Source: a phage. From it: 64,000 nucleotides of DNA. The notes under the pieces were generated by a model. That model worked only from the letters and a program-made list of their open reading frames with translations, ran no database searches and had not been told where the DNA came from. Location: assembly GCA_018093385.1 (NCBI GenBank), contig GCA_018093385.1_4808.1, one strand, 5' to 3'. Both the position numbers and the translations under genes were made by a program. This document shows, in pieces, positions 1 to 64,000 of this stretch. Numbering within the stretch: the stretch's first letter is position 1; every line of letters starts with the position of its first letter.

Positions 1-383
1 AAGAAAAATTTAAGCCAGCTTTCCGCAATCTCGCGGCCAGTAGCCAATCGGTCTGTCTTTTCCATAGGTCTGCACACGCCACAGGGTAATCCTTTCTGTA
101 GGCGTGTACTATTGCCAATTTTTACCCAAACTTGGCCAGCTTGGTCGACATAAGCTTGGCAACCCATGATTTCGAGTCGTTGTAGACACTGGCGAATCGT
201 TTTCAGCTTCTCACCGGACCGGATAGAGCGCGGTCGCGACCGCTGACCGTTTTTATTCACTGTACGCTTGGCGACCGGAATATCATTGGTGCGCTGCGGC
301 TTGGGTCGGTAATAAGCCTCTTCGCCAGGAGTCGCACCTGGCGTCAGTTCACGCTTAAGCGCCTTTTCAATGTCTATGATCAT
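1..383 (-). CDS. hypothetical protein, N-terminal fragment (gene runs off window start)
   Basis: ATG at 381-383 on minus strand; frame stayed open over the stretches re-checked by hand down to the window edge; absent from ORF track because no in-window stop. Confidence 0.3.
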   Translation of the reverse strand, partial: MIIDIEKALKRELTPGATPGEEAYYRPKPQRTNDIPVAKRTVNKNGQRSRPRSIRSGEKLKTIRQCLQRLEIMGCQAYVDQAGQVWVKIGNSTRLQKGLPCGVCRPMEKTDRLATGREIAESWLKFF

Positions 384-477
384 AATTTATGCCGCAGCAG
401 CATGAATTATTGCGTAAACAATTCCTAACAGGGCGACAACGCAAATCGTGCCCCAAAATGCAAAGCGCCGTGCCTCT

Positions 478-684
478 TTATCCATTGTCCACTGCTCCAA
501 TATCCGTTAAGAACTCGTGCAAAGCACCTTTCTTGTTGAGTTTTTGCATAGTCTTGATATCATCAAGTGATATACTTTGATCGCTTTGCTGTTTATCAAT
601 GCAAACAAGACTGCCTTTGGCCTTGATGGTCATGCCTTTGGCTTCGATACTTTTTACAAAATCTGACAACACTTTAATTTCCAT
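478..684 (-). CDS. hypothetical protein (68 aa)
   Basis: ORF in track, same strand and tightly packed with neighbours. Confidence 0.35.
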   Translation of the reverse strand: MEIKVLSDFVKSIEAKGMTIKAKGSLVCIDKQQSDQSISLDDIKTMQKLNKKGALHEFLTDIGAVDNG

Positions 685-964
685 TAGAGCCTTCTCCGCT
701 GTTAATGTTGTCCAGAATCAAGGTCGGAATTTCATCTTGAGTCCTGACTTTGTAATGAGAAGGCATCTTGCTTTCTAACAATGCCTGTTCGGCTTCTCCC
801 TTTGTCTCAAAGAGCGGGATGCACCAATCAACTGCGTTGCCATGTTCATTGCCTGTAACGGCTTTCAAAAAGACAAGGCGTTTGTCTGCAGGGTCGATGC
901 CGCAAATTAAGTATTTTGGAAGAGCCTTTGCTTTCTGAGCCTTATCAACATCTTCAAATTTCAT
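674..964 (-). CDS. hypothetical protein (96 aa)
   Basis: ORF in track, downstream of tail fibre gene on same strand. Confidence 0.45.
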   Translation of the reverse strand: MKFEDVDKAQKAKALPKYLICGIDPADKRLVFLKAVTGNEHGNAVDWCIPLFETKGEAEQALLESKMPSHYKVRTQDEIPTLILDNINSGEGSNGN

Positions 965-1045
965 AAATCACCTCACTTGTTAACGTATAATGAGTATAAC
1001 TTAATTGCGCATAAAGTAAAGGCGCTTTTCAGCGCCTTGAGTGAA

Positions 1046-3379
1046 TTATTTCGCTGATTTCAGCGCGGCTATCTCTGCCTCTAGTGATTCAACCTTTTTC
1101 ATCAACTCCTGCACCACGTGCATCGTGTCAAGAAGCATTGGAGTTGTGTCTAGTTGTTTTTGTTCAACCTCTACGCCTTCGCTCGGATAGAATTTCACCG
1201 TTTTTACATACAACGGGTCAATAATCTCTGCTTGTTGAGCGATGACACCCCTTCTTACCCTTTCCTTTTCATCATTGTTGTAAATAAATGTCACATATTC
1301 CAACGATGAAAGGTTGCTCCATGCTTTTTCAACCGTTCCTGGCTGTATGTCATGCTTCAAATTCTCATCAGAGATGGCATTCTTTTGAAGAGTATAAAAG
1401 CTATCTGATCCAAGAATTGATACAGAGAAAAACACATCATGAGAGTTAGGCTGTATGTTCATCCTTGTCTGGTACTGCGCATTATCATCTCCAACGACGA
1501 GCCAAGTGCCCTGCGCAAAACTTCCGTTATTGTTGTGGATCAAACCGTGGTGAAGCGTTGTGGCATAACCTGTATCAACCTGTTGACCGCCGCTAAAAAG
1601 ACTGTTGAAAGCATAGTTTTGACCCATTGACTGTCTCACCGTTGCATAGGTGCCGATTCTTGTTCCAGTCTCACTCCAAGACATTAAGCTTCCATATCTC
1701 GCGGCGAATCTGTCGCTGCTAAGAGTTCCTGCATCATCAAATGCAAGGTCTTTAGTCACCCCTTTTGTTTTATTGTACACAGACAGTATTGCATAATAAA
1801 ATCCATCCATGTATGCATCGCATCGCAATCCGGCATCAGCTTCAACAACAGTACCAATTTTGTATTGTGCCCTTACTTGCCCTGAAGACCCCTTAACCCC
1901 AGAGCCTGGTCGAACAGAATCCGCATTGATAACTGACCATTGCGTATTCGCGGCAACAAAGCCACCAGATGCACGAATCACCCAAACACCGACAAAGTTG
2001 CGCGGCACGATTTCAGCCGCTGATCTTCCGTATACAGGGCTTGATCGAGAAGCGTCAAAGTTTGTTTGTATGAATCTTGAACCAGAACCTGCTGCTGCTG
2101 GAGAGTCCCCAGAAGTGATCGACTGAAAAGCGCCATTAGTCGCCACCTGACTTGGCGCAGAAGCCAACGTGACCATTGTGCGCGGCGCGGAGTAAGTTAT
2201 ATTTGGTGCACCTGACTCAGAAACGACTCCATTTGATGATGGATTGCCTCCATCACCTCGACCGAACAGGGCCTGAATAGAACCCGTCTGCACGCCGTTT
2301 CGGTCCGGCACACGAAATGTTGTCGTTCCGTTACCTAAAGAGTATTTACCGCGTTTCGCTGGGTCCGCTAACCAATCTGCATCTGCAATAGGTGAAAGCA
2401 TTTGCGCATACGCCCAAAGTTCAGGCCAGTCAGCGCGGTTTAACAACTGCCCATCAGCAACGACTTCATACGGTTGAATATAAGCACGGCTGTCGCGTAA
2501 GTGGAAGTCACCGACGCCATAGTTCATAACGCCGTTCATACTTGGTCCAACGGTGCCTGTGTTTACTAAGTTCTCAACCCAACGCTTGGTCGCGGCATCA
2601 TGATCGTTTACTGGGTCACCAGCAAGCGGTGTTGCACCTTGTGGACGAATATTCAACCATGCTTGCGCATTGTCGGCTGACCCTGTGCCGCCCATAGAAG
2701 TCGGAACGATGTTTTGATCAGCGACTGTGCCAAATCCAAAAGCGGACTTCATACCCTGAATGGTAGTTTGGCCTGTGCCGCCGTTGGCGACTGGGATTAT
2801 GCTTGACTCGGAATAAATCATGACCCAAGGAGACCACGTGCTATTTTGAGCGTTGAATCTTCTTTGGTAAGTATTGTTAATGGAATATGATGTGTATTTT
2901 TGAATGCAACTTTCGGTCGATACTCCTGTTTGCAACACCTCTAAGACTCCTGCTTGTTCAACAGGATAGTTCAATCCAAAAGAGGCGGCGCCATCAGAGT
3001 TCTGATAATATTGCCCAAACCAGCTGCCGGTAAGAGCATTAAGATTCATGCCGGAAGGAACAGTGCCAAAATTTCGCAAGGTATTGGTCAAAGTCGCAGC
3101 AGTTGTTCGAATGGAAAGCATGTCACCAGCCGCCCATGCACGCGCTGCAGTTCCTTCCTGCGCACGCTGCACGGTTAGCACGTTTCCAACTACGGCTGTT
3201 ACTGTGACGATTTCAAATTGGAGGCCTGTTGCAGCGTCGACGATTGTCGCCACTACACGCTCGTTCGCGGCCAAGGTCGGAAAGCCCGACCCTGAGCGGA
3301 TTGTGATTGTGGTGTCTGAAGTCGTCGTTGGCTGGGCAAGCGCGACCTCAAAGTTGTTTTTGAATATTAGCCTTGGCAT
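1046..3379 (-). CDS. tail fibre/tailspike protein with C-terminal intramolecular chaperone (peptidase S74-like) domain
   Basis: 777 aa; C-terminal region SDENLKHDIQP...GVIAQQAEIIDPLYV...LEAEIAALK resembles auto-cleaving chaperone domains of phage fibres/endosialidases; Gly/Ser/Thr-rich central part. Confidence 0.6.
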   Translation of the reverse strand: MPRLIFKNNFEVALAQPTTTSDTTITIRSGSGFPTLAANERVVATIVDAATGLQFEIVTVTAVVGNVLTVQRAQEGTAARAWAAGDMLSIRTTAATLTNTLRNFGTVPSGMNLNALTGSWFGQYYQNSDGAASFGLNYPVEQAGVLEVLQTGVSTESCIQKYTSYSINNTYQRRFNAQNSTWSPWVMIYSESSIIPVANGGTGQTTIQGMKSAFGFGTVADQNIVPTSMGGTGSADNAQAWLNIRPQGATPLAGDPVNDHDAATKRWVENLVNTGTVGPSMNGVMNYGVGDFHLRDSRAYIQPYEVVADGQLLNRADWPELWAYAQMLSPIADADWLADPAKRGKYSLGNGTTTFRVPDRNGVQTGSIQALFGRGDGGNPSSNGVVSESGAPNITYSAPRTMVTLASAPSQVATNGAFQSITSGDSPAAAGSGSRFIQTNFDASRSSPVYGRSAAEIVPRNFVGVWVIRASGGFVAANTQWSVINADSVRPGSGVKGSSGQVRAQYKIGTVVEADAGLRCDAYMDGFYYAILSVYNKTKGVTKDLAFDDAGTLSSDRFAARYGSLMSWSETGTRIGTYATVRQSMGQNYAFNSLFSGGQQVDTGYATTLHHGLIHNNNGSFAQGTWLVVGDDNAQYQTRMNIQPNSHDVFFSVSILGSDSFYTLQKNAISDENLKHDIQPGTVEKAWSNLSSLEYVTFIYNNDEKERVRRGVIAQQAEIIDPLYVKTVKFYPSEGVEVEQKQLDTTPMLLDTMHVVQELMKKVESLEAEIAALKSAK

Positions 3380-3417
3380 TTTACGGTCCTCGTTTTGTCG
3401 ACAACCGTATTATAACC

Positions 3418-3759
3418 TTAATTTCTTTTGAGAGGAATATGACGGTGGCTGCCATTATTTGGTTTAATAATGAGCATAAAAACGATTAGAAAGATGATGG
3501 CTGATATACTTAATTCAATCAGCGCGGCTTGAGATATAGATTGATCTTCATGATACTGCTTTTGCATTTCTGCTTTCTTCTGAGCGCAAACTTCAGGTGA
3601 TATGTAATCGCCTTTTGAGTTGCCATAATAAATTTCGCCATTCTCAGAAATAAGCCTGCCGCAAATATCCGTTTCAGCCTGTGCGCTTGACATCATAATA
3701 ACAGTTCCGATGATAGCGGCGATAGTCCAGATTAACAGTTGTGATAAAGTGTTGTTCAT
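3418..3759 (-). CDS. small membrane protein (likely start at internal Met, MNNTLSQ...)
   Basis: Strong RBS AAGAGG 5 nt upstream of ATG at 3759; N-terminal hydrophobic segment plus C-terminal hydrophobic segment; track ORF extends to 3849. Confidence 0.45.
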   Translation of the reverse strand: MNNTLSQLLIWTIAAIIGTVIMMSSAQAETDICGRLISENGEIYYGNSKGDYISPEVCAQKKAEMQKQYHEDQSISQAALIELSISAIIFLIVFMLIIKPNNGSHRHIPLKRN

Positions 3760-3955
3760 AATAACCTCTTTAAATTCCCTTCCCATTTCGGGAAGGGTGA
3801 TAATTATTTTACGCGAAAGAATAGGCGCGTGCCACACAGCGAGTCCCAACGGCCCTCACCATCCCATATCGACCCAACACCAGCAGCGATTGGGCCAGCA
3901 GAATTGGCGGAATTGGCCCAGGCAAGACGTTTCAACTTCCAACTGCACCATCGAT

Positions 3956-4207
3956 TCACAGTTCATCTCCAGATTGCAAAATAAGACCCGCATAGAGGAT
4001 TGCCAAAGCCAAAGGTGCACCACCACCAGCCTCTCTATTCTCTTTGATTTGAAGAGTATCCTTAAGGAATTGCAACTGAACGTTGAATTCATTTTCAATT
4101 CCAAGAACTCCAGCCAATTCTTTTACAGAATCTGCATATGCCTTGTCTAGCAATTCTTTTGGTACTGTTAAAGTCAATTCATTTGCCATTTTCTTTCCAC
4201 TCCACAA
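3956..4207 (-). CDS. hypothetical protein (83 aa)
   Basis: ORF in track; co-oriented small-gene cluster. Confidence 0.4.
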   Translation of the reverse strand: MWSGKKMANELTLTVPKELLDKAYADSVKELAGVLGIENEFNVQLQFLKDTLQIKENREAGGGAPLALAILYAGLILQSGDEL

Positions 4208-4400
4208 ATGTGCTGCCGCTTGTTTCTCTATTTAGCAGGTATCTGCCGCGCATTCCATGAAGGCTGAATTCAACCGTCGATGGATTAGATTTTGAAAGCC
4301 ATATAGGCTGCCCGTCGAATGGACCGCCTACGCATGTATATTTCGCTTTTGGCTCACTCCTTTTGGGCTGTTTTGCCCGCTCTTTTATTGATAGTCTCAT
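4179..4400 (-). CDS. hypothetical protein (73 aa)
   Basis: ORF in track; overlaps neighbours by a few nt as in operons. Confidence 0.4.
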   Translation of the reverse strand: MRLSIKERAKQPKRSEPKAKYTCVGGPFDGQPIWLSKSNPSTVEFSLHGMRGRYLLNRETSGSTFVEWKENGK

Positions 4401-4615
4401 CAGTCTTCACCTTGAGATTCCAGACAAGTAAGGACAAGCCACGTCATCGGAAGAATCAAAACCAGAGAAATGAGGGACCAGATAGACCAGCACAAGATGA
4501 CAGACTTGAATGTGTGAACGTCGCCAAACGCAGCAGTAAAACAGAATCCCATTACAAATGCAATAGCTGTGGAATGGTTATCTATGGCTTTGATGGCACG
4601 GTCGATGAGTTTCAT
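4400..4615 (-). CDS. small membrane protein (71 aa)
   Basis: Two hydrophobic segments (FVMGFCFTAAF, ILCWSIWSLISLVLILP). Confidence 0.4.
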   Translation of the reverse strand: MKLIDRAIKAIDNHSTAIAFVMGFCFTAAFGDVHTFKSVILCWSIWSLISLVLILPMTWLVLTCLESQGED

Positions 4616-4792
4616 ATTACCTCCGGTTTTGAGTTAATATGATTATAACGCAGACTTTCAGAAAGGCAAACTTTTTGTGAATTTTAATCAAAAAAATGGC
4701 CAGAAAAAATCTGGCCGAAAGATCACCCTTTATCCACTACTAAGCTGGAATCATAATTTTACTTGATATAGCTTGTACAAGCAAACTATAAT

Positions 4793-6253
4793 ATGAATAA
4801 AATATTAACACATAATTGGAAATTCATGTACCAGTTGAATCCTGCTTTAAAAGAAGTCTGGAAGACAAAAGCGCGATACAAAGTGATATACGGCGGTCGT
4901 GCATCTTCCAAATCGCACGATGCCGCTGGTTTTGCTATTTATTTGGCGGCAAACTTCAAATTAAAATTCCTTTGCGTTCGACAATTCCAGAACAAGATTT
5001 CTGAATCTGTATATACTCTATTAAAAGACAAAATAGAGATTTCTGATTTTAAAGATGAGTTCAATTTATTAAAGAACTCTATCGAACACAAAAGAACTAA
5101 ATCTGAATTTCTATTTTATGGTATCGCACGTAACGTTGATGAAATCAAATCAACAGAAGGCGTTGATGTTCTTTGGCTGGAAGAAGCGCACGCGCTTACT
5201 GAAGAACAGTGGGACATTATTGAGCCGACAATACGTAAAGAAGGGTCCGAAATATGGATCATCTTTAACCCTGATGAAGAGGCCGATTTCGTATATCAAA
5301 ACTTTGTTATGCGACCGCCGAAGAATGCCATTGTTAAAAAGATAAACTGGCAAGACAATCCATTTTTGTCGCAAACGATGCTGGACGTTATTGCAGGCAT
5401 GTACGAGCGTGACCCGAAAAAGGCAGAGCACGTTTATGGCGGCGTGCCGAAGACTGGCGGCGACAAATCTGTAATCAACCGCGCATTCGTTAAGGCCGCG
5501 CTTAATCTACACAAGCACCCCACGCTGGGCTGGAGTTTGTCAGGGTCTAACCGTATAGGCTTTGACGTAGCGGACGATGGCGACGACCTTAACGCCACTG
5601 CATTCGTCACAGGAAACGTATTGCGCGGCATCAAGACGTGGGAAGGCCTGGAAGATGAATTGTTGAAATCGGCAAGCGGAGTTTGGAAAGATGCGCTTAC
5701 ATTCGGCGCTTCCATAACTTATGACGCCATCGGTGTCGGCGCTTTTGCTGGTTCAAAATTTGATGAACTAAACGAGTATGCAATACATGAAAATCCATCA
5801 TTTCCAAGAATCGAATTTAATGCGTTCAACGCGCAAGGGTCTGTTGATGATCCTGATGACGTTTTTCTTGAATTACCACACGTTGAAATACTCAATAAAG
5901 ACCATTTCGCAAACATAAAAGCGCAAAAATGGACTGAAATTGCAGAGAGATTCAGAAAGACATACGAATATGCAACTGGGCAAGCCGTATATCCGACTGA
6001 TGAATTGATTTCAATCGACACCGATGGTATACCGGAACTTGGGATTCCAGCTTGGACTACTGAAGAGATTGAGACGTTTCTTTTTGAGATGTCAGCGCCG
6101 CGCAAGGATACATCTGTTCTTGGTAAGTTCAAAGTTGAATCTAAAAAGGACATGGCAAAGCGCGGAGTCAAATCACCTAACAAAGCGGACGCAGCAATCA
6201 TGGCATTGATGAAACCAATCGTTGCAGCATCCGGCTTCTTCTCTAACCTTTAA
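4793..6253 (+). CDS. terL: terminase large subunit
   Basis: Walker A-like YGGRASSKS, Walker B-like VLWLEEAH, C-terminal nuclease-like region; 486 aa; precedes portal. Confidence 0.85.
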   Translation: MNKILTHNWKFMYQLNPALKEVWKTKARYKVIYGGRASSKSHDAAGFAIYLAANFKLKFLCVRQFQNKISESVYTLLKDKIEISDFKDEFNLLKNSIEHKRTKSEFLFYGIARNVDEIKSTEGVDVLWLEEAHALTEEQWDIIEPTIRKEGSEIWIIFNPDEEADFVYQNFVMRPPKNAIVKKINWQDNPFLSQTMLDVIAGMYERDPKKAEHVYGGVPKTGGDKSVINRAFVKAALNLHKHPTLGWSLSGSNRIGFDVADDGDDLNATAFVTGNVLRGIKTWEGLEDELLKSASGVWKDALTFGASITYDAIGVGAFAGSKFDELNEYAIHENPSFPRIEFNAFNAQGSVDDPDDVFLELPHVEILNKDHFANIKAQKWTEIAERFRKTYEYATGQAVYPTDELISIDTDGIPELGIPAWTTEEIETFLFEMSAPRKDTSVLGKFKVESKKDMAKRGVKSPNKADAAIMALMKPIVAASGFFSNL

Positions 6254-6256
6254 CAA

Positions 6257-6496
6257 TTAAAGCATTCCGTGCTGAAGGTCTAGTTTTCTTGCAGCAAATG
6301 ACCTGGCACGGAATCGCTTACCCGCTCTTACTGCCTGCCGAATCTTCTTTTGCATACACTTACGGTCAAAATCGTTGCGGTCAACGGCTTCGAGCAAATC
6401 CCGACGCAAAGCACCTAGTGTCGCCTTTTCGGATACTTCTATGCCCAGCGCGGCTGCAACGTCTTTCAAAACATCGAGTTCGGTTAATGTTCTCAT
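6257..6496 (-). CDS. small basic protein with HeH/SAP-like N-terminus
   Basis: TLTELDVLKDVAAALGIEVSEKATLGALRRDLL helix-extension-helix-like motif; Arg/Lys-rich C-terminus; opposite strand to flanking TerL and portal. Confidence 0.45.
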   Translation of the reverse strand: MRTLTELDVLKDVAAALGIEVSEKATLGALRRDLLEAVDRNDFDRKCMQKKIRQAVRAGKRFRARSFAARKLDLQHGML

Positions 6497-6909
6497 TTGA
6501 TAATCCCCTTGATGTCTGATTCAGCCATAAAAATGGGAGTGCCGTTTCCAGGAACGATTGAGCGGGTAATTTTGTCAAACAGATCGCCTTCCTCGACATG
6601 AATCTTGTAAAAGAGATTCTTGGAGTTCGAAGGGCACAAACCGATGAATTTGCCGATGCCGCGCACGCATTCATCTTCAAAGTATACCGTTTCACCTTCG
6701 AGAGATTCGATGCTCTGGACAGGGTATACTTTACGACCCATAAGCCATTCGTCAAGCGTCGCCTGCAACACGTTTCGCGAATCTAAAATCCATGGGTCAA
6801 TTTTCGCATCAGGGTATCGCGCGGCTGTCGCCTTTGCCAATTCTTCATATTCGCAGACGTTGACAACTTCGCCTTCGTGGATAACTACAAATACAATTGT
6901 TGTGCTCAT
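6493..6909 (-). CDS. hypothetical protein (138 aa)
   Basis: ORF in track, 4-nt overlap with downstream gene; no recognisable motif. Confidence 0.45.
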   Translation of the reverse strand: MSTTIVFVVIHEGEVVNVCEYEELAKATAARYPDAKIDPWILDSRNVLQATLDEWLMGRKVYPVQSIESLEGETVYFEDECVRGIGKFIGLCPSNSKNLFYKIHVEEGDLFDKITRSIVPGNGTPIFMAESDIKGIIK

Positions 6910-7004
6910 TTCAATCTCCTTTCATTTGGTTAAATAAAATATAACTCAAAATGATACAAAAGCAAAATATTTTATGAACTATTTATGATAACCATACATA
7001 TCAT

Positions 7005-7033
7005 TTGCTTACAAACACATGAATATTTATAAT
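7005..7033 (+). promoter_or_regulatory. sigma70-like promoter upstream of portal gene
   Basis: TTGCTT - 17 nt - TATAAT in AT-rich divergent intergenic region. Confidence 0.35.
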
Positions 7034-7070
7034 ATAGATTGATTCCCTTTCACTGTCAGGTGGCGTTACA

Positions 7071-9446
7071 ATGAAAATTCTTGGCATAAAACTCTGGGAG
7101 AAGACGCAACCAGAAGCCGAACCAGCGGAGATGCCGCCAGGCGACCCATTGGCACCGTTTGAACGCCTTGAAAGGCGCGGCAGCGGTCAACGCTGGGAAA
7201 AGACTGAAAGCAATCGACCGACCTTTAAAACGGTTGATGACTTCCCTTTATATGAGCCTGATATCAACGGGGACGGCGTTGCAATCATCAAAGGTCGCTC
7301 AGTAGATTCAGCAACCGTATCCAAAAAAGTTATGGATAATGCCTTAAAGAACATCAGTTCAGAAGGGCAGGTGAATCCATACACAGTGCCTATTCAGTTG
7401 CAAAACTGGTACTTGTCGCAGTCATTCATCGGCTATCAAGCTTGCGCCATCATCGCGCAGCACTGGCTGGTGAACAAGGCTTGTTCCATGGTAGGTCGCG
7501 ATGCGGTCCGTAAAGGCTGGGAAGTCAAATCCAGTTCTGAGTCGGAATTGTCAGTACAGGCCAGCGAACGCCTAAAGCAAATTGATAAAGAATTTAATAT
7601 CAAAGAGCACTTAGTTGAAGCCGAACGATTCAAGAATATTTTTGGCATCCGCGTCATCATATTTGATGTGCGCAGTGATGACCCAGAATATTATAGTAAA
7701 CCTTTTAACATCGATGGTGTGACAAAAGGGTCTTATAAGGGAATCATTCAGGTTGACCCTTATTGGATGATGCCATTCTTGACGTCTGAAAACACTGCAG
7801 ACCCTGCGTCACAGCATTTCTATGATCCAGAATACTGGGTTATCAGCGGACAGCGTTATCATCGCAGCCACCTAATCATCTTGCGCAACGATGAGCCAGC
7901 TGATATTCTCAAGCCGACTTATATCTACGGCGGCATTCCTCTGACTCAGCAGATTTATGAACGTATCTATGCCGCTGAACGTACCGCTAACGAAGCGCCA
8001 TTGCTGGCGATGTCTAAGCGTACAACCACGCTGCGGACCGACGTTGACAAGGCGATTGCCAATGAGCGGTCGTTTGCCGAACGTCTGATGATGTGGATTA
8101 AGTACCGCGACAACTATGCGGTAAAAGTGCTTGGTCAGAAAGAAGAGATGGACCAGTTTGACATCAACTTGTCAGACTTCGACAGCATCATCATGAACCA
8201 GTACCAGCTGGTGGCTGCAATCGCAAAAGTGCCGTCGACGAAGCTATTAGGGACGTCACCTAAAGGCTTTAACGCCACTGGTGAGTTCGAGATGGTCAGC
8301 TATCACGAAGAATTGGAAACTTGTCAGCAGCACGATTTGACGAAGATTCTGGACCGTCACTATAAAATCCTTTTGAAATCTGAAGGTGTTGAAGTCGACG
8401 TTAAAGTGGCATGGGAGCCAGTTGGTTCACTTACTGCTACTCAGCTTGCAGAGATTAACGACAAACGAGCGAATACTGGTAAGACTCTCATTGATGCTGG
8501 CGTCATCTCCCCTGATGAAGAGCGCGACCGCATCAAGGACGACAAAAACAGCGGCTACAACCGTTTGCCAGAAGATACAGCAGAAGAAACCCCAGGGATG
8601 TCTCCAGAGAATATGGCATTGCTTGGCAAGTCTGCTGGTGAAGTTCTGCAAGGTAAAGCCGATATTGAACAGGCCAAAGCTGATGTCGTCAAGATGGGCG
8701 GCCAGTTCTATAGTGAGACTGGTATCATGCCGGAAGGTGCCGCGCGCGGTGAGTTGGCAGAAAACCCTGACAGGGCGCCAGTTGAGATCAACATGGATGA
8801 TACCGATGACGAATCAAGCCATCAGGTTGATGTCCTAACGCAACTGAAAGAAGGTCTGGAGGGTATTGCTGACTATTACCTTAAAGAAGGTCAGGATGTG
8901 GATTTTGACCCTCAAAAAGACGCAAGGTCTGTGCAGCCGTCTACCCTTCCAAGCGTAAAAGGCAATGTAGTCAACTTGCGCCACAATGTAGGGAAGATGG
9001 ATGCCTCATCGCTGCCTAAGATGAAGTTGCACGGGATGATTCTTGGTATTGAGAATCCTCGCAACAGCATTCGCAGGGGCAACAGCCTTGATGGTGAATG
9101 GGCAGTTAAGATGCCGCACCATTACGGATTTATCAAAGGCACCAAGGGCGCTGATGGTGATGAAGTCGACTGCTTTGTTGGACCAAATATGAAGTCGCCT
9201 AAAGTATTCATCATTAACCAAAATGATAATTATTCTGGCGAATTTGATGAACACAAGTGTATGCTTGGATTTGATTCAGCAGAAGAAGCGAAAGAAGCTT
9301 ATCAAGCATCATTTGGTAACGGTTGGAATGGATTTGACTCAATCCACGAATTGGATGTAAACTCATTCAAGGAGTGGTTGAAGGGTGATTGCTCTCAAGC
9401 ATATGGAGCACTCAATAATCCTACTAATTCACCGAAGCAAGGTTGA
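7071..9446 (+). CDS. portal protein with C-terminal extension
   Basis: 791 aa ORF between TerL and MuF-like gene (synteny); C-terminal ~120 aa carry pyrophosphatase-like motifs (see findings). Confidence 0.55.
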   Translation: MKILGIKLWEKTQPEAEPAEMPPGDPLAPFERLERRGSGQRWEKTESNRPTFKTVDDFPLYEPDINGDGVAIIKGRSVDSATVSKKVMDNALKNISSEGQVNPYTVPIQLQNWYLSQSFIGYQACAIIAQHWLVNKACSMVGRDAVRKGWEVKSSSESELSVQASERLKQIDKEFNIKEHLVEAERFKNIFGIRVIIFDVRSDDPEYYSKPFNIDGVTKGSYKGIIQVDPYWMMPFLTSENTADPASQHFYDPEYWVISGQRYHRSHLIILRNDEPADILKPTYIYGGIPLTQQIYERIYAAERTANEAPLLAMSKRTTTLRTDVDKAIANERSFAERLMMWIKYRDNYAVKVLGQKEEMDQFDINLSDFDSIIMNQYQLVAAIAKVPSTKLLGTSPKGFNATGEFEMVSYHEELETCQQHDLTKILDRHYKILLKSEGVEVDVKVAWEPVGSLTATQLAEINDKRANTGKTLIDAGVISPDEERDRIKDDKNSGYNRLPEDTAEETPGMSPENMALLGKSAGEVLQGKADIEQAKADVVKMGGQFYSETGIMPEGAARGELAENPDRAPVEINMDDTDDESSHQVDVLTQLKEGLEGIADYYLKEGQDVDFDPQKDARSVQPSTLPSVKGNVVNLRHNVGKMDASSLPKMKLHGMILGIENPRNSIRRGNSLDGEWAVKMPHHYGFIKGTKGADGDEVDCFVGPNMKSPKVFIINQNDNYSGEFDEHKCMLGFDSAEEAKEAYQASFGNGWNGFDSIHELDVNSFKEWLKGDCSQAYGALNNPTNSPKQG

Positions 9447-9447
9447 T

Positions 9448-10299
9448 ATGGCTTTTAAAGCTTCGAAAAAACGTGAACGTCGCTCGCCCGATAGAATCGG
9501 GCGCGGCAGTCCGATAATCCCATCCAACGCTATTGCGATGGCCTATCGTCGTGAGATGAAAGGTCTTTGCTATGCGATGATTGACGACTATCAAGCAGGA
9601 ATTGCTGAGTGGCTTGAAAAGAAGCAGGTTAAAAAGTTCTTTGCGCAAGACTCTGCTGATTCAACTTTTCAGACCTTGATGAAGCGACTGCAACTGAAAT
9701 GGGCAAAAGCTTTCGCCCGTGTCGGGTCAAAGATTGCCGCAGATTTCATCAAGTCAGTTGAAAAGGGTGCCACTTCTGCTACATTTGCAAGTCTTAAATC
9801 TGCAGGAATAGAAGCGCCAAAAGCCACATATAATAAATTCGTTGAGAACACTCTTAAAACAAGCGAGACGTTCAACACGACTTTAGTGACTAAGGTTGGC
9901 GAAGATATTCACAACAGGGTGTACGAAGCGGTGATGCTTTCGCTTACTTCGCCAGACCCAGCGCAACAAGGCACGTCCGGCATTCAGGCGGCATTAAGGA
10001 ATGTAAAACACTTCTCTGCAAAACGCGTAGACCTTATTGCAAAAGACCAAACAAGCAAACTTTATTGCGTATTAAGTGATGAAAGGATGCGACAGAATGG
10101 CGTTGAGGAATTTGAGTGGGCGCATTCAGGAGCAGGAAAAGAGCCGCGAATATCGCATGAGCACGTCGACGGAATGAGATTTAAACTTGATGACAAGCGC
10201 CTATGGGAAGTTGGCGGCGAATTGAAGTTCAAAAAGGGTGACATCGGTCCTCCTGGATGGGCGATACACTGCAAGTGCAGAAAAATACCAATTATCTGA
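9448..10299 (+). CDS. head morphogenesis protein (Mu F / SPP1 gp7-like minor head protein)
   Basis: Position immediately after portal; ATG 9448 one nt after portal stop; size ~284 aa. Confidence 0.5.
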   Translation: MAFKASKKRERRSPDRIGRGSPIIPSNAIAMAYRREMKGLCYAMIDDYQAGIAEWLEKKQVKKFFAQDSADSTFQTLMKRLQLKWAKAFARVGSKIAADFIKSVEKGATSATFASLKSAGIEAPKATYNKFVENTLKTSETFNTTLVTKVGEDIHNRVYEAVMLSLTSPDPAQQGTSGIQAALRNVKHFSAKRVDLIAKDQTSKLYCVLSDERMRQNGVEEFEWAHSGAGKEPRISHEHVDGMRFKLDDKRLWEVGGELKFKKGDIGPPGWAIHCKCRKIPII

Positions 10300-10306
10300 G
10301 GTCATT

Positions 10307-11227
10307 ATGACGATACCAATCAACACATTCCCTCTATCTGGACAAACTCCAGTCTTGCCTGCGGTGTATGCTAATGGCTTGGCAATTGTCTCAGAATTCA
10401 CTTCTGATAAAAACTTGATTGTTCCACTGAGCCCGCCGCTTGCATCAGGGTATAACTCAGTAGGCCAATTCTTTATGATTGGCAATGATGGCGATTCGAC
10501 CAGCAAGCCTAATCTGACATTGTCTGTACCTAAGATGGACATCACAGACGTTCAAACTGGCTTGACTGCATCAACAATCACCATTGCTTTTGGAGAAGCG
10601 GTGATTATAGGAATGGAGTCTGGAGGGTCCAAGAATGCTGTCGCCGTTAAGGTAGTCAAATCCAGCGACAACCAATACACGTTACCAGCTGCGACGGCTT
10701 CCGTTCTCGGCGGCGTCAAAATAGGAAGCGGAATAAGCGTCGCAGGTGACGGTACAATTAGCGTCACTCAATACTCATTGCCGATTGCGTCAGCATCTAC
10801 TTTAGGCGGCGTAAAGGTCGGTACAACTCTATCAATTGATGGTTCCGGTGTGCTTAACGCAGCGGAAAGCACCGTCCAGAATGCCACGAACAGTGTTAGC
10901 AATCCTCCAACCACTTTGGTTAATCTGGCAACCTTAAACCTTCCTGCAGGAAAGTGGCTTGTGACGGCAAGTCAGTTGACTGTCGCGACAGCAGGAATTC
11001 AAGCGAACACCGGAATTACAGCCAAATTGTCAACAAGCGATTCAGATATTACGGATGATGCATTTACGATGTCAGCTGGCATTCGGGCTGCAGGTCGTTT
11101 CGGCGGCAATATTCCAACAAAGATAATTACTCTTGCCGCGCCTGGCGATGTGTATCTAAACTATCAATGCACAGATGCGTTGACATCTACCGTTTACGGA
11201 CAGATCACCGCAATCAAGCTGAACTAA
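10307..11227 (+). CDS. tail-fibre-repeat-containing protein
   Basis: Tandem motif YTLPAATASVLGGVKIGSGISV / YSLPIASASTLGGVKVGTTLSI typical of phage fibre repeats; ATG 10307 chosen over upstream track start. Confidence 0.5.
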   Translation: MTIPINTFPLSGQTPVLPAVYANGLAIVSEFTSDKNLIVPLSPPLASGYNSVGQFFMIGNDGDSTSKPNLTLSVPKMDITDVQTGLTASTITIAFGEAVIIGMESGGSKNAVAVKVVKSSDNQYTLPAATASVLGGVKIGSGISVAGDGTISVTQYSLPIASASTLGGVKVGTTLSIDGSGVLNAAESTVQNATNSVSNPPTTLVNLATLNLPAGKWLVTASQLTVATAGIQANTGITAKLSTSDSDITDDAFTMSAGIRAAGRFGGNIPTKIITLAAPGDVYLNYQCTDALTSTVYGQITAIKLN

Positions 11228-11237
11228 AGAGGAAGTT

Positions 11238-11375
11238 ATGCAAAAGATTATTCAGTCACGTTATGTTAAAGTGCGAAATATTAATTGCAACTCTTTGCTT
11301 TCTTGGAAATGGGCTGTTTACGACTCGATGTTAATTGGCGTTTTAGTTGCAGGAGTGCTATTTAATATTCACTGA
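11238..11375 (+). CDS. small hydrophobic protein (45 aa)
   Basis: RBS AGAGGAAG upstream of ATG; C-terminal hydrophobic stretch; below track size cutoff. Confidence 0.3.
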   Translation: MQKIIQSRYVKVRNINCNSLLSWKWAVYDSMLIGVLVAGVLFNIH

Positions 11376-11399
11376 ATTCATCGGCAAAGGATTGCCGCG

Positions 11400-11700
11400 A
11401 GTTTTATACGTATAATGACGTATCATCCGTATCAAGTAAGTTGTTGTTTTCAAAAGAATCTTACGGATGATACGGATGATACGCATTGCCGCCGTACTAT
11501 ATAGGAATTCAAATAAATTAATTTAAAATTATATATCTAATTTAATTTTATTTTTTTATAAACTCTTATATATGAAAAGTATCCGTATCATCCGTATCAT
11601 CCGTAGCACACCAGTGATAGCGCGGCTTATACACCGATACGGATAAAAATACGCCTCATTTTATCCGTATCATCCGTATCACACTAATAAAGGCGCGGCT
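11400..11700. repeat. iteron cluster flanking an AT-rich core
   Basis: 9-bp unit TACGGATGA / TCATCCGTA in 2-3 tandem copies at about 11421-11436, 11461-11482, 11581-11608, 11634-11643, 11662-11683 in both orientations around ~75 bp of nearly pure A/T (11500-11576); palindrome TATACGTATA at 11406-11415. Confidence 0.6.
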
Positions 11701-11790
11701 ATATCGGTCGTTATACATATTCAAACCATAATTATTGTTTGCCTAAGTTTTTTTCATTAGATATAATACACAATACTTATTTGAGGGTGG

Positions 11791-13209
11791 ATGCGAATGC
11801 AAACGGCACGCGAAATTGACAAAAATGGATTCTTGACGATTATGGGTTGTCCAATTTCGTCATTTGGCATTTTTGATTATTCTGCTGGTCAAGTTGGTCT
11901 TGATGGTGATCCGAATCGCATCGTAAAAGTCTATCGCCCTGAGTCAGCGGTGAAAGACCCCGAAGCGATAGATTCATTCAAAAATATCCCTTTCATCGAC
12001 AATCACGAAATGCTTTCTGGATTTGAAGGTGATGAGGATAACACAGCACCCGAAGAGTATGGAGTTGATGGCGTTCTGACTGGCAATGTTTATTATGACA
12101 AGCCATGGATGCGCGGCGACCTTAAAGTGTTTAGCCGTCGTCTGAAGAAGGCCATTGATTCTGGAAAGGTTGACTTGTCTTTGGGCTATGACTGTGAATT
12201 CATCATACAGTCTGGAGAGTTTGACGGGCAGCCGTATGAAGTGGTGCAGACAACTCTTCGCGGCAACCACATTGCTCTCGTGGACGTTGGTCGAGTACCA
12301 GGTGCACGGGTGCTGGATGGTCGTTGCTTTGACCATCTTTGTTTGACGACTGTAACACCATCCAACGAGGATTTAGACATGCCAAAACCGTTAAAAGGTA
12401 AAGCGCGTGATAATGCTGTTGAACAGCTGAAATCACTGATCCCTGCGCTCGAACAATTTCTGAATGAAGAGAGTACTGAAGCTGCTCATCAGGACGAAGT
12501 TGAAGTGAAAGCAGAAGAGAAGGACTCAACCGAAAATCGTGAAGAAGTAATGGTTGATCCAGAAGTCAAGGCAGAAGCAGAAGAAACCCCAGAAGGTGAA
12601 GAGAAGTTTGAAGTTGAAACTGAATCTCACGCCAGCGGCGAACTTCCGCAATTGATCAGCCAAATCGAAGCACTTATTGCAAAACTGAAAGGTGGCGCGG
12701 TAGGTGATGAAGAAGAAGTTGAAGCCGAAGTCAAAGACGAAGAAGTTGAAGTCAAGGCTGAAGATGTATCACCTTGCGACAAAGCTGAAGATGTGGTTAG
12801 CGGCCTGCAAAACAGCAACGTAAAGGGGGCTTCGGTCGAAAAAGATGACAAACCGACAAAAGCGGCGAAAGCGTCGCCAGGTCCAGCAAAAGGGGAACAC
12901 TCAATGGCATCTGATTCAGCAGTTGCTGCTTTCTACGCTGATTCTGCTCGTAAGAATAGCCTCTACCAGCGCCTGTCTAAAGTTGTTGGTGCCTTTGATC
13001 ATGCAACTATGGACTCCAAGTCCGTAGCGAAATATGGCGCTAAAAAGTTAGGCTTGAAGTGCGTTGATGGTGCTGAGTTTGACGTGGTGGATAATTATCT
13101 GCGCGGCGTTGAGCACGGTCAGAAACAGCGTGTAGTCGCAAAACAAAAGGCCGCTGCGGATTCTGCAGCAACTGACGAAGCATTTGAAGCTTGGTTGAAA
13201 GGGGAATAA
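11791..13209 (+). CDS. putative prohead protease/scaffolding protein
   Basis: Position before major capsid gene; long acidic low-complexity/coiled-coil middle (EVEVKAEEKD...); alternative start ATG 11797. Confidence 0.5.
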   Translation: MRMQTAREIDKNGFLTIMGCPISSFGIFDYSAGQVGLDGDPNRIVKVYRPESAVKDPEAIDSFKNIPFIDNHEMLSGFEGDEDNTAPEEYGVDGVLTGNVYYDKPWMRGDLKVFSRRLKKAIDSGKVDLSLGYDCEFIIQSGEFDGQPYEVVQTTLRGNHIALVDVGRVPGARVLDGRCFDHLCLTTVTPSNEDLDMPKPLKGKARDNAVEQLKSLIPALEQFLNEESTEAAHQDEVEVKAEEKDSTENREEVMVDPEVKAEAEETPEGEEKFEVETESHASGELPQLISQIEALIAKLKGGAVGDEEEVEAEVKDEEVEVKAEDVSPCDKAEDVVSGLQNSNVKGASVEKDDKPTKAAKASPGPAKGEHSMASDSAVAAFYADSARKNSLYQRLSKVVGAFDHATMDSKSVAKYGAKKLGLKCVDGAEFDVVDNYLRGVEHGQKQRVVAKQKAAADSAATDEAFEAWLKGE

Positions 13210-13211
13210 AC

Positions 13212-13829
13212 ATGACTTTCCAAACTAGTGTAGGCCGTCAATATACAACTGGCTTTCCTGGCGACATCGTTCGCGACGGCCCACAGCGTGGGAAGCCAGG
13301 CCGAATCGTTAGCGCCAACGACGGTGCAAACGTAAACGCCATCAGCCGTGTGTTTGGTTTTAAAGCTGACGTATCATTAATGGGTACTGGCCAAACCAAA
13401 ACCTTGGGCGCGCAGGACTTTGAAGTTGAACTGGGCGGCACCAATTACTATGGCATCCTTGGCAACAGCAAGCGTTACGCTCTGTATGGCAACTCTACTG
13501 GTCCTTTGGGCGCCAGCATGGTTCTGCCTCAATATAGCGAAGGCGAGTTCTACGATATGTGCACGGGCCTCGTAGTTGAAGTATTCAACCCAAGCACCAG
13601 TCCGCAGACGCTGAACTACGGCGACCTGCTCGCTTATGTACCTAAAGGCATTTCCAGCGGTAACAACCCGAACAACTTGCCTATCGGTGCAATTATCGCC
13701 TACACTGGCTCACTGCCAACTGGCATGGTTGCCATTCCAGGCGGTATCGTGATTGACCCGACTGCTATTGCCCTTTCCGGCCCAAGCGTCCAGTCTTCCA
13801 CTTATACCATTGTACAATTGACTCGTTAA
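13212..13829 (+). CDS. putative capsid accessory/decoration protein
   Basis: ATG 13212 just after scaffold stop; sits between scaffold and major capsid genes. Confidence 0.4.
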   Translation: MTFQTSVGRQYTTGFPGDIVRDGPQRGKPGRIVSANDGANVNAISRVFGFKADVSLMGTGQTKTLGAQDFEVELGGTNYYGILGNSKRYALYGNSTGPLGASMVLPQYSEGEFYDMCTGLVVEVFNPSTSPQTLNYGDLLAYVPKGISSGNNPNNLPIGAIIAYTGSLPTGMVAIPGGIVIDPTAIALSGPSVQSSTYTIVQLTR

Positions 13830-13843
13830 TAGGCAGGTGAATA

Positions 13844-14983
13844 ATGACTCGCATTAGCCAAACACACTCTCGCCTCCCAGCGAGCAAGGTGCGCCCTTTT
13901 GATATGCAATCCGTCACTGACGCGGCTGTTTCCCAGCTTGCTCGTATCGGTATTGTGTTTGATTCCGCGATTGTGCGTGATCAAATTGAGCACTTAAACC
14001 GTGCAGGCGCTTTTCGCGTAGGTGACGCCGCGTTTACTGCGCCGCAGACTACTCCGTCAATCCCGACCCCGTTGCAATTCCTGCAGCAATGGCTGCCTGG
14101 CTTCGTCAAAATCATGACCGCTGCTCGTAAAATCGACGAGCTGGTTGGTATTGATACCGTTGGTCAGTGGGAAGATGCGGAAATCGTTCAGGGTATCGTT
14201 GAACCAGCTGGCACCGCAGTTGAATATGGTGATTTCACCTCTATTCCTCTGGCAAGCTGGAACGTAAACTTTGAACGTCGTTCTATCGTTCGTGGCGAAA
14301 TGGGCATGGCAGTTGGTATGCTGGAAGAAGGCCGCGCGTCTGCTATGCGTCTGAACTCCGCAGAAACCAAGCGCCAGCAGGCTGCTGTATCTCTGGAAAT
14401 CATGCGTAACGCAATCGGCTTCTATGGTTGGTACAACGGGAACAACCGCACATTCGGCTTCCTGAATGATCCAAACCTGCCAGCAGCGATGACTTCCCAC
14501 ACCACTTCCGGCTGGGCTACTGCGACTTTCCAACAGGTAACTGCAGACATCCGTTTGATGGTTCGTCAAATTCGTGTGAACTCTCAGGACCAGATTGATC
14601 CAGAGAAAGTTGACATGACTCTGGCGCTGCCGACTAACTCTATCGATTGGCTGTCCAACACCACTGACTTCGGTATTTCTGTACGTGACTGGATCACCCA
14701 GACTTATCCGAAGATGAAGATCAAATCTGCACCGGAACTCAACGGCGCACTTGGCAGTGACCCGACTTTCTTGAACGTGGCATACCTGTACGCTGATCAC
14801 ATCGATTCCTCAATTGATGGTTCAAGCGATGATGGTTCCGTATTCAGTCAGCTGGTTCAAACCAAGTTCATGACTCTGGGCGTTGAAAAGCGTGCTAAGA
14901 GCTACGTTGAAGACTACGCAAACGCAACAGCAGGCGTTCTGCTCAAGCGTCCGTTCGCAGTCGTCCGTATGACTGGTATTTAA
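13844..14983 (+). CDS. major capsid protein
   Basis: 379 aa ORF with strong RBS GGCAGGTGA, directly downstream of scaffold genes, followed by stem-loop; size and synteny typical. Confidence 0.6.
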
Positions 14984-15008
14984 TTGCTGTGATTACACAG
15001 TAAAACAC

Positions 15009-15038
15009 ATGGGGCGTGGTCGAAAGGCTTCGCCCCAT
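15009..15038 (+). terminator. stem-loop downstream of capsid gene (weak terminator candidate)
   Basis: ATGGGGCG ... CGCCCCAT 8-bp stem; no clear U-tract. Confidence 0.3.
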
Positions 15039-15098
15039 ATCAATAGACCTCAAGGGCTGTAGGGGCTTATCTGAGGCTTATATAAATAGGACTACAAA

Positions 15099-15563
15099 AT
15101 GTCAAAATACATCGTTTCAACTATGTCTATGTCAGTTAACTACACTTTCTATACGGAAGTGAAAGAAAACCCGAATGCAAAAGCTGGTTCAGGCGCTCTT
15201 CCAAATATTCGCAAACAGATTCTAATCAAAGGCGGCGCTGGTCTTACTTCAGCAACTTCCGGCTTTGGTGAAATGGCAAAAGGCGCTGACGGTGCACCTT
15301 TGTGGACTCCTGAAGGAATCGTCACCGTTGTAAGCGATGCAGATTTTGAGCATCTGAAAGATCATCACGTGTTTAAGCAGCATCTTGAAAAAGGTTTGGT
15401 GAAAGTCGTAAATCACGACATTGTTGGCAATCACAAAGCCGTCGCCAAAGAAGTTCGCAGCATGTCAGACGACCCGTTTGCGCCTATGACGCGCGAAACT
15501 GCTGACAAGCGCATCAAGGTAAAATTGAGCGGCGACCAAGAAGATGATTTATTCCGCGTTTAA
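15099..15563 (+). CDS. hypothetical virion protein
   Basis: ORF in track within structural operon. Confidence 0.45.
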   Translation: MSKYIVSTMSMSVNYTFYTEVKENPNAKAGSGALPNIRKQILIKGGAGLTSATSGFGEMAKGADGAPLWTPEGIVTVVSDADFEHLKDHHVFKQHLEKGLVKVVNHDIVGNHKAVAKEVRSMSDDPFAPMTRETADKRIKVKLSGDQEDDLFRV

Positions 15564-15577
15564 ATAAGGTGAATGCC

Positions 15578-16033
15578 ATGTCATTAGATTACGAAAAGTT
15601 CAGAATTAAATTTCCACAGTTTGCTGATCAGGTTAAATTCCCTGACACAACACTTCAAGTATTCTATGACATGGCATGTGAATTTATTGAATCACAAGAC
15701 AGTCCTTGTCGTGTTTTAAATGGCAGTAAATTGGAGCTGGCATTGGAATATATGACGGCTCATCTTTTATGCATAGCCGCAGACCAACAAGTGTCTGTGT
15801 CTTCTGGTGACGGAGTTGAACAAGGCGGCTTCGTGACTGGCGCAACAATTGGTGACATCACAGTGAACAAAGTCGCGCCGCCTGCGAGTGATGGCTGGGA
15901 ATACTGGTTATCAAGCACTCCATATGGCATGGCGCTGTGGGCGCTTCTTCAAGCACTGGCCGTTGGCGGCTTGTCATTCGGCGGTCTTCCAGAGCGTGAA
16001 GGATTCCGTAAAATTGGTGGGGTATTCTGGTGA
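15578..16033 (+). CDS. putative head-tail connector/head completion protein
   Basis: Synteny after capsid; ATG 15578 with RBS AAGGTGA. Confidence 0.4.
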   Translation: MSLDYEKFRIKFPQFADQVKFPDTTLQVFYDMACEFIESQDSPCRVLNGSKLELALEYMTAHLLCIAADQQVSVSSGDGVEQGGFVTGATIGDITVNKVAPPASDGWEYWLSSTPYGMALWALLQALAVGGLSFGGLPEREGFRKIGGVFW

Positions 16034-16416
16034 GGATTCCTGGCGTAAACTTATATCGAGTTGCGACAAAGGTTATCGGTCGCCAACCGATTCAATATTA
16101 CATGTACAAGGGGCGCACCCTTGATAAGATGCGCAACTATGTCACTACATATGAAGAACCAATCACCTTACTTGCTTCGGTGCAGGCTGTACTTCGAAAC
16201 CAATACGTTGAGCTTGGTTTAGAGCTTCAAAAGAACTATGTCAAAATCTGGGTGGACAAAGACATTGTTGACCTTGACCGCGACGCTTCCGGCGACTATT
16301 TTGTGTTTGGTGGCAAAACGTACAAGATGGAAGATGAAACGACATGGTTTGACCAAGATGGTTGGACGTCTTGCCTTGCCGTGGAAGTAAAACAAAGCTT
16401 TCCAGTGTCTACTTGA
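16030..16416 (+). CDS. hypothetical neck protein
   Basis: ORF in track, overlaps upstream stop, probable GTG start. Confidence 0.4.
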   Translation: MRIPGVNLYRVATKVIGRQPIQYYMYKGRTLDKMRNYVTTYEEPITLLASVQAVLRNQYVELGLELQKNYVKIWVDKDIVDLDRDASGDYFVFGGKTYKMEDETTWFDQDGWTSCLAVEVKQSFPVST

Positions 16417-16417
16417 G

Positions 16418-16999
16418 GTGTATATGACAGATGTCGACCTGATTGACATGCTGGCAACGCGAATTGAAGAAGGTCTGTCGGCGTATAGTCGTGCAGACCT
16501 TTCTGCTGTTCCGGTCCAGAAAAAATACCAACCGACTCAACAGGGAATTCCGACTGGTGATCAGATTTGGTTTAACCTTTTATTCTCAGTCCCATTCGGT
16601 TGGTCAATGAGAAAGAATGAATTTGTCAATGATGAATCTCAATTCGTTAATGGCAAATTTAAAGATATTGAAGATCAGATATACGCAACACGTTTTCAAA
16701 TTAGCGGCTTATTCCCAGAAGTCCCTGGCAATCCAGAAAAGCCTACGGCTAATGACGTTTTGACTTATTTGGCAAGATTCATAACCCACAAGGCTAATTT
16801 AAGGGATTGGTTTAAAAAGCATCAGGCTTCAGTATATAGAGTCGACATGAACAACAATGAAAAGTTCTATGACGACATGTCGCAGTTTGAATCATTCCCT
16901 TCTTTTGATTTGGTAATCCTTCACAGAAACGCAATTTCAATTGACACGCCTGCTGTTGCAAGAGCTGTTAATAACGATTTAGGCGATATTCCGGTGTGA
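16418..16999 (+). CDS. hypothetical neck/tail completion protein
   Basis: ORF in track, structural operon. Confidence 0.45.
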   Translation: MYMTDVDLIDMLATRIEEGLSAYSRADLSAVPVQKKYQPTQQGIPTGDQIWFNLLFSVPFGWSMRKNEFVNDESQFVNGKFKDIEDQIYATRFQISGLFPEVPGNPEKPTANDVLTYLARFITHKANLRDWFKKHQASVYRVDMNNNEKFYDDMSQFESFPSFDLVILHRNAISIDTPAVARAVNNDLGDIPV

Positions 17000-17000
17000 T

Positions 17001-17486
17001 ATGACAAAATCAAAAATGATAGAAAAACAGATAAAGGCGCTTCAATCAATGAAGGGTCTTACTGTTGAGGCAGGATGGTTCGACTCTACCAGATACCCTT
17101 CAGAAACTGGTGGAGAAGGTATTCTGGTGTCAGAAGTTGCGCGGCTTAATGAGTTTGGTCACATAGCCGTTTTGAACTTTGGACAAGGACCAGTCAGGGT
17201 AGAAGTTCCACCCAGACCATTCATGAGATACGCCTATGAATTATTCGTTAGTGAGCGCAGTGAAATAGAGAATAAAATTGCTAAAAAGATTTTTTCCGGT
17301 AAAATAGACGCTAGACAGGCATTGGGTCAAATTGGGCTTGCGATGGAAGCAAAGATTGTCGAATCAATTAAAAACGGACCGTGGCAGCCAAACGCCAGAT
17401 ATACTGTACGTGTGAAGGGATTCGACAAACCTTTGATTCACACCAGCCTCATGTGGCAATCTGTCAGCAGCCAAGTCATTAAATAA
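17001..17486 (+). CDS. hypothetical neck/tail terminator protein
   Basis: ORF in track immediately before sheath gene. Confidence 0.45.
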   Translation: MTKSKMIEKQIKALQSMKGLTVEAGWFDSTRYPSETGGEGILVSEVARLNEFGHIAVLNFGQGPVRVEVPPRPFMRYAYELFVSERSEIENKIAKKIFSGKIDARQALGQIGLAMEAKIVESIKNGPWQPNARYTVRVKGFDKPLIHTSLMWQSVSSQVIK

Positions 17487-17498
17487 GAGGACACCGAC

Positions 17499-19037
17499 GT
17501 GATCAGTCAATCTCGTTATATTAAAATTGTATCAGGGGTCGGAGCAGGCGCGGCTGTTGCAGTTCGCAAACTGTCGCTTCGCATCATGACTTCCAATACA
17601 GTTCTGCCGCCAGGCATTGTAGCAGAATTTTCAACTGCTGATGCCGTTGGATCATATTTTGGTTTTTCTTCCGAAGAATACAAGCGCGCAGCACTGTATT
17701 TTGGATTCATCAGCAAGCAAATCAACTCGCCTGATTCAATCAGCTTTTCTCGCGTTGTATCCACGGCGATTCCTGCAATGGTTATCGGCGACACTGAGCC
17801 TAAAACGCTTGCTACTTTCCAGGCATTCACTGGCGCTATCTTAAGCATCACTTATGACGGCACAGACTACCTGACTGACGCCATCAACCTTTCAGCGGCA
17901 ACAAGTCTTGCCAACGTAGCGGAACTCTTGGAAACGGCAATCAACACCAAGTTTGCAGCAGAAGGTGGCACGTCGGTGCCTGCACTTGCTGATGCGGAAG
18001 TGTATTGGAATGCCAACACCCAGCAGTTCACTTTGGAAGCCGCTCCGTCGACCGCTGGTGCTGGAAACCTTTCGATTAACGTCACAGGTCAACCGACAGA
18101 CCCATCTCAGGCGCTTGGTTGGACGACTACTGGCACCGTTACGGTTGCTGGACAGGGTGTAGCAAGTCCGGTAGAAGCCATCGCGGCATCTGTGGAGATT
18201 TCCAACAACTTTGGCTCATTCCTTTTCGCTGGAGCAGACCGAACGCTGGAAGAAATCACAGCCGTTGCAGCTTGGACTCACTCGCAGAACAACATGTACA
18301 TGTATCTGTTCTCGACTGCATTCGCCAACATCGGCTCATACTATACCGCGTTGAAAGGTTACTCAGGCGTTGGTATGATGATCCGTGCAACTAACCTCGC
18401 GAATGATTACATCGACCAGGCACCTGCTGAAATTCTTGCGGCGACAAACTATAACACTGTAAATGCAACTCAAAACTATATGTATTATCAGTTTGAAACG
18501 CGAAATGTAACCGTATCGACTGATTCACGCGCAGATACTGCTGATCAAAACCGTGCAAACTATATCGGTGCGACTCAGCAAGCTGGTCAAACTCTCGCGT
18601 TCTTCCAGCGTGGTGTTCTGATGGGCGGGTCTACCGCAGCAGTTGACATGAACACTTATGCCAACGAGATGTGGCTTAAATCTGCTATCACTTCTCAGCT
18701 GTTCAGCATGTTCTTGAATCTTGGTCGCGTGCCTGCAAACGAAGAAGGCAAAGCGACTGTCCAAGCCATGATTCAAGTTGCTGTTGACAATGCGAAGGTT
18801 AACGGCACCATCTCTGTCGGTAAGGCGCTGACGGAAATTCAGAAACAGTACATCACGCAAACCTCCGGTGACAACACTGCTTGGCGGCAGGTTGAGACTA
18901 TCGGTTATTGGTTGACTGTCGATTTTGACACTGAAACCACTTCCGATAACCGCACCGAATACTATGCAACATACACGCTAATCTACTCTAAAGATGATGC
19001 TGTGCGTCGCGTTGAAGGTCGTGACGTTCTTATTTAA
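17499..19037 (+). CDS. tail sheath protein
   Basis: 512 aa ORF directly upstream of tube gene; RBS AAGAGGA with GTG start; size and order typical of contractile tails. Confidence 0.55.
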   Translation: MISQSRYIKIVSGVGAGAAVAVRKLSLRIMTSNTVLPPGIVAEFSTADAVGSYFGFSSEEYKRAALYFGFISKQINSPDSISFSRVVSTAIPAMVIGDTEPKTLATFQAFTGAILSITYDGTDYLTDAINLSAATSLANVAELLETAINTKFAAEGGTSVPALADAEVYWNANTQQFTLEAAPSTAGAGNLSINVTGQPTDPSQALGWTTTGTVTVAGQGVASPVEAIAASVEISNNFGSFLFAGADRTLEEITAVAAWTHSQNNMYMYLFSTAFANIGSYYTALKGYSGVGMMIRATNLANDYIDQAPAEILAATNYNTVNATQNYMYYQFETRNVTVSTDSRADTADQNRANYIGATQQAGQTLAFFQRGVLMGGSTAAVDMNTYANEMWLKSAITSQLFSMFLNLGRVPANEEGKATVQAMIQVAVDNAKVNGTISVGKALTEIQKQYITQTSGDNTAWRQVETIGYWLTVDFDTETTSDNRTEYYATYTLIYSKDDAVRRVEGRDVLI

Positions 19038-19084
19038 ATAATTGCCGCCGTAACTGGCGGCCATCTCTCTGAGAGGAATCTGTA

Positions 19085-19552
19085 ATGATTAACGTTTCCG
19101 GTTTTGGCGCTTCGATTCGTTTGGTAGCATCAAACACTTTTCCTAATGGTGTGACACTTTCTGATTTTGCAGATGATGCTGATCCGATTGACGCGCCGGA
19201 CCTGCAAATCTCTGAGGCTGCAATGGGCCTTAACGGTGACTTAGTAGTGTGGAACCGTGCAAACCCGCTTGAAGTAGGTGTGAACATCATCCCTACTTCT
19301 GAAAGTGATGTCAACTTGGACGTTCTTGCAGCTGCAAACCGCGTAGGCAAGCGCAAGAACTCCGCAAAAGATGTGATCACACTTGTGCTGACTTATCCTT
19401 CTGGAATGGTTATCACGCTAAACAAAGGCACCTTGACAACTGGTTCCGTAATTCCTGGCATCCAGTCTCAAGGTCGTGTGAAAACACGTCAATATCGCTT
19501 CAAGTTTGAGAACGTAGTCAAAACTGGCGTGAGCAACCAAGAGATTTTATAA
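19085..19552 (+). CDS. tail tube protein
   Basis: 155 aa immediately after sheath; paralog of 20503-21000. Confidence 0.5.
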   Translation: MINVSGFGASIRLVASNTFPNGVTLSDFADDADPIDAPDLQISEAAMGLNGDLVVWNRANPLEVGVNIIPTSESDVNLDVLAAANRVGKRKNSAKDVITLVLTYPSGMVITLNKGTLTTGSVIPGIQSQGRVKTRQYRFKFENVVKTGVSNQEIL

Positions 19553-19881
19553 TGTATCAAATACCACTTGACAGCGTACCTAACCAGAATATCAGCTTTA
19601 ACGTTGACGGTGCATATTGGCAGTTGCACATTTTTGCCGCTATCGAGCACATGTGTGCCGACGTATATCGCAATGGTGAACTTTTGATTCAAGGGGTGCG
19701 CTGTTTTGGTGGTATCCCAATGGTGCCTTATAAGTATCTCATGATTGGGTACGGTAATTTCATTTTCGACAGCGTACCTGATTATGAAAGTTTTAACTCT
19801 GGCGGCTGTAATCTATATTACATGTCAGAATCTGAGTTGGCTGAATTCCAGGCCACTGCTGAAGCGGAGTTTGCAATTTGA
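19552..19881 (+). CDS. hypothetical protein
   Basis: ORF in track. Confidence 0.4.
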   Translation: MYQIPLDSVPNQNISFNVDGAYWQLHIFAAIEHMCADVYRNGELLIQGVRCFGGIPMVPYKYLMIGYGNFIFDSVPDYESFNSGGCNLYYMSESELAEFQATAEAEFAI

Positions 19882-20234
19882 CAACTCTAACCATTGAAGT
19901 GAACGAAAATAATGACCTTTTTCTACCTGATGGAAGAAACTTAAATATTCTTTCAGGAGAAAAAGCGATGGTGCAAGTAATCAAGGCCGCGCATCAGATG
20001 CGACTTGGTGAAGACTTGTACGATATAGAAAACGGGGTCGATTATTTGGGGACCGTTTTCAAGTCGCCCGTTGACGAAGACGGTGCGCGAAAGTCGATTG
20101 CAGATGCTATTCTGAAGAAAGCAGACGTTGCCGGAATCGACTCATTGACTGTCACCATCCAAAACGGTATCCTTGGATTCACTGCAGAAGTGGTGACTAT
20201 TTATGGCGAACGTATAAAGGTGAGTAATCAATAA
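19878..20234 (+). CDS. hypothetical protein
   Basis: ORF in track, probable TTG start. Confidence 0.4.
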   Translation: MTTLTIEVNENNDLFLPDGRNLNILSGEKAMVQVIKAAHQMRLGEDLYDIENGVDYLGTVFKSPVDEDGARKSIADAILKKADVAGIDSLTVTIQNGILGFTAEVVTIYGERIKVSNQ

Positions 20235-20500
20235 TGGCACAAGTAATTCATTTTGCAAATGGCGTCATGAAATTTGGCGAAAAATTTGAAGACGCATCAG
20301 AGCTGTTTAATAAGAAGGTTGAGCCTGTTACAGAAATCAAAGAGCAGGTCGAAGAAAAGTCCGTTGAACAAAAACTCGATTTTGATTCCATGAGCGTTTC
20401 AGAATTGAAGTCTTACGCCAAAGAAAATGGCATCGACATCAAGGGTCTTTCTTATAAGGATGAAATTCTTGCTGCAGTTAAATCTGCATCTGCGGAGTAA
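20234..20500 (+). CDS. hypothetical protein with C-terminal HeH/Rho-N-like motif
   Basis: SVSELKSYAKENGIDIKGLSYKDEILAAV. Confidence 0.45.
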   Translation: MAQVIHFANGVMKFGEKFEDASELFNKKVEPVTEIKEQVEEKSVEQKLDFDSMSVSELKSYAKENGIDIKGLSYKDEILAAVKSASAE

Positions 20501-20502
20501 AC

Positions 20503-21000
20503 ATGGTCAATATTAGTGGATTTGGCACAAGCATTAGAATTGTCGCTCTTCAATCTTTTCCTGTTGGGCTGAATATCAGTTCTTTGTCTGATGACCAGGA
20601 TTCGCTAATTATTGAGGAAGTTGAATCAGTAGGTTATCAACTTACTTATGACGGCGGCATTTGCATATACGACAAAGCCGCCGTCGTTCGCGTATCCATT
20701 GCGGTCATTCCAAACACTGAAGATGACATAAATCTTAAGCTTTTATTATCTGCCCGTAAAGGTGGATTCAAGTGGTTGCCAATTCAGGATGTGACATCGA
20801 TGCTCATTACATATCCTGACGGTGGAAGGGTGGCATTCTCTAACGGAACGATAATCAGCGGTCCGCTTGGTGACTCCATAGAGCAATCAGGCCGTCGCAA
20901 GACAAACCGATACACATTTGTGTTTGCCAGCTACGGTGGCGCACAGAGCACGTCTCAAGTTGCCAAGGGCGTGGTGCAGAGCATATTGGGGTCCATTTAA
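20503..21000 (+). CDS. tail tube-like paralog
   Basis: N-terminus MVNISGFGTSIRIVA parallels MINVSGFGASIRLVA of 19085 gene; similar length. Confidence 0.5.
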   Translation: MVNISGFGTSIRIVALQSFPVGLNISSLSDDQDSLIIEEVESVGYQLTYDGGICIYDKAAVVRVSIAVIPNTEDDINLKLLLSARKGGFKWLPIQDVTSMLITYPDGGRVAFSNGTIISGPLGDSIEQSGRRKTNRYTFVFASYGGAQSTSQVAKGVVQSILGSI

Positions 21001-21533
21001 TGGCTATCGATTTACTGTCATATAGTCTATCAAACAGAAGCTTCACGATAAAGAGCTTCAACCTTGGAGAAGTATCCACGCTTGGATGGGCCATAGTCAA
21101 CGTCAAAATAAGACTCCAAGCGAAGATATTCAAAAACCAAAGGGAAGACGGCAGCTATATTGTCGATGGCAGAGTAAAGATGCCGCGAATACTCACTGTC
21201 ACCGTGATAGCTCAGACGAAAAGCGCATCAGATGCAATAGCTAAGATGTTGCAAAACAGGTCGACTATATACACAATTAATTCCCGTGGTTTAATATTCG
21301 AACGTATGGTGCTGCAAAATAACAACTTCAGCCAGGACGCTGACAATATAACGTCTCAGCCCATACAATTGGTCTTCCATGAGATATTAACACAGCAGGA
21401 TGTGTCTATTCAAACAGCGCAGGCAGGCGACTCAACAGTAATAGAGCGCGGCATTGCATACATAAAAGAAACTTCTGCCAGCGTCACTGGCGTCGCTACA
21501 AAGGTGATGAATGGTATCAAGGGGATGTTCTGA
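21000..21533 (+). CDS. hypothetical tail protein
   Basis: ORF in track. Confidence 0.4.
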   Translation: MAIDLLSYSLSNRSFTIKSFNLGEVSTLGWAIVNVKIRLQAKIFKNQREDGSYIVDGRVKMPRILTVTVIAQTKSASDAIAKMLQNRSTIYTINSRGLIFERMVLQNNNFSQDADNITSQPIQLVFHEILTQQDVSIQTAQAGDSTVIERGIAYIKETSASVTGVATKVMNGIKGMF

Positions 21534-22093
21534 TGGACTTCGTTTCGATTCTGCTTTCTGGTCAATCTTTGACCATAACGAATGAGTCAACAGGTCTTCC
21601 TGTCTGGACAAGGCTTTCACCTGTTTCTGCAGAAATAACATCCCCAGCAGAAACAACTCAATTCCCTCTTGCTGGTACAGCCATGCAGGTTGTCGAAGTA
21701 TCAAGCACGTCATCAGTAAGCAATTTACAGGCTGCAAAGGTTGTAATGCCAGCCCATATGGCGTTAAACGTAATTTGCAATGACCAGTCTACAATTGAAA
21801 ATATCATAAATTCATTTGATGATGACGAAGTCACATTTTCAATAACTTCACGAAGCATCATTGCCAGTAAAATGTCGATGTCCGACGTTGAAATAACCCA
21901 GTCAGAAGAAAACTTGAATGGAGTCTCAATAGTAATAACCTTCGAGCAAACGTCATTTAGCATTCAAGGAAGCTTCGACCCTAAACAATCTGCAGACGAA
22001 TCATCAAATGGTGTTGCTATTAAAGAACCAGTCAGTTTGACTACAACTGTGAGTTCGTTATATAATAAAATAAAATCAACAGTAGGAATATAA
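21533..22093 (+). CDS. hypothetical tail protein
   Basis: ORF in track. Confidence 0.4.
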   Translation: MDFVSILLSGQSLTITNESTGLPVWTRLSPVSAEITSPAETTQFPLAGTAMQVVEVSSTSSVSNLQAAKVVMPAHMALNVICNDQSTIENIINSFDDDEVTFSITSRSIIASKMSMSDVEITQSEENLNGVSIVITFEQTSFSIQGSFDPKQSADESSNGVAIKEPVSLTTTVSSLYNKIKSTVGI

Positions 22094-22094
22094 A

Positions 22095-22511
22095 ATGAAG
22101 ATCACCAACAAACAAACTGGTCGTACAGTAGAAATTAAAATCAGCAAAATGACTGCGATGGAAGGATGGAATATTCAGCGTCGCTTTGTCGAATTTGCAA
22201 TGTCGAAAGACCCTGCGTTCCGTTCAGAGTATACGATGGAAGTGTTGAGCTTCGCAAAAGTCGAGCTTGATGTGGGCCAAGAAATCCCATTAAGCACTGG
22301 TGCACTAATTGACAACCATCTTGGTGACTGGGAAAACCTTAAAGAAGTCTTCGAAGCAGTCCTCATGGAGAACGGTATAAACCCAGATACTCACGCCGAG
22401 CGTGAAGGCTACTGGGAACAAGCTGGCGGCGAAATGGCTGCAGCATTCATCGGCGAATCGATGCGATTAATCGCGCCATTCCTCAGCGGCGAGACTCCAA
22501 ACAAGGGGTAA
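22095..22511 (+). CDS. putative tail assembly chaperone
   Basis: Position immediately upstream of tape measure gene. Confidence 0.4.
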   Translation: MKITNKQTGRTVEIKISKMTAMEGWNIQRRFVEFAMSKDPAFRSEYTMEVLSFAKVELDVGQEIPLSTGALIDNHLGDWENLKEVFEAVLMENGINPDTHAEREGYWEQAGGEMAAAFIGESMRLIAPFLSGETPNKG

Positions 22512-22514
22512 ACT

Positions 22515-24695
22515 GTGTCTGACTCATTAGAAAAATTTGTGCTTCAATATACGGTGGACTTGAAAGAGTCCATCAATCGTCTTGAGCAATTGCAAGATAA
22601 AGTTGATCAGACAAACAAAAAGGCGAAATCCGCTGGAAAAGATTTCTCTGGAGCATTCAAAGATGTTTTTGGCGAGCTAAAGCCGCTTACTGGTGAGCTA
22701 GGGTCAATTGACGGAATACTTGCGCGGCTGACATATCGTTTTGCCGCGCTTGTTCCTGTGGTAGCAGGATTGGCTGTCGTCGTCAAATCCATCGTTGATG
22801 TTCGAAAAGAATACGAAGCGCAAAGAAAGCTTGGTTTTGAAGCCGGACTGTCTCCAATGGGTGTCGAACAACTACAACGACAGTTGAATGAAAGTTCAGG
22901 TGGCATCCTTGGCGCACAGGGGTCGCGCGATTTAATCAGCAAAGCTTCTAATCTGGCATTCAATGCATACACCAACCCCGATGTGATGAACAAGGACAAC
23001 TTGTTGTTGAACAAGATGGGGACAAGTCCTTTCAACAGTAACGGCGGCATCAAAGACACGAATCAGCTGCTTGATGAAATTGGAACAAAGCTGAGAAGTG
23101 TTAATGAGCAAACCGCTCGTGCCATTGGTGCTTTGGCAGGATTCACGGCTGATGAAGTCCGCGCCCTTCGTGAGCGCAACCAGTCTGTGAAAGAAAGCAC
23201 CCGTATAAGCGACGAAGAAACCGCGAAGCTGCAAAGACAGCAAGCTGCTCTTGAGACTATACGAAATAGTATGGGGCAAATTCAAGAAGATTGGCGGCGT
23301 ATTGAGTTGGTAATTGGTGAAAATGTCATGCCTGCATTCTCGACTCTTGTCAGCAAAACTGCTGATACAGTCGAAGGATTCCAGATGATGTTTCAGAGAA
23401 TGTCTGACGGATGGAGCGAATTTGTCGACAACTTCATCGCTGACTTGAAACATCCGTTTGACAAGCAGGCCGCTGTCAACGAACGTCACGAAAGAGCGGT
23501 TGACCGATGGATCACCCAAATGGCTGATGGCGATGTTAAACGCCAAAGGAATCAAGAACAGAACGCTGCTGAACAACGTTCTGCACAGGCTCTTTTTACT
23601 CGTGATATAAATCTTTTTTCAAGTGCTGTGTCAACCTTTGCTGGCGTGATTGATGAGCGTCAAGCTTGGGCGGCATGGGCAGGTGAAATCGGGCGCAGCG
23701 CAGGGCAATCCGCGATGCCTGGAACACCAGCATTGAATACTGGCGCGACCGTAGGGAATAATCTTGGGTCAGGGAATCCGACAGCATATGACTCAATATA
23801 TGAGGAAGCTTCAAAACGCTATGGCATACCTGTAGCGATGATGAAGGCTGTAACTGAAGTCGAATCTGGATTCAATCCAAATGCTGTGAGCGGAGCAGGC
23901 GCGACTGGTTTGATGCAAATCATGCCTTCTAACTTCAAGGGTCTTGGAATAACAGATGGTAATGATCCTCGACAAAACATTATGGGCGGCGCTCAACTTT
24001 TGAAAGAGTATCTTAACGCCGCCAACGGCGATTGGAATCTTGCGCTGACGATGTATCACGGCGGCTACGACCGAAGCGGCTGGGGCAAGAACACACGCGC
24101 GTATCCTGGAAAGGTGATGGCCGCTCTCGACCGACAATCCAATGGCGAGTATGCCACGGCAGCGCCGCAAGGTGCACCAGTTACTCCAGTACTTAGCGGT
24201 AGCGGAGCGGAAGCGCCAAAGGGCCGTTATGCACCAGTACAAGGTCAATCGCGCCAAACGGTGCAATACAGGCAATTGCAAGAAGCCATTGCAGGATACC
24301 TGAACGTACCAGTTGAGCAGTTGATGCAGGGACAAGTCAACAAAGGTGATATTGACTTTGCTCAAACTTACCTTAAGCTTGGCACGCAAAGGGATTATAT
24401 TAAAAACATGCAACTGGCTTCAACTCCAGGTGTAAGACCGAACATTCAAGCCGAAGCTATGAAAAACGCTCGTCTTGCTGCATTCCAACTTGAAGCATTT
24501 CAGAAATACGGCGGCGACCTTTCCGCGAATAGTCGACCTGGTGGGCGTGATATTACTATGGGTCAGAAAAACGTTGTCATCAACGTCAACGGCGCTCAAG
24601 ACCCACGCAGCACGGCATTCGAAACGAAACGAGTGCTTGAACAAGATGATATAAACGACATAAACAACCTTACTGCTACACCTTTGAAGTGGTGA
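22515..24695 (+). CDS. tape measure protein with soluble lytic transglycosylase domain
   Basis: 726 aa; SLT motif EVESGFNPNAVSGAGATGLMQIMP ... YHGGY; helical N-terminal part. Confidence 0.75.
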   Translation: MSDSLEKFVLQYTVDLKESINRLEQLQDKVDQTNKKAKSAGKDFSGAFKDVFGELKPLTGELGSIDGILARLTYRFAALVPVVAGLAVVVKSIVDVRKEYEAQRKLGFEAGLSPMGVEQLQRQLNESSGGILGAQGSRDLISKASNLAFNAYTNPDVMNKDNLLLNKMGTSPFNSNGGIKDTNQLLDEIGTKLRSVNEQTARAIGALAGFTADEVRALRERNQSVKESTRISDEETAKLQRQQAALETIRNSMGQIQEDWRRIELVIGENVMPAFSTLVSKTADTVEGFQMMFQRMSDGWSEFVDNFIADLKHPFDKQAAVNERHERAVDRWITQMADGDVKRQRNQEQNAAEQRSAQALFTRDINLFSSAVSTFAGVIDERQAWAAWAGEIGRSAGQSAMPGTPALNTGATVGNNLGSGNPTAYDSIYEEASKRYGIPVAMMKAVTEVESGFNPNAVSGAGATGLMQIMPSNFKGLGITDGNDPRQNIMGGAQLLKEYLNAANGDWNLALTMYHGGYDRSGWGKNTRAYPGKVMAALDRQSNGEYATAAPQGAPVTPVLSGSGAEAPKGRYAPVQGQSRQTVQYRQLQEAIAGYLNVPVEQLMQGQVNKGDIDFAQTYLKLGTQRDYIKNMQLASTPGVRPNIQAEAMKNARLAAFQLEAFQKYGGDLSANSRPGGRDITMGQKNVVINVNGAQDPRSTAFETKRVLEQDDINDINNLTATPLKW

Positions 24696-24699
24696 TAAT

Positions 24700-25572
24700 T
24701 TGAAAAAGAGAATCCTTAAAGTCACCTTATCTATGCCGGATGGCACAAGCCAAGTGCTTGATGAAGGATTGATGCTTAGATGCCGAATCAAAAAGGCAGC
24801 ACTTTCCGTGCAAAATAAGGCCACAATCGAAGTCGCAGGATTGACAGGGTACTTGAGAGAGTACCTGCTTTCCAACTTCACCGCATTCAACAAACGTCTG
24901 CGTGATCAAGGCCAATTGGCGGCGAATTATGTCAACGTAACAATTGAAGCTGGATATAGAGAAGGCAACGTTGTTAGTAGCAACTTAGTCTACAAGGGGC
25001 AAGTCACAACGGTCGAGATAACAGCGCCGCCGCCGAACATCGTCATACGCATCACTTGCTACACCAACCAGATAAACAGGACTAAGTTTATCACTCAAGC
25101 TGCACCGTCAAACCCAACATTCAAAGAGTTTGTGGAGTGGTCGGCAAAGCAAATGGATATTGATACTGTTATATGCGATACTTCGATTAACAATCAGCGC
25201 CTTGTTAACCCAGGCCGCACAACATATGTTGCAGCCGCCTTGCTGCTTGAGATTCAGAACTATCAAAGGAACTCTATTGCGGCATATATCGATGATGATA
25301 CGCTCATCGTCAAGGATAAAGACAAAATTCTGAATCCAGAACAGATAACGGTGATTGAGGAATTTGTCGGAATACCGATGTGGAACGAGTGGGGCGCTGA
25401 CTTCACTTGCATGTATAACGCGGATTTGAAGCTTGCCCAAGGTGTGAAATTCAAATCAGTCTTAAACCCAAGCTTGAACGACACCACATTTGTCATCATG
25501 CAACTTGAATATGATTTAGCAAGTCGTGATGATATATTTACGGTGACGGGCGGCGTTGCACCATCGGCCTGA
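24700..25572 (+). CDS. putative baseplate/distal tail protein
   Basis: ORF after tape measure; probable TTG start. Confidence 0.4.
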   Translation: MKKRILKVTLSMPDGTSQVLDEGLMLRCRIKKAALSVQNKATIEVAGLTGYLREYLLSNFTAFNKRLRDQGQLAANYVNVTIEAGYREGNVVSSNLVYKGQVTTVEITAPPPNIVIRITCYTNQINRTKFITQAAPSNPTFKEFVEWSAKQMDIDTVICDTSINNQRLVNPGRTTYVAAALLLEIQNYQRNSIAAYIDDDTLIVKDKDKILNPEQITVIEEFVGIPMWNEWGADFTCMYNADLKLAQGVKFKSVLNPSLNDTTFVIMQLEYDLASRDDIFTVTGGVAPSA

Positions 25573-25574
25573 AT

Positions 25575-26096
25575 ATGAGAAAGAATAAAGTAATTGAGCT
25601 GTTTGGAGTTACTTATGAAATACACCAATTCAGCGCAATAGACGCGTTTGAAATGGTTGATGCGATAAGCATATTAACTCCACTTGAATTATTAAGTGAA
25701 TGTCATGTTATTAAATATGACGGAACTAAAGTCAGATTAAACTCTGAGAAGGCCATCAGTGAAGAAGTGAAAAGTGTGCCAAATCACTTGCCGCCCAACC
25801 TTGTATTGAAAGTTCTAATGGAAGCGGTAAAGAAGCACAATTTTGGATTCCTCAGTGATTGGAAAGGCACTAAGATTCCAAATAGATTCTTGGCTGACGT
25901 CCCGACCGTAGAGCCTAATTATCTTGAGCCGATGGTTGCAAGCCTAATAAACAATGGTCTTGCTTCGTTAAAAGAATTGGAAGAATATTATTCATTGCGT
26001 GATGCATTCGCTATGTTTGATGGACTAATAGCAAAATCACTTAATGAAGCCTACTCAAACGAAGCTGCCATTAAAGAATCAAAGTCAAATCGCTAA
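25575..26096 (+). CDS. hypothetical baseplate protein
   Basis: ORF in track. Confidence 0.4.
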   Translation: MRKNKVIELFGVTYEIHQFSAIDAFEMVDAISILTPLELLSECHVIKYDGTKVRLNSEKAISEEVKSVPNHLPPNLVLKVLMEAVKKHNFGFLSDWKGTKIPNRFLADVPTVEPNYLEPMVASLINNGLASLKELEEYYSLRDAFAMFDGLIAKSLNEAYSNEAAIKESKSNR

Positions 26097-26153
26097 AATA
26101 TTGCTTATAGACTCCTTATAGATTATAATTTGTTGATCAGATATAAGGAGTCT

Positions 26154-26882
26154 ATGATGGCAGAGAAGTTAACTCAACTTACAAGCCCCAACCAAACTGA
26201 CAAATCAAGTATGTTTGCCGCGCTGCAGGGAATGCTGGACCGTGGCAAGTATACCACTGACGGCATGATTCCTGCACAAGTAATATCTTATGACCGCAAA
26301 CAGAATTTAGCAGTCATAAAGCCTGTTATTCATTTCGTAAGTCTTGATGATAAACCAGTGGAGCGTCAACCTCTGGTGTCAATTCCTGTATTGGCAATCG
26401 GCGGCGGCGGCTTTGTAATCAACTTTCCTTTGAAAGAAGGTGATTTGGGCTGGATATTCGCTGGCGACCGCGAGTTGTCGACATTCCTTGAAGAATTGAA
26501 GCCGACCGCGCCCACCAATGGTCGCGCGAAAACTTTCGCTGATGGACTGTTCATACCGGATGTATTTCGAAAATACACCATAAGCGGAGAGGATGCAGGC
26601 TCAATGGTAATTCAGTCCCTCAGCGGCGCTGTACGAATTGCATTAAGTGATGACTCGATAAACATAACCGCATCAGCTGGGGTAAACGTGAAAACACCAA
26701 TCACCACTATCGACCAACAACTGATAGTGAATGGAAAGGCAACATTCAATGGTGGTATAGAAGGGAAAGAAGGAACGACGGCAACGCTTCCGACTGGCAC
26801 CACAATCGGCGGCACAAATGTATCCACTCACGGGCACATAGGTAACGGACCTGGAAACAGAACTGGGGATATGATAGAATGA
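26154..26882 (+). CDS. putative baseplate central spike protein
   Basis: OB-fold-like region with GGGG motif (VLAIGGGGFVINFPLKEGDLGWIF); C-terminal STHGHIGNGPGN; RBS AAGGAG before ATG 26154. Confidence 0.45.
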   Translation: MMAEKLTQLTSPNQTDKSSMFAALQGMLDRGKYTTDGMIPAQVISYDRKQNLAVIKPVIHFVSLDDKPVERQPLVSIPVLAIGGGGFVINFPLKEGDLGWIFAGDRELSTFLEELKPTAPTNGRAKTFADGLFIPDVFRKYTISGEDAGSMVIQSLSGAVRIALSDDSINITASAGVNVKTPITTIDQQLIVNGKATFNGGIEGKEGTTATLPTGTTIGGTNVSTHGHIGNGPGNRTGDMIE

Positions 26883-28150
26883 GTGCACAATATTCTTACA
26901 TAGTAAGCACTGGTGTAATAACCATCGACACAGCCGATTTGCTGGCTGACGTTCAAAGTGAATGGATTGAGTCATTAGGGGTCGGGCTTGACGTTGATGC
27001 ATCGACACCGCAAGGCACCCTAATCGCGACAGAGACTTTGGCAAGAACTTCAGTCATGAAGAACAACGCCGAGCTGGGAAGTCTCATCAACCCTAATTAT
27101 TCATATGGCGTATACCTTGATGCCATCGCGGCATTGCTTGGTATTGAGCGAACGAAAAACATCAGCACGATGTTGAAAGGAATTACCGCAGAAGGAACGC
27201 CGCTGTTGGAAATTCCTGCTGGAAGTTTGCTGACGGATTCAAACGGCACATACTGGTATGTTCTTGAAGACGTTCAAATCACTTCGACTGGCAAGACAAG
27301 CAACATGACTCTTGCATCAAAAGATTATGGCTCATTTACTGTTGCCCCTGATGAAGAGTTTACAGTGGTGCAAGGTTATGACGTCATCGGATGGTCAAGA
27401 ACGTATTCAACATCATCAACGACGACTGTGCCAGGGACGCAATACATGGGCGACGGAGCGTTAAAGGCCGCACGCGTTAAGCGTCTTTACCAGCAGGGCA
27501 TTGCATCGCTTGGTGCCATTCGCGCTCGCGCCATGTCTGTCGACGGCGTGGAATCTGTGATGGTCGTGGAGAACGACACGGGATTGCCTGGAACGGTACG
27601 CGGCATCACCTTTTCAACGCCTAACGGTGTTTGGGTGTGCGCAAGCGGAACTTTCGATAAGCAAGTTTTTGCTGAGACCATTTTCAAAGCGAAAATGGGC
27701 GGCCAGCCGTGGGACTTTGGTGCTGACAACCAGGGCAATCCAGTCAACTCTCCTGATGGAATAGAAGTTGTCGACGAAGAATCACAACTGTCTTATTTTG
27801 TGAAGTTCAACACTGCAGTAATATATGACTTGTATGTCGATATTACTGTTTCAAGAGGCACCGCAACCGCCGATGCGGAATCTATTATTGCCGCTGTGTT
27901 GAATTACGGCAATGGCAATTTTAACGGTGAGCAAGGGTATACAGTAGGTCAATCTCAATCTTCTTTTGAAATTGCTTCAGCAGTGTCTTGCGAGTATCCA
28001 GGCTTGTATATTAAAGATTGCAAAATTGCAGCAGTTAAAAGCGGACAGGCAGCGCCAAATTATCCATCCGATTACGGCAGCGAGTGGATTGCAAATCCTT
28101 GGGATAAGGCGAATACTATGCGCGGCTTCATCAACGTTAAATTTGTGTGA
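26879..28150 (+). CDS. baseplate J-like protein
   Basis: 423 aa after spike gene; order typical of baseplate wedge. Confidence 0.45.
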   Translation: MSAQYSYIVSTGVITIDTADLLADVQSEWIESLGVGLDVDASTPQGTLIATETLARTSVMKNNAELGSLINPNYSYGVYLDAIAALLGIERTKNISTMLKGITAEGTPLLEIPAGSLLTDSNGTYWYVLEDVQITSTGKTSNMTLASKDYGSFTVAPDEEFTVVQGYDVIGWSRTYSTSSTTTVPGTQYMGDGALKAARVKRLYQQGIASLGAIRARAMSVDGVESVMVVENDTGLPGTVRGITFSTPNGVWVCASGTFDKQVFAETIFKAKMGGQPWDFGADNQGNPVNSPDGIEVVDEESQLSYFVKFNTAVIYDLYVDITVSRGTATADAESIIAAVLNYGNGNFNGEQGYTVGQSQSSFEIASAVSCEYPGLYIKDCKIAAVKSGQAAPNYPSDYGSEWIANPWDKANTMRGFINVKFV

Positions 28151-28156
28151 GGAACT

Positions 28157-30895
28157 ATGCAAAAGTTTGACACAAACCTGTTGCAAAACCTTAAGTGGAT
28201 GCAGAACAATGCACCAAACATTACGTCTTTGGTGCAAAAGAAAAGTGACTGGTATGAAAGATACCAAGATCAGTTTTGGGCTGACTGGTACAATAACATT
28301 TTTAACATTGACACTTGTGATGCAATGGGCATTTATATTTGGTGCGACATTCTTTGCATACCAAGAGACTTTGTGGACTTAAGCAATTATGAGCACAACT
28401 GGGCGTTTGGACCGACGCGCGACAACTTTGAAGGTGCGGACAACATCGGCGGCAACTTCTTTGGTGCTGGCGGGAAGGTTGTCAAGAATATCGAAGAAGC
28501 GCGCATACTTCTTAAGCTTCGTTATCTGACGCTTACAAGTGATGGCCGCATCGAAAGTATCAACCGCATGCTTAAGTGGATTTTCAACCGTGGAGAGGCT
28601 TGGGATTACTCTTCATCACGCTACGCATATGTGACCGACAATACTCAAGGCGCGGTGTCTTCGTCTGAATCAACCAATGGCTCATTCCTTCTGTACGACT
28701 GGCAAGGGTCAACTGAGATTCAGCATGATTATAAGCAGATACTTTTAAGCCATGGCAACAACGCCGGACTGACCATCAGCGGAGTGTCAGGCACCGTGTC
28801 ACGGATGGCGCACCCAGATTGGTACTCATGGGGAAATGGTTCCGGCACAGGGCTTGTCGGCGGCGACACCAGACAGTATGGTGGGCCTGATTACTATGGG
28901 CAGTTGTGTGGTGATTACCCAGGCGAGGCCATAGAGAATTTTGCCAACGCAGTAAGGGTCATCAAGACGGCTTCAAGCGGTGAGCCTGTGTATTCTTTGG
29001 CCAATAATCCAAGTGCCAAATCAATTTCGCTTCCTTCGCAGGCTGGCGTCAACGTTTGCTATAGCTTCTACATAAAGGTGCTTTCTGAAAACGTCGCTTC
29101 TGTTTCTGTTACAGAGAATAGTGATGCATCGAGTAATGGAAAGCTGTTTGACCCCGTCACTGGCCAGTTCAACTTGGACCCGTCATTGAGCTATTTCATC
29201 AAAGGCAAATTCGATGGAGTAAGAAGGGAATCAAACCGTGGTGGCATAAAAGCAATTGGCGGCGATTGGTATCGAATCTGGATTGTAGAGCAGACGGCAA
29301 CCGCTGCTTCTGGAGTAAGTACCAGCTTTTCAATAGAGTTGAAGGCGACTGCCGCTGGATCAACTCAAACTCGTGAATTGCCTGAAGGGTCTGATGCTCT
29401 TTTGTTTGGATACTCGATTTGCGTCTGCGACCCTGTTCAGAATCCAAATGGACCTGAGCCTTATTTTTATGGAACGCAAAACCCTCCTTCTGACGGAACA
29501 GCAATCCTGTCTGTAACGGCGGGAACACTCAATAACATCTCCTGTGCAAACGGACCGCTGACGACAAGAAACGGTGTAGTTGGCGAGTCATTCATGCAAC
29601 CTGGCTCATCACTTGCATACTCTGGCTCAATCGGCGGCCACCCGTACCCAGGGAACGCCACGCTGATTGCAGAGACTGATGGAATCAGACGCTCATGGAA
29701 CGTTAGCAGGCTGGATGGAGTACCGCCGCCGCCGACCGCCGACTATTACATGGAATACGTCATCGGACCTTATTTCGCCAACAACCTGTCTGACAACTTT
29801 AAGACGCTAGTTGGTGACAGGAATGAAGGATTCTTGCCAGCAAATGCCGGAATACGCTGGCAGCTTTACCAAGAAGTCGCAGACTTATCTGATATTGATT
29901 TGACTGTCAGCGACATAACAGACACGCGCGTAGGATTTGAAACGGAAGGTGTTGCGTGGATTAACACTGACGGTATCATCAGAGTTGGCGGCATCAACGA
30001 GTGGCCGCTGAACAACTTCAACGGTGTGATACGCCAGCTTGAATCTTTGAAAGGTGTAAACCAGGTCGTCGACGGCGCGCTTGTCAACGACTATTCAATC
30101 TCAAAAGCATCAAGAGATGACTTTGGTCGTGAAATACCACGCGCGGCAATCACTAACTATTGGCGCTACACACAGCCAAATGACGGTACATCTTTTGGCA
30201 ATATCATTGAGGATGGCGCAAACACTGTCACAGCGACGCCAATCAGCGGTGTGCCCAACCAGTTCCCATCATTCAAGCTTTCCGCTACAATAGGGACTGT
30301 GCCAACGTCCGGTTATGCACGCGCTGTACTTGCTACTAAATACACTGGCACCCTGACTGGCCCTTTGTCATTTATCGCAATAGTCAAAAACAACACGGTT
30401 AACGGTCAAAAACTTTTTGTAACTGTACCGGATGGGATGGGTGGCTATATCCCTAAATTCTACAACATAGGCGCAGGTGATTTGCAACGTATCGAAATTG
30501 ACCTTGCCGCTGAGATTGTTGAAGGCGCTACCTGGGATGGATCAACAGGCGGCATCAGCATCGGTTTGATATCAGGGAAAGACTTGCCGACCGAAGTTGG
30601 TACGACTCTTGAACTTGATATTTTAAGCTTGATGCTTGTGTCTGGTAGTACGATGAATGCGCTTGCAATTTCAACAAGCGAAGATTTCGCAAAGAAAACT
30701 GCGACTTCTATATACATCAAAAACCCAGGATCACTTGCCACTGGAGTTCAATTGATTGCTTCTAATGGTGATGTTGTAGCAACAGTAAACTTTCCGAGAA
30801 GTGCTGCTGGCGGTTATGTTTCAAGCATGAACATAACTGACTTAACTGGTGATTGGGCATCGACCCTTTTATCAAAAATTAAATACATCGTGTAG
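28157..30895 (+). CDS. large baseplate/tail fibre-associated structural protein
   Basis: 912 aa between baseplate J-like gene and tail fibre gene. Confidence 0.45.
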   Translation: MQKFDTNLLQNLKWMQNNAPNITSLVQKKSDWYERYQDQFWADWYNNIFNIDTCDAMGIYIWCDILCIPRDFVDLSNYEHNWAFGPTRDNFEGADNIGGNFFGAGGKVVKNIEEARILLKLRYLTLTSDGRIESINRMLKWIFNRGEAWDYSSSRYAYVTDNTQGAVSSSESTNGSFLLYDWQGSTEIQHDYKQILLSHGNNAGLTISGVSGTVSRMAHPDWYSWGNGSGTGLVGGDTRQYGGPDYYGQLCGDYPGEAIENFANAVRVIKTASSGEPVYSLANNPSAKSISLPSQAGVNVCYSFYIKVLSENVASVSVTENSDASSNGKLFDPVTGQFNLDPSLSYFIKGKFDGVRRESNRGGIKAIGGDWYRIWIVEQTATAASGVSTSFSIELKATAAGSTQTRELPEGSDALLFGYSICVCDPVQNPNGPEPYFYGTQNPPSDGTAILSVTAGTLNNISCANGPLTTRNGVVGESFMQPGSSLAYSGSIGGHPYPGNATLIAETDGIRRSWNVSRLDGVPPPPTADYYMEYVIGPYFANNLSDNFKTLVGDRNEGFLPANAGIRWQLYQEVADLSDIDLTVSDITDTRVGFETEGVAWINTDGIIRVGGINEWPLNNFNGVIRQLESLKGVNQVVDGALVNDYSISKASRDDFGREIPRAAITNYWRYTQPNDGTSFGNIIEDGANTVTATPISGVPNQFPSFKLSATIGTVPTSGYARAVLATKYTGTLTGPLSFIAIVKNNTVNGQKLFVTVPDGMGGYIPKFYNIGAGDLQRIEIDLAAEIVEGATWDGSTGGISIGLISGKDLPTEVGTTLELDILSLMLVSGSTMNALAISTSEDFAKKTATSIYIKNPGSLATGVQLIASNGDVVATVNFPRSAAGGYVSSMNITDLTGDWASTLLSKIKYIV

Positions 30896-30905
30896 AGGAA
30901 CGGCA

Positions 30906-32693
30906 ATGCCAACACTTATTAACAGACCTTTCGCGCAAAGCGGTGATGTATCCGTGGTGCCGGATGCAAGTCCAAGCGGTTATGTGAACTTCCAGCGCGG
31001 CTACACCCCTGACTATGCACTTGCGCTAGAAGCCGGAAACGTAGCCGCGAAAGCAGTTGAACGTGAGTCGATGAACTGGTTGCTGAATCTGATCACCGAC
31101 AACCTTATGTTCATACAGGACCACGGCGCTCAACAGTATTTCTCGTCTGACTTGAAGCCAGATGGATACCCGAAAAATGCCATCGTTGTCAGCAACTCTG
31201 GCACCCCTTCAGCGCCTGAATGGCGCATTTTCCAGAGTGTGGTAGACGGCAACACCAGCGCAGTCCCAGCTAACGGCGAAACGGAATCTTGGCAGGAATT
31301 GACGCTGCCTAGCGAAGCGAGAAAATATATTCCTATGCCTGCTGGCGGCGATGCGCAAAACCCGTATTTTGTTCGCGGACTGATTTCAAACTTTGTGGAC
31401 TTTGATAATATCACGACTTCCACAACTATTGTCATTCAATCTGATGCCGTTGCCGCTCTCTGCTCTAACATCCCGAATGCGGTTGGTGCGACGAAGGTTG
31501 CAGGACGTCTCCAGGTTTGCGCTTGGCAGGTTGATGCGCAGACTTTCGCCCTGCAACAATACACGTCAATGAACGGATATGTTTTCACCCGCTCTTATAC
31601 GTCTGGTGCTTGGAGTGCTTGGATTCAAAATGCAACTGTTCAAGACGTGCAAATCGGCACGCCGAATCTTGCATCAGGTAAAGGCGCACAAGATATAATC
31701 CTTACCGTTCCGGCAGGTTATGCATGGCCGCCGTCAGCAGGTAGTCGCCTGACAATTGTCAATGATGTAACGACTACCGGACCTGTTACCGTGACCATTG
31801 GTGCAAACAAAGTTGCAGTCCTTGGATTCGACGGCGGCGAGCTGCCAGCAGGGTCCATCGTCGGCCTTCTTCCTTTTACTATTATTTATGACGGCACCGT
31901 TTGGCGTCTTCTTCAAGCATTCGGCGCGGCGCAAATCGGTGTCGATGCTAGTGAGCCGCAACAGTTTGTTACAAAGCGCCAACTCGATGCTTTGGCCGCG
32001 AAGTTGATCACTATGGGTGATGTGTTCGAAGTCGGTGAGACTCGATTCTTGACTAATGGCACCAACCCAAATACTAAACTGGGCGCTTACGGTCAGGTAT
32101 GGACCAGATTGCCTGATAACATGGTCATCAGGACGTCTGGCACGGCAAGAAACGGTCTTGACACTGGAGGTGCAGACTCTGTTACTCTTACTGCCGCCAT
32201 GCTTCCTCTGCACAATCACAGCGTTAACATAACTACGCGACAAAGTGGTCCATGGTCCAATACCACTGGAGACGCAGGCAACCATAACCACACAGGCGAT
32301 ACCAGTCAAAACGGTGCTCACGTGCACGGAATGGATTCGGCAGGCAACCACCACCATGACAGTAGCTGGGGTGAGGCGAATACGAATGATGCGCGGTATG
32401 GCGTGTATGATGGGACGCACAACAACTTCGGAAGTCGAAAGGGCGGCGACTGGGACAACTATAAATACAACACCTCAACTAACGGCAACCACGTTCACAA
32501 TATTCAATCTTCTGGGTCACACACTCATGGGTTGAATATAAATTACGCTGGCAATCACAGCCATGGATATACCCTCCCCGCTCACACTCACGATGTGGTC
32601 GGTAACACTGGCGATGCAGGGCAGTCCGTCCCAACGGCTGTTTCAACTCTGCCGCGATATGTCGTCTTGAACGGCTGGTACAGAAGCGCATAA
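30906..32693 (+). CDS. tail fibre protein with His-rich C-terminal region
   Basis: N-terminus MPTLINRPFAQSGD typical of tail fibre N-domains; C-terminus has repeated H-x-H units (NHNHTGD, HVHGMD, NHHHDSS, HVHNIQ, HTHGLN, HSHGYT, HTHDVV). Confidence 0.6.
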   Translation: MPTLINRPFAQSGDVSVVPDASPSGYVNFQRGYTPDYALALEAGNVAAKAVERESMNWLLNLITDNLMFIQDHGAQQYFSSDLKPDGYPKNAIVVSNSGTPSAPEWRIFQSVVDGNTSAVPANGETESWQELTLPSEARKYIPMPAGGDAQNPYFVRGLISNFVDFDNITTSTTIVIQSDAVAALCSNIPNAVGATKVAGRLQVCAWQVDAQTFALQQYTSMNGYVFTRSYTSGAWSAWIQNATVQDVQIGTPNLASGKGAQDIILTVPAGYAWPPSAGSRLTIVNDVTTTGPVTVTIGANKVAVLGFDGGELPAGSIVGLLPFTIIYDGTVWRLLQAFGAAQIGVDASEPQQFVTKRQLDALAAKLITMGDVFEVGETRFLTNGTNPNTKLGAYGQVWTRLPDNMVIRTSGTARNGLDTGGADSVTLTAAMLPLHNHSVNITTRQSGPWSNTTGDAGNHNHTGDTSQNGAHVHGMDSAGNHHHDSSWGEANTNDARYGVYDGTHNNFGSRKGGDWDNYKYNTSTNGNHVHNIQSSGSHTHGLNINYAGNHSHGYTLPAHTHDVVGNTGDAGQSVPTAVSTLPRYVVLNGWYRSA

Positions 32694-32701
32694 GGTGATT
32701 T

Positions 32702-33346
32702 ATGATTAATGCAAACGTAATATCTAAAGGGACCGGATGCAGCATGGATGTTGCTGAAAAATGGGTCGACCCCTTCAAGCAGGCTTGTGAGCACTACGGA
32801 ATCAAAAGCAAGAATGCCATCGCGGCGCTGCTTGCAAACGTAGGAGTGGAAACAGGCAGTCTGAAGACCTTTGTGGAAAACCTGAATTATTCCGCTCAAG
32901 GTCTTGCTAATACGTGGCCTAGCCGTTACAGCGCCAGCGGTCGTTTCGGTGGCGCACCAAACTCCTTGGCATTGTCGATTGCCCGTAAACCAATGGAAAT
33001 CGCCAATAATACATATGCAAACCGAATGGGAAATGGTTCGGTAGCATCTGGCGACGGTTGGAAGTACCGTGGCCGTGGTGCCATTCAGCTGACTGGAAAG
33101 GACAACTATGCAGAGTATTCAAAGCAATCAGGGTATGACGCATTGAATAACCCTGACATTTTGACTGAGCCGAAATACATTGCTGACAGCGCGGCATGGT
33201 TCTTCAAGAACAGCGGTTGCATTCCACTTGCCGATGCGGGCGCATTTGATTCGACCGTGAAGCGGATTAACGGGGCCGCGCCAAATACGGCTAACCATGG
33301 GGATTTGCGACGGAAGCGTTACAAGGGAGCACTAGCAGTTATGTAA
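32702..33346 (+). CDS. endolysin, glycoside hydrolase family 19-like
   Basis: YRGRGAIQLTGKDNYAEY motif characteristic of GH19; RBS AAGGTGA. Confidence 0.75.
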   Translation: MINANVISKGTGCSMDVAEKWVDPFKQACEHYGIKSKNAIAALLANVGVETGSLKTFVENLNYSAQGLANTWPSRYSASGRFGGAPNSLALSIARKPMEIANNTYANRMGNGSVASGDGWKYRGRGAIQLTGKDNYAEYSKQSGYDALNNPDILTEPKYIADSAAWFFKNSGCIPLADAGAFDSTVKRINGAAPNTANHGDLRRKRYKGALAVM

Positions 33347-33380
33347 GAAAAAGGCCCATATGGGCCTTTGTTTATTTTAC
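33346..33380. terminator. bidirectional rho-independent terminator
   Basis: GGCCCATATGGGCC hairpin flanked by A-run and TTTGTTTATTTT between convergent genes. Confidence 0.65.
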
Positions 33381-33602
33381 GGCTTCAACCTGGACGGGCG
33401 GCGCGGAACTTGTATCAATGTCTGGCAAGTCGAAGTAATACCCCGCCATGCCAATCACGCCAACAATCGCGGCCCGTGCCACCTTGTTGCTAATTGACTC
33501 CCCAATAAGCTTTACCAACAGGGACAAGATTTGAGACGTCAAAGCCTTTTTCAGCCTTTTGTTTTCTTCCAAATCTTTCTGCATAACTACCACCCATGTC
33601 AA
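33372..33602 (-). CDS. small membrane protein (holin candidate, unproven)
   Basis: 76 aa with one hydrophobic helix (AAIVGVIGMAGYYF); adjacent and convergent to endolysin. Confidence 0.35.
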   Translation of the reverse strand: MTWVVVMQKDLEENKRLKKALTSQILSLLVKLIGESISNKVARAAIVGVIGMAGYYFDLPDIDTSSAPPVQVEAVK

Positions 33603-34141
33603 CGCACATCCTGTGTCTTAACATTACCTGAAGCATCTCTTAAGGGCAGTGGATAGTAGGCCATTTGGTAGTCTGATACGCCTTCAACATGATAAAACAC
33701 GATTACGTCTTTGCTGTTGATGAGCATGTTAACGACATCTGATTTATCTTCTGGAGTGAGTATGAGTGCGCCGCCTGTCCTGCTGTCTACTGCAACAGGG
33801 TATGTCTTGTCGACAAGGCCGCTGTCCAATGTATTATACCTGACAACGATTTCAGGGGCATCAACTTTTGCAATTGACATTCCGAACACAAACGACACGA
33901 CTTGGCGACCGCGATCATTCATTACGCACATCTTTTCCTTGTCAAACCTTTCCTTTATCACATCGTATTTGTTCCAGCAAAATTCGAACGATTGACCGTT
34001 GTTAAAATATCTCGTTAACACTTTGGCATTACTATTTGGCGGCGTAAACATACTTTCAGCCGCTGCACTTTTGGTGAAGAACAAAACTGTCAGCATAGCC
34101 ATGATGATGATCAAAACGATCTTTAAATTTTTCGATTTCAT
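33599..34141 (-). CDS. secreted/periplasmic protein
   Basis: N-terminal signal peptide-like MKSKNLKIVLIIIMAMLTVLFFTKSAAA. Confidence 0.5.
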   Translation of the reverse strand: MKSKNLKIVLIIIMAMLTVLFFTKSAAAESMFTPPNSNAKVLTRYFNNGQSFEFCWNKYDVIKERFDKEKMCVMNDRGRQVVSFVFGMSIAKVDAPEIVVRYNTLDSGLVDKTYPVAVDSRTGGALILTPEDKSDVVNMLINSKDVIVFYHVEGVSDYQMAYYPLPLRDASGNVKTQDVR

Positions 34142-34219
34142 TATAATTCACCTTTTGATTACGAATATTAATAGTATAGGCCGAAGGTTTTGAAAGTAAA
34201 TAAGGCGAAAGGTAAATAA

Positions 34220-34247
34220 AAGAAAAGCCGGAGATTTCCGGCTTTAT
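34220..34247. terminator. rho-independent terminator (bidirectional)
   Basis: GCCGGAGATTTCCGGC hairpin flanked by A-run and T-run. Confidence 0.6.
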
Positions 34248-34317
34248 GTATACACTGTATGTTAAATTCTATAAAACGACGCGATAGATTATCCGCACCA
34301 ATTATTTATCTAGTGTC

Positions 34318-35295
34318 TTAAAAATACTCCATATCGGTAATATCACGGAAGCATTTATACAAAGCAGAGCGCGGCACATCAACAATGCCAAAGTTAAAGA
34401 ATTTATACGTTAGATATTTATCGCGATAGTTCTCGCGATTCTCCCAAAGCATTTTTCTCTCTGCCATAGGCATTGAACCAGCGGATACGCGGAAAGGAAT
34501 CATCTCACCTTTTTCATCCACATATTTTGGATTGACGACTACGAATGAGCCAAGGTGTCCTTTCGCAACTAAACCTTCAGCCTCTTTTGAACGCTTGGTG
34601 CGACCCAATTCGTCAATGAATGCTTCGTTGTTGTTCTCCATCATCTCAACGAAGTCTATGATCAATCCTTCTTCATCGGTCCACGGCTTGTCCTTCCACA
34701 CATCACGTGACTTCGGCGTCGCGCGGCCATGCTTGTATTTGCCCGTCCAAGACTTGCCATACAAGCCTTCATATCCAAGCTGGTCTGCTTCGATTTGCAT
34801 CGCCGCGTACTGTTCCATATTTTCGATGTTTCGATATTCGAGAGCGCGAAGGAATGGGCGTCGACCATGGTTGATGAGATGTTGATTAACTTCAGCAACT
34901 CTAGCTCGATAGTTTGCATAACGCTTTTCAAAAGGCAGATCAGGTTCGCTAAAGTCATCAAACACCCACCATGTAAAGTTAGTGATTGCATCAGTGTTCA
35001 TGCATGCAGTATAGGCCTGTTGCATGACGTTCTTGTCATTTGGATTGCCGTCGATTAGCTCTCCATCAAGTCCGTGAATTAATTCACCCAAGAAGAGGAA
35101 CTCTTTTTTGATTTGAATGTTGCGCAGCGCCATGCCGGACGTGCCCATTGGCAAGTTGTCATACGCCATTGCGCGTATGCCATCGACCTTGAATGACAAT
35201 CCGCAAGGCAGCGGCACGTCTTCGCCGCGCTCGATTATTTGCTTACGCTGGCAACCCTTCATTGGTTTTAATGCTTTGATTTCTCCTGCCATCAC
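34318..35295 (-). CDS. ATP-dependent DNA ligase
   Basis: Adenylation motif I FKVDGIRA (K-x-D-G-x-R); 325 aa. Confidence 0.8.
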   Translation of the reverse strand: MMAGEIKALKPMKGCQRKQIIERGEDVPLPCGLSFKVDGIRAMAYDNLPMGTSGMALRNIQIKKEFLFLGELIHGLDGELIDGNPNDKNVMQQAYTACMNTDAITNFTWWVFDDFSEPDLPFEKRYANYRARVAEVNQHLINHGRRPFLRALEYRNIENMEQYAAMQIEADQLGYEGLYGKSWTGKYKHGRATPKSRDVWKDKPWTDEEGLIIDFVEMMENNNEAFIDELGRTKRSKEAEGLVAKGHLGSFVVVNPKYVDEKGEMIPFRVSAGSMPMAERKMLWENRENYRDKYLTYKFFNFGIVDVPRSALYKCFRDITDMEYF

Positions 35296-35885
35296 TCAAA
35301 CTCCTTATTCATCACTTGTTCCAGCGCATAGGCGTAAGCCTGATCAGTCGATTTGATAAACGTGCCGTTGTACATGACGCCTTTGCGGTCTTTGATGTCT
35401 TCGTAGGCAGCTTGCGCACAGTCGGATAAGCGAAGGCCATAATCATGAGCTACGCCGGAAAGGTAATCGACTGCGGCCATGATGGTGACGTCAATATCCA
35501 TGGTTTGATTCTTGGCAATAGCATCACCAAGTCGTCCAAGGGTCTTTGCCAGGCGAAGGATAAATGAATGAGGGTGAGCGCCTTTATCAGCGCAACCGCC
35601 GCCATTAATGTTTTCGATTTCAGCACCGTTTTGCGCTGCCAGGATGGTCAACACGACAAGGCAATCGCCAATGTCGTCCTTAATTGCGGCTTGCAAGTCA
35701 CAGATGGCCTGCTCTGTATATCCAATTTCGGGGTCGAAGAACACAAGGTCATGGAGTTGATCAACGTGGTCGGTCAACTCCCCAAACTCGCTGATAAGCT
35801 TCGGGTATTGGTCCTTAAGGTCGCAACCTTGGATGATGTTACGGTCAGAAGCCCACTGGCGAATGTTTGCATAAATCTGGTTCAT
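35292..35885 (-). CDS. MazG-like nucleotide pyrophosphohydrolase
   Basis: KLISEFGELTDHV and IGDCLVVLTILAAQNG resemble the MazG EExxE / GD-x-L helix motifs. Confidence 0.45.
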   Translation of the reverse strand: MNQIYANIRQWASDRNIIQGCDLKDQYPKLISEFGELTDHVDQLHDLVFFDPEIGYTEQAICDLQAAIKDDIGDCLVVLTILAAQNGAEIENINGGGCADKGAHPHSFILRLAKTLGRLGDAIAKNQTMDIDVTIMAAVDYLSGVAHDYGLRLSDCAQAAYEDIKDRKGVMYNGTFIKSTDQAYAYALEQVMNKEFE

Positions 35886-36400
35886 TTATTTTCCTTTGAT
35901 GCATTGAATTGATCGATTTTTATTTTAGCCTGATTATAAGTATCAATCAAGCTATTAACTTTCTCTTTTAATCGGCTTGTTTCTGCGGCGAACTGAACAA
36001 GAAATCTGACATCTCCTTCTGATAGTCCACAGTTTCCTTCTGGGATAGAGAGGCGTCCAGTGGTCGCAGAGTCGGGCATACTCCTGAGTAACTCACGGGA
36101 GCAGCTGAGTTGCGCGCGCAGCTTGATATTCCCAGACTTGTAACGAGCAATAGTGTCATCAGCAACCAGTTGCGCTTCCTGGCGACCTTTCTCATATGCC
36201 GATGCCGATTCAACCTGTAAAGATGCAATTTGCTCTTCGAGTGCATTTATCTTGTCCTTACGCTCATTCAGCGATGTCAGATATTGGTTATCCTTGGCCA
36301 GTGATGCGTTGGTTTGCTGCAGGTCTTCAACGTATGATCCAGCGGCAAACGCGCCAACAAGGGCCAGAATCTTCAGGAGCGGTACAATTCTTTCTATCAT
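35882..36400 (-). CDS. i-spanin (Rz-like)
   Basis: N-terminal TM helix (IVPLLKILALVGAFAAGSYV) followed by coiled-coil-rich periplasmic domain; contains an embedded lipoprotein ORF. Confidence 0.5.
   Translation of the reverse strand: MIERIVPLLKILALVGAFAAGSYVEDLQQTNASLAKDNQYLTSLNERKDKINALEEQIASLQVESASAYEKGRQEAQLVADDTIARYKSGNIKLRAQLSCSRELLRSMPDSATTGRLSIPEGNCGLSEGDVRFLVQFAAETSRLKEKVNSLIDTYNQAKIKIDQFNASKENK
35968..36195 (-). CDS. o-spanin (Rz1-like) embedded in i-spanin gene
   Basis: Alternative frame entirely within 35882-36400; MRKVARKRNWLLMTLLLVTSLGISSC lipoprotein signal with lipobox; Pro-containing short mature part with a second Cys. Confidence 0.5.
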   Translation of the reverse strand: MRKVARKRNWLLMTLLLVTSLGISSCARNSAAPVSYSGVCPTLRPLDASLSQKETVDYQKEMSDFLFSSPQKQAD

Positions 36401-36410
36401 GATGCACCAG

Positions 36411-36440
36411 ATAAATAAAAGGCCGCCAATCGGCAGCCTT
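36411..36440 (-). terminator. rho-independent terminator
   Basis: Minus-strand hairpin GGCUGCC-GAUU-GGCGGCC followed by U-run. Confidence 0.5.
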
Positions 36441-36457
36441 GTTGATTTGATTGTCGA

Positions 36458-37318
36458 TTAAAACTCTTCTGCGTCGGCAGGAGTTTCATTGACAGGACCA
36501 GCGGCACCGCTTGCTTCTTCCTGCTTGCTGCGGTCGATGTTAACGTTGCCGCCCACTACGTCATTGTGGAATGCCTTGGCGACTTCGTACAGACCTTTGT
36601 CCTGCACCAGACCTTCCAGCTCAAACTTCAGAACGGACCAGGTGTTGCCGTCTTTGGACTGGGATGCAGTACCCATGCGAACGATGTTCATAAAGGTCGG
36701 CGGCGTTTTCAAACCTTGCGGAGTTTGAACTTTCTTCTGCTGCAGCGCGGTCATCAGCATACGAGACGGCTTGATCATCGAAGAAGTCAAAGACAGCATG
36801 GCGCTGCCAAATTCACCCGTTTCTTCGTTCAACAGAATCACGAAGTGGTTACGTGTATCTGCATAGTAAGGAGATTTCTTCTCGTGCACTTTGCCGTTTT
36901 CGTCCGGCACAAATACCTTACCGTTGATCTCAACAGCGCGGCCTGCCGCGACTTCTGCATCAACGTGCTCTTTGGTGAATTCACCTTTAAAGCCTTTGTC
37001 GTCGGACTCGCGACCGCCCCAAAGAATGAAGGTACGTTTGAATGCGCAAGGGATGATCTGCACGCCTTTCTTACCGTCATACAACTCACCAGTAACGGTG
37101 TTGTAAAGCATGCCAGCTTTTGCGCCAGGAACGTGTTTTGGATCATCTTCGTCGACCATAGGAGACATCTTCTGCAGTACGACGATAAAAGGAATGGCAT
37201 ATGCATCGGCATCGGCACCTTCAAAACCAGCGCCAAAATCGGTCATGTCGACAAAATCAGCCATAGCGGACATCTGGGTGTTTTTCACTGCAACTTCGGT
37301 AGTTTCTTTCTTAGACAT
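36458..37318 (-). CDS. putative ssDNA-binding protein (T7 gp2.5-like)
   Basis: Acidic C-terminal tail ending in Phe (ETPADAEEF); location in replication operon. Confidence 0.4.
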   Translation of the reverse strand: MSKKETTEVAVKNTQMSAMADFVDMTDFGAGFEGADADAYAIPFIVVLQKMSPMVDEDDPKHVPGAKAGMLYNTVTGELYDGKKGVQIIPCAFKRTFILWGGRESDDKGFKGEFTKEHVDAEVAAGRAVEINGKVFVPDENGKVHEKKSPYYADTRNHFVILLNEETGEFGSAMLSLTSSMIKPSRMLMTALQQKKVQTPQGLKTPPTFMNIVRMGTASQSKDGNTWSVLKFELEGLVQDKGLYEVAKAFHNDVVGGNVNIDRSKQEEASGAAGPVNETPADAEEF

Positions 37319-37377
37319 TTGATATTTTCCTATAGTATCAAGTTTCGTGGCAACCTGATTTCAAGATAAAGGTTAAA

Positions 37378-37935
37378 TTACTTTTTGCTTTTAGGCAAGG
37401 TTATTTTAGCTTCTTTGTATTCAAAAACGCTAATATCTTCACTAACTGGATTGCCTGCTTCCAGCTGTTCTTTTACAAATGACTTCAGTGTAGCAGAATG
37501 AACGCCTTGTTTCAATGTGGCTTCAACACCATCTTCACGCAGCGCGGCAACAATCTCTTGCGCCTGTTCGATTTCTTCGCGACCGAACTCAGCCGTGACG
37601 CTGGACTTGATCAGGCCGCCGTAACCGTTGTTGACAAGCCAATCGAAAACTTTTAATTCGTTTTCTTTCTTGATCGAAGCATTCACCTTGGACTCGACCT
37701 TGATTTTGGTCTTGTCCTCAAGCTTGATCTCAGACACGCCAAGCTCATCCATAACGCCAGGAAGCAGAACAGTTTTGATTTCACTGATTCGCTGCTTTTG
37801 CATATCAGCTTCATCTTCAAGCTCTGTCAAAGCTTCTTGGCGTTCTGCCAGTTCAGATACTAAGCGCGCAAGGCGCTCTTGAATGCTCTCAGGAGCGACC
37901 TGCGGCAAATCATCTTCCCAATTAATATTGCTCAT
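37378..37935 (-). CDS. hypothetical protein, coiled-coil N-terminus
   Basis: ORF in track; possibly recombination-associated, not assignable. Confidence 0.4.
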   Translation of the reverse strand: MSNINWEDDLPQVAPESIQERLARLVSELAERQEALTELEDEADMQKQRISEIKTVLLPGVMDELGVSEIKLEDKTKIKVESKVNASIKKENELKVFDWLVNNGYGGLIKSSVTAEFGREEIEQAQEIVAALREDGVEATLKQGVHSATLKSFVKEQLEAGNPVSEDISVFEYKEAKITLPKSKK

Positions 37936-38195
37936 ATTTTACCTTCTTGCATTAGCCCTTCAACACGGGTCATTTGATAACGTTCAGGTTTCCAAGCCGC
38001 CAAAGCCTTCTCAGCGCCTTTCAAGGTTTTATATGCCTTGATGCCAGGCATAATAACGGTATTCACCCCAGCACCGTTGCCATAATCAAACTCTTTAACA
38101 ACGCGGAACATCCCGTCAATTTCTTTGACCAAAAGACGTTTGAAAGCGATTGCGCCAGTAGCTTCATTTTTGTAACGTTCAAGGATGCGTACCAT
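37932..38195 (-). CDS. hypothetical protein (87 aa)
   Basis: ORF in track. Confidence 0.4.
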   Translation of the reverse strand: MVRILERYKNEATGAIAFKRLLVKEIDGMFRVVKEFDYGNGAGVNTVIMPGIKAYKTLKGAEKALAAWKPERYQMTRVEGLMQEGKI

Positions 38196-38269
38196 TTTGT
38201 ATTCCTCTGTTTCGTTTCGATGAAGTAATTATGACTCATCTTCCGTGACAAGTCAAATTATTTTTGATA

Positions 38270-39793
38270 TTAATTCATCTTTTTGCCGTCGAGGATGTGA
38301 TCAGCAAGCATAGATTTCATGCTCAGTGAACGCTGAATTTCTTCGTCGATGGTATCAACACCAATAAAATCAACATACAGCACGCTTGATTTGGTGCCGA
38401 TGCGGTGATTTCGGTCTTCGGATTGTTTGCGCAACTCGTTGTCATAGTTGCAAGAATAATAGATTGCCAAGTCGGCGGCGGTAAGCGTGATTCCGATGCC
38501 TGCCGCTGCAGCGTGACAAACCAAGACTTGCGTTCCACCGTTCTCGACTGTGTTTTTCTGGAAGTCATCAATCAAGAACTCGCGCTGCTCTTTTGATGTT
38601 TCACCGTTGTACACACCAGTGACCACGCCTTCAGACTCAAGCCAATCCTTAATCTGGTTCATCTCTTCCTTAAAGATGGCCCACACAATGAATTTGCGCT
38701 CTGGGTCGTCTTCCAGCACCCCTTCCACATAGTCCTTAAAGGCCGTGAATCGTGGGTTGTCTTCCATGTAGACCATCTCATCATACACCTTAACAAAGCC
38801 TGATGTCACCTGCTTCATCTTAGTGCGAGATGCGATCATCTCAAACTTAACGTTTTCTTCTTCGCCTTTGTACTCCATCAGATAGTTGTACTCATTCTTG
38901 AGTTCATCGTAAACATCGCGTTGTTTAGGCGACAACTCGAAGTCAATAAACTTGTACACCTTCTCTGGAAGGTCCGGCAAGTATTCCGCTTTTGTCGCAC
39001 GAAAATAGTGCGGTTCCATCAGCCGGATAAGCTTGTCAAGGTTCTTGTACATCGGTCGGCCAAACTGGTCTTTGCGCGGCACTTGCGGAATCCCATAGCC
39101 ATTGCCGCCGATTTTCTTGAGAATGGCCTGCATCTCTGGGTCGTGCGCTTCAAGTAGCACTGTGAATTCAGAGTTGAATGCACGGAACGATTTGGTGCCA
39201 AGCAAGCCAGCTTCAAGGAAGTGGTATTGCATGTAAATATCAGCAGGCGAGCGTGGCAGCGGCGTACCAGAAAGGATTCGACGGGCCTTTGCCAGCCGTC
39301 CCAATTCCACAACCTTGATGGAGCGTTTGGCTGTGTTATTTTTGATACGCGTCGATTCATCAATGATCATCAAACAGCGGTATTTCTTCAAGACCGACTC
39401 AATGTGTTGATAACCGACTGGTGTGTTGACGGTGTCAATGTTGAATGAGAAGATGCGCGCAGGCACTTCGCCTTCAGGGTAGTGATCAGCAAACATCTTC
39501 TCCCAAAGCGCCTTGCCCTTTTTAGTCTTCATCTTGTCATTGCCGCGCCAGTAATGACCAATCCATTTAATGGAAAGGTGCTCTGGTGCTTCACGACGAA
39601 TCCAGTTTGAGTGTACACCGTTAGGAGCGATTACAACCATGGCATCAAACGCGCCAGCAGTGAAATGCTTTTCAAACTCTGCCAAAGCAGTCCAGGTTTT
39701 GCCAAGACCCTGTTCCATGAAATAGGCAAAGTATTTTCTGCGGCCTGCTTTATCAAGCGCCAATAATTGGTGGCGCATTCCTTGTGTTTTCAT
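38270..39793 (-). CDS. SNF2-family helicase/ATPase
   Basis: Motif I GLGKT, motif II LMIIDESTRIKN (DExx box), SGTPL, C-terminal helicase domain motifs. Confidence 0.85.
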   Translation of the reverse strand: MKTQGMRHQLLALDKAGRRKYFAYFMEQGLGKTWTALAEFEKHFTAGAFDAMVVIAPNGVHSNWIRREAPEHLSIKWIGHYWRGNDKMKTKKGKALWEKMFADHYPEGEVPARIFSFNIDTVNTPVGYQHIESVLKKYRCLMIIDESTRIKNNTAKRSIKVVELGRLAKARRILSGTPLPRSPADIYMQYHFLEAGLLGTKSFRAFNSEFTVLLEAHDPEMQAILKKIGGNGYGIPQVPRKDQFGRPMYKNLDKLIRLMEPHYFRATKAEYLPDLPEKVYKFIDFELSPKQRDVYDELKNEYNYLMEYKGEEENVKFEMIASRTKMKQVTSGFVKVYDEMVYMEDNPRFTAFKDYVEGVLEDDPERKFIVWAIFKEEMNQIKDWLESEGVVTGVYNGETSKEQREFLIDDFQKNTVENGGTQVLVCHAAAAGIGITLTAADLAIYYSCNYDNELRKQSEDRNHRIGTKSSVLYVDFIGVDTIDEEIQRSLSMKSMLADHILDGKKMN

Positions 39794-40212
39794 TACAATT
39801 CCTCTAAATACTTGATGATGTGATGAATAGTTCCCTTCACGATTATCTCACGTTGAACGTCTGCAGTATTATAACGCTTTAATTCAATAGAAGGGTGGAC
39901 TAAATAAAACATCTTCTCAGAATCAACCTTAAGCAGAACAAATGATGGGTATTTCCAATCATTCCACGAAGAAAGAAAGCTGCATTGGCCTTTCTCAAAT
40001 GCATTTCTGAAAGGTGCAGTGGTGGCCCTTGCAGGCCACGATTCAAAGAACTTCATTTCAAGCCAAAAGCCGCGCCCTTTCCGGTTGGTGCCGATTACGT
40101 CCGGCACGCCATCGCCCGTCATTGACTCGATTCGTTGAAGCTTCAATACCGATTCTGAATGCTTCTTCAAAGGCACGAATATGTATTTCTGCTCACGGTT
40201 ATTTGTTGCCAT
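39793..40212 (-). CDS. VRR-NUC-like PD-(D/E)xK nuclease
   Basis: GVPDVIG ... GRGFWLEMK pattern; immediately downstream of the SNF2 helicase. Confidence 0.55.
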   Translation of the reverse strand: MATNNREQKYIFVPLKKHSESVLKLQRIESMTGDGVPDVIGTNRKGRGFWLEMKFFESWPARATTAPFRNAFEKGQCSFLSSWNDWKYPSFVLLKVDSEKMFYLVHPSIELKRYNTADVQREIIVKGTIHHIIKYLEEL

Positions 40213-43096
40213 CTGGATACACCTGTTTGATCACGTCAACGATGAACATATCAATGCCTTCAAGCTTGCGACCTTTCATCAGGAAGAATGCGCCGTTCCC
40301 GACGTTTTCAGCGATGTACTTCCCGTACTTCTGGAACTTCTCTGGACGAATCCTGAAGCGCATTGGCGAGTCGGTCGAGTCGTCTTTGCACATAAGGTCG
40401 ATGAACTGAGTCTCAAGCTTGTTCCCGTACTGGTCAAACTCTGCGTAGCGGCCATCAGCTTGAAGACCCTTTTTAAGCTTGCCGTGCTTTGTATAGATGC
40501 CGCGCTCAAGTCGTTTACGGATGCGTGTTGCTTCGTTCTCGTCCGCAAGCACTTTCTTTGTCAACTTGCCGATTACTATTGCGCGCTCGTCATCACCGAC
40601 TTCCTTCATCTGGCGTATTGAAGCGCCGGACGTCACACCAATCAGATACGGGTCATTATACGCCCAGCCGAACTTTGTGTGCATCTCTGTAAGGTCGCCG
40701 TATTTTACTTCAGCATTGGCCAATGCGTCCTTTTGCTTCTGCGTTAAGGTTCCGGCTTCACGCGCTTCGATATACTTCATCGCTTTCACCATGCCGTACC
40801 CTTTCGCATTCATGATGCCGCCGATTAGCTTTCCGTTCGCGATGGTCCAGTTCATTGAAGAGTGATCAGGGTCGATTGGCACATAATCCACACCTTCCTT
40901 CGCAAGTTCACGTAATATCGCAATCGTCTGGTCTTCGTCCTTAGCAGCGCGTAAGCAGGCTGCGGCAAATTCCAACGGGTAGTGTCGCTTAAGCCACAAG
41001 GTCCAGTAGGTCACGACCGCGTATGACACGGAGTGTGACTTGTTAAAGCCCCATGACCCGAACGTGGCCATCGCTTGCCAAAGCTTTCTTGCATCCGCTT
41101 CCGGTACGCCGTTATTGATTGCGCCTGCAACAAAGTCCTCGCCAAGCTTGTTAAAGTATTCTTCACCCTTACGGCCTGACATCGCCTTACGCACAGCTGA
41201 CGTTTTCGCCCAGTCAAATGAACCAATCTCTTTAACCACGGCCATGATTTGCTCTTGGTAAAGAAACACGCCGTAAGTCTCTTTCAAGTACGGCTCAAGC
41301 TGCGGCACGTCGTACTCAATCGGCGCACGTCCTGCCGCGCGTTCAATGTATTTCTGGGCCATACCGGATGACAACGGGCCAGGTCGACCCAAAGCTGTCA
41401 GGTTGTCGATTTTGTTAAAGTTGTCGACGTGCACAAAGTTTGTTACTGAGCGTACAGCATCACCTTCAAACTGGAAGATGCCTGACATCTTGTTTTCGTT
41501 AAGAATGTCAAGGACGCTTTGATCATCAAGTTTGATTCCGTAGAGCGTTTCAGCATCAATAACGCCTGTATCAGAAATAATGCCGAGAGTACGAAGGCCC
41601 AGCGCATCAAGCTTCAAAAGGTTGAGGTATTCACTGTCAGGCTTATCGATTTGCGCAATCCCTTCTGCAGTTACAGTACAGTAATCAGAGATTGGGTCAT
41701 TACACACAATGATGCCCGCTGCGTGAACACCTGTGTGAGACGGGTGAATCTCAAGGTCACCCATGCAACGCGCGGCGTCAGGATATTTCGCCACGAACTC
41801 TTGGCCCGTGGTCGTTGTTGCAAAGGTATCCTCCAGGCCGTGACCATAACGGGCGTCACCGGATGAGTATTCAAGCAATGCGTTTTTAATGTTGGCCGTT
41901 TCGTGGTATCCAATGTTGAACTTCTTACCAACCTGCGCCATTACTGAGTTGGCCTTAAGAGTGTTGATGTTGCCAAGCTTCGCAACGTTCATTTCGCCGT
42001 ATTTCTCTTTAAGATAATCAAACACCATATAGCGTTTGGTATCTTCAAAGTCGATGTCGATGTCAGGAAGGTCGGCGCGGCTTACGTCGATGAATCGGGC
42101 AAACAGCAGCTTATACGGGATTGGGTCCACTTCCGTGATGCCGAGGCAATAGCAAACAAGTGAACCGGCCGATGAGCCGCGAGCAGGACCGACGAGCATT
42201 TTTGTTTTTGCGAATCGTACAAGGTCCGCTACTACCAGAAAGTATGAGTCGAAATCTTTCAGCTGAATCTGGTGAATTTCTTCGTTGAAGCGGTCCTCGT
42301 ATTCCTGAGTCCATTCTTTGATGTGACCTGCTTTTAGACGGTACTCCATGCCCTCGCGAGCAAGCTTTACCATGTCACCAGCAAGTTGAATAATCGGTGC
42401 CTTACGCAATTTCAGGTCAAGTCCGACTATGCCGTTTGCTATGTCAACAGCATTGGCCGTTGCCTGATTGAGCTCGTCTTCAGTCAAGATGCCTTTAAGC
42501 TGTTTGCGCAAGTCTTCCGAGTCAACGATGCAGTGCGGCTTGACCGTGTCGCGCACTTCCCAAGCATAAGCGAAGTCAACGTGCTCAGGAGAAGGCATGT
42601 GATTGTATCCGGTTAAAACCAGCGGCCTTCCGTTGCTGCGGTGAGCCAACACCTGGCGCTTAGCCAAAAGGAACGACGATGGGTTGACGTCTATATAGTC
42701 GTAGTCCTCTGGCCGCAGCAGCTCCACGGCACCGCCACAGAATTTAACGACGCCATCAAGCGCACCGAACTCTGCACGGGTAAGCCCACCGCGCTGCGTT
42801 GAAAGTGTTGTAGCGTTGTAAAAAGATTTTAAGTCAAGGGCCAATATCCAAGCCTTCGGTTTGAATCCCTTTTTAGGGTCCGCATCAGGGTCGATGATTG
42901 GAATCTCCATTCCAAACATAGGCTTAATATCATTTTTCTGGCATTCCTTTTCCCAGCGAACGTGACCCCATGTGTTGTTATCAACTAATGCCGCGACTTC
43001 GCAGCCCAACTCTTTGAGCCGTGCTATAATTTCAGGATGCCGTCCATAAACTTCTTTGAACGTGTAACCGCTGCGAACTCTCAATTGTGGAAACAT
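40199..43096 (-). CDS. DNA polymerase III alpha-like replicative polymerase
   Basis: 965 aa; N-terminal PHP-like region; LKLDALGLRTLG resembles the conserved DnaE motif. Confidence 0.85.
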   Translation of the reverse strand: MFPQLRVRSGYTFKEVYGRHPEIIARLKELGCEVAALVDNNTWGHVRWEKECQKNDIKPMFGMEIPIIDPDADPKKGFKPKAWILALDLKSFYNATTLSTQRGGLTRAEFGALDGVVKFCGGAVELLRPEDYDYIDVNPSSFLLAKRQVLAHRSNGRPLVLTGYNHMPSPEHVDFAYAWEVRDTVKPHCIVDSEDLRKQLKGILTEDELNQATANAVDIANGIVGLDLKLRKAPIIQLAGDMVKLAREGMEYRLKAGHIKEWTQEYEDRFNEEIHQIQLKDFDSYFLVVADLVRFAKTKMLVGPARGSSAGSLVCYCLGITEVDPIPYKLLFARFIDVSRADLPDIDIDFEDTKRYMVFDYLKEKYGEMNVAKLGNINTLKANSVMAQVGKKFNIGYHETANIKNALLEYSSGDARYGHGLEDTFATTTTGQEFVAKYPDAARCMGDLEIHPSHTGVHAAGIIVCNDPISDYCTVTAEGIAQIDKPDSEYLNLLKLDALGLRTLGIISDTGVIDAETLYGIKLDDQSVLDILNENKMSGIFQFEGDAVRSVTNFVHVDNFNKIDNLTALGRPGPLSSGMAQKYIERAAGRAPIEYDVPQLEPYLKETYGVFLYQEQIMAVVKEIGSFDWAKTSAVRKAMSGRKGEEYFNKLGEDFVAGAINNGVPEADARKLWQAMATFGSWGFNKSHSVSYAVVTYWTLWLKRHYPLEFAAACLRAAKDEDQTIAILRELAKEGVDYVPIDPDHSSMNWTIANGKLIGGIMNAKGYGMVKAMKYIEAREAGTLTQKQKDALANAEVKYGDLTEMHTKFGWAYNDPYLIGVTSGASIRQMKEVGDDERAIVIGKLTKKVLADENEATRIRKRLERGIYTKHGKLKKGLQADGRYAEFDQYGNKLETQFIDLMCKDDSTDSPMRFRIRPEKFQKYGKYIAENVGNGAFFLMKGRKLEGIDMFIVDVIKQVYPDGNK

Positions 43097-43638
43097 TATT
43101 TACTCCAGATGTCATATACGCCAATTTGTTGGCAGACTTTGTGCAGTAATATTACGTCGTCTAATGCACGGTGCTTCTGTTCATATTTTCCGAAATATAA
43201 TTCATACAGCTCTTGAAGCTTAACTCTTCGGCCAAAAATAGGCAAGGTTTGCTCAACTGTACATATGTTTATTTCTGGAAAATTAACATCATCAAGCGTA
43301 AGTCCTTCGCGCTGTAGTGCATAATCAAGAATGTTTTTATCGAACGCATGGTTGTGCGCGATAGTTGCATCAGTCTTCTTGAAGATTTCTTTTAGCTGCG
43401 GGACGAAATTGATGAACGGTGGATTGCACTCAAGGTCTTCATTTGTTAATCCGGTAATCTTTGTGATGATTTCTTCGATCACGATTTCAGGATTAATTAT
43501 GAATTCAAACGTTTCAAGAATCTCTTTGCCGTCTGTCAGCAAGCCTGCAAATTCAATAGGGCGCGGCTGCATTCCAAGCGGCGCTTTCGGGTGCACGGTT
43601 AATCCGGTTGTTTCGAAGTCATAAGGGAGAAATAACAC
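43096..43638 (-). CDS. DnaQ-like 3'-5' exonuclease
   Basis: Exo motifs DFETTGL, AHNHAFD, HRALDD. Confidence 0.85.
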   Translation of the reverse strand: MLFLPYDFETTGLTVHPKAPLGMQPRPIEFAGLLTDGKEILETFEFIINPEIVIEEIITKITGLTNEDLECNPPFINFVPQLKEIFKKTDATIAHNHAFDKNILDYALQREGLTLDDVNFPEINICTVEQTLPIFGRRVKLQELYELYFGKYEQKHRALDDVILLHKVCQQIGVYDIWSK

Positions 43639-43651
43639 ATTGGCCTCCTAC

Positions 43652-43678
43652 AAAAAGGCCGCCCATTAGGACGGCCAC
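43652..43678 (-). terminator. candidate rho-independent terminator
   Basis: Imperfect hairpin GGCCGUCC-UAAU-GGGCGGCC followed by U-run on minus strand. Confidence 0.4.
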
Positions 43679-43692
43679 AGATTCACGATTCG

Positions 43693-44244
43693 TTATACAG
43701 TGTACGGAGTACCGTCTTGATTTAAGCGCACGATAAACTTCAAATCAACGCCGATGATTTCACGCGTATCAAAGATCACATAGTTGTAACGACGTTGACC
43801 AGCAATGTTCGGGTTGGTATGAGAGTCAGTTACAACTTCCTGTGCAACCTGAATACCTTCTTCGCTAAAGAACTTACGCCATTCAGCAAGTTCAGCGGCA
43901 GTCACGTGCATACCAAGGTGGCTGACCTGATTGTCATGCGCATCGATATATTCGATGTTTTCGTTAATCCAGTTGCAGCCCATTGTGTAGTCAAGGATTT
44001 CAAGCTCAAGAGGCTTACCAGCGCCGCCATCAGTACCGTTGCCAGCCTGATAGTTGAAGCGCAAGTCAGCTTCATTGGTGCAATCGTCGCGACGACCTTT
44101 AAAGTCATCAGCTTCAAATACGCGACCAGTAGCAACAACATGATCATGGAACCATTCTGTCAGGCCGATTTTAGCCAAGAAATCCTGTGCGCGCTGAGCA
44201 TCTGGAATTGACAGGGCGATTTGTTCAATTTTAAAATGTGGCAT
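43693..44244 (-). CDS. hypothetical protein, possible VOC/glyoxalase-like fold
   Basis: 183 aa; weak resemblance only (HLGMHV); assignment tentative. Confidence 0.3.
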   Translation of the reverse strand: MPHFKIEQIALSIPDAQRAQDFLAKIGLTEWFHDHVVATGRVFEADDFKGRRDDCTNEADLRFNYQAGNGTDGGAGKPLELEILDYTMGCNWINENIEYIDAHDNQVSHLGMHVTAAELAEWRKFFSEEGIQVAQEVVTDSHTNPNIAGQRRYNYVIFDTREIIGVDLKFIVRLNQDGTPYTV

Positions 44245-44340
44245 TTTGTTTCCTTAATTAAATATTATTGATTAATTACTGTGTTGTCTTCGTCCTGTTT
44301 CTTTTCAGGAGCGGGTGTGACAACTTCAAATGTTCGTGAT

Positions 44341-45024
44341 TTATTTACCAAATGGAATATCAGTACCAGACATAAAGCGCCATGCGCCTGTAATTAAGAT
44401 ATGGCGAATGAAGTCAGCAATTACTTGCGGCTCAGTCTCCAATCCATTCATCAATGCCTTTTTCTGGTATTCAGCGGCGTATTCAGGAGTCCAGCCGCGA
44501 GTCGCGCAAACTGCATCTTCAATCTGTTTAGACATGCCAGTGCCGCGCAACTTGTTAGGACTAATAGAGAATACCGTGATGCCGTACTTAGGCGTAAGTT
44601 CGTGAGCCATCTGCTTGCTGATCATAAGCGCAGCGGCCTTGGATGCATTATAACACAAGCTGGACGTCATAGGAATATGCGCAGCGTTGGAAACGATGTT
44701 GATCACAAAGCCTTTGTTGTCGATAAGACTTTTCAGCGCAGCCTGAGTCGTGTTAACGAAAGAGAATGCGTTGGTGTGCATAACGCGGTTAAACTCTTCA
44801 TAGTTTACATCTTCAAACCAATTGTTAGAGTTGACACCAGCACAGTTGATCAAGCCTTCAACATCATATGGGCTTAAAATTTCTTTCATCTGTTTAGCAT
44901 CGCGGACGTCATATCCGTATGCTGAATCGATGCCAAGCACGTTATGACCGTAAGCGCCAAGGGTGTCAAAAATAGATTTACCAAGACCGGAATTGGAACC
45001 TGTTACAACAATTACTTTTTTCAT
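44341..45024 (-). CDS. short-chain dehydrogenase/reductase (SDR)
   Basis: N-terminal TGSNSGLG dinucleotide-binding motif; catalytic Y-x-x-x-K (YNASK). Confidence 0.75.
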   Translation of the reverse strand: MKKVIVVTGSNSGLGKSIFDTLGAYGHNVLGIDSAYGYDVRDAKQMKEILSPYDVEGLINCAGVNSNNWFEDVNYEEFNRVMHTNAFSFVNTTQAALKSLIDNKGFVINIVSNAAHIPMTSSLCYNASKAAALMISKQMAHELTPKYGITVFSISPNKLRGTGMSKQIEDAVCATRGWTPEYAAEYQKKALMNGLETEPQVIADFIRHILITGAWRFMSGTDIPFGK

Positions 45025-45089
45025 TTATTTATCCTTTTTGGACTTCGTTTCGATGAGGTAAATATAACTCATCGAAACGCACAAGTAAA

Positions 45090-45965
45090 CTATTTATTGA
45101 AATTAATATTATGGGTGTTTACAAGACGTTCACACATGGCGCTATAAACACCATCGTCGTGTATTGAGTCTTCGTGCTTCAGGCCGCTGATTGCGAAGCG
45201 TGTAAGCTTGACAATCTTAAGCTCGAACAGATGCCACATGTGGTAGTCTTCCGGTGTTTTCAGCGTCACGCCATTAGGGAACAGTACCTGCATAACCTGA
45301 CCTACCATCACAGCGTTATCGCCATAGACAGCGTTGCGCTCACGGAAGGTCGCGGCCATCGCATCAAGAATATCGGCGGCGGTTGCTGGGCCTTGTGGTT
45401 CAACTTCAACAACTTTAGTCTCTTCTTTCCCTGTTGCGCTTGGATCAACTGCTAATTGCTGCACCATTTCACCTGCCTTGCAAAGATTAAATGTAAAAGC
45501 GATTTTATTTTGAGCAACGGAATTATAATACAAGGCTTCATCTTGCATCGCCGCGAGTACGTCTTGTCGGTCGTCGAATACATTAATGATTCGATAATCG
45601 CCGTGCCGCAAAGCGTGCGATAGCCATCCAGATTTCATAATAGTTGATGGACGTTTGTCGCCAGAGTCTCTCATCTTGATTGTAAATTCATCAAAAGGGA
45701 AAACATTGTCCAGACGTTCAAAAGTCACTTGTCTGTATTTTTCTGGCCTTGCAGTCCAATATTCAACCGCCTCACCGCGAAGAGATGCCGACTCTACTGC
45801 TGATGCAATGTGAGGATAGAACTGATCATAACCAATACCGCTGTGATAGTCATCATAGTCTGACAACGGACCTGCCACCTTGATGCGGTCTAAGCGCCAA
45901 CGGTCATCAAACAGCGTTCCGTCAAGGTCGAATACGTTTAAGATTTCGCTGTTTTTAATGCTCAT
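45090..45965 (-). CDS. HAD-family phosphatase fused to a C-terminal nucleotide-metabolism-associated domain
   Basis: HAD motif I FDLDGTLFD near N-terminus; C-terminal FRERNAVYGDNAVMVGQ ... EDSIHDDGVY resembles MazG-like/DUF1599-type helical domains (from memory). Confidence 0.5.
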   Translation of the reverse strand: MSIKNSEILNVFDLDGTLFDDRWRLDRIKVAGPLSDYDDYHSGIGYDQFYPHIASAVESASLRGEAVEYWTARPEKYRQVTFERLDNVFPFDEFTIKMRDSGDKRPSTIMKSGWLSHALRHGDYRIINVFDDRQDVLAAMQDEALYYNSVAQNKIAFTFNLCKAGEMVQQLAVDPSATGKEETKVVEVEPQGPATAADILDAMAATFRERNAVYGDNAVMVGQVMQVLFPNGVTLKTPEDYHMWHLFELKIVKLTRFAISGLKHEDSIHDDGVYSAMCERLVNTHNINFNK

Positions 45966-46765
45966 CCTTTTGATACTCCATCTTTAGCAACTGGATTGTT
46001 GGTGATTGGCATTGCACTCCAAAACTGGATGCGCAACTCTTCTTGCTGTGCCGTGGTATCCATCCAATCACGATACCAAGGGCAATGGGCTTTGCCATGA
46101 CGAGGAAACGCGCACTTACCCATACCGATGCACTGGGGCTGTAGTAAAGGATTGGCCCACGGGTGCACCTTAAGGACTTCCGCAACCATTGCACGGAATA
46201 CTTCTTGATACTCGCCTTGAGTACGCGTGCACAAGCGGTTAGAGGCCATTTGTTGCAGAGTGCGCAAGTTGAACTTTGCCATGATATGCGTTTGCATATT
46301 AGAAGGCAACACGGCACGTGCATCTTGAATCTCTGCGCCAGCCGCGCGAAGTTCTTGGTATAGGGCGTCAATGGTTGCCATTGCATCATCCCATTTCTCT
46401 GCCAGTTCAGCAGCCTTCTCGTCATGACGAGTCCATCCCTTTGGATCATCCTCTGGGTAAGTAAATTTGGCAGGACGAATCGCATCAAATGCTGACGACT
46501 CCTGAGCGCGGCTTGTGCGTTCTTGATATGCACCTGTGCGTGTGCGCACCATCTGATGAGTCATATTCTTTGATACATCAGTGATGTCAAAGATATAGTC
46601 CACAAAGTCAAAAGGCGACTTGATTGTATCAAGCATGTAGCGCCAGTGCTCTTGCTTCTCTGATTCTGTCATCTCAGAGACTGGCTTACCAGTCATGCGC
46701 GTGTTCTTTGTTTCCAGCAAAAGGTCAAGTGCATCTTGGGTGTATCGAATTAATTCAACTTTCAT
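45962..46765 (-). CDS. ThyX-like flavin-dependent thymidylate synthase homolog (divergent)
   Basis: THQMVRTRTGAYQERTS parallels the ThyX motif RHR-x7/8-S but with RTR; 267 aa. Confidence 0.55.
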   Translation of the reverse strand: MKVELIRYTQDALDLLLETKNTRMTGKPVSEMTESEKQEHWRYMLDTIKSPFDFVDYIFDITDVSKNMTHQMVRTRTGAYQERTSRAQESSAFDAIRPAKFTYPEDDPKGWTRHDEKAAELAEKWDDAMATIDALYQELRAAGAEIQDARAVLPSNMQTHIMAKFNLRTLQQMASNRLCTRTQGEYQEVFRAMVAEVLKVHPWANPLLQPQCIGMGKCAFPRHGKAHCPWYRDWMDTTAQQEELRIQFWSAMPITNNPVAKDGVSKG

Positions 46766-46778
46766 TTTAATTATCCTA

Positions 46779-47225
46779 TTAACGGTAATTCACTAGTTGC
46801 TGATCACCAGAGAAGGTGCAATGATAAACGAATTGTGCGTTATAAAGCAACTGAAAACTTTTCTTTGGTTCATTATTAGAACTCATTGATGTAAAGATTT
46901 CTGCACCAGAACGGTTTTCACCAATCAGGTTAATAAAGCCGCCAGTTGAACGAGGCTGAACGAAAGTGAAACGCTGCATCCACGGAGTCCGGTTGGCACC
47001 TTTTCCGGTGAATCCCTGAATCTGAATATTCAGACCTTCTTGCTCGTTCACACCGATGTAAGTGGTAATTGTTGCGCCAGTCGTCGCTGCGGTCTTGCCG
47101 TCCATCGCTTCGCAATCGTAAACAGCGATTGAATCGGAAGTACGGACAGCGGCTTCAGTCGCTTCCATATACATGGTTCCGAGAATAGCAGTCGCGGCAA
47201 GCGCGATTCCAGTGATGCGTTTCAT
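46779..47225 (-). CDS. secreted/periplasmic protein
   Basis: Signal peptide-like MKRITGIALAATAILGTMYMEATEAA. Confidence 0.45.
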   Translation of the reverse strand: MKRITGIALAATAILGTMYMEATEAAVRTSDSIAVYDCEAMDGKTAATTGATITTYIGVNEQEGLNIQIQGFTGKGANRTPWMQRFTFVQPRSTGGFINLIGENRSGAEIFTSMSSNNEPKKSFQLLYNAQFVYHCTFSGDQQLVNYR

Positions 47226-47290
47226 TTTCGTTTCCTCTATGAGTTCTGCTTCAATGATTAAAGTATACGCCCATTGAAGCAGAAAGCAAA

Positions 47291-48286
47291 TTATTTATTA
47301 GCAATATAAGCAAATTTTTGATAGTTATTTGCTTTGATGAGTTTTTCAACTTCAGCAAGGTCATGAGCGACGTCATCAAGCAAAATGTTTCGCCAAGTAG
47401 CGAATCGACCGACACTAAATACGTTCAAATCCATAGTCAACTGGAGCAGTAAGGCGTGGCGCAAGTCTTTCGGAATGTCGACAATTTTGCCATACTTCTG
47501 GTCAACCTTTTCAACTTCTTCCAAAGAGATGTCATTCCATGAAAGACCAAAAGCGGTAAGAACTTCATCCACTTCTGCACGCAGCTTCATGTCGCGATAA
47601 CGGGTAATGCCGCCAGCGGCTTCAACTGCTGCCGCGCTGACGCTTACCAATGGAATTGTTTCAATGATCAGCGTGTCACCAGTGATTGATGCGCGGTAAG
47701 TCCTTACAGAATAGTCAGGGAAGTAAATTGTTTGATAAAGTTCACACTTGCGCTTAATCTTAAAACGATAAACGCGAATATTTGCCTTATCAAACGAGAA
47801 GTCGAGCTTTTGATCAATACCAGCAAGCTTCATCATGACTGGCAGCGGCGATGTGTTGATGATTGGCGTCTCGCTATAGCCGCAAAGCGTGTCGACCGGA
47901 GTATTAAAGAATATACGGTCACCCAGTTTATCGACAAGTTGATCATAAAAGTCATCCGGCGCTATGTAGCGCGTAGCAGTTTGAAGCTTCATGATTGAGC
48001 GGCTGCCAAACTGGTTGGTGACTTTCATAGAGTACATATTGGCAAGGTTAATCGGGCAGTGGCCGTGATAGTAGTTGCCACGAAAATACACAGCCTTATC
48101 GACTGTCACGGCCTTAAAGGGGATTCCGGTAATACGGCTTACTTCTTCGCCGCGAAATCGTAGCAGCGCCTTGTGCTGCGCGACGCGTTCGCCTGCTTCG
48201 TACACAATAGAGTTCGGAAAGTGACAAGCCGTGATAAGTCCTGCCAGTCCGCCGCCGATAATCATTACAGGTTGTTTCATGTTCAT
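47291..48286 (-). CDS. FAD/NAD(P)-binding oxidoreductase
   Basis: N-terminal Rossmann motif VMIIGGGLAGLITA (GxGxxG). Confidence 0.55.
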   Translation of the reverse strand: MNMKQPVMIIGGGLAGLITACHFPNSIVYEAGERVAQHKALLRFRGEEVSRITGIPFKAVTVDKAVYFRGNYYHGHCPINLANMYSMKVTNQFGSRSIMKLQTATRYIAPDDFYDQLVDKLGDRIFFNTPVDTLCGYSETPIINTSPLPVMMKLAGIDQKLDFSFDKANIRVYRFKIKRKCELYQTIYFPDYSVRTYRASITGDTLIIETIPLVSVSAAAVEAAGGITRYRDMKLRAEVDEVLTAFGLSWNDISLEEVEKVDQKYGKIVDIPKDLRHALLLQLTMDLNVFSVGRFATWRNILLDDVAHDLAEVEKLIKANNYQKFAYIANK

Positions 48287-48364
48287 TTGTCCTTTGTGGG
48301 TGATATGATAAGTATAATAGCTAAATTATCTTACAGCAACAAGTCATTTTATTTAGTACAGACG

Positions 48365-48391
48365 AAAAAAGACCCACAACTAGTGTGGGTC
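48365..48391 (-). terminator. rho-independent terminator
   Basis: GACCCACA-ACTAGT-TGTGGGTC hairpin with U-run on minus strand. Confidence 0.6.
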
Positions 48392-48419
48392 AATTACCGC
48401 TACATAACCGTCCTAGAGG

Positions 48420-49268
48420 TTATTCTGCTTGATCGTCGTGCTCTTCGGCATCTGCTTCGGATTCAACATCGATGAACTCGATGTGGCCCATCTCTTCCAG
48501 TTTGCTCAGGTAAGAGCGAACTGAAGCGCCAAACAGCTGATCTTTAACTTTTTCACCCAGCTCGTCGATAGACTGCGGCTGACCGATTTCACCTTCTTTG
48601 ATCGCAGCCAGTACGCGACCACGGGTGGAATGTTCTTGCGGCTGGCTCAGGCCGTTTCCGGTGTAAACAAAGTGAGTTGCTTTAGCGCGACGCTGACCAT
48701 TAGCTTTCTTGGCGGCTTTACGCTCTGCAATCGCTTTGCGACGCTCTTCAGCTTCTTTCTTACGCTGTTCTTTCTGTTGTTCTGCAGCTTCTTTCGCCGC
48801 GATCTTAGCAGCTTCACGCTCTGCCTTGCGTTTCGCTTTCGCTTCTTCTTTAGCCTTTTCTTTTTCGGCTTTCGCTTCTGCACGGGCCTGATCACGTTCA
48901 GCCTTTTTCGCCGCAGCTTGTTCAGCTTTCAGGCGCTTGGCTTCTTCTTTCGCCTTTGCCTTTTCAATTTCTTTAGCGGCTTTAGCGGCTTCACGCTCTG
49001 CCTTCTTAGCAGCAGCCTTTTCAGCACGCTCTGCAGCCTTCTTAGCGGCTTCTTCAGCACGCTTCTGAGCCTTCTCGTCAGCAGCCTGCTTGCGTTTCAG
49101 CGCAGCTTCTTCACGCTTGGCTTGTTTTTCCTGCTCACGCTTCTGGCGTTTTTCTTCGGCTTCTTTCTTTTTAGCCAGGCGTTTTTCTTCAGCCACGCGA
49201 CGACGTTCTGCTGCGGCTGCTTGTTTTTCTTCTTTAGATAATACTTTGATTGCTTCGGCCATATTCAC
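48420..49268 (-). CDS. Lys/Ala/Glu-rich low-complexity protein with globular C-terminal domain
   Basis: ~200 aa of KAAEKAAKE-type repeats followed by a non-repetitive ~80 aa C-terminus. Confidence 0.5.
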   Translation of the reverse strand: MNMAEAIKVLSKEEKQAAAAERRRVAEEKRLAKKKEAEEKRQKREQEKQAKREEAALKRKQAADEKAQKRAEEAAKKAAERAEKAAAKKAEREAAKAAKEIEKAKAKEEAKRLKAEQAAAKKAERDQARAEAKAEKEKAKEEAKAKRKAEREAAKIAAKEAAEQQKEQRKKEAEERRKAIAERKAAKKANGQRRAKATHFVYTGNGLSQPQEHSTRGRVLAAIKEGEIGQPQSIDELGEKVKDQLFGASVRSYLSKLEEMGHIEFIDVESEADAEEHDDQAE

Positions 49269-49421
49269 AGTCCTTAAATAAATTAGTTTATTTTATATTC
49301 CCCGTTTGGGATAACTTAATTATGCCTTCAGTCGCCGCCAGTAGCAACTAAAAACTATGGCGGCAATGCCACTTTAATTAAACTGATTTTCAGTTTTATT
49401 TTTCGTAAATTTACGTCAACA

Positions 49422-50606
49422 TTAACGCGCTTTCAAATCACGGTACACGGTCAGATTCTTCTTAGCACGGGTGATAGCGGTGTACATCATCTTGGAGTAC
49501 GGAACGCCGCGCAAGATTTCTTCCAGCACGCACACATTGTCCCACTCGCTGCCTTGCGATTTGTGCACCGTGATGACATAGCCATAATCCATCCCGCCAA
49601 CAGCGCGTTGGGCCTCTTTGCGCACTTCCTGATCAGTAGAGAAGGAAAGAGGATTAATCTTAACCTTTATATCTTTGCCATCGGTAAGCGAGCGCAAATT
49701 GACATACATGATTTCATTGGACTCGTCTTCGTCCCTTTCAAAGTCCGGCACTGGCTCATAGCTAATAACAATCCCTTGCTCGCCATTACAGAATCCTGGC
49801 CCGTGCTGGTTGAAGGTGCAAATAACTTTCTCGCCGATTCCTGGCATTGGCGTTATACGTCCGCTCACTTGCCGTAATAATGAATTCCATTTATCTTTGG
49901 TGCTATTATAGGAGCAAATAATTTGATCATCTTCGCCCATGAATTTCTTCAATGCAGTAACGCGCGGCGATTCTGCCAATACTTTGACGTCATCGTATTC
50001 ACGCGGAGGAAGGCGGTTGCCTTGGCGCACGAAGAAGGAGGCGCGGATTATATTGGACTCTTTCCCTTGCCGCATGATTTCTGTTAACAGTACGTCAACG
50101 GCTTCTTCGGTAAAGTAGGCGGCGGCTTTTACCGGAGGGACTTGTCCAATGTCGCCTAATGCCAGCACAGGGATGCGGTGATCAAGAAGGCGCTCTGTGT
50201 CCCACTCGCCAACCATCGACGCTTCATCGAGTACAACAAGGTGCGGCCTTTCGTCCAGTTTTGACTTTCTCGAAAAGATTGGCTCATTGTCGTCATTTAC
50301 GCCGCGCACGTTATAGATGAACTGGTGAAGGGTCTTAGCGCCACGACAGCCTTTTTGCTTTAATCGGCTTGCAGCCTTTCCGGTCGGCGCAATATAGATA
50401 GCGCCGTACTCACCGACACAGCGGCGCACAATCTCGCGAGCAATAGAGGTTTTACCAGTCCCTGCATAGCCAGCGATGAAAAACACGCGCTTCGTCGTTT
50501 TACCGTCCTGCAATCGCTTGTACCATGCAACGGCTTTCTCGATGGCGTCGATTTGTTGCGCGTTAAACTGAATCACTGGCTCATCATTAAATTCTGGAAT
50601 GTTCAT
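49422..50606 (-). CDS. Dda/RecD-like SF1 helicase
   Basis: Walker A GYAGTGKT, Walker B VLDEASMV, C-terminal ITVHKSQGSE. Confidence 0.85.
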   Translation of the reverse strand: MNIPEFNDEPVIQFNAQQIDAIEKAVAWYKRLQDGKTTKRVFFIAGYAGTGKTSIAREIVRRCVGEYGAIYIAPTGKAASRLKQKGCRGAKTLHQFIYNVRGVNDDNEPIFSRKSKLDERPHLVVLDEASMVGEWDTERLLDHRIPVLALGDIGQVPPVKAAAYFTEEAVDVLLTEIMRQGKESNIIRASFFVRQGNRLPPREYDDVKVLAESPRVTALKKFMGEDDQIICSYNSTKDKWNSLLRQVSGRITPMPGIGEKVICTFNQHGPGFCNGEQGIVISYEPVPDFERDEDESNEIMYVNLRSLTDGKDIKVKINPLSFSTDQEVRKEAQRAVGGMDYGYVITVHKSQGSEWDNVCVLEEILRGVPYSKMMYTAITRAKKNLTVYRDLKAR

Positions 50607-50932
50607 TATAACTCCACTACGCTTTCAAGGTCCAGATATACTGGAATAAAATGGCAATCTTCTTTTCGTTCAAACATCTCACCATCAACATGGCTGAAGA
50701 AAACAGTTGTGTTTGGTATCTTCCATCCTTTCTCGTCGCGCACTAAGTACGCCATGGATTCAACAGGGATGTACAGCGATACCGGATTTGCGGCAAAAAT
50801 AAATTTGATTCTGTCTGGTTGACCCAGGAATCGCATGATTGTCAGGCTTGAATTCAATCTTGTATTAAGGAAGGACTCAACGATTCCGACGTGTGTTGCA
50901 CGTTCGCGTTGCTTCGTCTCTTTTTCGTTCAT
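50606..50932 (-). CDS. hypothetical protein (108 aa)
   Basis: First gene of minus-strand operon. Confidence 0.45.
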   Translation of the reverse strand: MNEKETKQRERATHVGIVESFLNTRLNSSLTIMRFLGQPDRIKFIFAANPVSLYIPVESMAYLVRDEKGWKIPNTTVFFSHVDGEMFERKEDCHFIPVYLDLESVVEL

Positions 50933-51035
50933 TTCAGGCGACCTTTGTTAGTGCGGAAATATTTTCTGATAGTATAATTGCAGATATAGTATAAAGCAAA
51001 GTAAATCGAAATTGTGAACTAAATGGTAAATATTG

Positions 51036-51063
51036 TTGACTTTGTATCACTCAATATTATACT
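51036..51063 (+). promoter_or_regulatory. sigma70-like promoter for early region
   Basis: TTGACT - 16 nt - TATACT in divergent intergenic region upstream of 51093. Confidence 0.35.
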
Positions 51064-51092
51064 GCAGGTATTGATCACCGAAGGAAAGAAAG

Positions 51093-52175
51093 ATGGCTAG
51101 TTTAAGAGAAGAAGCAAAAATAATTGAAGAGTTTTTAACAGAACTCCAAAGAGGCATCCCAGAAGATGAGCGCGTCATGACGGTGTTTGCTCCTGAAGCA
51201 ACGGTGCAGACTGATGAGCGCGGCAAGAAGATCAACAGCAGCTTCTGGCCTAAGCCTTGGAAGTTGGGCAAGCCGCTCATGCAGCACCAAAACGGCTATG
51301 CGTGCATCAGTTCAATGCGTAAGGCTCCCAACCCAAAGACGGGTGAGATGCGATACTGGCGTACAGAGTCAGCCTTTGGTCACGGCATGGCGATGATGGT
51401 CGACGACATCGGTCACGGTAAAGGGTCCAAAGGCGATTTAGATTTGGAATTCTTTTTTGAGCGACTGAAGCCGACTGTCATCGTCGAGACTTCACCGAAC
51501 AATCACCAGCTTTGGTACTTCTTTAAAGAACCGATTGACCATCTTATTCAGTTCAAAGCGTTCCTTGGGTCTTTCGTTAACATGGTACTCAAGAAGGGCG
51601 GCGACAACACGATTAAAGACGTAACGCGCGTGGGTCGTGTTCCTGGGTGCATCAACAACAAGCGTGTGACTCACGACGGCCCCTATAAATATGTCGATGA
51701 GAACGGCGACCCGTTCCGCTGCCGACTTGTCCATGCAGACTACTCATTGCGCTACACCATCGAAGACATTTGTCAGGCATTTGGCTTTCACGTCGTCATG
51801 CCGCAAAAGCGTGAAATTCAAATTGACGTTGATGAATACAAATACGACGCTGTTTGGTATAAGATAGCCCAGCAAATCCTTGCGCGCAATAAGATGGGCG
51901 AGGGGTCTGATGGCGATGTTGTTGAAAACATGTCGGGCAAGTGCCGCATCATCTGTCCTTGGGGTGAAGAGCATACCAACGGCGACCCGTATGGCGCTTA
52001 CTTTCGCGGCCCTATCCCTGGTGCAGAACATGAGTTTGTGTTCGGTTGCGCTCACGACTGTCACCGGAAAGGGGAAGGCAAGAAAGGTTGGACTGCTTTT
52101 GTTGAAGCAATCGTCATGCCTTATATTGAGAATCAACTTGACATGATAAATCGTCGTGCAGGTGGCATAAAATAG
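51093..52175 (+). CDS. putative primase/replication initiation protein
   Basis: ETSPNNHQLWYFF resembles RepB-prime/Prim-Pol type motifs; C-terminal Cys/His cluster (CRIICPWGEEH ... CAHDCH). Confidence 0.4.
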   Translation: MASLREEAKIIEEFLTELQRGIPEDERVMTVFAPEATVQTDERGKKINSSFWPKPWKLGKPLMQHQNGYACISSMRKAPNPKTGEMRYWRTESAFGHGMAMMVDDIGHGKGSKGDLDLEFFFERLKPTVIVETSPNNHQLWYFFKEPIDHLIQFKAFLGSFVNMVLKKGGDNTIKDVTRVGRVPGCINNKRVTHDGPYKYVDENGDPFRCRLVHADYSLRYTIEDICQAFGFHVVMPQKREIQIDVDEYKYDAVWYKIAQQILARNKMGEGSDGDVVENMSGKCRIICPWGEEHTNGDPYGAYFRGPIPGAEHEFVFGCAHDCHRKGEGKKGWTAFVEAIVMPYIENQLDMINRRAGGIK

Positions 52176-52233
52176 TTTGCTTTTATTTTCATAGCAACTA
52201 TAATCATTTTATGAACTGAAGCAGAGGTGATTC

Positions 52234-52380
52234 ATGCAAAGCGAAGAATTGAACATCGAGGTTGAATGTCTGTTAAAGTCGTTAGAACCTAAACCAGCAG
52301 AGCTTCCGACCCTTCAAGGCGTCATGGCTCACCATCAAGCGGCTGCGGCCAAACACTACTCTGAATTTGTTAAGGAATAA
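52234..52380 (+). CDS. small ORF (48 aa)
   Basis: RBS AGAGGTGA before ATG; below track cutoff. Confidence 0.3.
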   Translation: MQSEELNIEVECLLKSLEPKPAELPTLQGVMAHHQAAAAKHYSEFVKE

Positions 52381-52383
52381 AAG

Positions 52384-52674
52384 ATGAACGAACCAAAAAT
52401 GATGACCGTTGAAGAAGCGCAAAAGCTTCGTGTTGAAAACGAGCTTAAGCTTGTCAACCAGATTCTCCCCTTGTTTGCAGGATACGCAGTGGAGGAAGTT
52501 GTTGGTGCAATCCTTAACGTATCCACGCATGTAGCTATGAATCTTCAGGCCGAGCGATTCAACACGCTGCTGACTATTAAAGACCTTACAGTCAGTGCAA
52601 CGTTCACAGTTGAGCCAGTCAATTTTGACGAAGCTTCAGCCGCGATTCAACAGCAAAGAGATCAAGAGGTGTAG
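52384..52674 (+). CDS. hypothetical protein
   Basis: ORF in track. Confidence 0.45.
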   Translation: MNEPKMMTVEEAQKLRVENELKLVNQILPLFAGYAVEEVVGAILNVSTHVAMNLQAERFNTLLTIKDLTVSATFTVEPVNFDEASAAIQQQRDQEV

Positions 52675-52675
52675 C

Positions 52676-52939
52676 ATGGGTGCTTTCCGTAACGAGTTCA
52701 TCTGGAACGTTACCAGCAATCTCTCGACTTGTCCTAACTGTGCGAGCGATGTTATCAAGGTGCGGCAGCATCGCAACGCGGAGGAAGGTGCCTGGGAAGA
52801 TGGCGACCTTGTAGAGTGCCAGTGCTGCTCTCATGAAGGTGTTGTGGAACTTCACGCTGGCGAAGGTTGTCCACCAGCAGAACGTACAGCACGCGTTGAA
52901 TGGGATGCAACAGACTCCATTGGTGATCCTCAACAGTAA
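52676..52939 (+). CDS. small zinc-ribbon-like protein
   Basis: C-P-N-C ... C-Q-C-C cysteine pairs; RBS AAGAGG; ATG 52676. Confidence 0.4.
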   Translation: MGAFRNEFIWNVTSNLSTCPNCASDVIKVRQHRNAEEGAWEDGDLVECQCCSHEGVVELHAGEGCPPAERTARVEWDATDSIGDPQQ

Positions 52940-52957
52940 ATTTAGGTATAGATACTT

Positions 52958-53062
52958 ATGAAAGCCGTAAAGAAATACACATTAATCATTTCCCTTGTCA
53001 TCATCCTGGGGCTATTATATGTATTGGATATGGCATATTATTTGGCAGGGGTGAGTGGATGA
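52958..53062 (+). CDS. small hydrophobic peptide (34 aa)
   Basis: MKAVKKYTLIISLVIILGLLYVL single TM-like; ATGA overlap with next gene. Confidence 0.3.
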   Translation: MKAVKKYTLIISLVIILGLLYVLDMAYYLAGVSG

Positions 53063-53349
53063 ATATTGTAATTCTTTATGGTGAAAATATCAGCGATGAC
53101 GACATCGAAGTTGCCGTTGATGTTTACGGTATCGATGAGGTGAAACGTGTTGAAGAAATTAGTGGCGCAAATCTCAATGAGATTGTCAAAGAGGCTGGCT
53201 GTCCTTCGGAAGAGATTCTGGTGGTTACTAACGATGACCTGTCTTCTATGGATCATTTGCGCCGCATCTTCACCGATTGCCAATACCTTCATGCTGTTCA
53301 ATCAGTAAACAAATTGAGAAAGGCATACGCCAACCAATTTCCTTGCTGA
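53059..53349 (+). CDS. hypothetical acidic protein
   Basis: ORF in track. Confidence 0.45.
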   Translation: MNIVILYGENISDDDIEVAVDVYGIDEVKRVEEISGANLNEIVKEAGCPSEEILVVTNDDLSSMDHLRRIFTDCQYLHAVQSVNKLRKAYANQFPC

Positions 53350-53398
53350 TAGTTCACCAGTTATATTGCTTTAAATTGAGTTTTACTATATTAATATA

Positions 53399-53425
53399 CA
53401 ACGCCAGATTTCTGGCGTTTATTTA
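53399..53425 (+). terminator. rho-independent terminator
   Basis: AACGCCAGA-TTTC-TGGCGTT hairpin followed by TATTTA. Confidence 0.5.
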
Positions 53426-53485
53426 CCGCACCCTGAAAGGATATATCCATGCAACAATATAACAAAGCCGTATCAGGAGGATTAA

Positions 53486-55156
53486 ATGTCAATTAATAAT
53501 GACAATCTTCCAGAGGATACAGGTGATGAATTTGGTGCAATCTTTGACGAAATTCAAGATGCAGGCGTTTCGGAAGAAATGCAGGCAGCAGAGCAGCAAG
53601 GCACCAGAGCTAAAATCAGCCTTCAACATAAAGCTGTTGAAAAAGATTCAGAGCGCATGGAATGCTACGGTGAAGAAGACTTGGTTGAAAGAGCACGCTT
53701 GCTCGCCTCACTTCAGGTAATCAAGTTCCCTCACTACAAGCCTACCAAAGATGACTTCGTTCTACAGGCAGACCGGACGAGTGACATGAACCGTTATGCG
53801 GTGTTCGACGCGTTGTTTGATAAGGGAAGTGGCGTCGTTCCATTCCCTCACAAAGATACTTTTCGTGGGCGCTTAGTCGACCATCGCGGCGAAACATTCA
53901 CCGACCGTACTTTGGAAGTCACAGAGATAGTTGCCGCTGTCGACGCAGCAGGATTGTCCAACCCAAACTCACGTCAGGTCGCTCAATCCTATAAGGAATG
54001 GGCCATGCGTTATCAGCGCGACGACCTGATGGACTTCTTCTACAAGAAGCTGCCTGAATGGGACGGTACTGCGCGCATCGAGAAATACCTTATCGAGCTA
54101 TTCCGACCGTTCGATACAGAGTTAAACCGACAAATCGGTGTGTATTTTTGGCTATCGCTCTACAACCGCCTGACCAACCCTGGCTGTCAAGCGCCAATCT
54201 CCATCGCGCTCATCGGCGGCCAGAATGCAGGGAAGAGTTATTTTAGCAAGCTGCTTTGCGAAGCTATTATGAACGACCGCCACGCAACACCGATTCCGTT
54301 GAACTTAGCCGCGCAAAACTTCAACCCGTTCTTGCGAGCTATTACGGGTCGCTCAATTATCGCGAACGTTGGCGAGATGACAGGCTTTAAAAAGGCCGAC
54401 ATCGAAAACATGAAAGCATTCCTGACTAAGACGGAAGATGACCTGGACTTCAAATTTGAAGATACGCAGGTTAAACCACGCCAGTGGATTGCTATCATGG
54501 ACGGCAACGAATACGCAGGCATGCAGCGTGATGACACGGGCAACCGTCGTGTGTACCCTATCTTTGTTGGCCAACTCGCCGACAAGGACGGGCAACCGAA
54601 CTGGTCGAAAGATTTCCAAGCTGACCTTTCCACTTTGAAAGAAGACGTTTGGCAGTTGATGGCTGAGTGCGCTGCATGGATGGAGAAGCACGGCGAAGCA
54701 GGTTACAATGCATTTGTTGGTGAAACATCTCGCATGCTTACTGAGTTTAGTAAGAACGAAATGGAACGTGCGCGCGGCGTTATTCGTGATGAGATGGTGG
54801 ACAACGACCTTGTTGAAGTCGTCATCACCGCGCCTTATGACCGACATCACAGCGGACGCTGGCACATCACCAGTGGTGCTATTGCTATGGGATTCAGAGC
54901 GAAGTGTGGCAAGTCGCCTTTCTCTCGTACCCTTGCGCCGCACATGTCGAAGCTTGGTTTTGAGCCTGCAACCTATCGCAACCAGCGCGGGTACTTTACG
55001 CCGCTGATTAAGAATGAAGCAGGAGAATACATTTCTGATTTGATGACCATCTTAGCGTATCTTATCCGCGATGAGTCTGACCCTGAAGATATTGAATTCT
55101 TGAAGAAGGTTATTGAGCGTAAACGTTCTTTGGGAAGAGATAAGGATGAATTCTGA
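53486..55156 (+). CDS. P-loop NTPase, VirE/primase-associated helicase-like
   Basis: Walker A GGQNAGKS; 556 aa; location next to primase-like gene. Confidence 0.5.
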   Translation: MSINNDNLPEDTGDEFGAIFDEIQDAGVSEEMQAAEQQGTRAKISLQHKAVEKDSERMECYGEEDLVERARLLASLQVIKFPHYKPTKDDFVLQADRTSDMNRYAVFDALFDKGSGVVPFPHKDTFRGRLVDHRGETFTDRTLEVTEIVAAVDAAGLSNPNSRQVAQSYKEWAMRYQRDDLMDFFYKKLPEWDGTARIEKYLIELFRPFDTELNRQIGVYFWLSLYNRLTNPGCQAPISIALIGGQNAGKSYFSKLLCEAIMNDRHATPIPLNLAAQNFNPFLRAITGRSIIANVGEMTGFKKADIENMKAFLTKTEDDLDFKFEDTQVKPRQWIAIMDGNEYAGMQRDDTGNRRVYPIFVGQLADKDGQPNWSKDFQADLSTLKEDVWQLMAECAAWMEKHGEAGYNAFVGETSRMLTEFSKNEMERARGVIRDEMVDNDLVEVVITAPYDRHHSGRWHITSGAIAMGFRAKCGKSPFSRTLAPHMSKLGFEPATYRNQRGYFTPLIKNEAGEYISDLMTILAYLIRDESDPEDIEFLKKVIERKRSLGRDKDEF

Positions 55157-55803
55157 TGAATAAAGCAATCAACATCGCTAAATTCTTTCAACATCTTGGT
55201 GAACTGAACAAAGAAAGTGACGTTCACGGCGAAGAAATGAACCGAATGATCTCAACCGTGTTGCGCGGCTTTGGTTATGATAAGGACTCAATCACTTGCA
55301 AGCGCACAAAGCTTGTCGATGAGTCTTATCTTTACTACGTAGAGCTGCGCATTGGGAAAGATGTGATGATCATTGACCCTAAACTGGAAGGGGCGCACTG
55401 TTTTGGCGCTCACCCTCGTGCGAGTGAATTCAAGGGTCGCGGTCGCAACCGAATCCAGAAGCTTGATGATGCAGGCGACTTGAACATTGCAATGTTCCTC
55501 AAAGAGTTCCTTGCTCTTCCAAAGGTTGCATCATCCACGGGCCGCGATGACCCTTGCAAGATTGGCTTCAGAACTAAAGATTTGCGCAATGCGCTACGCA
55601 AGAAGGGATTTGTGCCTTCTTATGACAACGTCGCCGCGCTGATGGCTTCAATGGAGGAAGCTGAAGCGATGGACAAGGTGCGCGGCTATTTCCTGAATAC
55701 AGGCTTCACCATGTATGAATGGCACACGAAGGGATTGACTGTCGCCGACTTCATCTATTCATTAGAGCAGAAGTATGTACGCAATATGCAGGCCACAGGA
55801 TAA
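55156..55803 (+). CDS. hypothetical protein
   Basis: ORF in track. Confidence 0.45.
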   Translation: MNKAINIAKFFQHLGELNKESDVHGEEMNRMISTVLRGFGYDKDSITCKRTKLVDESYLYYVELRIGKDVMIIDPKLEGAHCFGAHPRASEFKGRGRNRIQKLDDAGDLNIAMFLKEFLALPKVASSTGRDDPCKIGFRTKDLRNALRKKGFVPSYDNVAALMASMEEAEAMDKVRGYFLNTGFTMYEWHTKGLTVADFIYSLEQKYVRNMQATG

Positions 55804-55842
55804 TCATCATCAAAATATTTGCTTTTCTGACGAGGTGATATT

Positions 55843-56067
55843 ATGATTAATTTAGACAGGATTGAGTTAGCACTTAGTACCTTAATCAAATATTACCAGT
55901 TTGCTTTTAAGGCTAGTTTGTTCGGCTTGTTCAATCCTCATCAAGCAGCAAAGGCGCGAAGCAATGCTAACCGCCTGCGCTGTACTGGTATAGTTATCCA
56001 CGACCGGATATTGACAGAGGGTAGATTCAGCCATGAATACACAAGGGAGAATAACAAAGCAACGTAG
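55843..56067 (+). CDS. hypothetical protein
   Basis: RBS GAGGTGA; overlaps the next ORF in another frame. Confidence 0.3.
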   Translation: MINLDRIELALSTLIKYYQFAFKASLFGLFNPHQAAKARSNANRLRCTGIVIHDRILTEGRFSHEYTRENNKAT

Positions 56068-56242
56068 GGCTTTACAAGTCCTCATCCACTACCTGTCACG
56101 CCTTTATCCAACGGCGCACGAGCAGAATCCATCAACGGGTCACCTGTTTAAGCGCCGTAACCTTTCATTGAAGACATTCGCTTTAATCCAATACGACCGC
56201 TACCTGGACGGGCGCTACTGCGGCCCGAAGGACTCGCTATGA
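56033..56242 (+). CDS. hypothetical protein
   Basis: ORF in track; weak RBS. Confidence 0.3.
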   Translation: MNTQGRITKQRRALQVLIHYLSRLYPTAHEQNPSTGHLFKRRNLSLKTFALIQYDRYLDGRYCGPKDSL

Positions 56243-56517
56243 TTACTACATACAAAGTGTTCTTTGTCAAGTGCACATCATCTATTGATGACCAATTTAC
56301 TGCTGGTAAAAACTATTGCGTGATTTCCAATCCAAATATCGATATAATCTTGAACGATTATGACATCTATGAACCTATGCCAGCGACTGCGTTTGAGGTC
56401 GTCGGTCATGTGCGACTCAAGACCAATGTCGAAAATATGCACGACCCGTTGTTTAAGAAGCACATTAAGAATGCCATGCAAGACTTCTGCGCGGCAATGT
56501 TTAAATATTATAAGTGA
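56239..56517 (+). CDS. hypothetical protein
   Basis: ORF in track. Confidence 0.45.
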   Translation: MITTYKVFFVKCTSSIDDQFTAGKNYCVISNPNIDIILNDYDIYEPMPATAFEVVGHVRLKTNVENMHDPLFKKHIKNAMQDFCAAMFKYYK

Positions 56518-56524
56518 GTTGAAG

Positions 56525-56746
56525 ATGAGCAAGAAAACCCTTAAGGCTGGCGACCGTATCCGTTGGGTGTCAGGACAGCACATGCGTGCGGGCACCATCC
56601 TTGAGCTGGATGAATACCTTACCGATTCTCGCGGTCGCAATCATTACCGTGTAAGAATCGATACAGTAAAAGAAGATGACAAGTCAATGGTTGGTGAAGT
56701 GGTCATCGTTACTCCACGTCAAATTAAGGCGGCTTGTGAAGCATGA
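56525..56746 (+). CDS. hypothetical protein
   Basis: ATG 56525 inside longer track ORF. Confidence 0.4.
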   Translation: MSKKTLKAGDRIRWVSGQHMRAGTILELDEYLTDSRGRNHYRVRIDTVKEDDKSMVGEVVIVTPRQIKAACEA

Positions 56747-56898
56747 ATAAATATCAATTTAGCGATAATAAAATCAGTAAGGCGGATGCAATCAAGCAGC
56801 TTCGTCGCGTACTTGAAGCCAGCGGCCATACGAAAGAGCGTGCACGCGTCCTAGCCAAAGAACATTATAAACGTTTTGTGTCACAAATCAGAGGTTAA
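56743..56898 (+). CDS. small ORF (51 aa)
   Basis: ATGA overlap with upstream gene; below track cutoff. Confidence 0.3.
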   Translation: MNKYQFSDNKISKADAIKQLRRVLEASGHTKERARVLAKEHYKRFVSQIRG

Positions 56899-56900
56899 TT

Positions 56901-57395
56901 ATGATCATCCATCGCCCTTTAATGTTAAAGAAAGAAGAAGCTAAAGAAATTTTACACGCATTGAGACGTGCAGAAGCAGATGTTAAACTTCGCGTAAAGG
57001 TAAGAGGCTTCATTATGAAGCAGTTCGAAAGTGATGATGTTGACTATGCCATTGATGAATTGCTGAAGCGCAACGTCAAGGGTGCAACAAGACCTATTTA
57101 CCATCAATCTCGTTGCGTACAAGCTCCTATCAAGACTTATGTTGATAAAAAGCCGCGCCTTAAGCCTGTTCCGGCTGATAAAATAGAAGTCGGTGATGTT
57201 ATCGTCTGCGTCTATTACGGCAGTCAGATTTTCAATGCTGTTGTAGTAAGACGATACAGTATAAACGGCTGCCAATACATGGAAGTGACAAACGCAAAGA
57301 AAGAACCTGGCAGCTTGAACGTGGCTTACGCATTAAGGGAATTCAACAGTCCTTCTTGCACTCTTTATAAGGTACTCGACCATGGCTCATGTTAA
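56901..57395 (+). CDS. hypothetical protein
   Basis: ORF in track, RBS AGAGGT. Confidence 0.45.
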   Translation: MIIHRPLMLKKEEAKEILHALRRAEADVKLRVKVRGFIMKQFESDDVDYAIDELLKRNVKGATRPIYHQSRCVQAPIKTYVDKKPRLKPVPADKIEVGDVIVCVYYGSQIFNAVVVRRYSINGCQYMEVTNAKKEPGSLNVAYALREFNSPSCTLYKVLDHGSC

Positions 57396-57729
57396 AGACG
57401 AAGTGTTGTTTGGCGCAGAGATTAAGAAACGTGTCAGAGAAATGGCAGGAGAAGAAAGAGTGAAGTCGCTGCGAAAAGGTTTTGATCACATCAACGGCGT
57501 ATCCGGCACGAAGGAGATGGGCGTGTTGGTAAAAGACATTCGCATTGGCGATGTCATGGTCATCGACCGACAAGCGCGCGTCGTTATCCAGGTACAACCG
57601 AACGATGATGAAGGATGTGTCCTATTGAAGCTGAAGAAACTTTCATCCAGCCCAGCGAAAGCCGTGATCAAGAAGGTATGGCCCGAAGGATTACGCAAAC
57701 TCATCCGTCGACCCGTGGAGAATGTATGA
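57382..57729 (+). CDS. hypothetical protein
   Basis: ORF in track. Confidence 0.45.
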   Translation: MAHVKDEVLFGAEIKKRVREMAGEERVKSLRKGFDHINGVSGTKEMGVLVKDIRIGDVMVIDRQARVVIQVQPNDDEGCVLLKLKKLSSSPAKAVIKKVWPEGLRKLIRRPVENV

Positions 57730-57965
57730 TGGAAGATTATATCAACGCTATGTATATGGCATTCTATGTCGTGCAACTTCCGAATGGCGCGGTATTCTAT
57801 GGCGAGTATACCTTTGACGTTCAATATGACGTTTCAGAGCGTACAGTGTTAACAAGGGAGTTGATTTCTGACCTTAAGGACGACATCAAACGCGTCGCGC
57901 GGCAGCAGTTCAATTTGGATGACACCGTCATCGTTCGAATTACCGGAATAACAGAGGTGCAGTGA
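57726..57965 (+). CDS. hypothetical protein
   Basis: ATG 57726 overlapping upstream stop. Confidence 0.4.
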   Translation: MMEDYINAMYMAFYVVQLPNGAVFYGEYTFDVQYDVSERTVLTRELISDLKDDIKRVARQQFNLDDTVIVRITGITEVQ

Positions 57966-58294
57966 TGACCCGTGATCAGATACTCGCCGCGCATGAGCGT
58001 GGATTAATAAAAGAAGTGTGGAAGAAGGCCAATGCTTTTGCTGATTCTTATTACTTCTTAAAGAAGTGCATAAAAGAAAATGCAAGAATGGGCAACACAG
58101 TATTGACTTTTAATCTTCTGTCTTATGGCGAAAAGCTTAATGCAATATATGCTTGTCGACTAGCCAGCATGAAGTTCGATAGAGGAAATTACGGAGAGTT
58201 GACCATCTATCGATTCTCTCACCGGACGGGTGATACAAAGATAACAAGGACGCGTGACCAGATAGAGATTGACCTACTCCACTATGTAAAATGA
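57962..58294 (+). CDS. hypothetical protein
   Basis: ORF in track. Confidence 0.45.
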   Translation: MMTRDQILAAHERGLIKEVWKKANAFADSYYFLKKCIKENARMGNTVLTFNLLSYGEKLNAIYACRLASMKFDRGNYGELTIYRFSHRTGDTKITRTRDQIEIDLLHYVK

Positions 58295-58300
58295 ATATCA

Positions 58301-58333
58301 AAAAGGTGAGCTAAATGCTTGCCTTTTCTTTTA
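58301..58333 (+). terminator. rho-independent terminator (copy 1 of repeated cassette)
   Basis: AAGGUGAGC-UAAAU-GCUUGCCUU hairpin (two G-U pairs) plus U-run. Confidence 0.5.
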
Positions 58334-58379
58334 TCAATACTTATACTCTTTTCATCAAGACTAACAAGTGAGGTGAATT

Positions 58380-58697
58380 ATGATTTACTTAGGAATGGAC
58401 GAGGGTGCTTACAAAGACCTTTCAAGGGTGCCAAACGTTAAGTTGGACACAGCTGTACACATCAAGCCTTGGCCAATCGCCCACCCAGACGTTGTTGTCC
58501 CAGTCGCTCCTGGCACGCGTTACGTGGCCATTGATGACGACGGAGTCATTCACTGTTATTCGGAAAAACCAAAGTATATAGAGCAATATCACGGTTGGTT
58601 TTTGGACGAGCGTGCAATGGCGCGTTACTGCGGCGAAGTCGGTCTGGAAGGCTGGAGCTTCGAGGCTAGTGAATCGTGTGTCGAGGTGCAATTATGA
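58380..58697 (+). CDS. hypothetical protein (paralog of 62176-62667 N-terminal region)
   Basis: VAIDDDGVIHCYSEKPKYIEQYHGWFLDE vs VARDSNGSIWVYEEKPAWEERRGQWLYE. Confidence 0.45.
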   Translation: MIYLGMDEGAYKDLSRVPNVKLDTAVHIKPWPIAHPDVVVPVAPGTRYVAIDDDGVIHCYSEKPKYIEQYHGWFLDERAMARYCGEVGLEGWSFEASESCVEVQL

Positions 58698-58912
58698 ACG
58701 CCGCGCTGGGTAAGTTGCCATTCAATAAGCGTAATGAGTTGCGCATGGTATCGCGCTTTCAACAAACGCATTTATCACTAATCAAGATTGCAAACAAGGC
58801 ATACTCTCTAAATTGTCCTGAAGAAGAATGGAAAGAATTGAATGAGCGTCGTAAACAATTACAACATGCTGCATTCAAGCTGCAGCAATATGCTATGGAG
58901 TATGCAAAATGA
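58694..58912 (+). CDS. hypothetical protein
   Basis: ATG 58694 inside longer track ORF. Confidence 0.4.
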   Translation: MNAALGKLPFNKRNELRMVSRFQQTHLSLIKIANKAYSLNCPEEEWKELNERRKQLQHAAFKLQQYAMEYAK

Positions 58913-59193
58913 AGATGCAAAGATGTCCCCATTGCTTGTCCACGATGCGGCTTACTGCTGAAGAATATTTACATCACGTTAACGTTTGTGATGCTAATCC
59001 TGAAAACTCGACACGTTACTATTATCATTATCATGCGGAAGCAGAAGACGGCTCAGGCGCAACAGGCATCGTCACTACGAAAGAAATGGTGATCACAAAA
59101 AAGGCGTATGAAAGCCTGCTGGATACAATCAAGGAAGTGTCTGGCAAAGAAATAGTCTGCATTAAATCTTTATCTTTCTTGCACGAGGTGTGA
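58909..59193 (+). CDS. small Cys/His zinc-finger-like protein (paralog A1)
   Basis: MKMQRCPHCLSTMRL...HHVNVCDANPENS. Confidence 0.45.
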   Translation: MKMQRCPHCLSTMRLTAEEYLHHVNVCDANPENSTRYYYHYHAEAEDGSGATGIVTTKEMVITKKAYESLLDTIKEVSGKEIVCIKSLSFLHEV

Positions 59194-59194
59194 A

Positions 59195-59578
59195 ATGAGA
59201 ATGAAGCGTTGCCCTTACTGCCACGATGTGATGCACCTTCCACACGAAGAGTTTGTGCAGCACATGACTAACTGTGATAAGAATCCTAATAGCGAAAGCC
59301 AACTTGAAGAAAGAATGTTCTTGGTGTCATTCAAAGCTTCTGCTTATGAAGTGCAACGTTCTTACGGCGCACCAAGTACGATTTACTGTCCAACAACATT
59401 GAGAAGCGACATCGACTCAATTCAGCTTGCGGCTTGGATTAACGTTAAGGAAGGAATCACGCCGCACTTTATTGCGCGCATCCAATCTCAGATTCTACAA
59501 ATCAAGCGCGAATACAACCGTGACATCACTGAAGTGAAGGTGTTGTCTATCACACCGATGAATAAGGAGTTGCCGTGA
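59195..59578 (+). CDS. small Cys/His zinc-finger-like protein (paralog A2)
   Basis: MRMKRCPYCHDVMHL...QHMTNCDKNPNSES, tandem to A1. Confidence 0.45.
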   Translation: MRMKRCPYCHDVMHLPHEEFVQHMTNCDKNPNSESQLEERMFLVSFKASAYEVQRSYGAPSTIYCPTTLRSDIDSIQLAAWINVKEGITPHFIARIQSQILQIKREYNRDITEVKVLSITPMNKELP

Positions 59579-59835
59579 ACAAGGGTCCGATGACTAAGTT
59601 AGCCGTTGCCGCGCGGAAGCTTCGACAAGCCGTTAATGGGTCGCGGCCCGTGGTGTTAACACTCGACGACGCAAAGGCACTGGTAGAGCTACTCGACGAG
59701 CACAACCGACGCAAGAATCTGGAGAACACATTACGCTGGCGCGTTACTCCGAAAGGGCGGGAGAGCGAAAAGAAAGCTTACTTGCGGCGCAAACTAAGGT
59801 CGGTCGGCCTTCACGAAGAGGCGAAGAATATTTAA
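59575..59835 (+). CDS. hypothetical basic protein
   Basis: ORF in track, probable GTG start. Confidence 0.4.
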   Translation: MNKGPMTKLAVAARKLRQAVNGSRPVVLTLDDAKALVELLDEHNRRKNLENTLRWRVTPKGRESEKKAYLRRKLRSVGLHEEAKNI

Positions 59836-59839
59836 TTCA

Positions 59840-59873
59840 AAAAGGTGAGCTAAATGCTTGCCTTTTTATTTGC
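59840..59873 (+). terminator. rho-independent terminator (copy 2 of repeated cassette)
   Basis: 30-bp identity with 58301-58330 including hairpin and U-run. Confidence 0.5.
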
Positions 59874-59907
59874 CTGCATTATACTTAGTTCATCAAGCAA
59901 AGGAGAA

Positions 59908-60216
59908 ATGATTATGAGTTACGACGAAAGGTTTGGCAGAAGCGGATTATTTCATGACGCTGTACACAAAGACAGCAAAGATGTTGTCTGCGCATTCAAG
60001 GTTGATTCTTACGGTACGCTGAAACCTTTTAAGGTCGGCGAAACATACAAGCTGTTTCACGGCTGGTTGACGCGTCGCAACAACTTGCCTGACATGGAAG
60101 TCTGGTGGATAGAATACAAGGGTCAGGCTCATCGGTGCAAGGTTGTAGAGGTGCGCGGCGTGAACTACTATCAATCTGTTATCAGCGGATTTGTTTTTAA
60201 AGAGGGTGAGCTATGA
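59908..60216 (+). CDS. hypothetical protein (KVGETYKLF family)
   Basis: RBS AAGGAG; shares FKVG-x-TY-x-L motif with 61439-61780; start may be ATG 59914. Confidence 0.45.
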   Translation: MIMSYDERFGRSGLFHDAVHKDSKDVVCAFKVDSYGTLKPFKVGETYKLFHGWLTRRNNLPDMEVWWIEYKGQAHRCKVVEVRGVNYYQSVISGFVFKEGEL

Positions 60217-60518
60217 GTACCGAAGCAATGAAGAAAAAGATTTTGAACACTTTGCAAGAAGCCGTGAACTGTGGTGCCATTAAAGAGTTCAAGGAGACTC
60301 AAGAAGGCGGTGAGCCAGTATTCTTCTTTAAGAATAAAAAGGACGGTGTAGCGGCAATCATGCTATTAAAGAATAGTGATGATACATTTATTCTTTGCGT
60401 CGGCGGTTACGACCTTGTCGCTGATGATGCATTCATCACTTGTGCCGACGGCCTTAATCCTATGTTGGCATTTGAGCGTCGCGCCATCCGTGTTGCAACG
60501 TTTGGAGGGAATTTATGA
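60213..60518 (+). CDS. hypothetical protein
   Basis: RBS AGAGGGTGA; N-terminus similar to 60930 gene. Confidence 0.45.
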   Translation: MSTEAMKKKILNTLQEAVNCGAIKEFKETQEGGEPVFFFKNKKDGVAAIMLLKNSDDTFILCVGGYDLVADDAFITCADGLNPMLAFERRAIRVATFGGNL

Positions 60519-60700
60519 GTACCGAAGTCCATAACGCTTCAGCAATGGTAAGCTTTTACCGTAACAAAGGCGTGTCTCTCGTTAAAACGCCGCAAGGCAT
60601 GCTGTTCTTTGGCACGCGCTTCCTTAAGGCTTCGGAGCGTGAAACGCTGTCCAAGTTTGACCAGAAAACATTACATGCAGTTTGGAGAAGACAGCAATGA
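60515..60700 (+). CDS. hypothetical protein (61 aa)
   Basis: RBS GGAGGG. Confidence 0.4.
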   Translation: MSTEVHNASAMVSFYRNKGVSLVKTPQGMLFFGTRFLKASERETLSKFDQKTLHAVWRRQQ

Positions 60701-60933
60701 CATCCAACCTTAAAGCCCGTTTATTATTCATCAAGCCGCATGTGCCGTATAAGATTAGTAAGCGCACCTGGCTTAACATTTACAACCGCAGCGGCGACCG
60801 TTGTTTGTACAAGGCGAAGCGACGCAAGAAGGTATATTTAAAGGCTGTGATGTCGCAACCCGTCGATGCATTCAACATCGGCGAAAATGAACTGTCAATC
60901 GGCTATCAAATTGAACTCGGAGTAAAGAAATGA
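60697..60933 (+). CDS. hypothetical basic protein
   Basis: ATGA overlap with upstream stop. Confidence 0.4.
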   Translation: MTSNLKARLLFIKPHVPYKISKRTWLNIYNRSGDRCLYKAKRRKKVYLKAVMSQPVDAFNIGENELSIGYQIELGVKK

Positions 60934-61439
60934 AAATCGAACAACTCGAAGCAGTATTGGAAATGGCTGTAAAGGCAGGCGCAATCAGAAGCTATAGCCG
61001 CGAGAAGTCTGATGATGCTGCACACTTTTGTCGCAACTTCTATATTGTCGGCAACCTTAACGACCACTACACCATCGAGTGGTATACTAATATGATGACG
61101 CTTAAGTCGCGCACCATGGAGCTTTGGTTTGATGACGTTTGCCTTTCTCATAGCCACCCGTGCTACGACGTTGCGCTTGGATTCTTTTACAAAAGCAACC
61201 AACCAATCGCCCACATCGGTGAGAAGCATGAGCATTTGAAGGATAAACAAAAGACTGCTGACGGTTGGATTGATTGGGATGGTGGAGACTTGAATCCAGT
61301 CCCAGGTAAGAAGGTGCTTTACGTGCTGCGCGACGGCGCTACAGCAACAAAGCCGATTGCATCAGATGAATTGCGCTGGGAGAAGATTGAACGCCACCGC
61401 GATGGCGATGTCATCAAATACAAAGTCGTGGAGGAATAA
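60930..61439 (+). CDS. hypothetical protein with C-terminal GGD-NPVPG domain
   Basis: C-terminus WDGGDLNPVPGKKVLYVLRDG paralogous to 62664 gene C-terminus. Confidence 0.45.
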   Translation: MKIEQLEAVLEMAVKAGAIRSYSREKSDDAAHFCRNFYIVGNLNDHYTIEWYTNMMTLKSRTMELWFDDVCLSHSHPCYDVALGFFYKSNQPIAHIGEKHEHLKDKQKTADGWIDWDGGDLNPVPGKKVLYVLRDGATATKPIASDELRWEKIERHRDGDVIKYKVVEE

Positions 61440-61780
61440 TGGAAGAGCAAGAAGGCCGTGAGCTAACGTTCGACGAGCAGATGCAAGAGCTTCAGCGCAC
61501 ATCGCCGCTGCACGGTAAGATTGTTGACATAGAGGCGAGCGAATCCAACCTCACCCAATGGCGGCTCAAGTGCACCAGCACAAGCAAAGAGCTTTCAAGC
61601 TTCAAAGTCGGTCAGACCTATTTGCTTTATGAGGCAAAAGGACTTATTATTGATGGAAGGCAAATTGTCTTCACGGTAGTCAGCGGAATGCGTTGGTTTG
61701 TGAAGCGTGATGTCGAGGGCCGTGACATGTTTGTCGCAGGCTTTCCAGAAACAAGATTCCAATTGGAGAAGGTTAAATGA
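61439..61780 (+). CDS. hypothetical protein (KVGQTYLLY family)
   Basis: Motif shared with 59908 gene. Confidence 0.45.
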   Translation: MEEQEGRELTFDEQMQELQRTSPLHGKIVDIEASESNLTQWRLKCTSTSKELSSFKVGQTYLLYEAKGLIIDGRQIVFTVVSGMRWFVKRDVEGRDMFVAGFPETRFQLEKVK

Positions 61781-62118
61781 ATCAACATAAAGAACGTTTA
61801 GAAGAACTGGTGCGCGGTGAGCTTTACGGCGGCGATGACTCACTGTTCAAGTTAAGCGATGCGGTTGTCAACGAGTACATTCACGGGCTGGTCGACGCGC
61901 AAGGTCGTTTTCCTTATCCGCGAGACTATTGCAACGACATCACAGCAGCGTGGCCCGTGATGCTTGCTAATGATGTCAGCGTCGTGCGAAACTGCGGCAA
62001 CAAAGAACCGAACTGTGACTACTCGGCTTACGTCGCGTTGGACGGCATGGACATTGCATCATTTAAGTGCAGCGGCAATCACGACAACCCGTTGCGCCGC
62101 GATGCACGTAATCATTAA
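61777..62118 (+). CDS. hypothetical Cys-containing protein
   Basis: ORF in track. Confidence 0.45.
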   Translation: MNQHKERLEELVRGELYGGDDSLFKLSDAVVNEYIHGLVDAQGRFPYPRDYCNDITAAWPVMLANDVSVVRNCGNKEPNCDYSAYVALDGMDIASFKCSGNHDNPLRRDARNH

Positions 62119-62175
62119 GCTGCACGCCAACAAAGGCGAAGGCTCAGTGGCAACCGTTTATGAGAAGGTGACAGC

Positions 62176-62667
62176 ATGACTAACAAAACGCAACGCATCA
62201 ATTTTGAAGGAAAAGAATACAAAATAGACGTTCGTGCACGATTCGTTGCGCGCGATTCCAATGGCAGCATCTGGGTGTATGAAGAGAAGCCTGCATGGGA
62301 AGAACGGCGCGGCCAGTGGTTGTACGAAACCTGTGGTTCAGTTTGGTGCGAGCGCATCGACCAAGTGAAGACGTTTGAAAAGAACAGACCAGCATCACGC
62401 GATTCATTGAAGGAAGTGGCAGAAATCAAAATCCAGGACCCAACGCCGTCGACCGATAAACAATACGCAGTCGGGCAACGTGACATCGAGCAACTCGACG
62501 AGGGCGGCTATTATACGCGCCACATCTATGCCATGACTCATGAAGGACTTTACAGCAAGTCGGACATCGCCGCTGAATTAGCCCATCGTGACTTGCAACT
62601 TGACTTGCTTAAGATAGAAATCCAAAACTTACGCAACACCATTTTAAATACCTGGAGCTTAAAATGA
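62176..62667 (+). CDS. hypothetical protein
   Basis: RBS AAGGTGA; N-terminal region paralogous to 58380 gene. Confidence 0.45.
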   Translation: MTNKTQRINFEGKEYKIDVRARFVARDSNGSIWVYEEKPAWEERRGQWLYETCGSVWCERIDQVKTFEKNRPASRDSLKEVAEIKIQDPTPSTDKQYAVGQRDIEQLDEGGYYTRHIYAMTHEGLYSKSDIAAELAHRDLQLDLLKIEIQNLRNTILNTWSLK

Positions 62668-63089
62668 TACAACGTTACGACCTGACATATGATGTGGTAT
62701 CAGAAGATTGCTCCATCACTCCCGTTCCAGAGAGTCATGAAGGACGTTTTGTTGCATATGAGGACTATGAATCATTGCTCAAACTTAATGAGTCGCTAAC
62801 AAAAGAGATTGAGCAATACTGCGAGCGCATCAAAGCCGCTGAAGATGTTATCAAGCTTTTTAGCGAGGCTGTCGATAAATACAAGGAGTGCAACGTACCG
62901 ATTAAGGAGGAAGCGTGGACCGTGTGGCTTGGCGGCGATAATCCGGTGCCTGGTGAGATTGTTGAATACAAGCTGCGCAATGGAGGTGATAAAGTACTGT
63001 CGAGACTTTCTGACCATCTTCACTGGGGTCATATAGGAGCACTCAAAGGCAGCGACATTATTGCTTATCGGGTTGCTAAGGAGGGGTGA
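62664..63089 (+). CDS. hypothetical protein with C-terminal GGD-NPVPG domain
   Basis: WLGGDNPVPGEIVEYKLRNG. Confidence 0.45.
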   Translation: MIQRYDLTYDVVSEDCSITPVPESHEGRFVAYEDYESLLKLNESLTKEIEQYCERIKAAEDVIKLFSEAVDKYKECNVPIKEEAWTVWLGGDNPVPGEIVEYKLRNGGDKVLSRLSDHLHWGHIGALKGSDIIAYRVAKEG

Positions 63090-63538
63090 TGGGCAAACGG
63101 CTTATCGCCGCTGGTTGGGCCATACCGAAGTGGGGCCATCGTGCGCATTACTTTGACGAAGGAGAAGTGCAAAGCCTTTGCGGTCGCGCAACGTATTTCG
63201 GTGATGAGCGCGTCAGCGGCGATTATATCGACTCGCTTTTAGGCAAAGGTGATTGCAAGAAGTGCCAGAATATATTAAGGGATATTCTCACGCAAAAAGG
63301 ATTGCTTGAGCTTGATGAATCGGAAGAAGTAATTGAGCTTAAGCTGGAAGCCAATCACCTTATTAATATGTTCAAGAACTATTACGCAACTAATATGCGA
63401 TCAAAGATGCGTAAGAAAGTAATAGAAGAGGTACTTACTTACAATCCGTTAAGGATGAATAAAACTAAATTGAAGAAATTTAACATAATGGTAAGGAAAG
63501 AATTTAAAAGGCTAGGAGTGAAGAATTTTATATTTTAA
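63086..63538 (+). CDS. hypothetical protein
   Basis: ORF in track, probable GTG start; last gene before noncoding region. Confidence 0.4.
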   Translation: MMGKRLIAAGWAIPKWGHRAHYFDEGEVQSLCGRATYFGDERVSGDYIDSLLGKGDCKKCQNILRDILTQKGLLELDESEEVIELKLEANHLINMFKNYYATNMRSKMRKKVIEEVLTYNPLRMNKTKLKKFNIMVRKEFKRLGVKNFIF

Positions 63539-63554
63539 TAGTGATTAATGTTAA

Positions 63555-63580
63555 GAGGGCCGAATGGCCCTTTTGTTTGC
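63555..63580 (+). terminator. rho-independent terminator
   Basis: GGGCC-GAAT-GGCCC hairpin followed by TTTTGTTTG. Confidence 0.65.
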
Positions 63581-63599
63581 CTGTTGTTTGTGAGGCTTT

Positions 63600-63830
63600 A
63601 TTATCGGATAAAGCGATTGATTTGTGTAAATCTATTAGAGGGTCGTGGGCAGTGAGTATTGTGACGTGAATTTTGTGTCTTGAATATGTGTGCGAATCTG
63701 GAAGATTATTGTACTGTGGTGCTGTGGGATTGGAGAGGGAATCACTAGGAATTGGAGCGTGTACCGTGGTGTGTGGTCCTGTAGGCTGCGCCGTCTATGG
63801 GATTGCCGCTTGAAATTAAAAAGGAGATAT
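63600..63830. other. noncoding G+T-rich, C-depleted tract
   Basis: Long stretch dominated by GTG/TGT/TGG words with very few C on plus strand; no ORF. Confidence 0.4.
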
Positions 63831-63859
63831 AGTTAGCTGGCTAACCTTACGCATAGAAT

Positions 63860-63975
63860 TTAAGCGTATAATGACGTAAGATTTGGACCTATCCGTAGTT
63901 CACTCCACACACTTCTATGGTGCGCCGCGACTGGTTTCAGTGGTACATCTTACGGATGATACGGATGATACGCGT
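63860..63975. repeat. second copy of iteron/promoter-like module
   Basis: GCGTATAATGACGTA and 27-bp ATCTTACGGATGATACGGATGATACGC identical to 11458-11484; palindrome GTTAGC-TG-GCTAAC at about 63831-63846. Confidence 0.55.
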
Positions 63976-64000
63976 CGCCGCTATACTTTATACAACTTTG

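Follow-up and report, generated by a model that had tools for sequence, protein, structure and literature searches.

What function is served by clustered short repeats and an easily melted core lying among the head genes of a PB1-like phage? The question is raised by 415 bp of noncoding DNA at positions 11376–11790 of the window, by which is meant the whole 64-kb stretch of phage DNA that was analysed. The window belongs to a Wifcevirus, a PB1-like E. coli myovirus related to the Pseudomonas PB1-like phages, and is ~99% identical to phages HermannAdler_Bas98 (Bas98) and WFC around this locus, termed here element A. The initial annotation of the sequence had compared the layout to that of an iteron-type replication origin or, alternatively, of a multi-operator regulatory region.

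Organization and constraint of element A

Element A is bounded on its left by a 45-aa ORF (11238–11375), which itself follows the head-fibre gene (10238–11227, a match to Pfam Phage_head_fibr), and on its right by the head maturation protease gene (11791–13209). The initial annotation had placed it between a fibre-repeat gene and a scaffold gene; the one detail to correct is that the gene on the right carries a prohead protease annotation, not that of a scaffold. The 45-aa ORF directly 5' of the element is annotated in relatives and has a hydrophobic carboxyl-terminal half. A small ORF (43–50 aa) is found at the matching position in phages MTx, MyoSmar, JG024, Kyle and XcP1.

At least five clusters of a 9-bp unit in both orientations, a nearly pure A/T core of ~75 bp and a perfect palindrome had been noted in these ~400 bp of noncoding DNA, and all of them were recovered here. 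The 9-mer TCATCCGTA/TACGGATGA occurs nine times in the 64-kb window versus 0.28 ± 0.57 copies expected from shuffled sequences, none of 100 shuffles reaching nine copies. Six copies lie at 11423–11678, two at 63951–63968 and one at 11050, eight of the nine exact 9-mers of the window being inside element A and a second element, termed element B, at the window end. Read in the register CGTATCATC (CGTATCATC/TACGGATGA) the units form five clusters in both orientations, and the 7-mer ATCCGTA is present nine times in element A versus three times in the remaining ~62 kb. The core is 92% AT at 11506–11580 and 98% AT at 11511–11560. It has the highest AT content and the lowest stability of the entire window, with a 60-bp nearest-neighbour ΔG of −54.3 kcal/mol versus a window mean of −83.0 (sd 5.6), which is more than 5 sd away. 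The parts of element A are the following:

11382–11397, + strand: terminator-like hairpin CGGCAAAGGATTGCCG followed by a T-run; closes the head-fibre/small-ORF unit
11404–11415, no strand: perfect 12-nt palindrome TTATACGTATAA; overlaps the first, degenerate repeat unit
11409–11436, + strand: arm L1, 9–10-bp units CGTATAATG, spacer A, CGTATCATC and CGTATCAAG; one perfect and two degenerate
11458–11486, − strand: arm L2, two perfect units (11466–11483) and a degenerate third to 11486
11487–11509, + strand: GC-rich TTGCCGCC followed by the CTATATAGGAATTC box
11506–11580, no strand: AT core, the least stable duplex; its counterpart in element B contains the physical genome end
11580–11607, + strand: arm R1, three tandem units, two perfect (11584–11601) flanked by partial ones
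11636–11654, − strand: arm R2, GATACGGATAAAAATACG; aligns with GCAATACGGATGATACGTCATGATACGC of the B copies
11660–11683, + strand: arm R3, two to three units, 11666–11683 being one perfect and one degenerate unit
11739–11767, + strand: predicted sigma70-type promoter TTGCCT-17-TATAAT (10/12 matches), just 5' of the protease gene

The arms at 11462–11486 and 11581–11605 are inverted partners (25 nt, 96% complementary, 94 nt apart), and arms L2 and R1 have the potential to form a 22-bp stem (z = −6.5). An assignment to a known RNA family was discarded, the only Rfam matches being sub-threshold hits to miRNA hairpins that are caused by these inverted arms. Arm R3 together with GCGCGGCT (11693–11700) forms a 38-nt direct repeat of 11590–11627 with 84% identity. 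The position of the promoter at 11739–11767 is kept in MTx, XcP1 and LMA2.

Other promoter assignments within the element were rejected. A sigma70 promoter directed into the AT core is not supported: apart from the promoter at 11739 the scan gave just one weak match (9/12), and the TATATAGG box, when inspected by hand, had no −35 element 16–18 bp away. The TATA(T)AGGAA box, which occurs only in elements A and B, does not qualify as a general phage promoter. The motif GCCGCGNCTGG has 8 matches versus 2.9 expected, and these are scattered. Elsewhere in the window, the stretch that is second in AT content (6931–7005, 83% AT) carries no CGTATCATC units. It is found just 5' of a large + strand ORF (7071–9446, coding a minor head protein in Bas98), the genes that precede it are annotated on the − strand in Bas98, and it may be a divergent promoter region.

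Element A is under constraint. Across five Wifcevirus genomes 3.2% of the columns are variable in 11419–11790 and 2.3% in the arms plus core. Of the third codon positions, 6.8% vary in the protease gene, a higher fraction than in element A (Fisher p = 0.03) or in its arms plus core (p = 0.017), and 33% vary in the head-fibre gene. The element is thus found on a boundary, with the hypervariable head-fibre gene to its left and the conserved protease gene to its right. A common host repetitive element (REP, ERIC or MITE), the explanation that the initial annotation had singled out as adverse to its proposal, is ruled out: no match to element A was found in 20,395 records of 5,426 complete E. coli genomes.

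Element B and the left end of the genome

The second element is interrupted by the end of the window. Its recognizable parts are the following:

63790–64000, + strand: left half of element B, cut by the window end; paralogous to and co-oriented with element A
63801: GATTGCCGC
63865: CGTATAATGACGTA
63891: TATCCGTAG
63915–63934: CTATGGTGCGCCGCGACTGG
63947–63973: arm L2'

The 27 nt at 11458–11484 are identical to 63947–63973, where two perfect units are found at 63951–63968. The 14-mer CGTATAATGACGTA of arm L1 (11409–11422) recurs at 63865–63878, and GATTGCCGC, which is included in the terminator-like hairpin of element A, recurs at 63801–63809. The units and the 27-nt and 14-nt repeats close to position 64000 therefore place the window end inside element B. 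The complete layout, which is that of A, is seen in relatives: the left arm, made of TACGGATGA units, is followed to the right by a TATA-rich box and an AT core, after which come the right arms and a sigma70-type promoter. Local alignment of A with B gave z values of 17–30 against shuffles in three Wifcevirus pairs, and when two A and three B copies were aligned the homology ran from the arms via the AT core to the promoter −10 element and the leader. The CTATATAGGAATTC box is also present in element B of Bas98 and of WFC, and both Myosmarvirus copies have a similar sequence, GCTATAAGGAA.

The virion left end, AACTCC|ATTTT, which is the boundary of the direct terminal repeat (DTR), is found 18 bp past window position 64000. 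The records of WFC, WFH and Mansfield all begin at this sequence in the AT core of B. Comparison of record ends gives a DTR of 3,784 bp for WFC and of 3,701 bp for WFH, in line with the ~3.7 kb given earlier (Korf 2019) and with the PhageTerm-predicted 3,673 bp of Mansfield, whose record was opened there (PMC6753283). The right DTR boundary, GGGTCTTT|TGGTGCG, is the same in WFH and Mansfield, and no A/B-type element was found at it in these two phages. Note that the WFC terminal repeat (3700–3790) extends ~80 bp past this boundary of WFH (3701) and Mansfield (3673); its end is probably over-extended in the record.

The gene for the small terminase subunit (TerS) lies ~380 bp past the window end, and both this gene and the ~3.7-kb terminal repeat are outside the window. 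The protein coded by the first gene right of B is annotated as small terminase in Mansfield (CDS 361–834) and matches PDB 7UXE, the small terminase of phage E217, with E = 9e-33; JG024 gp79 is 39% identical. Element B sits 360–616 bp 5' of the TerS gene, and element A is found 16 kb off, 5' of the protease gene. The termini in B and the TerS homologue beside it therefore identify B as the packaging-start/left-terminus region.

Several additional features were observed around B. Genes for "hypothetical proteins" have been annotated within noncoding B, across arms, AT core or terminus, namely JG024 gp77 (2706–3287 in the compared sequence), Mansfield CDS 001 (125–283) and MyoSmar gp007 (101–466); they are probably spurious gene calls. 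The window is mosaic: it is 99.4% identical to Bas98 around A (11000–12400), and the 700 bp left of B (63300–64000) are closest to Bas101 and WFH (96%), only 43% of them aligning to Bas98. This switch of the closest relative indicates a recombination breakpoint near B. The 20-nt CTATGGTGCGCCGCGACTGG (63915–63934) is identical in Wifcevirus B and MyoSmar B, the remaining element sequence being unrelated, and a related CTTGCCGCGCCTGGC is present at 11131–11145 within the head-fibre coding sequence and also 5' of element B in WFC. Both sequences may be phage-specific promoters, since a promoter motif of this type with a CTGGG core was described for Pbunavirus 14-1 (Putzeys 2024). The genome-length metagenomic IMG/VR contig IMGVR_UViG_3300045988_152943 (68,520 bp) has an end inside A, exactly where the 27-nt A/B repeat starts (equivalent to window position 11458); a physical genome end was rejected on this account, the simplest reading being an assembly break at the repeat.

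The A/B pair and the packaging cut in four genera

An element 5' of the protease gene paired with one 5' of the TerS gene is found in four genera, Wifcevirus, Myosmarvirus, Kylevirus and Pbunavirus, with within-genome similarities of z = 17–46. The highest value is that of the Serratia phages MTx and MyoSmar (Myosmarvirus, z = 46). The MTx protease (53% identical) is coded by a gene that is preceded by a gap of 356 bp; A and B of this phage are paralogous over ~250 bp, with B at the junction region 5' of the TerS homologue, and five of the six genomic copies of the MTx repeat ACTTTTCG/CGAAAAGT are in A and B. MyoSmar shares ~70% identity with MTx here, the same blocks being kept in both copies. 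Pantoea phage Kyle (Kylevirus) features a pair with GGTTATT/AATAACC repeats (z = 42). In the pair of Pseudomonas phage JG024 (Pbunavirus, z = 38) the repeats are of the TAATTTGG type, and an inverted repeat of 19 nt surrounds the core. For Pbunavirus 14-1, homology with JG024 predicts the counterparts of A and B in gaps of ~500 bp that precede the protease gene (match from 13,289) and the TerS gene. The Pbunavirus A copy reaches at least 80% coverage in 295 of 299 matching records, mostly at two places per record.

Comparison of A with A and of B with B between genera revealed no significant similarity (z ≤ 2.2). Elements that are alike within a genome and unrelated between genera point to sites that covary with one genus-specific binding partner, and gene conversion between A and B may contribute to their similarity within a genome. 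In the Xanthomonas phages XcP1 and FoX7 (Carpasinavirus relatives) neither the element nor A/B paralogy was found. These phages keep the protease promoter and the TerS homologue, from which it follows that TerS function does not need the A/B layout. The Pbunavirus intergenic regions are known to carry predicted promoters and "AT-rich boxes" without assigned function (Garbe 2010; LMA2 record). No description of the A/B duplication, of its genus-specific repeats or of their covariation across genera was found in the literature searched, and these are the features that appear to be new here.

The conservation of the pair bears on the idea that A is a recombination linker or a selfish repeat at a module boundary, devoid of a dedicated function. 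The element does separate a hypervariable gene (33%) from a conserved one (6.8%), and the closest relative of the window switches near B. However, four genera have kept the layout with motifs that covary, the variability of A is below that of synonymous sites and just two copies are present per genome, which makes this idea highly improbable.

In each of the four genera with the pair, the terminus or pac site that has been reported is located in B; it is a DTR boundary in Wifcevirus, Myosmarvirus and Kylevirus and a pac site in Pbunavirus. For MTx and MyoSmar the boundaries given by PhageTerm are both in the B core, 14 bp apart in homologous coordinates, and the Kyle record begins in the B core, with an implied DTR of 3,603 bp. 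Among the Pbunavirus phages, Ab27–Ab29 have a single fixed read end and no DTR, and their records were opened at that end (Essoh 2015); the start of the Ab27 record corresponds to JG024 position 59,375. In agreement, 36 of 161 long reads start at 59,376 ± 5, with a matching pac fragment, in a genome that is circularly permuted (Ipoutcha 2024). The PhageTerm pac site of SCUT-S1 was likewise placed in an AT-rich region (Guo 2019). Across the four genera the cut in B is found ~30–50 bp right of the left arm, and short repeats flank both sides of the core in A as well as in B.

None of the published termini or of the listed record starts is in A, and several are at B. The sequence AACTCC|ATTTT was sought in element A of the window and is absent, and the Myosmarvirus block GCGTACACT..TTTCTAGAGT adjacent to the cut is conserved in both B copies and missing from both A copies. 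Element A is thus apparently not cut, as judged from the published single fixed ends and from the sequence specific to B. The same observations weigh on the proposal that A is a secondary packaging site, cut rarely and starting a minority of packaging events. Its arm-core-arm layout and orientation are those of B, and for headful Pbunavirus genomes a second start point could be tolerable. It is opposed by the one fixed read end (Essoh 2015), the one over-represented long-read start (Ipoutcha 2024), the record starts and the lack in A of the cut-proximal sequences of B in Myosmarvirus and in the window. A rarely used packaging site is accordingly judged very unlikely; it and the function-free linker are the less likely readings of the element.

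Candidate functions of element A

Element A probably serves as a platform to which a genus-specific protein, most likely TerS, binds 5' of the promoter of the protease-scaffold-capsid genes. The fuller reading that we favour, tentatively, is that of an apparently uncut second copy of a co-oriented packaging-start control region of ~400 bp, whose units would bind this protein; on this view the region is of the terminase-recognition type and has a conserved twin inside the genome. The repeats, the constraint, the A/B paralogy with its covarying motifs, the termini in B and the TerS homology are observed; the identity of the bound protein, the lack of a cut in A and the effect of binding there are inferred. 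TerS is the most economical candidate because it is the specificity subunit of the terminase, because its gene adjoins B and because its E217 homologue is a decamer with helix-turn-helix motifs. These motifs are found at the amino terminus and face outward from the decameric ring, and a carboxyl-terminal helix has been proposed to link rings (PMC9611059).

The clustered 9-bp units would then be the binding sites of the genus-specific phage protein, and two to three tandem units at a 9-bp pitch could, we infer, engage adjacent subunits of the TerS ring. The inverted arms would bracket the easily melted core and distort it. At B the protein-DNA complex would position the packaging cut; at A, where the cut-proximal sequence differs, the protein would bind without cutting. 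The location of A 5' of the protease-scaffold-capsid promoter means that a complex formed there could modulate this promoter or bridge to B, and tuning of the promoter would link the supply of capsid proteins to the terminase level. The infectivity of E217 falls on TerS overexpression (PMC9611059), which is compatible with promoter tuning or with A–B bridging and proves neither.

Some observations count against this reading. According to a review of TerS proteins (PMC9611059), DNA binding by the E217 protein was not appreciable in vitro. The arms of A are found 56–330 bp 5' of the −35 element, and their distance to the promoter differs between A and B, and no simple regulatory geometry can be derived from this. 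Furthermore, the A/B paralogy includes the promoters, and a dedicated transcription factor would explain the shared sequence equally well. This bears on the multi-operator alternative of the initial annotation, since the paralogy reaches the conserved sigma70-type promoter.

In its explicit form this alternative regards A and B as duplicated promoter-operator cassettes that place TerS and the protease-scaffold-capsid operon under one phage regulator other than TerS, the terminus being in B for no other reason than that the terminase site arose beside the TerS gene. We consider it rather unlikely. The paralogy runs through the −10 element and leader of the sigma70-type promoters of both downstream genes, the protease promoter is kept even in XcP1, which has no arms, promoters had been predicted earlier inside the Pbunavirus copy (Garbe 2010; LMA2 record), and the A/B motifs occur only at these two operons. 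However, no DNA-binding domain turned up when the small proteins encoded beside A and B were scanned with Pfam and PHROGs, the nearest arm ends 56 bp 5' of the −35 element with a different spacing in B, and a cut between or beside the arms in four genera, despite unrelated sequences, is hard to call a coincidence.

The replication origin of the initial annotation can be set against the same body of data. It would make A and B iteron-plus-unwinding-element origins, or an origin and its cis partner in the manner of P4 ori/crr, acted upon by a phage initiator such as a VirE/D5-type primase; the packaging cut in B would merely adjoin an origin. Satellite phage P4 is a precedent for two separated iteron elements. 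Clustered short repeats flank the core of A, whose duplex is the least stable of the 64 kb, a VirE-type primase gene is found directly left of B (in Myosmarvirus and Pbunavirus only), and the AT-rich pac region of SCUT-S1 has been speculated to be an origin (Guo 2019). Yet the flanks of A are head genes, with no adjacent replication or initiator gene, and in Wifcevirus the primase region is about a dozen small genes away from B. GC and AT skew have no inflection at A and track gene orientation and transcription; since the skew follows transcription, GC skew is uninformative on where replication starts. Scans of A for the DnaA-box and IHF consensus found no sites. The units are 9 bp long and arranged as tandem pairs or triplets in inverted arms, and are not phased direct iterons of 17–22 bp. 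The sole mapped biochemical event in this family of elements is the packaging cut. Of the features of an origin, clustered repeats and an AT-rich unwinding element are thus present at A, while the iteron form and an adjacent initiator gene are lacking. The anatomy seen by the initial annotation, a predicted multi-site protein-binding region around an easily melted core, stands; its extension to an origin found no specific support at A and is doubtful.

The favoured packaging-start twin can be compared with known systems. The pac site of phage P1 has clusters of a short motif on both sides of the terminase cut, made of 6-bp TGATCA/G units that are subject to Dam methylation, together with an IHF site, and it is a single site. 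Repeat clusters flank the cut of B in the same way and A copies this layout, but here the units are of 9 bp, there is no IHF consensus and a second, apparently uncut copy is found 16 kb away. SPP1 pacL-pacC-pacR and the R-sites of lambda cosB are single-copy and located in or next to the TerS-TerL operon. They share with the present elements the repeated boxes near the cut for TerS recognition, the bendable AT-rich DNA and the adjoining TerS gene. They differ in that the TerS gene is here ~9 kb from that of TerL (58 kb the other way round, as reported for E217) and in that a paralogue occupies the promoter region of the capsid genes.

Bridging of two homologous sites by TerS rings has been proposed for T4, where Black's synapsis model involves the gene 16 pac site and a homologous gene 19 sequence. 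The T4 sites are ~24 bp long, within coding sequences and ~3 kb apart. The likeness is that in both systems a site at the TerS gene has a homologous, co-oriented partner among head genes; in contrast, the present elements are noncoding, ~400 bp long, equipped with AT cores and promoters and separated by 16 kb, and a synapsis between them is hypothetical. Phage lambda ori, plasmid oriV and P4 ori/crr also feature repeat clusters beside an AT-rich unwinding element, but unit length and orientation differ here, no initiator gene adjoins A and the mapped event is a packaging cut. In T7 the SRL and SRR repeat arrays flank both ends of the terminal repeat, and AT-rich phiOL and phiOR elements are present. 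The shared trait is that a DTR phage has short-repeat arrays and AT-rich, promoter-associated elements at the boundaries of its terminal repeat, with the difference that here only the left DTR boundary carries an element and that an extra copy is internal. Among these systems the closest analogues appear to be the pac sites of P1 and SPP1, with their flanking repeats, and T4 genes 16 and 19, with their two-site arrangement.

A more far-reaching version of the favoured reading, which we regard as speculative and not likely as it stands, is a two-site terminase system in PB1-like phages. TerS would recognize genus-specific repeats of 8–10 bp at both B and A, and its binding at A would either couple capsid synthesis to the terminase level or allow a ring-to-ring synapsis of A and B that serves as a checkpoint before the cut. 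If true, such a system would be a noncoding, conserved counterpart of the gene 16/gene 19 synapsis proposed for T4. It would also supply a recognition sequence for E217 TerS, whose structure is solved and which has no known target sequence (PMC9611059).

DNA recognition by small terminases is unsettled, and the covarying repeats of four genera provide concrete candidate recognition sequences. Among these phages, those of the genus Pbunavirus are widely used in phage therapy. For rebooting or engineering of such phages both regions A and B must be preserved; the direct repeats that A and B have in common, 27 bp identical in this window, break assemblies and could mediate deletion or duplication of the intervening 16-kb segment. 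If A binds the same protein as B, these phages would have a built-in link from DNA packaging to the assembly of heads, or else A would act in cis as a second packaging element.

Follow-up and report, generated by a model that had tools for sequence, protein, structure and literature searches.

An ancient tail tube paralog pair with separate predicted roles in the contractile tail of a Wifcevirus phage

In other contractile injection systems, tube-fold proteins of the baseplate, such as T4 gp48 and gp54 and the pyocin and Afp/PVC tube initiators, follow a common plan, in which a tube-like baseplate ring joins the hub to the polymerizing tube and starts tube assembly. The closest described systems to the locus studied here are the contractile tails of the Pseudomonas phages E217 (PDB 8fuv, 8eon and 8env; Li et al., Nat Commun 2023, PMC10329688) and Pa193 (PDB 9b42 and 9b45; Commun Biol 2024, PMC11456595). 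In E217, gp36, named tail tube-B, resembles the tube protein gp32 (RMSD 3.6 Å) and forms a hexameric ring that is concentric with gp32 and carries three gp37/gp38 heterodimers; the baseplate cap as a whole is made of tube-fold proteins, and it remains on the tube tip after contraction (PMC10329688). The Pa193 tail contains 204 copies of the tube protein gp33. Coaxial with this tube lies a hexameric ring of gp37, and the C-termini of gp37 and gp38, which point outward, are bound by the sheath initiator gp35 (PMC11456595). The arrangement of tube and tube-B is, therefore, already known from cryo-EM structures of related phages.

We analyzed a window of 64,000 nucleotides of phage DNA (GenBank assembly GCA_018093385.1, contig GCA_018093385.1_4808.1), which is that of a Wifcevirus, an E. 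coli myophage to which the Pseudomonas Pbunavirus is a distant relative. Its tail module (Table 1) follows E217 in the order of sheath, tube, adaptor, initiator, small protein, tube-B, two ripcords, gp39-like protein, tape measure and hub. The two phages differ in host and genus (E. coli or Shigella and Wifcevirus for the window phage), in the small protein, which has 143 residues, is Pro/Ala/Glu-rich and has a basic K/T-rich end in E217 but has 88 residues and a SAP/HeH end in the window, and in the tape measure, which is shorter in the window (726 aa). The same differences hold for Pa193.

Table 1. Predicted features of the tail module in the window.
Feature	Coordinates	Strand	Match or equivalent
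Tail sheath, 512 aa	17499..19037	+	Pfam DUF3383/E217_gp31_N 6.6e-119; PHROG tail sheath
GC-rich hairpin GCCGCC-GTAACT-GGCGGC	19044..19061	+	Sheath-tube spacer; without U-run after it
Major tail tube protein, 155 aa	19085..19552	+	Ortholog of E217 gp32, Pa193 gp33
Baseplate adaptor "helical bundle", 109 aa	19552..19881	+	Pa193 gp34, E217 gp33; Pam3 gp18-like
Sheath initiator, gp25-like, 118 aa	19878..20234	+	Pa193 gp35, E217 gp34
Gene X, 88 aa, 9.8 kDa, acidic	20234..20500	+	Positional equivalent of E217 gp35, Pa193 gp36
Baseplate tube/tail tube-B, 165 aa	20503..21000	+	Ortholog of E217 gp36, Pa193 gp37
Ripcord-1, 177 aa	21000..21533	+	Ortholog of E217 gp37, Pa193 gp38
Ripcord-2, 186 aa	21533..22093	+	Ortholog of E217 gp38, Pa193 gp39
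138-aa protein, 5' of tape measure gene	22095..22511	+	E217 gp39 position; PHROG 4627, unknown function
Tape measure/lytic tail protein, transglycosylase domain, 726 aa	22515..24695	+	Homologs annotated lytic tail protein or SLT
Baseplate hub, 290 aa	24700..25572	+	Ortholog of E217 gp41; Pfam PF22759 E217_GP41 3.4e-118

Could the resemblance between the 155-aa and 165-aa proteins, which the original prediction had described as near-identical N-termini, be confined to the first 15 residues? The window ORFs encode both quoted N-termini exactly. Eleven of these 15 residues are identical, and the pairwise alignment that had been proposed as a check extended the similarity over the full length, with 47/143 identities (33%), 61% positives and 0 gaps by BLASTP (E 2e-32). 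Both proteins belong to Pfam PF22764 (E217_Gp32), the tail tube family of PB1-like myophages (gathering score 27 bits); the 155-aa protein scored 203.8 bits over model positions 1–143 of 144 and the 165-aa protein 180.4 bits over positions 2–143. An HMM scan of all six-frame ORFs in the window found these two family members only. The two proteins are paralogs, and the locus is a clear case of a baseplate–tube junction built by duplication of a tube gene in which the paralogy is still visible in the sequence, a point made earlier from the E217 and Pa193 structures. The T4, pyocin and Afp/PVC proteins can be likened to this lineage in design logic. The predicted initiator ring here is a recognizable sequence paralog of the tube, at 33% identity.

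Each paralog has its own ortholog among the solved proteins. The best PDB match of the 155-aa protein was the Pa193 tube (9b42_M, "gp33 Tail tube"; 1.4e-48, residues 1–150), with E217 gp32 (8fuv_T) at 4.4e-42, whereas its match to the baseplate tube reached only 2.5e-25. For the 165-aa protein, the best PDB match was the Pa193 baseplate tube (9b45_M, "gp37 Baseplate tube"; 8e-53, residues 1–162), with E217 gp36 (8env_I/8eon) at 2.2e-49, compared with 1.4e-21 to the tube. Bit scores separated the two in the same way: 167 bits to Pa193 gp33 versus 92 bits to Pa193 gp37 for the 155-aa protein, and 181.7 bits to Pa193 gp37 versus 80.2 bits to Pa193 gp33 for the 165-aa protein. The 155-aa protein is 54% identical to E217 gp32, groups with the tubes and shares 44–55% identity with the tubes of four named genera; the 165-aa protein is 51% identical to E217 gp36, groups with tube-B and shares 48–58% identity with the tube-B of four named genera. 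A predicted structure of the 165-aa protein, built from an alignment of the two window paralogs only, had a pLDDT of 31, too low for use. Gene position and architecture agree with this assignment. The tube gene lies directly downstream of the sheath gene and encodes a protein of ~150 aa without a C-terminal extension. The tube-B gene immediately precedes the ripcord pair and follows the genes for the sheath initiator and the small protein, and every tube-B examined, including that of E217, carries a C-terminal extension of ~12–15 residues with a GAQ...Q..L pattern that is absent from the tubes.

The duplication is ancient and not recent, because orthologs across genera are 43–95% identical whereas paralogs within a genome are only 25–39% identical, with the tube and tube-B groups falling cleanly apart. 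Searching with tblastn located 737 places in 380 phage records and, therefore, both copies are present in nearly every record. Furthermore, the order of the eleven genes is identical in the nine other lineages examined and was seen in Pbunavirus, Myosmarvirus, Bcepfunavirus (two phages), a Pantoea phage Kyle contig and three more uncultured contigs. More distantly, Bordetella phage vB_BaM-IFTN1 and cyanophage Pam3 (the latter via the Pfam name Pam3_gp18) are minimal myophages with a DUF3383-type sheath, whose sheath and tube families are the same. The tubes of IFTN1 and the window share 46% identity; the IFTN1 records contain one tblastn place, which is of the tube type (174 bits with the tube HMM versus 93 bits with the tube-B HMM), and no tube-B was recognizable in them at the tblastn/HMM sensitivity used.

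Virion proteomics had been suggested as a further check, and published mass spectrometry (MS) of CsCl-purified virions of a near-identical phage, vB_Eco4M-7, detected both paralogs, the tube strongly and tube-B weakly. The tube of vB_Eco4M-7, which is 100% identical to the window protein, gave 6 peptides, 52% coverage and a score of 283; its tube-B, which is 99.4% identical, gave 3 peptides and a score of 4.5. In the published MS of phage ECML-117, tube-B was not detected. The weak tube-B signal would fit six copies in each virion, although it does not measure stoichiometry. The vB_Eco4M-7 sheath protein (99.2% identical to the window sheath) was also detected, as was the tape measure, with 30 peptides.

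These data argue strongly against a recent tandem duplication of the tube gene whose copies are interchangeable or co-polymerize into a mixed tube. Such an event would account for the shared family, the like lengths and the very similar N-termini of the two proteins; however, we find it highly improbable, as it is contradicted by the grouping of the orthologs, by the extension found in all tube-B orthologs and in none of the tubes, by the E217/Pa193 tube-B ortholog being seen as one baseplate ring only, and by MS scores that lie ~60-fold apart. On the other hand, the first of the two possibilities raised in the original prediction, two distinct tube-like components, is borne out by the solved ortholog structures, which are those of a major tail tube and a single-ring baseplate tube. 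In our judgment, the two proteins very probably diverged by duplication long ago and now serve the contractile tail in different ways, one as the tube and the other as the baseplate tube (tail tube-B).

How might the two paralogs work together? Ring stoichiometry, baseplate position and assembly order can be projected by homology at 51–54% identity. The 155-aa protein would be present in the virion in high copy number, its hexameric rings stacking within the sheath (the Pa193 homolog makes 34 such rings, from 204 copies). The 165-aa protein would form only one hexameric ring, which would share the axis of the tube and lie between the tube and a gp37/gp38-type ring. This latter ring, which would have three-fold symmetry and three molecules each of ripcord-1 and ripcord-2, would support the tube-B ring on one side and would itself rest on the trimeric hub and tail tip; the opposite side of the tube-B ring would offer a tube-like surface for the first true tube ring to stack on. 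The C-terminal extension of tube-B, which the tube protein lacks, would reach outward to the baseplate adaptors, and the genes between the paralogs would supply the helical-bundle adaptor, the sheath initiator, which would nucleate sheath polymerization, and a small acidic protein.

The three small ORFs that had been noted between the paralogs are present and encode proteins of 109, 118 and 88 aa. The first product matched solved adaptors (PDB 9b45_A, 1.1e-26; 8env_G, 2.4e-26) and Pfam PF22479 (2.5e-16). The second matched solved initiators (PDB 9b45_G, 6.1e-23; 8env_H, 1.8e-21) as well as PHROG 120 (8e-21), which identifies it as a gp25-like sheath initiator of the contractile injection systems. 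Its hmmscan score against PF10934 was 13.4 bits, under the gathering score of 32.9; the precomputed Pfam annotation assigns PF10934 to all 26 of its homologs. The initiator was also present in the published MS of vB_Eco4M-7, with a score of 163. The PHROG 120 profile spans 303 positions, the window initiator aligning to 54–171 and E217 gp35 to 190–303. A fusion or programmed frameshift between the initiator and gene X was considered and is unsupported, as 26/26 homologs of the window initiator are 116–125 aa long and the reading-frame relation of the two genes varies across genera.

The original prediction had seen a HeH motif in one of the three ORFs, and Pfam SAP (PF02037) matched residues 49–82 of the third product, that of gene X (E 8e-6; 25.8 bits, over the gathering threshold of 23.9). 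A domain of this DNA-binding type is unusual in a tail module and, together with the presence of three small genes, it would favor the second possibility raised in the original prediction, namely that the duplication captured or flanks mobile cargo, the three genes being inserted morons or accessory genes. That possibility fails on several counts and has very little probability: two of the three genes encode conserved core baseplate proteins with solved orthologs, the nine other lineages examined have all three positions filled and their order unchanged, the junctions overlap or leave gaps of ≤3 nt, which is the pattern of a coupled operon, and the GC content is not atypical. The sole lineage-specific part of the intervening genes is the SAP/HeH domain at the end of gene X, which is confined to Wifcevirus and the uncultured phages most closely related to it. 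Some contractile tails also use tube-like folds at their proximal end, and the 165-aa protein might on this ground be a tube terminator at the head-proximal end of the tube and not at the baseplate end. This is most unlikely: the maps into which orthologs of the 165-aa protein have been built are those of the baseplate (8eon/8env and 9b45) and not those of the neck, its gene sits among baseplate genes, and tail completion/Neck1 has a gene of its own upstream of the sheath gene.

Beyond the SAP/HeH domain, gene X comprises a conserved N-terminal motif, which is common to nine lineages, and a disordered linker; full-length homologs among sequenced phages occur in Wifcevirus only. It had no sequence match in the PDB. 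Single-sequence AF2 placed a helix-extended-helix at residues 55–87 (helices 55–64 and 75–87, pLDDT >90), and the top Foldseek matches of this segment were the SAP domains of CDNF/MANF and the Rho N-terminus (rmsd 1.0–1.3 Å), at E values of at least 0.9 that are not significant, the domain being so short. In published MS of CsCl-purified virions, gene X gave 10 peptides, 65% coverage and a score of 2929 in vB_Eco4M-7 and 3 peptides in ECML-117. Its positional equivalent in Pa193, gp36, is absent from the text and models of the structural report (PMC11456595). Gene X is prominent in purified virions yet structurally unaccounted for in the Pbunavirus models. A speculative and rather unlikely reading is that it might be an abundant, largely disordered virion component that was missed by the E217 and Pa193 atomic models, with a conserved N-terminal beta-hairpin motif as its anchor and a nucleic-acid-binding-type end. 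In that reading, Wifcevirus would carry the SAP/HeH domain at this end, and most relatives would carry a K/T/A-rich basic tail. Gene X might contact DNA or the cell surface during ejection, or might act in tail assembly.

A second paralog pair, overlooked in the original prediction, is formed by the adjoining 177-aa and 186-aa genes. Ripcord-1 matched PDB 9b45_S (1.1e-20) and 8eon_A (2.9e-20) and Pfam Gp38_E217 and Dit_like, and ripcord-2 matched PDB 9b45_V (1.3e-27) and 8eon_D (1.6e-27) and Pfam Gp38_E217 (1.8e-71). With a pairwise identity of 21% (E 2e-4), they are distant paralogs. When the profiles of the tube/tube-B and ripcord families were compared with each other, no signal emerged (probability 0.4%); the shared fold of the two families is taken from the E217 paper only (PMC10329688). 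In Burkholderia phage Maja, the ripcord-2 homolog and the next gene have been joined in an annotated "tape measure chaperone frameshift product". We did not adopt this product, since the ortholog of ripcord-2 has been modelled as part of the baseplate and the window genes do not overlap. The next gene in the window encodes the 138-aa protein, which had no Pfam match and whose position is kept in all relatives compared; judging from this position only, it may be the tape-measure chaperone. The transglycosylase domain of the tape measure is assigned on the basis of PF01464 on neighbors' products.

Public Wifcevirus and Pbunavirus records mislabel both paralogs and the ripcord genes as "tail fiber protein" or "hypothetical protein". 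The proper labels along this module are tail tube, baseplate adaptor, sheath initiator, baseplate tube (tail tube-B), ripcord-1 and ripcord-2.

The expression signals of the tube and tube-B genes are alike in their Shine-Dalgarno energies (-6.0 and -6.1 kcal/mol, respectively), and promoter-like or terminator-like sites showed no excess over shuffled sequence. The likeness of codon usage to the capsid and sheath genes was 0.68 for the tube versus 0.49 for tube-B, a modest difference that is weak evidence. The sheath–tube spacers of E217, MTx, BcepF1 and Maja each contain a hairpin, as the window does, and these hairpins are stronger and of other sequence (z -3.5 to -4.7).

The 155-aa and 165-aa proteins, here called tube and tube-B, proved to be separated tail tube paralogs, confirming the original prediction. 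Their ORFs, coordinates, and N-terminal sequences were as described, and the N-termini are indeed near-identical (11 of the first 15 residues). The similarity peaks in this segment and is not confined to it: BLASTP aligned the two proteins over their full length (143 residues, gap-free, 33% identity, 61% positives, E 2e-32). Furthermore, each protein matched Pfam PF22764 (E217_Gp32) and PHROG 2420 end to end, and an HMM scan of all six-frame ORFs in the window found no other PF22764-type member. Three small ORFs (109, 118, and 88 aa) separate the pair, and the last carries the predicted HeH motif in a SAP/HeH domain.

A PDB sequence search distinguished the roles of the two proteins. Tube matched Pa193 gp33 ("Tail tube", PDB 9b42, 1.4e-48) and E217 gp32 (8fuv, 4.4e-42), with weaker matches, about 1e-25, to baseplate-tube chains; tube-B matched Pa193 gp37 ("Baseplate tube", PDB 9b45, 8e-53) and E217 gp36 (8eon/8env, 2.2e-49), with weaker matches, 1e-21 to 1e-16, to tube chains. 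Judged by these matches, the assignments of tube as the tail tube and tube-B as the baseplate tube are reciprocal and unambiguous. At the DNA level, the tail module (17499-25572) is 98% identical to that of the Escherichia phages VerenaGrendelmeier_Bas101, vB_EcoM_SP13, and F13, ~98% to vB_Eco4M-7, and 97% to vB_EcoM_WFC, all of the genus Wifcevirus. The BASEL paper (10.1101/2024.09.12.612763) describes this genus as distantly related to Pbunavirus, a genus of Pseudomonas phages, and records that Wifcevirus structural genes were annotated with the help of a Pbunavirus cryo-EM structure. The tube/tube-B arrangement is already known as a structurally characterised trait of PB1-like and Wifcevirus tails.

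In E217, gp36, named "tail tube-B", is the platform for three gp37/gp38 heterodimers, and these relay the symmetry to the trimeric gp41 hub and gp43 tip beneath; the cap remains on the tube tip after contraction (PMC10329688). In Pa193, the tube consists of 204 subunits in 34 hexameric rings, gp37 forms a hexameric ring coaxial with it, and the sheath initiator binds the outward C-termini of gp37 and gp38 (PMC11456595). By homology, a tip trimer, a hub trimer, and a three-fold ring of three ripcord-1 and three ripcord-2 subunits would form the cap, and a tube-B hexamer atop it would restore six-fold symmetry and expose a tube-like face. Tube hexamers would then polymerise on this face, surrounding the tape measure protein, and the sheath initiator, anchored on the C-termini that tube-B and ripcord point outward, would begin the sheath. 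The N-terminal ~15 residues, strongly conserved between the paralogs, may lie in a ring-to-ring interface that the two must share.

Features of the tail module and their equivalents (comparison loci in their own numbering; MS, vB_Eco4M-7 counterpart: peptides, coverage, score; PMC7048862)
Feature	Position	Strand	Description	MS
Stem-loop, GC-rich	19044-19061		Directly 3' of sheath stop codon; z -2.2	
Tube	19085-19552	+	155 aa	_49: 6, 52%, 283
Adaptor	19552-19881		109 aa; Pa193 gp34 "helical bundle" and E217 gp33 adaptor, 1e-26; Pfam Pam3_gp18	
Sheath initiator	19878-20234		118 aa; Pa193 gp35 and E217 gp34 sheath initiators, 6e-23	_51: 6, 46%, 163
Gene X	20234-20500	+	88 aa; position conserved, between sheath initiator and tube-B	_52: 10, 65%, 2929
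Tube-B	20503-21000	+	165 aa	_53: 3, 25%, 4.5
Ripcord-1	21000-21533	+	177 aa, pI 9.6; PDB match to ripcord-1; Pfam Gp38_E217, PHROG 2580	_54: 3, 16%, 9.5
Ripcord-2	21533-22093	+	186 aa, pI 4.2; PDB match to ripcord-2; Pfam Gp38_E217, PHROG 2580	
Hub	24700-25572		290 aa; PF22759, 3.4e-118	
Gene X equivalents, named phages	E217 (L002) 3060-3491; MTx (L003) 3247-3501; BcepF1 (L005) 3284-3499; Maja (L006) 3263-3499			
Gene X equivalents, uncultured contigs	L007 2857-3177; L008 2857-3213; L009 2857-3270; L010 2853-3122			
Equivalent spacers	E217 1878-1935; MTx 2042-2111; BcepF1 2073-2149; Maja 2048-2125		Stem-loop z -3.5 to -4.7	

Could the intervening genes be cargo? The module has an eleven-gene order that includes, in succession, sheath, tube, adaptor, initiator, gene X, tube-B, ripcord-1, ripcord-2, a ~140-aa gene, and a tape measure with a transglycosylase domain. 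E217 (Pbunavirus), Serratia phage MTx (Myosmarvirus), and, from Bcepfunavirus, the Burkholderia phages BcepF1 and Maja all show the identical order, as do four further contigs, one of which has a Pantoea phage Kyle protein. In the window's module, the junctions overlap or leave gaps of at most 3 nt. This shared order and tight packing rule out cargo and indicate that the intervening genes are core baseplate genes. Consequently, of the two readings originally offered, "two distinct tube-like components" stands and a duplication with intervening cargo does not. Ripcord-1 and ripcord-2 are a second adjacent paralog pair, more diverged than tube/tube-B (21% identity, E 2e-4), and their opposite charges (see the table) fit the obligate heterodimer modelled in E217 and Pa193.

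The sheath initiator covers the middle (54-171) of the 303-position PHROG 120 profile ("baseplate wedge subunit"), and E217 gp35, in the gene X position, matches its end (190-303). These split matches hint that some database members may fuse initiator and gene-X-type genes; the 26 homologs of the window's initiator, at 116-125 aa each, included no such fusion.

Gene X itself had no PDB sequence match. Its SAP domain scored 25.8 bits (Pfam gathering score 23.9), and AlphaFold2 modelled a confident helix-extended-helix at the C-terminus. The proteins in the same position elsewhere vary in length, from 71 aa (BcepF1.107) through 84 aa (MTx_044) to 143 aa (E217 gp35). They have in common only an N-terminal motif, [IV]-x-x-[FY]-[AEQ]-x-G-[VT]-[ML], with an acidic, low-complexity, disordered linker after it. 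The window shares its SAP/HeH C-terminus with L007 and L008, the two uncultured relatives closest to it; in E217, BcepF1, Maja, L009, and L010, a K/T/A-rich basic tail takes its place. Among sequenced phages, full-length homologs were found in Wifcevirus only.

Are both paralogs incorporated into virions? CsCl-purified vB_Eco4M-7 and ECML-117 were examined by LC-MS/MS by Necel et al. (PMC7048862); the window's proteins and those of vB_Eco4M-7 share 99.1-100% identity, and published and calculated masses agree. Both tube and tube-B were detected in vB_Eco4M-7 (283 vs. 4.5); ECML-117 yielded tube, adaptor, initiator, and gene X but no tube-B. The scores, which are not stoichiometries, agree with many copies of tube and few of tube-B. 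Codon usage differs modestly in the same direction, that of tube being closer to the usage of the capsid and sheath genes (similarity 0.68) than that of tube-B (0.49); the Shine-Dalgarno strengths are equal. Gene X was prominent in the purified Wifcevirus particles: its score, for an identical protein in vB_Eco4M-7, was the fourth-highest there, yet its Pbunavirus equivalent is mentioned in neither cryo-EM paper (E217, PMC10329688; Pa193, PMC11456595), a minor point that leaves the verdict unaffected.

We aligned tube and tube-B proteins from five genera with the lone tube of Bordetella phage IFTN1, which served as the outgroup for tree drawing, so that only the unrooted tube/tube-B separation is readable. 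The sequences split cleanly in two. Identity between orthologs is 44-58% across named genera (43-95% with metagenomic relatives), and between paralogs 25-39%; every tube-B has a C-terminal extension of ~12-15 residues (GAQ...Q..L) that tubes lack. Furthermore, tblastn of the phage collection found 737 places in 380 records, so nearly all records carry both copies. These results indicate that the duplication is older than the split of these genera.

Bordetella phage vB_BaM-IFTN1 (39.8 kb) is a smaller relative with the same sheath and tube families, a single tube-family gene (one place by tblastn across the entire record, one HMM match in OM293950 7271-15723), and, from that gene on, the order tube, 141-aa gene, tape measure. 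Its protein groups with the tubes (46% identity to the window's tube vs. 28% to tube-B; 174 vs. 93 bits with the respective HMMs). IFTN1 may represent the pre-duplication state or a lineage whose tube-B diverged past recognition.

Mis-annotation is widespread in public records. "Tail fiber protein" is applied to tube, tube-B, and both ripcord genes in Bas101 (PQ850631) and E217 (NC_042079), and to tube, gene X, and ripcord-2 in vB_Eco4M-7 (MN176217); even the Pfam entry PF22764 bears the title "Tail fiber protein gp32". The Maja record (MT708549) presents the ripcord-2 homolog and the gene after it as a tape-measure chaperone with a frameshift product.

The sole sizeable non-coding gap of the module is the sheath-tube spacer (19038-19084). 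In each of the five genera covered, a GC-rich stem-loop directly follows the sheath stop codon here; its sequence differs from genus to genus and lacks a U-run. It may stabilise an mRNA 3' end, mark a processing site, or terminate transcription in part.

Follow-up and report, generated by a model that had tools for sequence, protein, structure and literature searches.

What does the long gene at positions 22515..24695 (+) of this phage DNA encode: a protein that measures the tail, an enzyme that cuts peptidoglycan, or both in one polypeptide? The original prediction, a tape measure protein (TMP) carrying a lytic transglycosylase (SLT) domain, is better than most deposited annotations, since most records omit the tape measure and call the protein 'lytic tail protein', 'endolysin' or 'internal core protein'. 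The window, i.e., the whole stretch of 64,000 nucleotides that was analysed, belongs to a Wifcevirus, an E. coli myovirus of the PB1-like type with a contractile tail. Our results make it highly probable that the product is the tail TMP of this Wifcevirus and that it holds an SLT domain, to which we ascribe, by inference, a role in injection.

The gene and its product

The open reading frame begins with a GTG codon, 7-8 nt downstream of an AAGGGG sequence, and encodes a protein of 726 aa. This start is supported by the N-terminus itself, as its MSD..L..F.LQY pattern is conserved in the orthologues of 7 other genera. The protein is 99.9% identical to its counterpart in phage TH32, has relatives of at least 95% identity in 29 phage records, and is matched by PHROG 2013, 'lytic tail protein' (E=4.6e-139). 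A Cas9_PI_C match in Pfam (17.9 bits, for a cutoff of 27) was discarded as sub-threshold noise, and four antisense ORFs of 150-214 aa, within or overlapping the gene, were taken as spurious, none of them having a PHROG match.

Identification of the tape measure protein

The tape measure label of the original prediction is upheld by the alignment of the protein, collinear from end to end, with gp41 of phage Pa193, with which synteny, helix content and the ratio of tail length to residues agree. Pa193 gp41, deposited as 'Tape measure protein' (PDB 9b45_a), matches the 726-aa protein in four collinear stretches (E=1.9e-73). In the cryo-EM structure, its C-terminus forms a trimer inside the tail lumen and is attached to the tail tip; only the 19 C-terminal residues 840-858 were resolved, and discontinuous density is seen along the length of the lumen (PMC11456595). 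By orthology, the Wifcevirus protein would likewise be located in the tail lumen as a trimer. The E217 cryo-EM paper (PMC10329688) contains no mention of 'tape measure', 'gp40' or 'transglycosylase', so that E217 brings no independent support for the TMP reading.

The gene is located in the tail module, between the tube/baseplate-cap genes and the hub gene, as it is in 7 other genera, and the order tube-like, ripcord-1, ripcord-2, small ORF, TMP, hub, small ORF, tail tip, wedge J is the same in 8 genera. In the AF2 model, almost the whole protein is helical (helices 233-311 and 319-378 among others), with a single compact, high-confidence lysozyme-like domain amid the helices. Its length is also in agreement with the size of the tail. 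The 858 aa of the Pa193 protein for a tail of ~1,300 Å (~130 nm) correspond to 1.52 Å/residue, from which a tail of 110 nm is predicted for 726 aa; measured tails are of 107 nm (vB_Eco4M-7) and 120 nm (ECML-117), i.e., 1.47-1.65 Å/residue, this scaling being a two-point comparison of published negative-stain and cryo-EM values and not a mutational one.

The helical region aa 143-290 (22941..23384, +) weakly resembles the core domain of canonical TMPs. TIGR01760 (tape_meas_TP901) scores 24.2 bits against the 726-aa protein (E=1.6e-5), below its curated cutoff of 28.8 bits, and reaches E≤0.001 in 6 of the 57 family members (best 2.2e-8). PHROG TMP families 1533, 8125, 12506 and 2276 also match weakly (E=7.6e-6 to 7.5e-5), and the Pfam search of the protein gave no match to any TMP family. 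These sub-threshold scores could alternatively point to a tail-associated lysin, lodged at or in the baseplate and the tail lumen while another factor determines tail length, and this would suit both the name 'lytic tail protein' used in most records and the 19 residues to which the resolved Pa193 homologue is limited. We nevertheless consider it very unlikely: no other long helical ORF is present in the tail module among the window ORFs, the residue/tail-length ratio agrees between two genera, the gene occupies the site expected of a TMP gene, from the tube/baseplate-cap genes to the hub, and density, even if discontinuous, extends along the Pa193 tail lumen (PMC11456595).

Identification as a TMP is accompanied by mass spectrometry of phage preparations, in which 30 peptides covering 54% of the vB_Eco4M-7 orthologue (99.4% identical) were detected. 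As these preparations contained non-structural proteins too, e.g., helicase and endolysin, such a detection alone is no proof of virion association.

The SLT domain and its catalytic glutamate

The Pfam search proposed with the original prediction gives a match to SLT (PF01464) well above its cutoff, over aa 430-529 (E=2.8e-24; 85.4 bits vs 21.3 bits; profile positions 4-110 of 117). The domain as a whole, a lysozyme-like fold of the family-1 lytic transglycosylases, extends over aa 425-545 (23787..24149, +) and is modelled with a pLDDT >90 throughout. When this model is compared with the PDB by Foldseek, the top 49 matches are to Slt70, Slt/LtgA, MltE, MltF, MltD and MltC (E down to 5e-5, probability 1.00), all of them family-1 lytic transglycosylases. 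The lytic transglycosylase domain is thus recovered by profile, by fold and by every sequence motif, catalytic glutamate included.

The motif EVESGFNPNAVSGAGATGLMQIMP is present at aa 448-471, and its back-translated pattern has one match, at 23856-23884, vs 0 expected in shuffles. Its placement in the C-terminal third of the protein has to be amended: along the 726 aa, the motif falls at 61.7-64.9% and the domain at 59-73%, thereby straddling the middle and C-terminal thirds instead of lying inside the last one.

The predicted catalytic residue is E450 of the E-S motif, encoded by the GAA codon at 23862..23864 (+). Its counterpart in P. aeruginosa Slt (5ohu_A) is E503, and the sequence deposited for the inactive E503Q mutant has a Q in the same column; E450 further aligns with the glutamate of 'IES' in MltC and with that of 'TES' in gp16, which we take to be E37 of T7. 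E450-S451, G465-L-M-Q468, M513-Y-H-G-G517 and Y530 are all present, and E450 is invariant across the 8 aligned genera. The catalytic glutamate, whose loss would have spoken against the domain, is present in the 726-aa protein and kept in 54 of the 57 members; the same count applies to ES, GLMQ and Y514, as it does to G465, L466, Q468 and Y530 taken singly. We infer that the domain is enzymatically active and would work in DNA injection. A point against the proposed packaging is that the tube lumen would not obviously accommodate three folded copies of the domain next to one another.

Three relatives carry a different module in place of the SLT cassette. GC content is 0.50-0.55 across the cassette vs about 0.46-0.49 elsewhere in the gene, a difference too small to argue for its recent acquisition.

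Virion enzyme, endolysin or internal core protein

The presence of a peptidoglycan-cutting domain has led to two other readings of the protein in the databases. In the first one, it is a phage endolysin that works from inside the cell once infection draws to its end: one record (phage F13) annotates the protein as 'endolysin', and the vB_Eco4M-7 paper lists the protein under 'host lysis'. It is effectively refuted, as a chain of 726 aa consisting mostly of non-enzymatic helix is encoded inside the tail module with no adjoining holin or spanin, and the C-terminus of the Pa193 homologue is part of the virion (PMC11456595). Furthermore, a separate GH19-type endolysin gene is found outside the TMP gene, at 32702..33346 (+; Pfam Glyco_hydro_19, E=3.9e-7, 30.6 bits vs a 25.5-bit cutoff); its WFC orthologue is annotated endolysin, and an Rz-like spanin is annotated near the orthologous region of WFC. 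The presence of this dedicated enzyme shows that lysis is not the task of the SLT protein.

The second one is that of a capsid-stored internal core or ejection protein like T7 gp16, in line with the 'internal (core) protein' label of several records and with the similarity of aa 420-576 to gp16 8-170 (E about 1e-5). Both proteins would indeed bring an SLT domain within the virion, presumably to cut peptidoglycan at genome entry. This similarity is however confined to the SLT domain, which is N-terminal in the podovirus gp16, while the present phage has the sheath, tube and baseplate of a myovirus, and the Pa193 homologue is located in the tail lumen (PMC11456595). Storage in the capsid is thus hardly credible, and a TMP with an embedded SLT domain is again preferred.

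Other conserved regions of the protein

Apart from the SLT domain, three regions of the TMP stand out. The stretch aa 76-94, FAALVPVVAGLAVVVKSIV (22740..22796, +), is a hydrophobic, transmembrane-like helix with the highest Kyte-Doolittle window of the protein (mean 2.36 over 19 aa); its hydrophobicity is kept in 8 of 8 aligned genera, and it corresponds to the start of helix 77-110 in the AF2 model. The C-terminal helical region aa 574-726 (24234..24692, +), of which aa 574-721 align with Pa193 gp41 703-853, is predicted to anchor the protein to the tail tip and the hub.

Conservation within the family is highest in a non-catalytic stretch: aa 366-397, NLFSSAVSTFAGVIDERQAWAAWAGEIGRSAG (23610..23705, +), a 32-residue Ala/Gly/Trp-rich motif, F..V..FA..D..QA.AAWAG..G...G. 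In the alignment of the family, none of the 57 members departs from F368, V372, A384, A386, A387, W388, A389, G390 or G393, and mean column identity is 0.88 at aa 379-393. The motif is 76% identical between the E. coli and Pseudomonas phages, vs 28-29% for the rest of their TMPs, is restricted to PB1-like phages (355 records), and is kept even in the three relatives whose SLT cassette is replaced. One tentative possibility, which we hold to be rather doubtful, is that this stretch, and not the SLT active site, is the indispensable core of the TMP and a so-far undescribed element of myovirus TMPs. It might be a tight-packing or glycine-zipper-like segment, serving either as a membrane channel or plug, or as a recognition site for a chaperone or the tube initiator.

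Proposed mechanism and comparison with known systems

During assembly, the mostly alpha-helical chain, at about 1.5 Å/residue, would set the length of the tail at about 110 nm. Upon sheath contraction, the tail tip would leave and the TMP would be driven out into the periplasm with its C-terminus leading. Once there, its SLT domain (aa 425-545) could cut the MurNAc-GlcNAc bond of peptidoglycan by means of its single catalytic glutamate, E450, and the wall could thereby be opened locally to let through the tube or DNA conduit. Next, the passage through the inner membrane may be formed with the help of the hydrophobic helix aa 76-94 and possibly also of the aa 366-397 motif.

Pa193 gp41, from a Pbunavirus, is a full-length orthologue of the Wifcevirus protein. 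In it, the SLT domain is found at the corresponding place in the chain (aa 491-582 of Pa193), and the two have in common the conserved motif QAWAAWAGEIG, the region predicted to anchor the C-terminus and the genes on either side. Pa193 gp41 differs by its host, Pseudomonas vs E. coli, by an identity of only 28-29%, and by its size, the Wifcevirus TMP being 132 residues shorter (726 vs 858 aa), mainly in two variable linkers; this shortening matches the shorter tail. With the bacterial enzymes of the same family (Slt70/Slt, MltC, MltE, MltF and MltD; PF01464, GH23), the domain has in common the lysozyme-like fold, E-S, GLMQ and an AYNxG-type motif (MYHGG in Wifcevirus). These enzymes are however periplasmic proteins or lipoproteins, whereas the present domain is predicted to lie inside a virion TMP, and identity is 16-24%.

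In T7, the lytic transglycosylase domain of gp16 is needed mainly under suboptimal conditions. Peptidoglycan-hydrolase motifs or lytic transglycosylase domains are also described in siphovirus TMPs, namely Tmp of mycobacteriophage TM4 (PMC1796659) and the TMPs of enterococcal phages (PMC10194240). They too are reported to have a lytic cassette embedded in the TMP that conditionally aids infection, but they belong to non-contractile tails, other hosts and other scaffold families.

As the original prediction had it, the arrangement is a known one: a putative transglycosylase domain of the TMP is already mentioned in the Pa193 paper (PMC11456595). A TMP with an SLT domain is thus ordinary, and its discovery value is little, since near-identical proteins are present in 29 sequenced phages and the Pa193 orthologue has already been described. 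The present analysis rather allows 'tape measure protein with SLT domain' to replace the inconsistent labels of this protein in Wifcevirus and PB1-like phages ('endolysin', 'internal core protein', 'MltF', 'lytic tail protein'), and the fixed cassette position and hyper-conserved motif are usable for engineering or mechanistic work on therapy-relevant phages.

Neighbouring genes

Two ORFs precede the TMP gene. The first one, at 21533..22093 (+), encodes a ripcord-2 baseplate component, as indicated by its matches to Pfam Gp38_E217 (E=1.8e-71), to PDB 9b45_V (gp39, Ripcord-2, E=1.3e-27) and to 8eon_D (E217 gp38). An annotation in Burkholderia phage Maja, 'frameshifted tape measure chaperone', would make this ORF a frameshifted chaperone; it conflicts with cryo-EM, the orthologue being ripcord-2 in two structures, and this reading was rejected. 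No frameshifted chaperone pair is evident from the profile and PDB matches of the two upstream ORFs.

The second one, at 22095..22511 (+), lies directly upstream of the TMP gene and is a conserved partner of 138 aa (PHROG 4627, unknown function), whose position is conserved in 7 of 7 other genera. It has no match in Pfam, NCBIfam or the PDB, and its orthologue vB_Eco4M-7_56 is absent from the vB_Eco4M-7 mass spectrometry table. At a guess, it could be a candidate TMP assembly chaperone.

Downstream of the TMP gene, the baseplate (tail) hub is encoded at 24700..25572 (+; Pfam E217_GP41, E=3.4e-118). It is followed at 25575..26096 (+) by a conserved ORF of 173 aa (PHROG 4774, unknown), which has no match in Pfam, NCBIfam or the PDB, is not seen in virion structures and weakly matches PHROG 20369, 'tail assembly chaperone' (E=7.4e-4); it is possibly an assembly factor. 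The tail tip or puncturing spike, the predicted partner of the TMP C-terminus, is encoded next, at 26130..26882 (+), and matches the Pa193 gp44 tail tip (PDB 9b45_g, E=3.1e-54) as well as 8eon_F and 4ru3_A; the WFC annotation starts this gene at the ATG at 26157.

Lytic transglycosylase domain of the tape measure protein

The original prediction that the tail tape measure protein (TMP) of the window carries a lytic transglycosylase (SLT) domain is confirmed once its position is slightly corrected, and its interpretation is supported. As it had also said, the arrangement is already known, both from lytic cassettes in TMPs generally and, for this protein family, from gp41, the TMP of Pseudomonas phage Pa193. 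The TMP ORF (22515-24695, +) begins with GTG and encodes 726 aa. AAGGGG is found 7-8 nt 5' of this GTG, a start that is credible because the N-terminus is kept in aligned orthologues from seven other genera. The predicted SLT motif, EVESGFNPNAVSGAGATGLMQIMP, corresponds to aa 448-471; its first ten residues, back-translated in degenerate form, have a single match in the window (23856-23884) and none in 100 shuffles. The proposed check with the Pfam SLT profile (PF01464) gives a match well above cutoff (aa 430-529, E=2.8e-24, 85.4 bits vs 21.3). The motif is present in TMP, but does not lie inside the C-terminal third: motif (62-65% of the length) and domain (59-73%) straddle the middle and C-terminal thirds.

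The predicted catalytic Glu, E450, whose loss had been named as counter-evidence, is retained. Together with S451 and Y514, it is invariant in an eight-genus alignment and, among 57 TMP family members drawn from a search of 5.8-billion proteins, E450, S451, G465, L466, Q468, Y514 and Y530 are each present in 54. E450 is aligned to residue 503 of P. aeruginosa Slt (5ohu_A), and the deposited "inactive mutant E503Q" (6fcq) has Q in exactly this column. When the TMP model is compared with the PDB using Foldseek, the top matches are all family-1 lytic transglycosylases (Slt70, Slt, LtgA, MltE, MltF, MltD and MltC). E450 is also aligned to the glutamates of the "IES" motif of MltC and the "TES" motif of gp16; these catalytic residues are E217 in E. 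coli MltC and E37 in T7 gp16.

Tape measure identity

The tape measure label is borne out by collinearity with Pa193 gp41, gene order, tail length scaling and a helical model. Among PDB sequences, 9b45 chain a ("gp41 Tape measure protein", 858 aa, E=1.9e-73) matches best, and the whole protein is spanned by four collinear blocks, in which aa 1-282, 342-403, 422-538 and 574-721 of TMP correspond to aa 1-282, 372-433, 484-600 and 703-853 of gp41. Homology shows the predicted protein to be an orthologue of a TMP lying in the tail lumen, with its C-terminus anchored to the tail tip. Residues 491-582 of gp41 have been described as a putative transglycosylase domain (PMC11456595). In Pa193, 858 aa for a tail of ~1,300 Å amount to 1.52 Å per residue, a ratio at which 726 aa predict a 110 nm tail; the measured tails of the Wifcevirus phages vB_Eco4M-7 and ECML-117 are 107 and 120 nm (PMC7048862). 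In this two-genus comparison of published values, tail length scales with TMP length as expected for a ruler.

The AlphaFold2 model (57-sequence alignment, mean pLDDT 69.5) is almost all helix, with long helices at 233-311 and 319-378, a single compact high-confidence domain (aa 425-545) and disordered linkers (391-421 and 548-577); aa 76-94 form a strongly hydrophobic helix. At the sequence level, canonical TMP models match only weakly: TIGR01760 (aa 143-290, E=1.6e-5) scores 24.2 bits, below its 28.8-bit cutoff, and reaches E<=0.001 in 6 of the 57 relatives (best 2.2e-8), four PHROG TMP families match with E about 1e-5, and the Pfam search matched no Pfam TMP family. The vB_Eco4M-7 orthologue (99.4% identical) has been detected by MS in phage preparations (79 kDa, 30 peptides, 54% coverage), as have 24 peptides of the ECML-117 orthologue; since these preparations also held some non-structural proteins (PMC7048862), this detection is supportive, not decisive.

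By tblastn against phage records, TMP is 99.9% identical to proteins of Escherichia virus TH32, vB_EcoM_SP13 and F13, and 96.7-99.4% identical to those of WFC, WFH, ECML-117, FEC19, vB_Eco4M-7, Mansfield and BASEL phages Bas98-101. These closest matches are of the genus Wifcevirus, E. coli myoviruses of ~68-72 kb. Full-length orthologues are found at 54-55% identity in Pantoea phages Kyle and PA1, at 42-43% in Serratia MyoSmar-like phages and Erwinia phage TropicalSun, and at 25-32% in Burkholderia BcepF1-like, Xanthomonas/Xylella Carpasina-like, Pseudomonas PB1-like and a Salmonella phage. Database labels for this protein are inconsistent (lytic tail protein, lytic transglycosylase with or without "soluble" or "membrane-bound", endolysin, internal (core) protein), and among phage records only Burkholderia phage Maja has "tape measure protein". 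A role as endolysin is ruled out by a separate GH19-type endolysin encoded in the window (32702-33346, +; match to Pfam Glyco_hydro_19 above cutoff), corresponding to WFC gp052 "endolysin", near which an Rz-like spanin is annotated in WFC. The reading as an internal core protein is rejected too, the likeness to T7-type gp16 being limited to the SLT domain.

Proposed mechanism and possible cassette exchange

Drawing on established knowledge of TMPs and virion-borne lytic transglycosylases, we consider it highly probable that this TMP orthologue sets tube length, leaves the tube, cleaves peptidoglycan via E450 and contributes to a conduit. During assembly, a trimeric, mostly helical TMP chain would set the length of the tube. 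The lumen would have to accommodate three SLT domains; for Pa193, an unfolded packaged state has been proposed (PMC11456595). Once the sheath has contracted and the tail tip has been lost, TMP would exit C-terminus first, and the SLT domain would fold or be exposed in the periplasm and use E450 to cut glycan strands. Part of an inner-membrane conduit could come from the N-terminal hydrophobic helix and perhaps further segments. From the analogy to T7 gp16 and TM4 Tmp (PMC1796659), SLT activity is expected to be conditionally, not absolutely, required.

Conservation in the family peaks not in the SLT active site but in NLFSSAVSTFAGVIDERQAWAAWAGEIGRSAG (aa 366-397, window 23610-23705), where all 57 relatives, those without SLT among them, share nine invariant residues; mean column identity is 0.88 over aa 379-393. 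This motif, found in PB1-like phages only (355 records), has 76% identity when E. coli and Pseudomonas phages are compared, vs 28-29% for the whole proteins, and is modelled by AlphaFold2 as helix-break-helix with low confidence. Three relatives from the protein database search (P0052, P0054 and P0057) retain the orthologous scaffold and this motif, with another cassette at the place of SLT. The replacement has no Pfam match; its PHROG relatives are 873 ("endolysin"), 7182 ("tail injection transglycosylase") and 2276, a TMP family. This suggests a fixed site in the TMP scaffold at which one lytic cassette is swapped for another.

Tail module

The neighbours of TMP correspond one to one with the Pa193 and E217 baseplate cap: sheath (17499-19037; DUF3383, PHROG tail sheath), tail tube (19085-19552, +) and baseplate tube (20503-21000, +), both Pfam E217_Gp32, ripcord-1-like (21000-21533; Gp38_E217/Dit-like), ripcord-2 (21533-22093, +; 9b45_V, E=1.3e-27), hub (24700-25572, +; E217_GP41, E=3.4e-118), tail tip (26130-26882, +; 9b45_g, E=3.1e-54) and baseplate J wedge (26879-28150; Baseplate_J). 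This order is kept in all seven of the other genera examined.

The two tube-type proteins are paralogous; PHROGs and RefSeq label them, and the ripcord proteins, "tail fiber protein", and the Pfam description of E217_Gp32 likewise reads "Tail fiber protein gp32". In Burkholderia phage Maja, the ripcord-2 orthologue and the next ORF are annotated as a frameshifted "tape measure chaperone" (L004 1999-2984), a reading contradicted for 21533-22093 by the Pa193 and E217 cryo-EM structures, where this protein is the ripcord-2 baseplate component. The hub starts with TTG at 24700, 5 nt past the TMP stop, and the E217_GP41 profile fits from its first position; the RefSeq annotation of the WFC hub, which begins with an ATG further in (at the equivalent of 24733), is probably too short.

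In every genus checked, the TMP-hub pair lies between two conserved ORFs of 138 aa (22095-22511, +) and 173 aa (25575-26096, +), neither with a Pfam, NCBIfam or PDB match. As the solved virion structures lack them, and the MS table of vB_Eco4M-7 lacks their orthologues, both are candidate assembly factors, possibly tail assembly chaperones. The 138-aa ORF shares the TMP reading frame, with just TAA and ACT between them. Midway in the tail module, an ORF of 88 aa (20234-20500, +) has a SAP-domain match (E=8e-6, 25.8 bits, cutoff 23.9), SAP being a putative DNA-binding motif that is unexpected among baseplate genes. Downstream, two large tail-fibre ORFs (28157-30895 and 30849-32693, +) encode 912 and 614 aa, the second with many HxH repeats near its C-terminus; WFC has another layout in this region, in keeping with published descriptions of variable receptor-binding proteins in Wifcevirus.

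Follow-up and report, generated by a model that had tools for sequence, protein, structure and literature searches.

A probable embedded Rz/Rz1-type spanin pair, set apart from the endolysin gene, in a Wifcevirus genome

The prototype of the two-component spanins is the Rz/Rz1 pair of phage lambda, which has an embedded, +1-frame architecture, as does the locus described here. Kongari et al. 2018 (PMC6139136) include the ECML-117 pair in their embedded two-component spanins, treat ECML-117 and PY54 as separate singleton families, and assign the PB1 group to the unimolecular spanins. The same paper describes a disulfide rule for spanins and shows that in T4, pseT.3/pseT.2 are not linked to either t or e, its holin and endolysin genes (Fig. 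8 legend, PMC6139136). We tested a locus on the minus strand of a 64,000-nucleotide stretch of phage DNA (the window) against this class, that is, a two-component spanin of embedded architecture (Summer 2007; Kongari 2018). The window is from a Wifcevirus, a PB1-like E. coli myophage, and its locus at 35882-36400 very probably encodes a lambda Rz/Rz1-type two-component spanin in the embedded arrangement.

Database records place the locus in a well-populated group of close relatives. It is 98.2% identical to that of Escherichia phage HermannAdler_Bas98, and the pair is kept at 95-98% identity in all 29 related Wifcevirus records. In the records of Bas98-101, an "Rz-like spanin" and an "o-spanin" are annotated at exactly these positions. 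The Mansfield record (Center for Phage Technology) has an "i-spanin" and an "o-spanin" with a ribosome-binding site for each, and its annotation cites Swiss-Prot I7ATQ8 of ECML-117, a phage whose i-spanin is 97.7% identical to the one in the window. The embedded spanin pair is therefore a rediscovery, as it was already annotated and published. A literature search found no papers on Wifcevirus lysis genes, spanin experiments, or transcription timing. In about half of the Wifcevirus records the i-spanin is labeled "hypothetical," and the embedded o-spanin is missing from most. Such records can be corrected with the present coordinates, though the pair has little importance beyond such annotation hygiene.

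Features of the two overlapping genes

The outer gene (35882..36400, minus strand) is an open reading frame of 172 amino acids with an ATG start, and it is annotated in both Bas98 and Mansfield. A Kyte-Doolittle scan placed a hydrophobic N terminus at about residues 5-24, followed by acidic, polar sequence. Codons 5-24 (36329..36388, minus strand; IVPLLKILALVGAFAAGSYV) are predicted to encode a signal-anchor transmembrane helix, and a hydrophobic N terminus is common to all aligned i-spanin homologues. The AlphaFold2 single-sequence model, of moderate confidence (mean pLDDT 68.9), is almost wholly helical, with helices at residues 5-88, 94-114, and 128-170 and a central linker at 115-127, which fits what is expected of a spanin periplasmic domain. 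Cys100 is invariant in all seven aligned sequences, and Cys124 is present in six of the seven; both are predicted to be periplasmic. We found no solved structure similar to the i-spanin.

Profile searches placed this protein among the spanins, in part by way of its relatives. Against PHROG, the i-spanin matched phrog_1327, "Rz-like spanin" (E = 4.1e-25), with residues 6-160 aligned to positions 9-156 of the 158-position profile. Neither the i-spanin nor two other Wifcevirus members matched Pfam PF03245 (Phage_lysis, Rz) at E <= 0.1, and no NCBIfam model was matched by the i-spanin or the o-spanin. Four distant homologues, from phages PY54 and P744 of Yersinia, LIET2 of Pantoea, and Mica of Burkholderia, do match PF03245 (best E = 6e-17). 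As the i-spanin has no direct Pfam or NCBIfam match, its membership in the Rz family rests on PHROG and on transitive homology, by which it is predicted to be a divergent member of the Rz superfamily. A family profile also aligned to lambda Rz over the GN.RLR..C motif (E = 1.4e-4).

Wholly inside the i-spanin gene, in the +1 frame, is the o-spanin gene, which encodes 92 amino acids from ATG 36246 (35968..36246, minus strand). This reading frame is offset by 154 nt from the i-spanin start and covers 0.30-0.83 of the i-spanin length; its sequence includes ...LLMTLLLVTSLGISSC. The product begins with a very basic N terminus, followed by a hydrophobic core (LLMTLLLVTSLG). A PROSITE-type lipobox pattern matched LLVTSLGISSC, in which the lipobox I-S-S-C (36118..36129, minus strand) contains Cys43 (36120..36118). 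The residue after Cys43 (+2) is Ala and not Asp, which is compatible with sorting to the outer membrane. The mature protein has 49 amino acids, with four prolines and one further cysteine, C57, which is invariant in all five aligned o-spanins. Together with C100 and C124 of the i-spanin, this conserved cysteine, all three being predicted to be periplasmic, would fit the disulfide rule of PMC6139136.

The o-spanin could start at either of two in-frame codons, and the mature protein is identical from both. Eight nucleotides upstream of ATG 36246 is a Shine-Dalgarno-like AAGGA (36255..36259, minus strand), and the Mansfield record has a ribosome-binding site at the corresponding position. Counted from this ATG, the lipobox cysteine is at position 43, beyond the usual range of 15-35. 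The alternative start, ATG 36195 (M18), gives a product of 75 amino acids spanning 0.40-0.83 of the i-spanin length, with the cysteine at position 26 and a canonical 26-amino-acid signal peptide, as long as those of the homologues. No Shine-Dalgarno sequence is found upstream of it. The embedded product gave weak matches to PHROG o-spanin families (E = 0.025-0.07) and no match in Pfam, including the Rz1 family. When all six frames of the window were scanned, no second coherent lipobox reading frame emerged.

These features agree with the original prediction, which was made from the letters of the sequence. It had described a 172-amino-acid protein with an N-terminal transmembrane helix and a coiled-coil periplasmic domain; the hydrophobicity scan agrees with the former, and the AlphaFold2 model gives a helical periplasmic domain. 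The second element, a reading frame with a lipoprotein signal and the lipobox LGISSC, is wholly contained in the first and matches the lipobox pattern, and the short, proline-containing mature region is as described. The prediction had been made dependent on a lipobox found by prediction and on a translation initiation signal for the embedded frame; the pattern match ending in Cys43 supplies the former and the AAGGA 8 nt before ATG 36246 the latter. The embedded i-spanin/o-spanin layout is further borne out by the phrog_1327 match, by homologues in both frames, and by public annotation.

Genomic setting and expression

The spanin genes are part of a minus-strand block of replication and nucleotide-metabolism genes, arranged as DNA polymerase, helicases, genes like Pam3 gp33 and gp34, spanins, MazG, and ligase. 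The genes for the MazG-like pyrophosphatase (35292..35885) and for the ATP-dependent DNA ligase (34318..35295), the last of the spanin-MazG-ligase block, were identified as minus-strand reading frames with profile matches. The MazG ATG overlaps the i-spanin stop (ATGA), and the ligase start overlaps the MazG stop, both by 4 nt. These stop/start overlaps indicate likely translational coupling of the i-spanin, MazG, and the ligase. The block is followed by an intrinsic terminator after the ligase gene (34224..34245, minus strand), found by a terminator scan and annotated in Mansfield. A second intrinsic terminator (36419..36440, minus strand; also found by the scan and in Mansfield), with a 9-bp stem, six G-C pairs, and a T-rich tail, is located 19 nt upstream of the i-spanin ATG. 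A sigma70 scan found no convincing promoter after this second terminator, and regional matches were no more common than in shuffled sequence.

In lambda, the spanins have no effect before the murein is degraded, and on that model their expression together with middle genes would be tolerated. A different reading is that the pair is functional but is a late gene, transcribed from its own phage-specific promoter just upstream, so that its separation from the endolysin would be physical and not temporal. This is possible, though we consider it doubtful. The strong terminator 19 nt ahead of the i-spanin ATG would stop the transcript coming from upstream, and the related Pbunavirus 14-1 has non-sigma70 promoters with a CTGGG core near the start site (PMC10914365); CTGGTG is present between the terminator and the i-spanin ATG. 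However, the CTGG resemblance is a five-letter match, the sigma70 scan detected no promoter, and the coupled MazG and ligase are not typical late functions. We favor co-expression of the pair with MazG and DNA ligase on the replication-gene strand, not with the endolysin. Early or continuous synthesis of the spanins would be harmless, as they depend on prior degradation of the murein.

The tail operon ends with the endolysin gene (32702..33346, plus strand). This gene is annotated, and its product is of the GH19 type, matching phrog_181 (E = 5e-69) and PF00182 (30.6 bits; cutoff, 25.5); it has no signal or SAR sequence. The usual, though not defining, position of spanins is beside the holin and endolysin. 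In the window, the endolysin and the spanin reading frame are 2536 nt apart on opposite strands, in line with the distance of about 2.5 kb first proposed. Because the endolysin and the spanins belong to operons on opposite strands, they are necessarily on different transcripts. The suggested dispersal of lysis functions across two transcription units thus held, with the endolysin ending the plus-strand tail operon and the spanins in the minus-strand block. Such an unlinked position is unusual compared with lambda but has a precedent in T4. All candidate lysis genes are within about 3.7 kb around the convergence of the two transcription directions.

The original prediction had also noted that no clear holin was adjacent, and to the letter this is correct. 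No holin family was matched, and neither the Bas98 record nor the examined parts of Mansfield name a holin. However, a gene for a 70-amino-acid homologue of PA1-LRP (33372..33584, minus strand; phrog_5165, sequence match) adjoins the endolysin gene, converging with it at 25 nt from its stop. Between the two is a hairpin terminator (33350..33369), found by the terminator scan and annotated on both strands in Mansfield. Over 50 residues, the product shares 54% identity (E = 2e-13) with PA1-LRP from Pantoea phage PA1; the PA1-LRP sequence was taken from Supplementary Table S2 of PMC11538084. The LRP-like gene is kept beside the endolysin in Pbunavirus DL68 (gp62), Serratia WR01 (Myosmarvirus), and Xanthomonas XcP1 (Carpasinavirus). 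PA1-LRP has a hydrophobic region but no predicted TMD; when overexpressed, it is reported to be toxic, inhibiting growth alone, and to enhance killing and assist lysis from within when co-expressed with or fused to the endolysin of phage PA1, a homologue of the one in the window (PMC11538084). By analogy, the gene at 33372..33584 is the best current candidate for the missing membrane-permeabilizing step, as a holin-like lysis helper.

Three other minus-strand reading frames were nominated as holins by Kyte-Doolittle analysis and then rejected, as none had a holin match in PHROG, Pfam, or NCBIfam. They encode 71 amino acids with two hydrophobic segments (4400..4615), 113 amino acids with a signal plus a TMD at the C terminus (3418..3759), and 180 amino acids with a signal peptide (33599..34141). 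All three were left hypothetical by the lysis specialists who annotated Mansfield. The window also contains no homologue of phrog_1544, the 3-TMD "holin" of Pbunavirus and Serratia phages. The lysis set of the genus would comprise a GH19 endolysin, replication-coupled spanins, and a small PA1-LRP-like protein where a recognizable holin would be expected, and we see this set as the more useful by-product of the analysis. Separately, BASEL isolates of Wifcevirus now grow on derivatives of E. coli K-12.

The place occupied by the spanins, between the gp34-like gene and MazG, holds other genes in sister genera. In XcP1, the slot contains a gene for a 199-amino-acid protein that has TMDs at its N terminus and a coiled coil and, after it, one for a 108-amino-acid lipoprotein (phrog_11951, "Rz-like spanin"; E = 7e-21); by their predicted features, these look like a separated spanin pair. 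In DL68 and WR01, it contains a gene for a 201-amino-acid, cysteine-free glycine-zipper protein that has two TMDs at its C terminus (phrog_1544), labeled "holin" in WR01. Such differences in gene content point to a probable non-orthologous replacement at a conserved position. A wider reading, which we think rather unlikely as a whole, is that the gp34-like/MazG slot is an exchangeable "envelope-lysis slot" in the replication operon of the PB1-like supergroup. It would hold embedded spanins in Wifcevirus, separated spanins in Carpasinavirus XcP1, and the 3-TMD phrog_1544 protein in Pbunavirus, Myosmarvirus, and Pantoea PA1. The Wifceviruses would have lost the 3-TMD protein and, having no canonical holin, would rely on the PA1-LRP-like protein, with spanins made from middle and not late transcripts. 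Were this so, there might be a connection with the latent period of Wifcevirus, which is reported to be very short.

An exchangeable slot, with unrelated membrane-protein genes in sister genera, could also mean that the spanin pair was recently acquired and is dispensable or redundant, the outer membrane being disrupted by a disruptin or a unimolecular spanin. Pbunaviruses do have a u-spanin elsewhere in the genome (PMC6139136), for which DL68 gp11 is a candidate, with a lipobox (IAWAC), a C-terminal TMD, and a position far from the gp34-like/MazG slot. We nevertheless find redundancy of the pair highly improbable, since the window contains no other lipobox or u-spanin-like reading frame, the pair is retained in every one of the 29 Wifcevirus records, and the locus has no compositional anomaly of the kind that recent acquisition of a spanin cassette might leave. 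The 113-amino-acid protein (3418..3759) was considered as a decayed u-spanin related to DL68 gp11, to which it has no similarity.

Conservation of the embedded reading frame

The decisive evidence for a predicted o-spanin in the embedded frame is that the +1-frame product is homologous to known o-spanins. A +1-frame lipobox reading frame is found at the same relative position in all four distant homologues (PY54, P744, LIET2, and Mica). In the alignment of the five o-spanins, the lipid-bearing cysteine, a C-P pair, an Asp, and M-x-x-F-L-F are invariant. The comparison with PY54 shows stronger conservation in the +1 frame than in the outer one, with 51% identity over 55 residues between the embedded o-spanins (E = 1e-17) and 29.5% identity between the i-spanins. 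By the invariant columns of the two alignments, the most conserved motif of both proteins is encoded by the same nucleotides (35995..36013, minus strand). These specify D130-V-R-F-L-V135 of the i-spanin, in which D, F, and L are invariant, and M79-S-D-F-L-F84 of the o-spanin, in which M, F, L, and F are invariant.

The layout alone is only modestly improbable (p about 0.02). Among 20,000 synonymous recodings of the i-spanin, 2% had a lipobox reading frame in an alternative frame and 10.6% had an uninterrupted stretch of 92 codons or more. As a null model this is weak, since much of the inner frame is already set by the sequence of the outer protein. Variation among close relatives was examined in seven Wifcevirus sequences, all of which have the inner reading frame and its lipobox intact. 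There were 30 variable sites, with 12 synonymous changes and 1 non-synonymous change in the i-spanin outside the overlap. Substitutions within the overlap were mostly non-synonymous in both frames, with 3 synonymous and 14 non-synonymous in the inner frame. This pattern is compatible with a constraint from the overlap; at such short distance it shows no clear sign of purifying selection. As this test of dual-frame selection was not decisive, we relied on the distant homologues instead.

We give hardly any credence to the reading that only the 172-amino-acid protein is real, as a coiled-coil protein anchored in the membrane that works by itself or for the replication module, with the lipobox reading frame as a by-product: the gene does sit between replication genes, the recodings retain such a frame at the rates given, and inner-frame changes among close relatives are mostly non-synonymous, but the +1 frame outdoes the outer frame in identity to PY54, the same-place lipobox and invariant downstream motifs recur in five lineages, the frame is unbroken in all seven Wifcevirus sequences, and a correctly spaced Shine-Dalgarno sequence precedes the o-spanin ATG.

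Proposed action of the pair and comparison with known spanins

With both frames taken as coding, we infer the topology, complex formation, timing, and function of the pair from its sequence features, two-frame homology, synteny, and existing annotation. The 172-amino-acid i-spanin would insert in the inner membrane via its N-terminal helix (N-in, C-out), with two helical segments and a flexible linker reaching into the periplasm. The o-spanin would be translated from the internal start in the +1 frame and then exported, lipid-modified at Cys43, and cut by signal peptidase II, and the Ala at +2 would direct it to the outer membrane. The C-terminal parts of the two proteins would bind each other, and C100 and C124 of the i-spanin and C57 of the o-spanin may form intermolecular disulfides. 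The complexes would span the periplasm and stay inert while the murein is intact. Once the GH19 endolysin had destroyed the murein, they would fuse or disrupt the outer membrane, and lysis would be complete.

The nearest known systems are within the genus. ECML-117, Mansfield, and Bas98-101 have the same genes, with i-spanins 95-98% identical to that of the window and few amino acid substitutions. The embedding of the o-spanin and the neighboring genes (gp34-like, MazG, and ligase) are laid out identically to the window. The closest relatives outside Wifcevirus are PY54 ORF63, LIET2, P744, and Mica, in which the i-spanins are 25-30% and the o-spanins 41-51% identical to those of the window. 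The i-spanins of this group and of the window have the conserved motifs TIA.Y..GN.RLR..C and CG....D..FLV in common. The PY54 and Mica pairs come directly after the holin and endolysin genes in a canonical cassette, unlike the pair in the window.

Like lambda Rz, the i-spanin of the window is predicted to be a type II inner membrane protein whose periplasmic part has two helical segments joined by a linker, although the similarity between the two is too low for a direct Pfam match. In both systems the partner would be a small outer membrane lipoprotein, periplasmic cysteines are expected in both subunits, and the motif GxxRLxxxxxC is present. The mature o-spanin of the window has 49 amino acids, compared with 40 in lambda Rz1, and is much less proline-rich (4 of 49 residues). 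The lambda pair is part of a holin-endolysin-spanin cassette with a late promoter, whereas the pair in the window is coupled to MazG and ligase. In T4, the spanin genes for PseT.3/PseT.2 are likewise in a nucleotide-metabolism neighborhood. The T4 genes have a separated architecture and unrelated sequences, however, whereas those of the window are embedded.

Annotation and upstream region of the spanin genes

The i-spanin gene (35882..36400, minus strand) is listed as a hypothetical protein in about half of the 29 public Wifcevirus records, and the o-spanin embedded in it (35968..36246, minus strand) is annotated only in Mansfield and Bas98-101 among these records. RefSeq re-annotations of Wifcevirus name the i-spanin and leave out the o-spanin.

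A strong intrinsic terminator (36419..36440, minus strand) lies only 19 nt 5' of the i-spanin start codon, and no recognisable sigma70 promoter follows the terminator. CTGGTG is present in this short spacer and bears a faint likeness to CTGGG, which is the reported core of phage-specific promoters in Pbunavirus 14-1 (PMC10914365).

Small membrane, exported and lysis-related candidates

Convergent with the endolysin gene is a phrog_5165 gene encoding 70 aa (33372..33584, minus strand), whose product is homologous to PA1-LRP (54% identity, E=2e-13). PA1-LRP is a "lysis-related protein" of Pantoea phage PA1, whose overexpression causes toxicity and potentiates the endolysin (PMC11538084). Homologues keep the endolysin-adjoining position in Pbunavirus, Myosmarvirus, and Carpasinavirus, and the gene and its homologues are annotated as hypothetical everywhere. 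Between this LRP-like gene and the ligase terminator, a 180-aa ORF (33599..34141, minus strand) has a cleavable-looking signal peptide (…TKSAAAES) and weak similarity (E=0.001) to the same-position protein of Serratia phage WR01. The 600 nt around it (33800..34400) form the G+C minimum of the region (0.35-0.39 versus about 0.46-0.50).

Heading the minus-strand block that diverges from the large terminase gene, a 71-aa ORF (4400..4615, minus strand; Bas98_0115 / CPT_Mansfield_019) has two hydrophobic segments and an acidic C terminus; its size and topology are holin-like, and it has no family match. Immediately upstream of the second tail-fibre gene, a 113-aa ORF (3418..3759, minus strand; from MNNTLSQ...) has a signal-like segment at the N terminus, a TMD at the C terminus, and a basic tail; this predicted topology resembles that of a u-spanin. 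Its product lacks a lipobox and shows no similarity to the u-spanin candidate of Pseudomonas phage DL68, gp11.

Spanin genes and their positions in other phages

DL68 gp11 (132 aa; L018:5501-5899) has a C-terminal TMD in addition to a signal of the lipoprotein type (IAWAC), and it probably corresponds to the unimolecular spanin that Kongari et al. assign to the PB1 family. It is unannotated in RefSeq and falls in phrog_4999, "unknown function." Yersinia phage vB_YenM_P744 encodes a homologous Rz-like spanin (L010:2501-2962), in which the embedded +1 lipobox ORF has no ATG start. The genes preceding the spanin gene encode a helicase and an exonuclease, not an endolysin, and vB_YenM_P744 provides a second example of a spanin gene amid replication genes.

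We compared the slot flanked by the Pam3-gp34-like gene and MazG (35882..36458 in the window) with those at L005:7789-8394, L006:7940-8545, and L007:7942-8869 in other phages. Wifcevirus has embedded spanins there, Xanthomonas phage XcP1 has what is probably a separated spanin pair, and Pbunavirus and Serratia phages have a 201-aa Gly-zipper/2-TMD protein (phrog_1544). The phrog_1544 protein is labelled "holin" in Serratia phage WR01. Across these phages, the slot looks like a fixed position whose contents are swapped by non-orthologous replacement.
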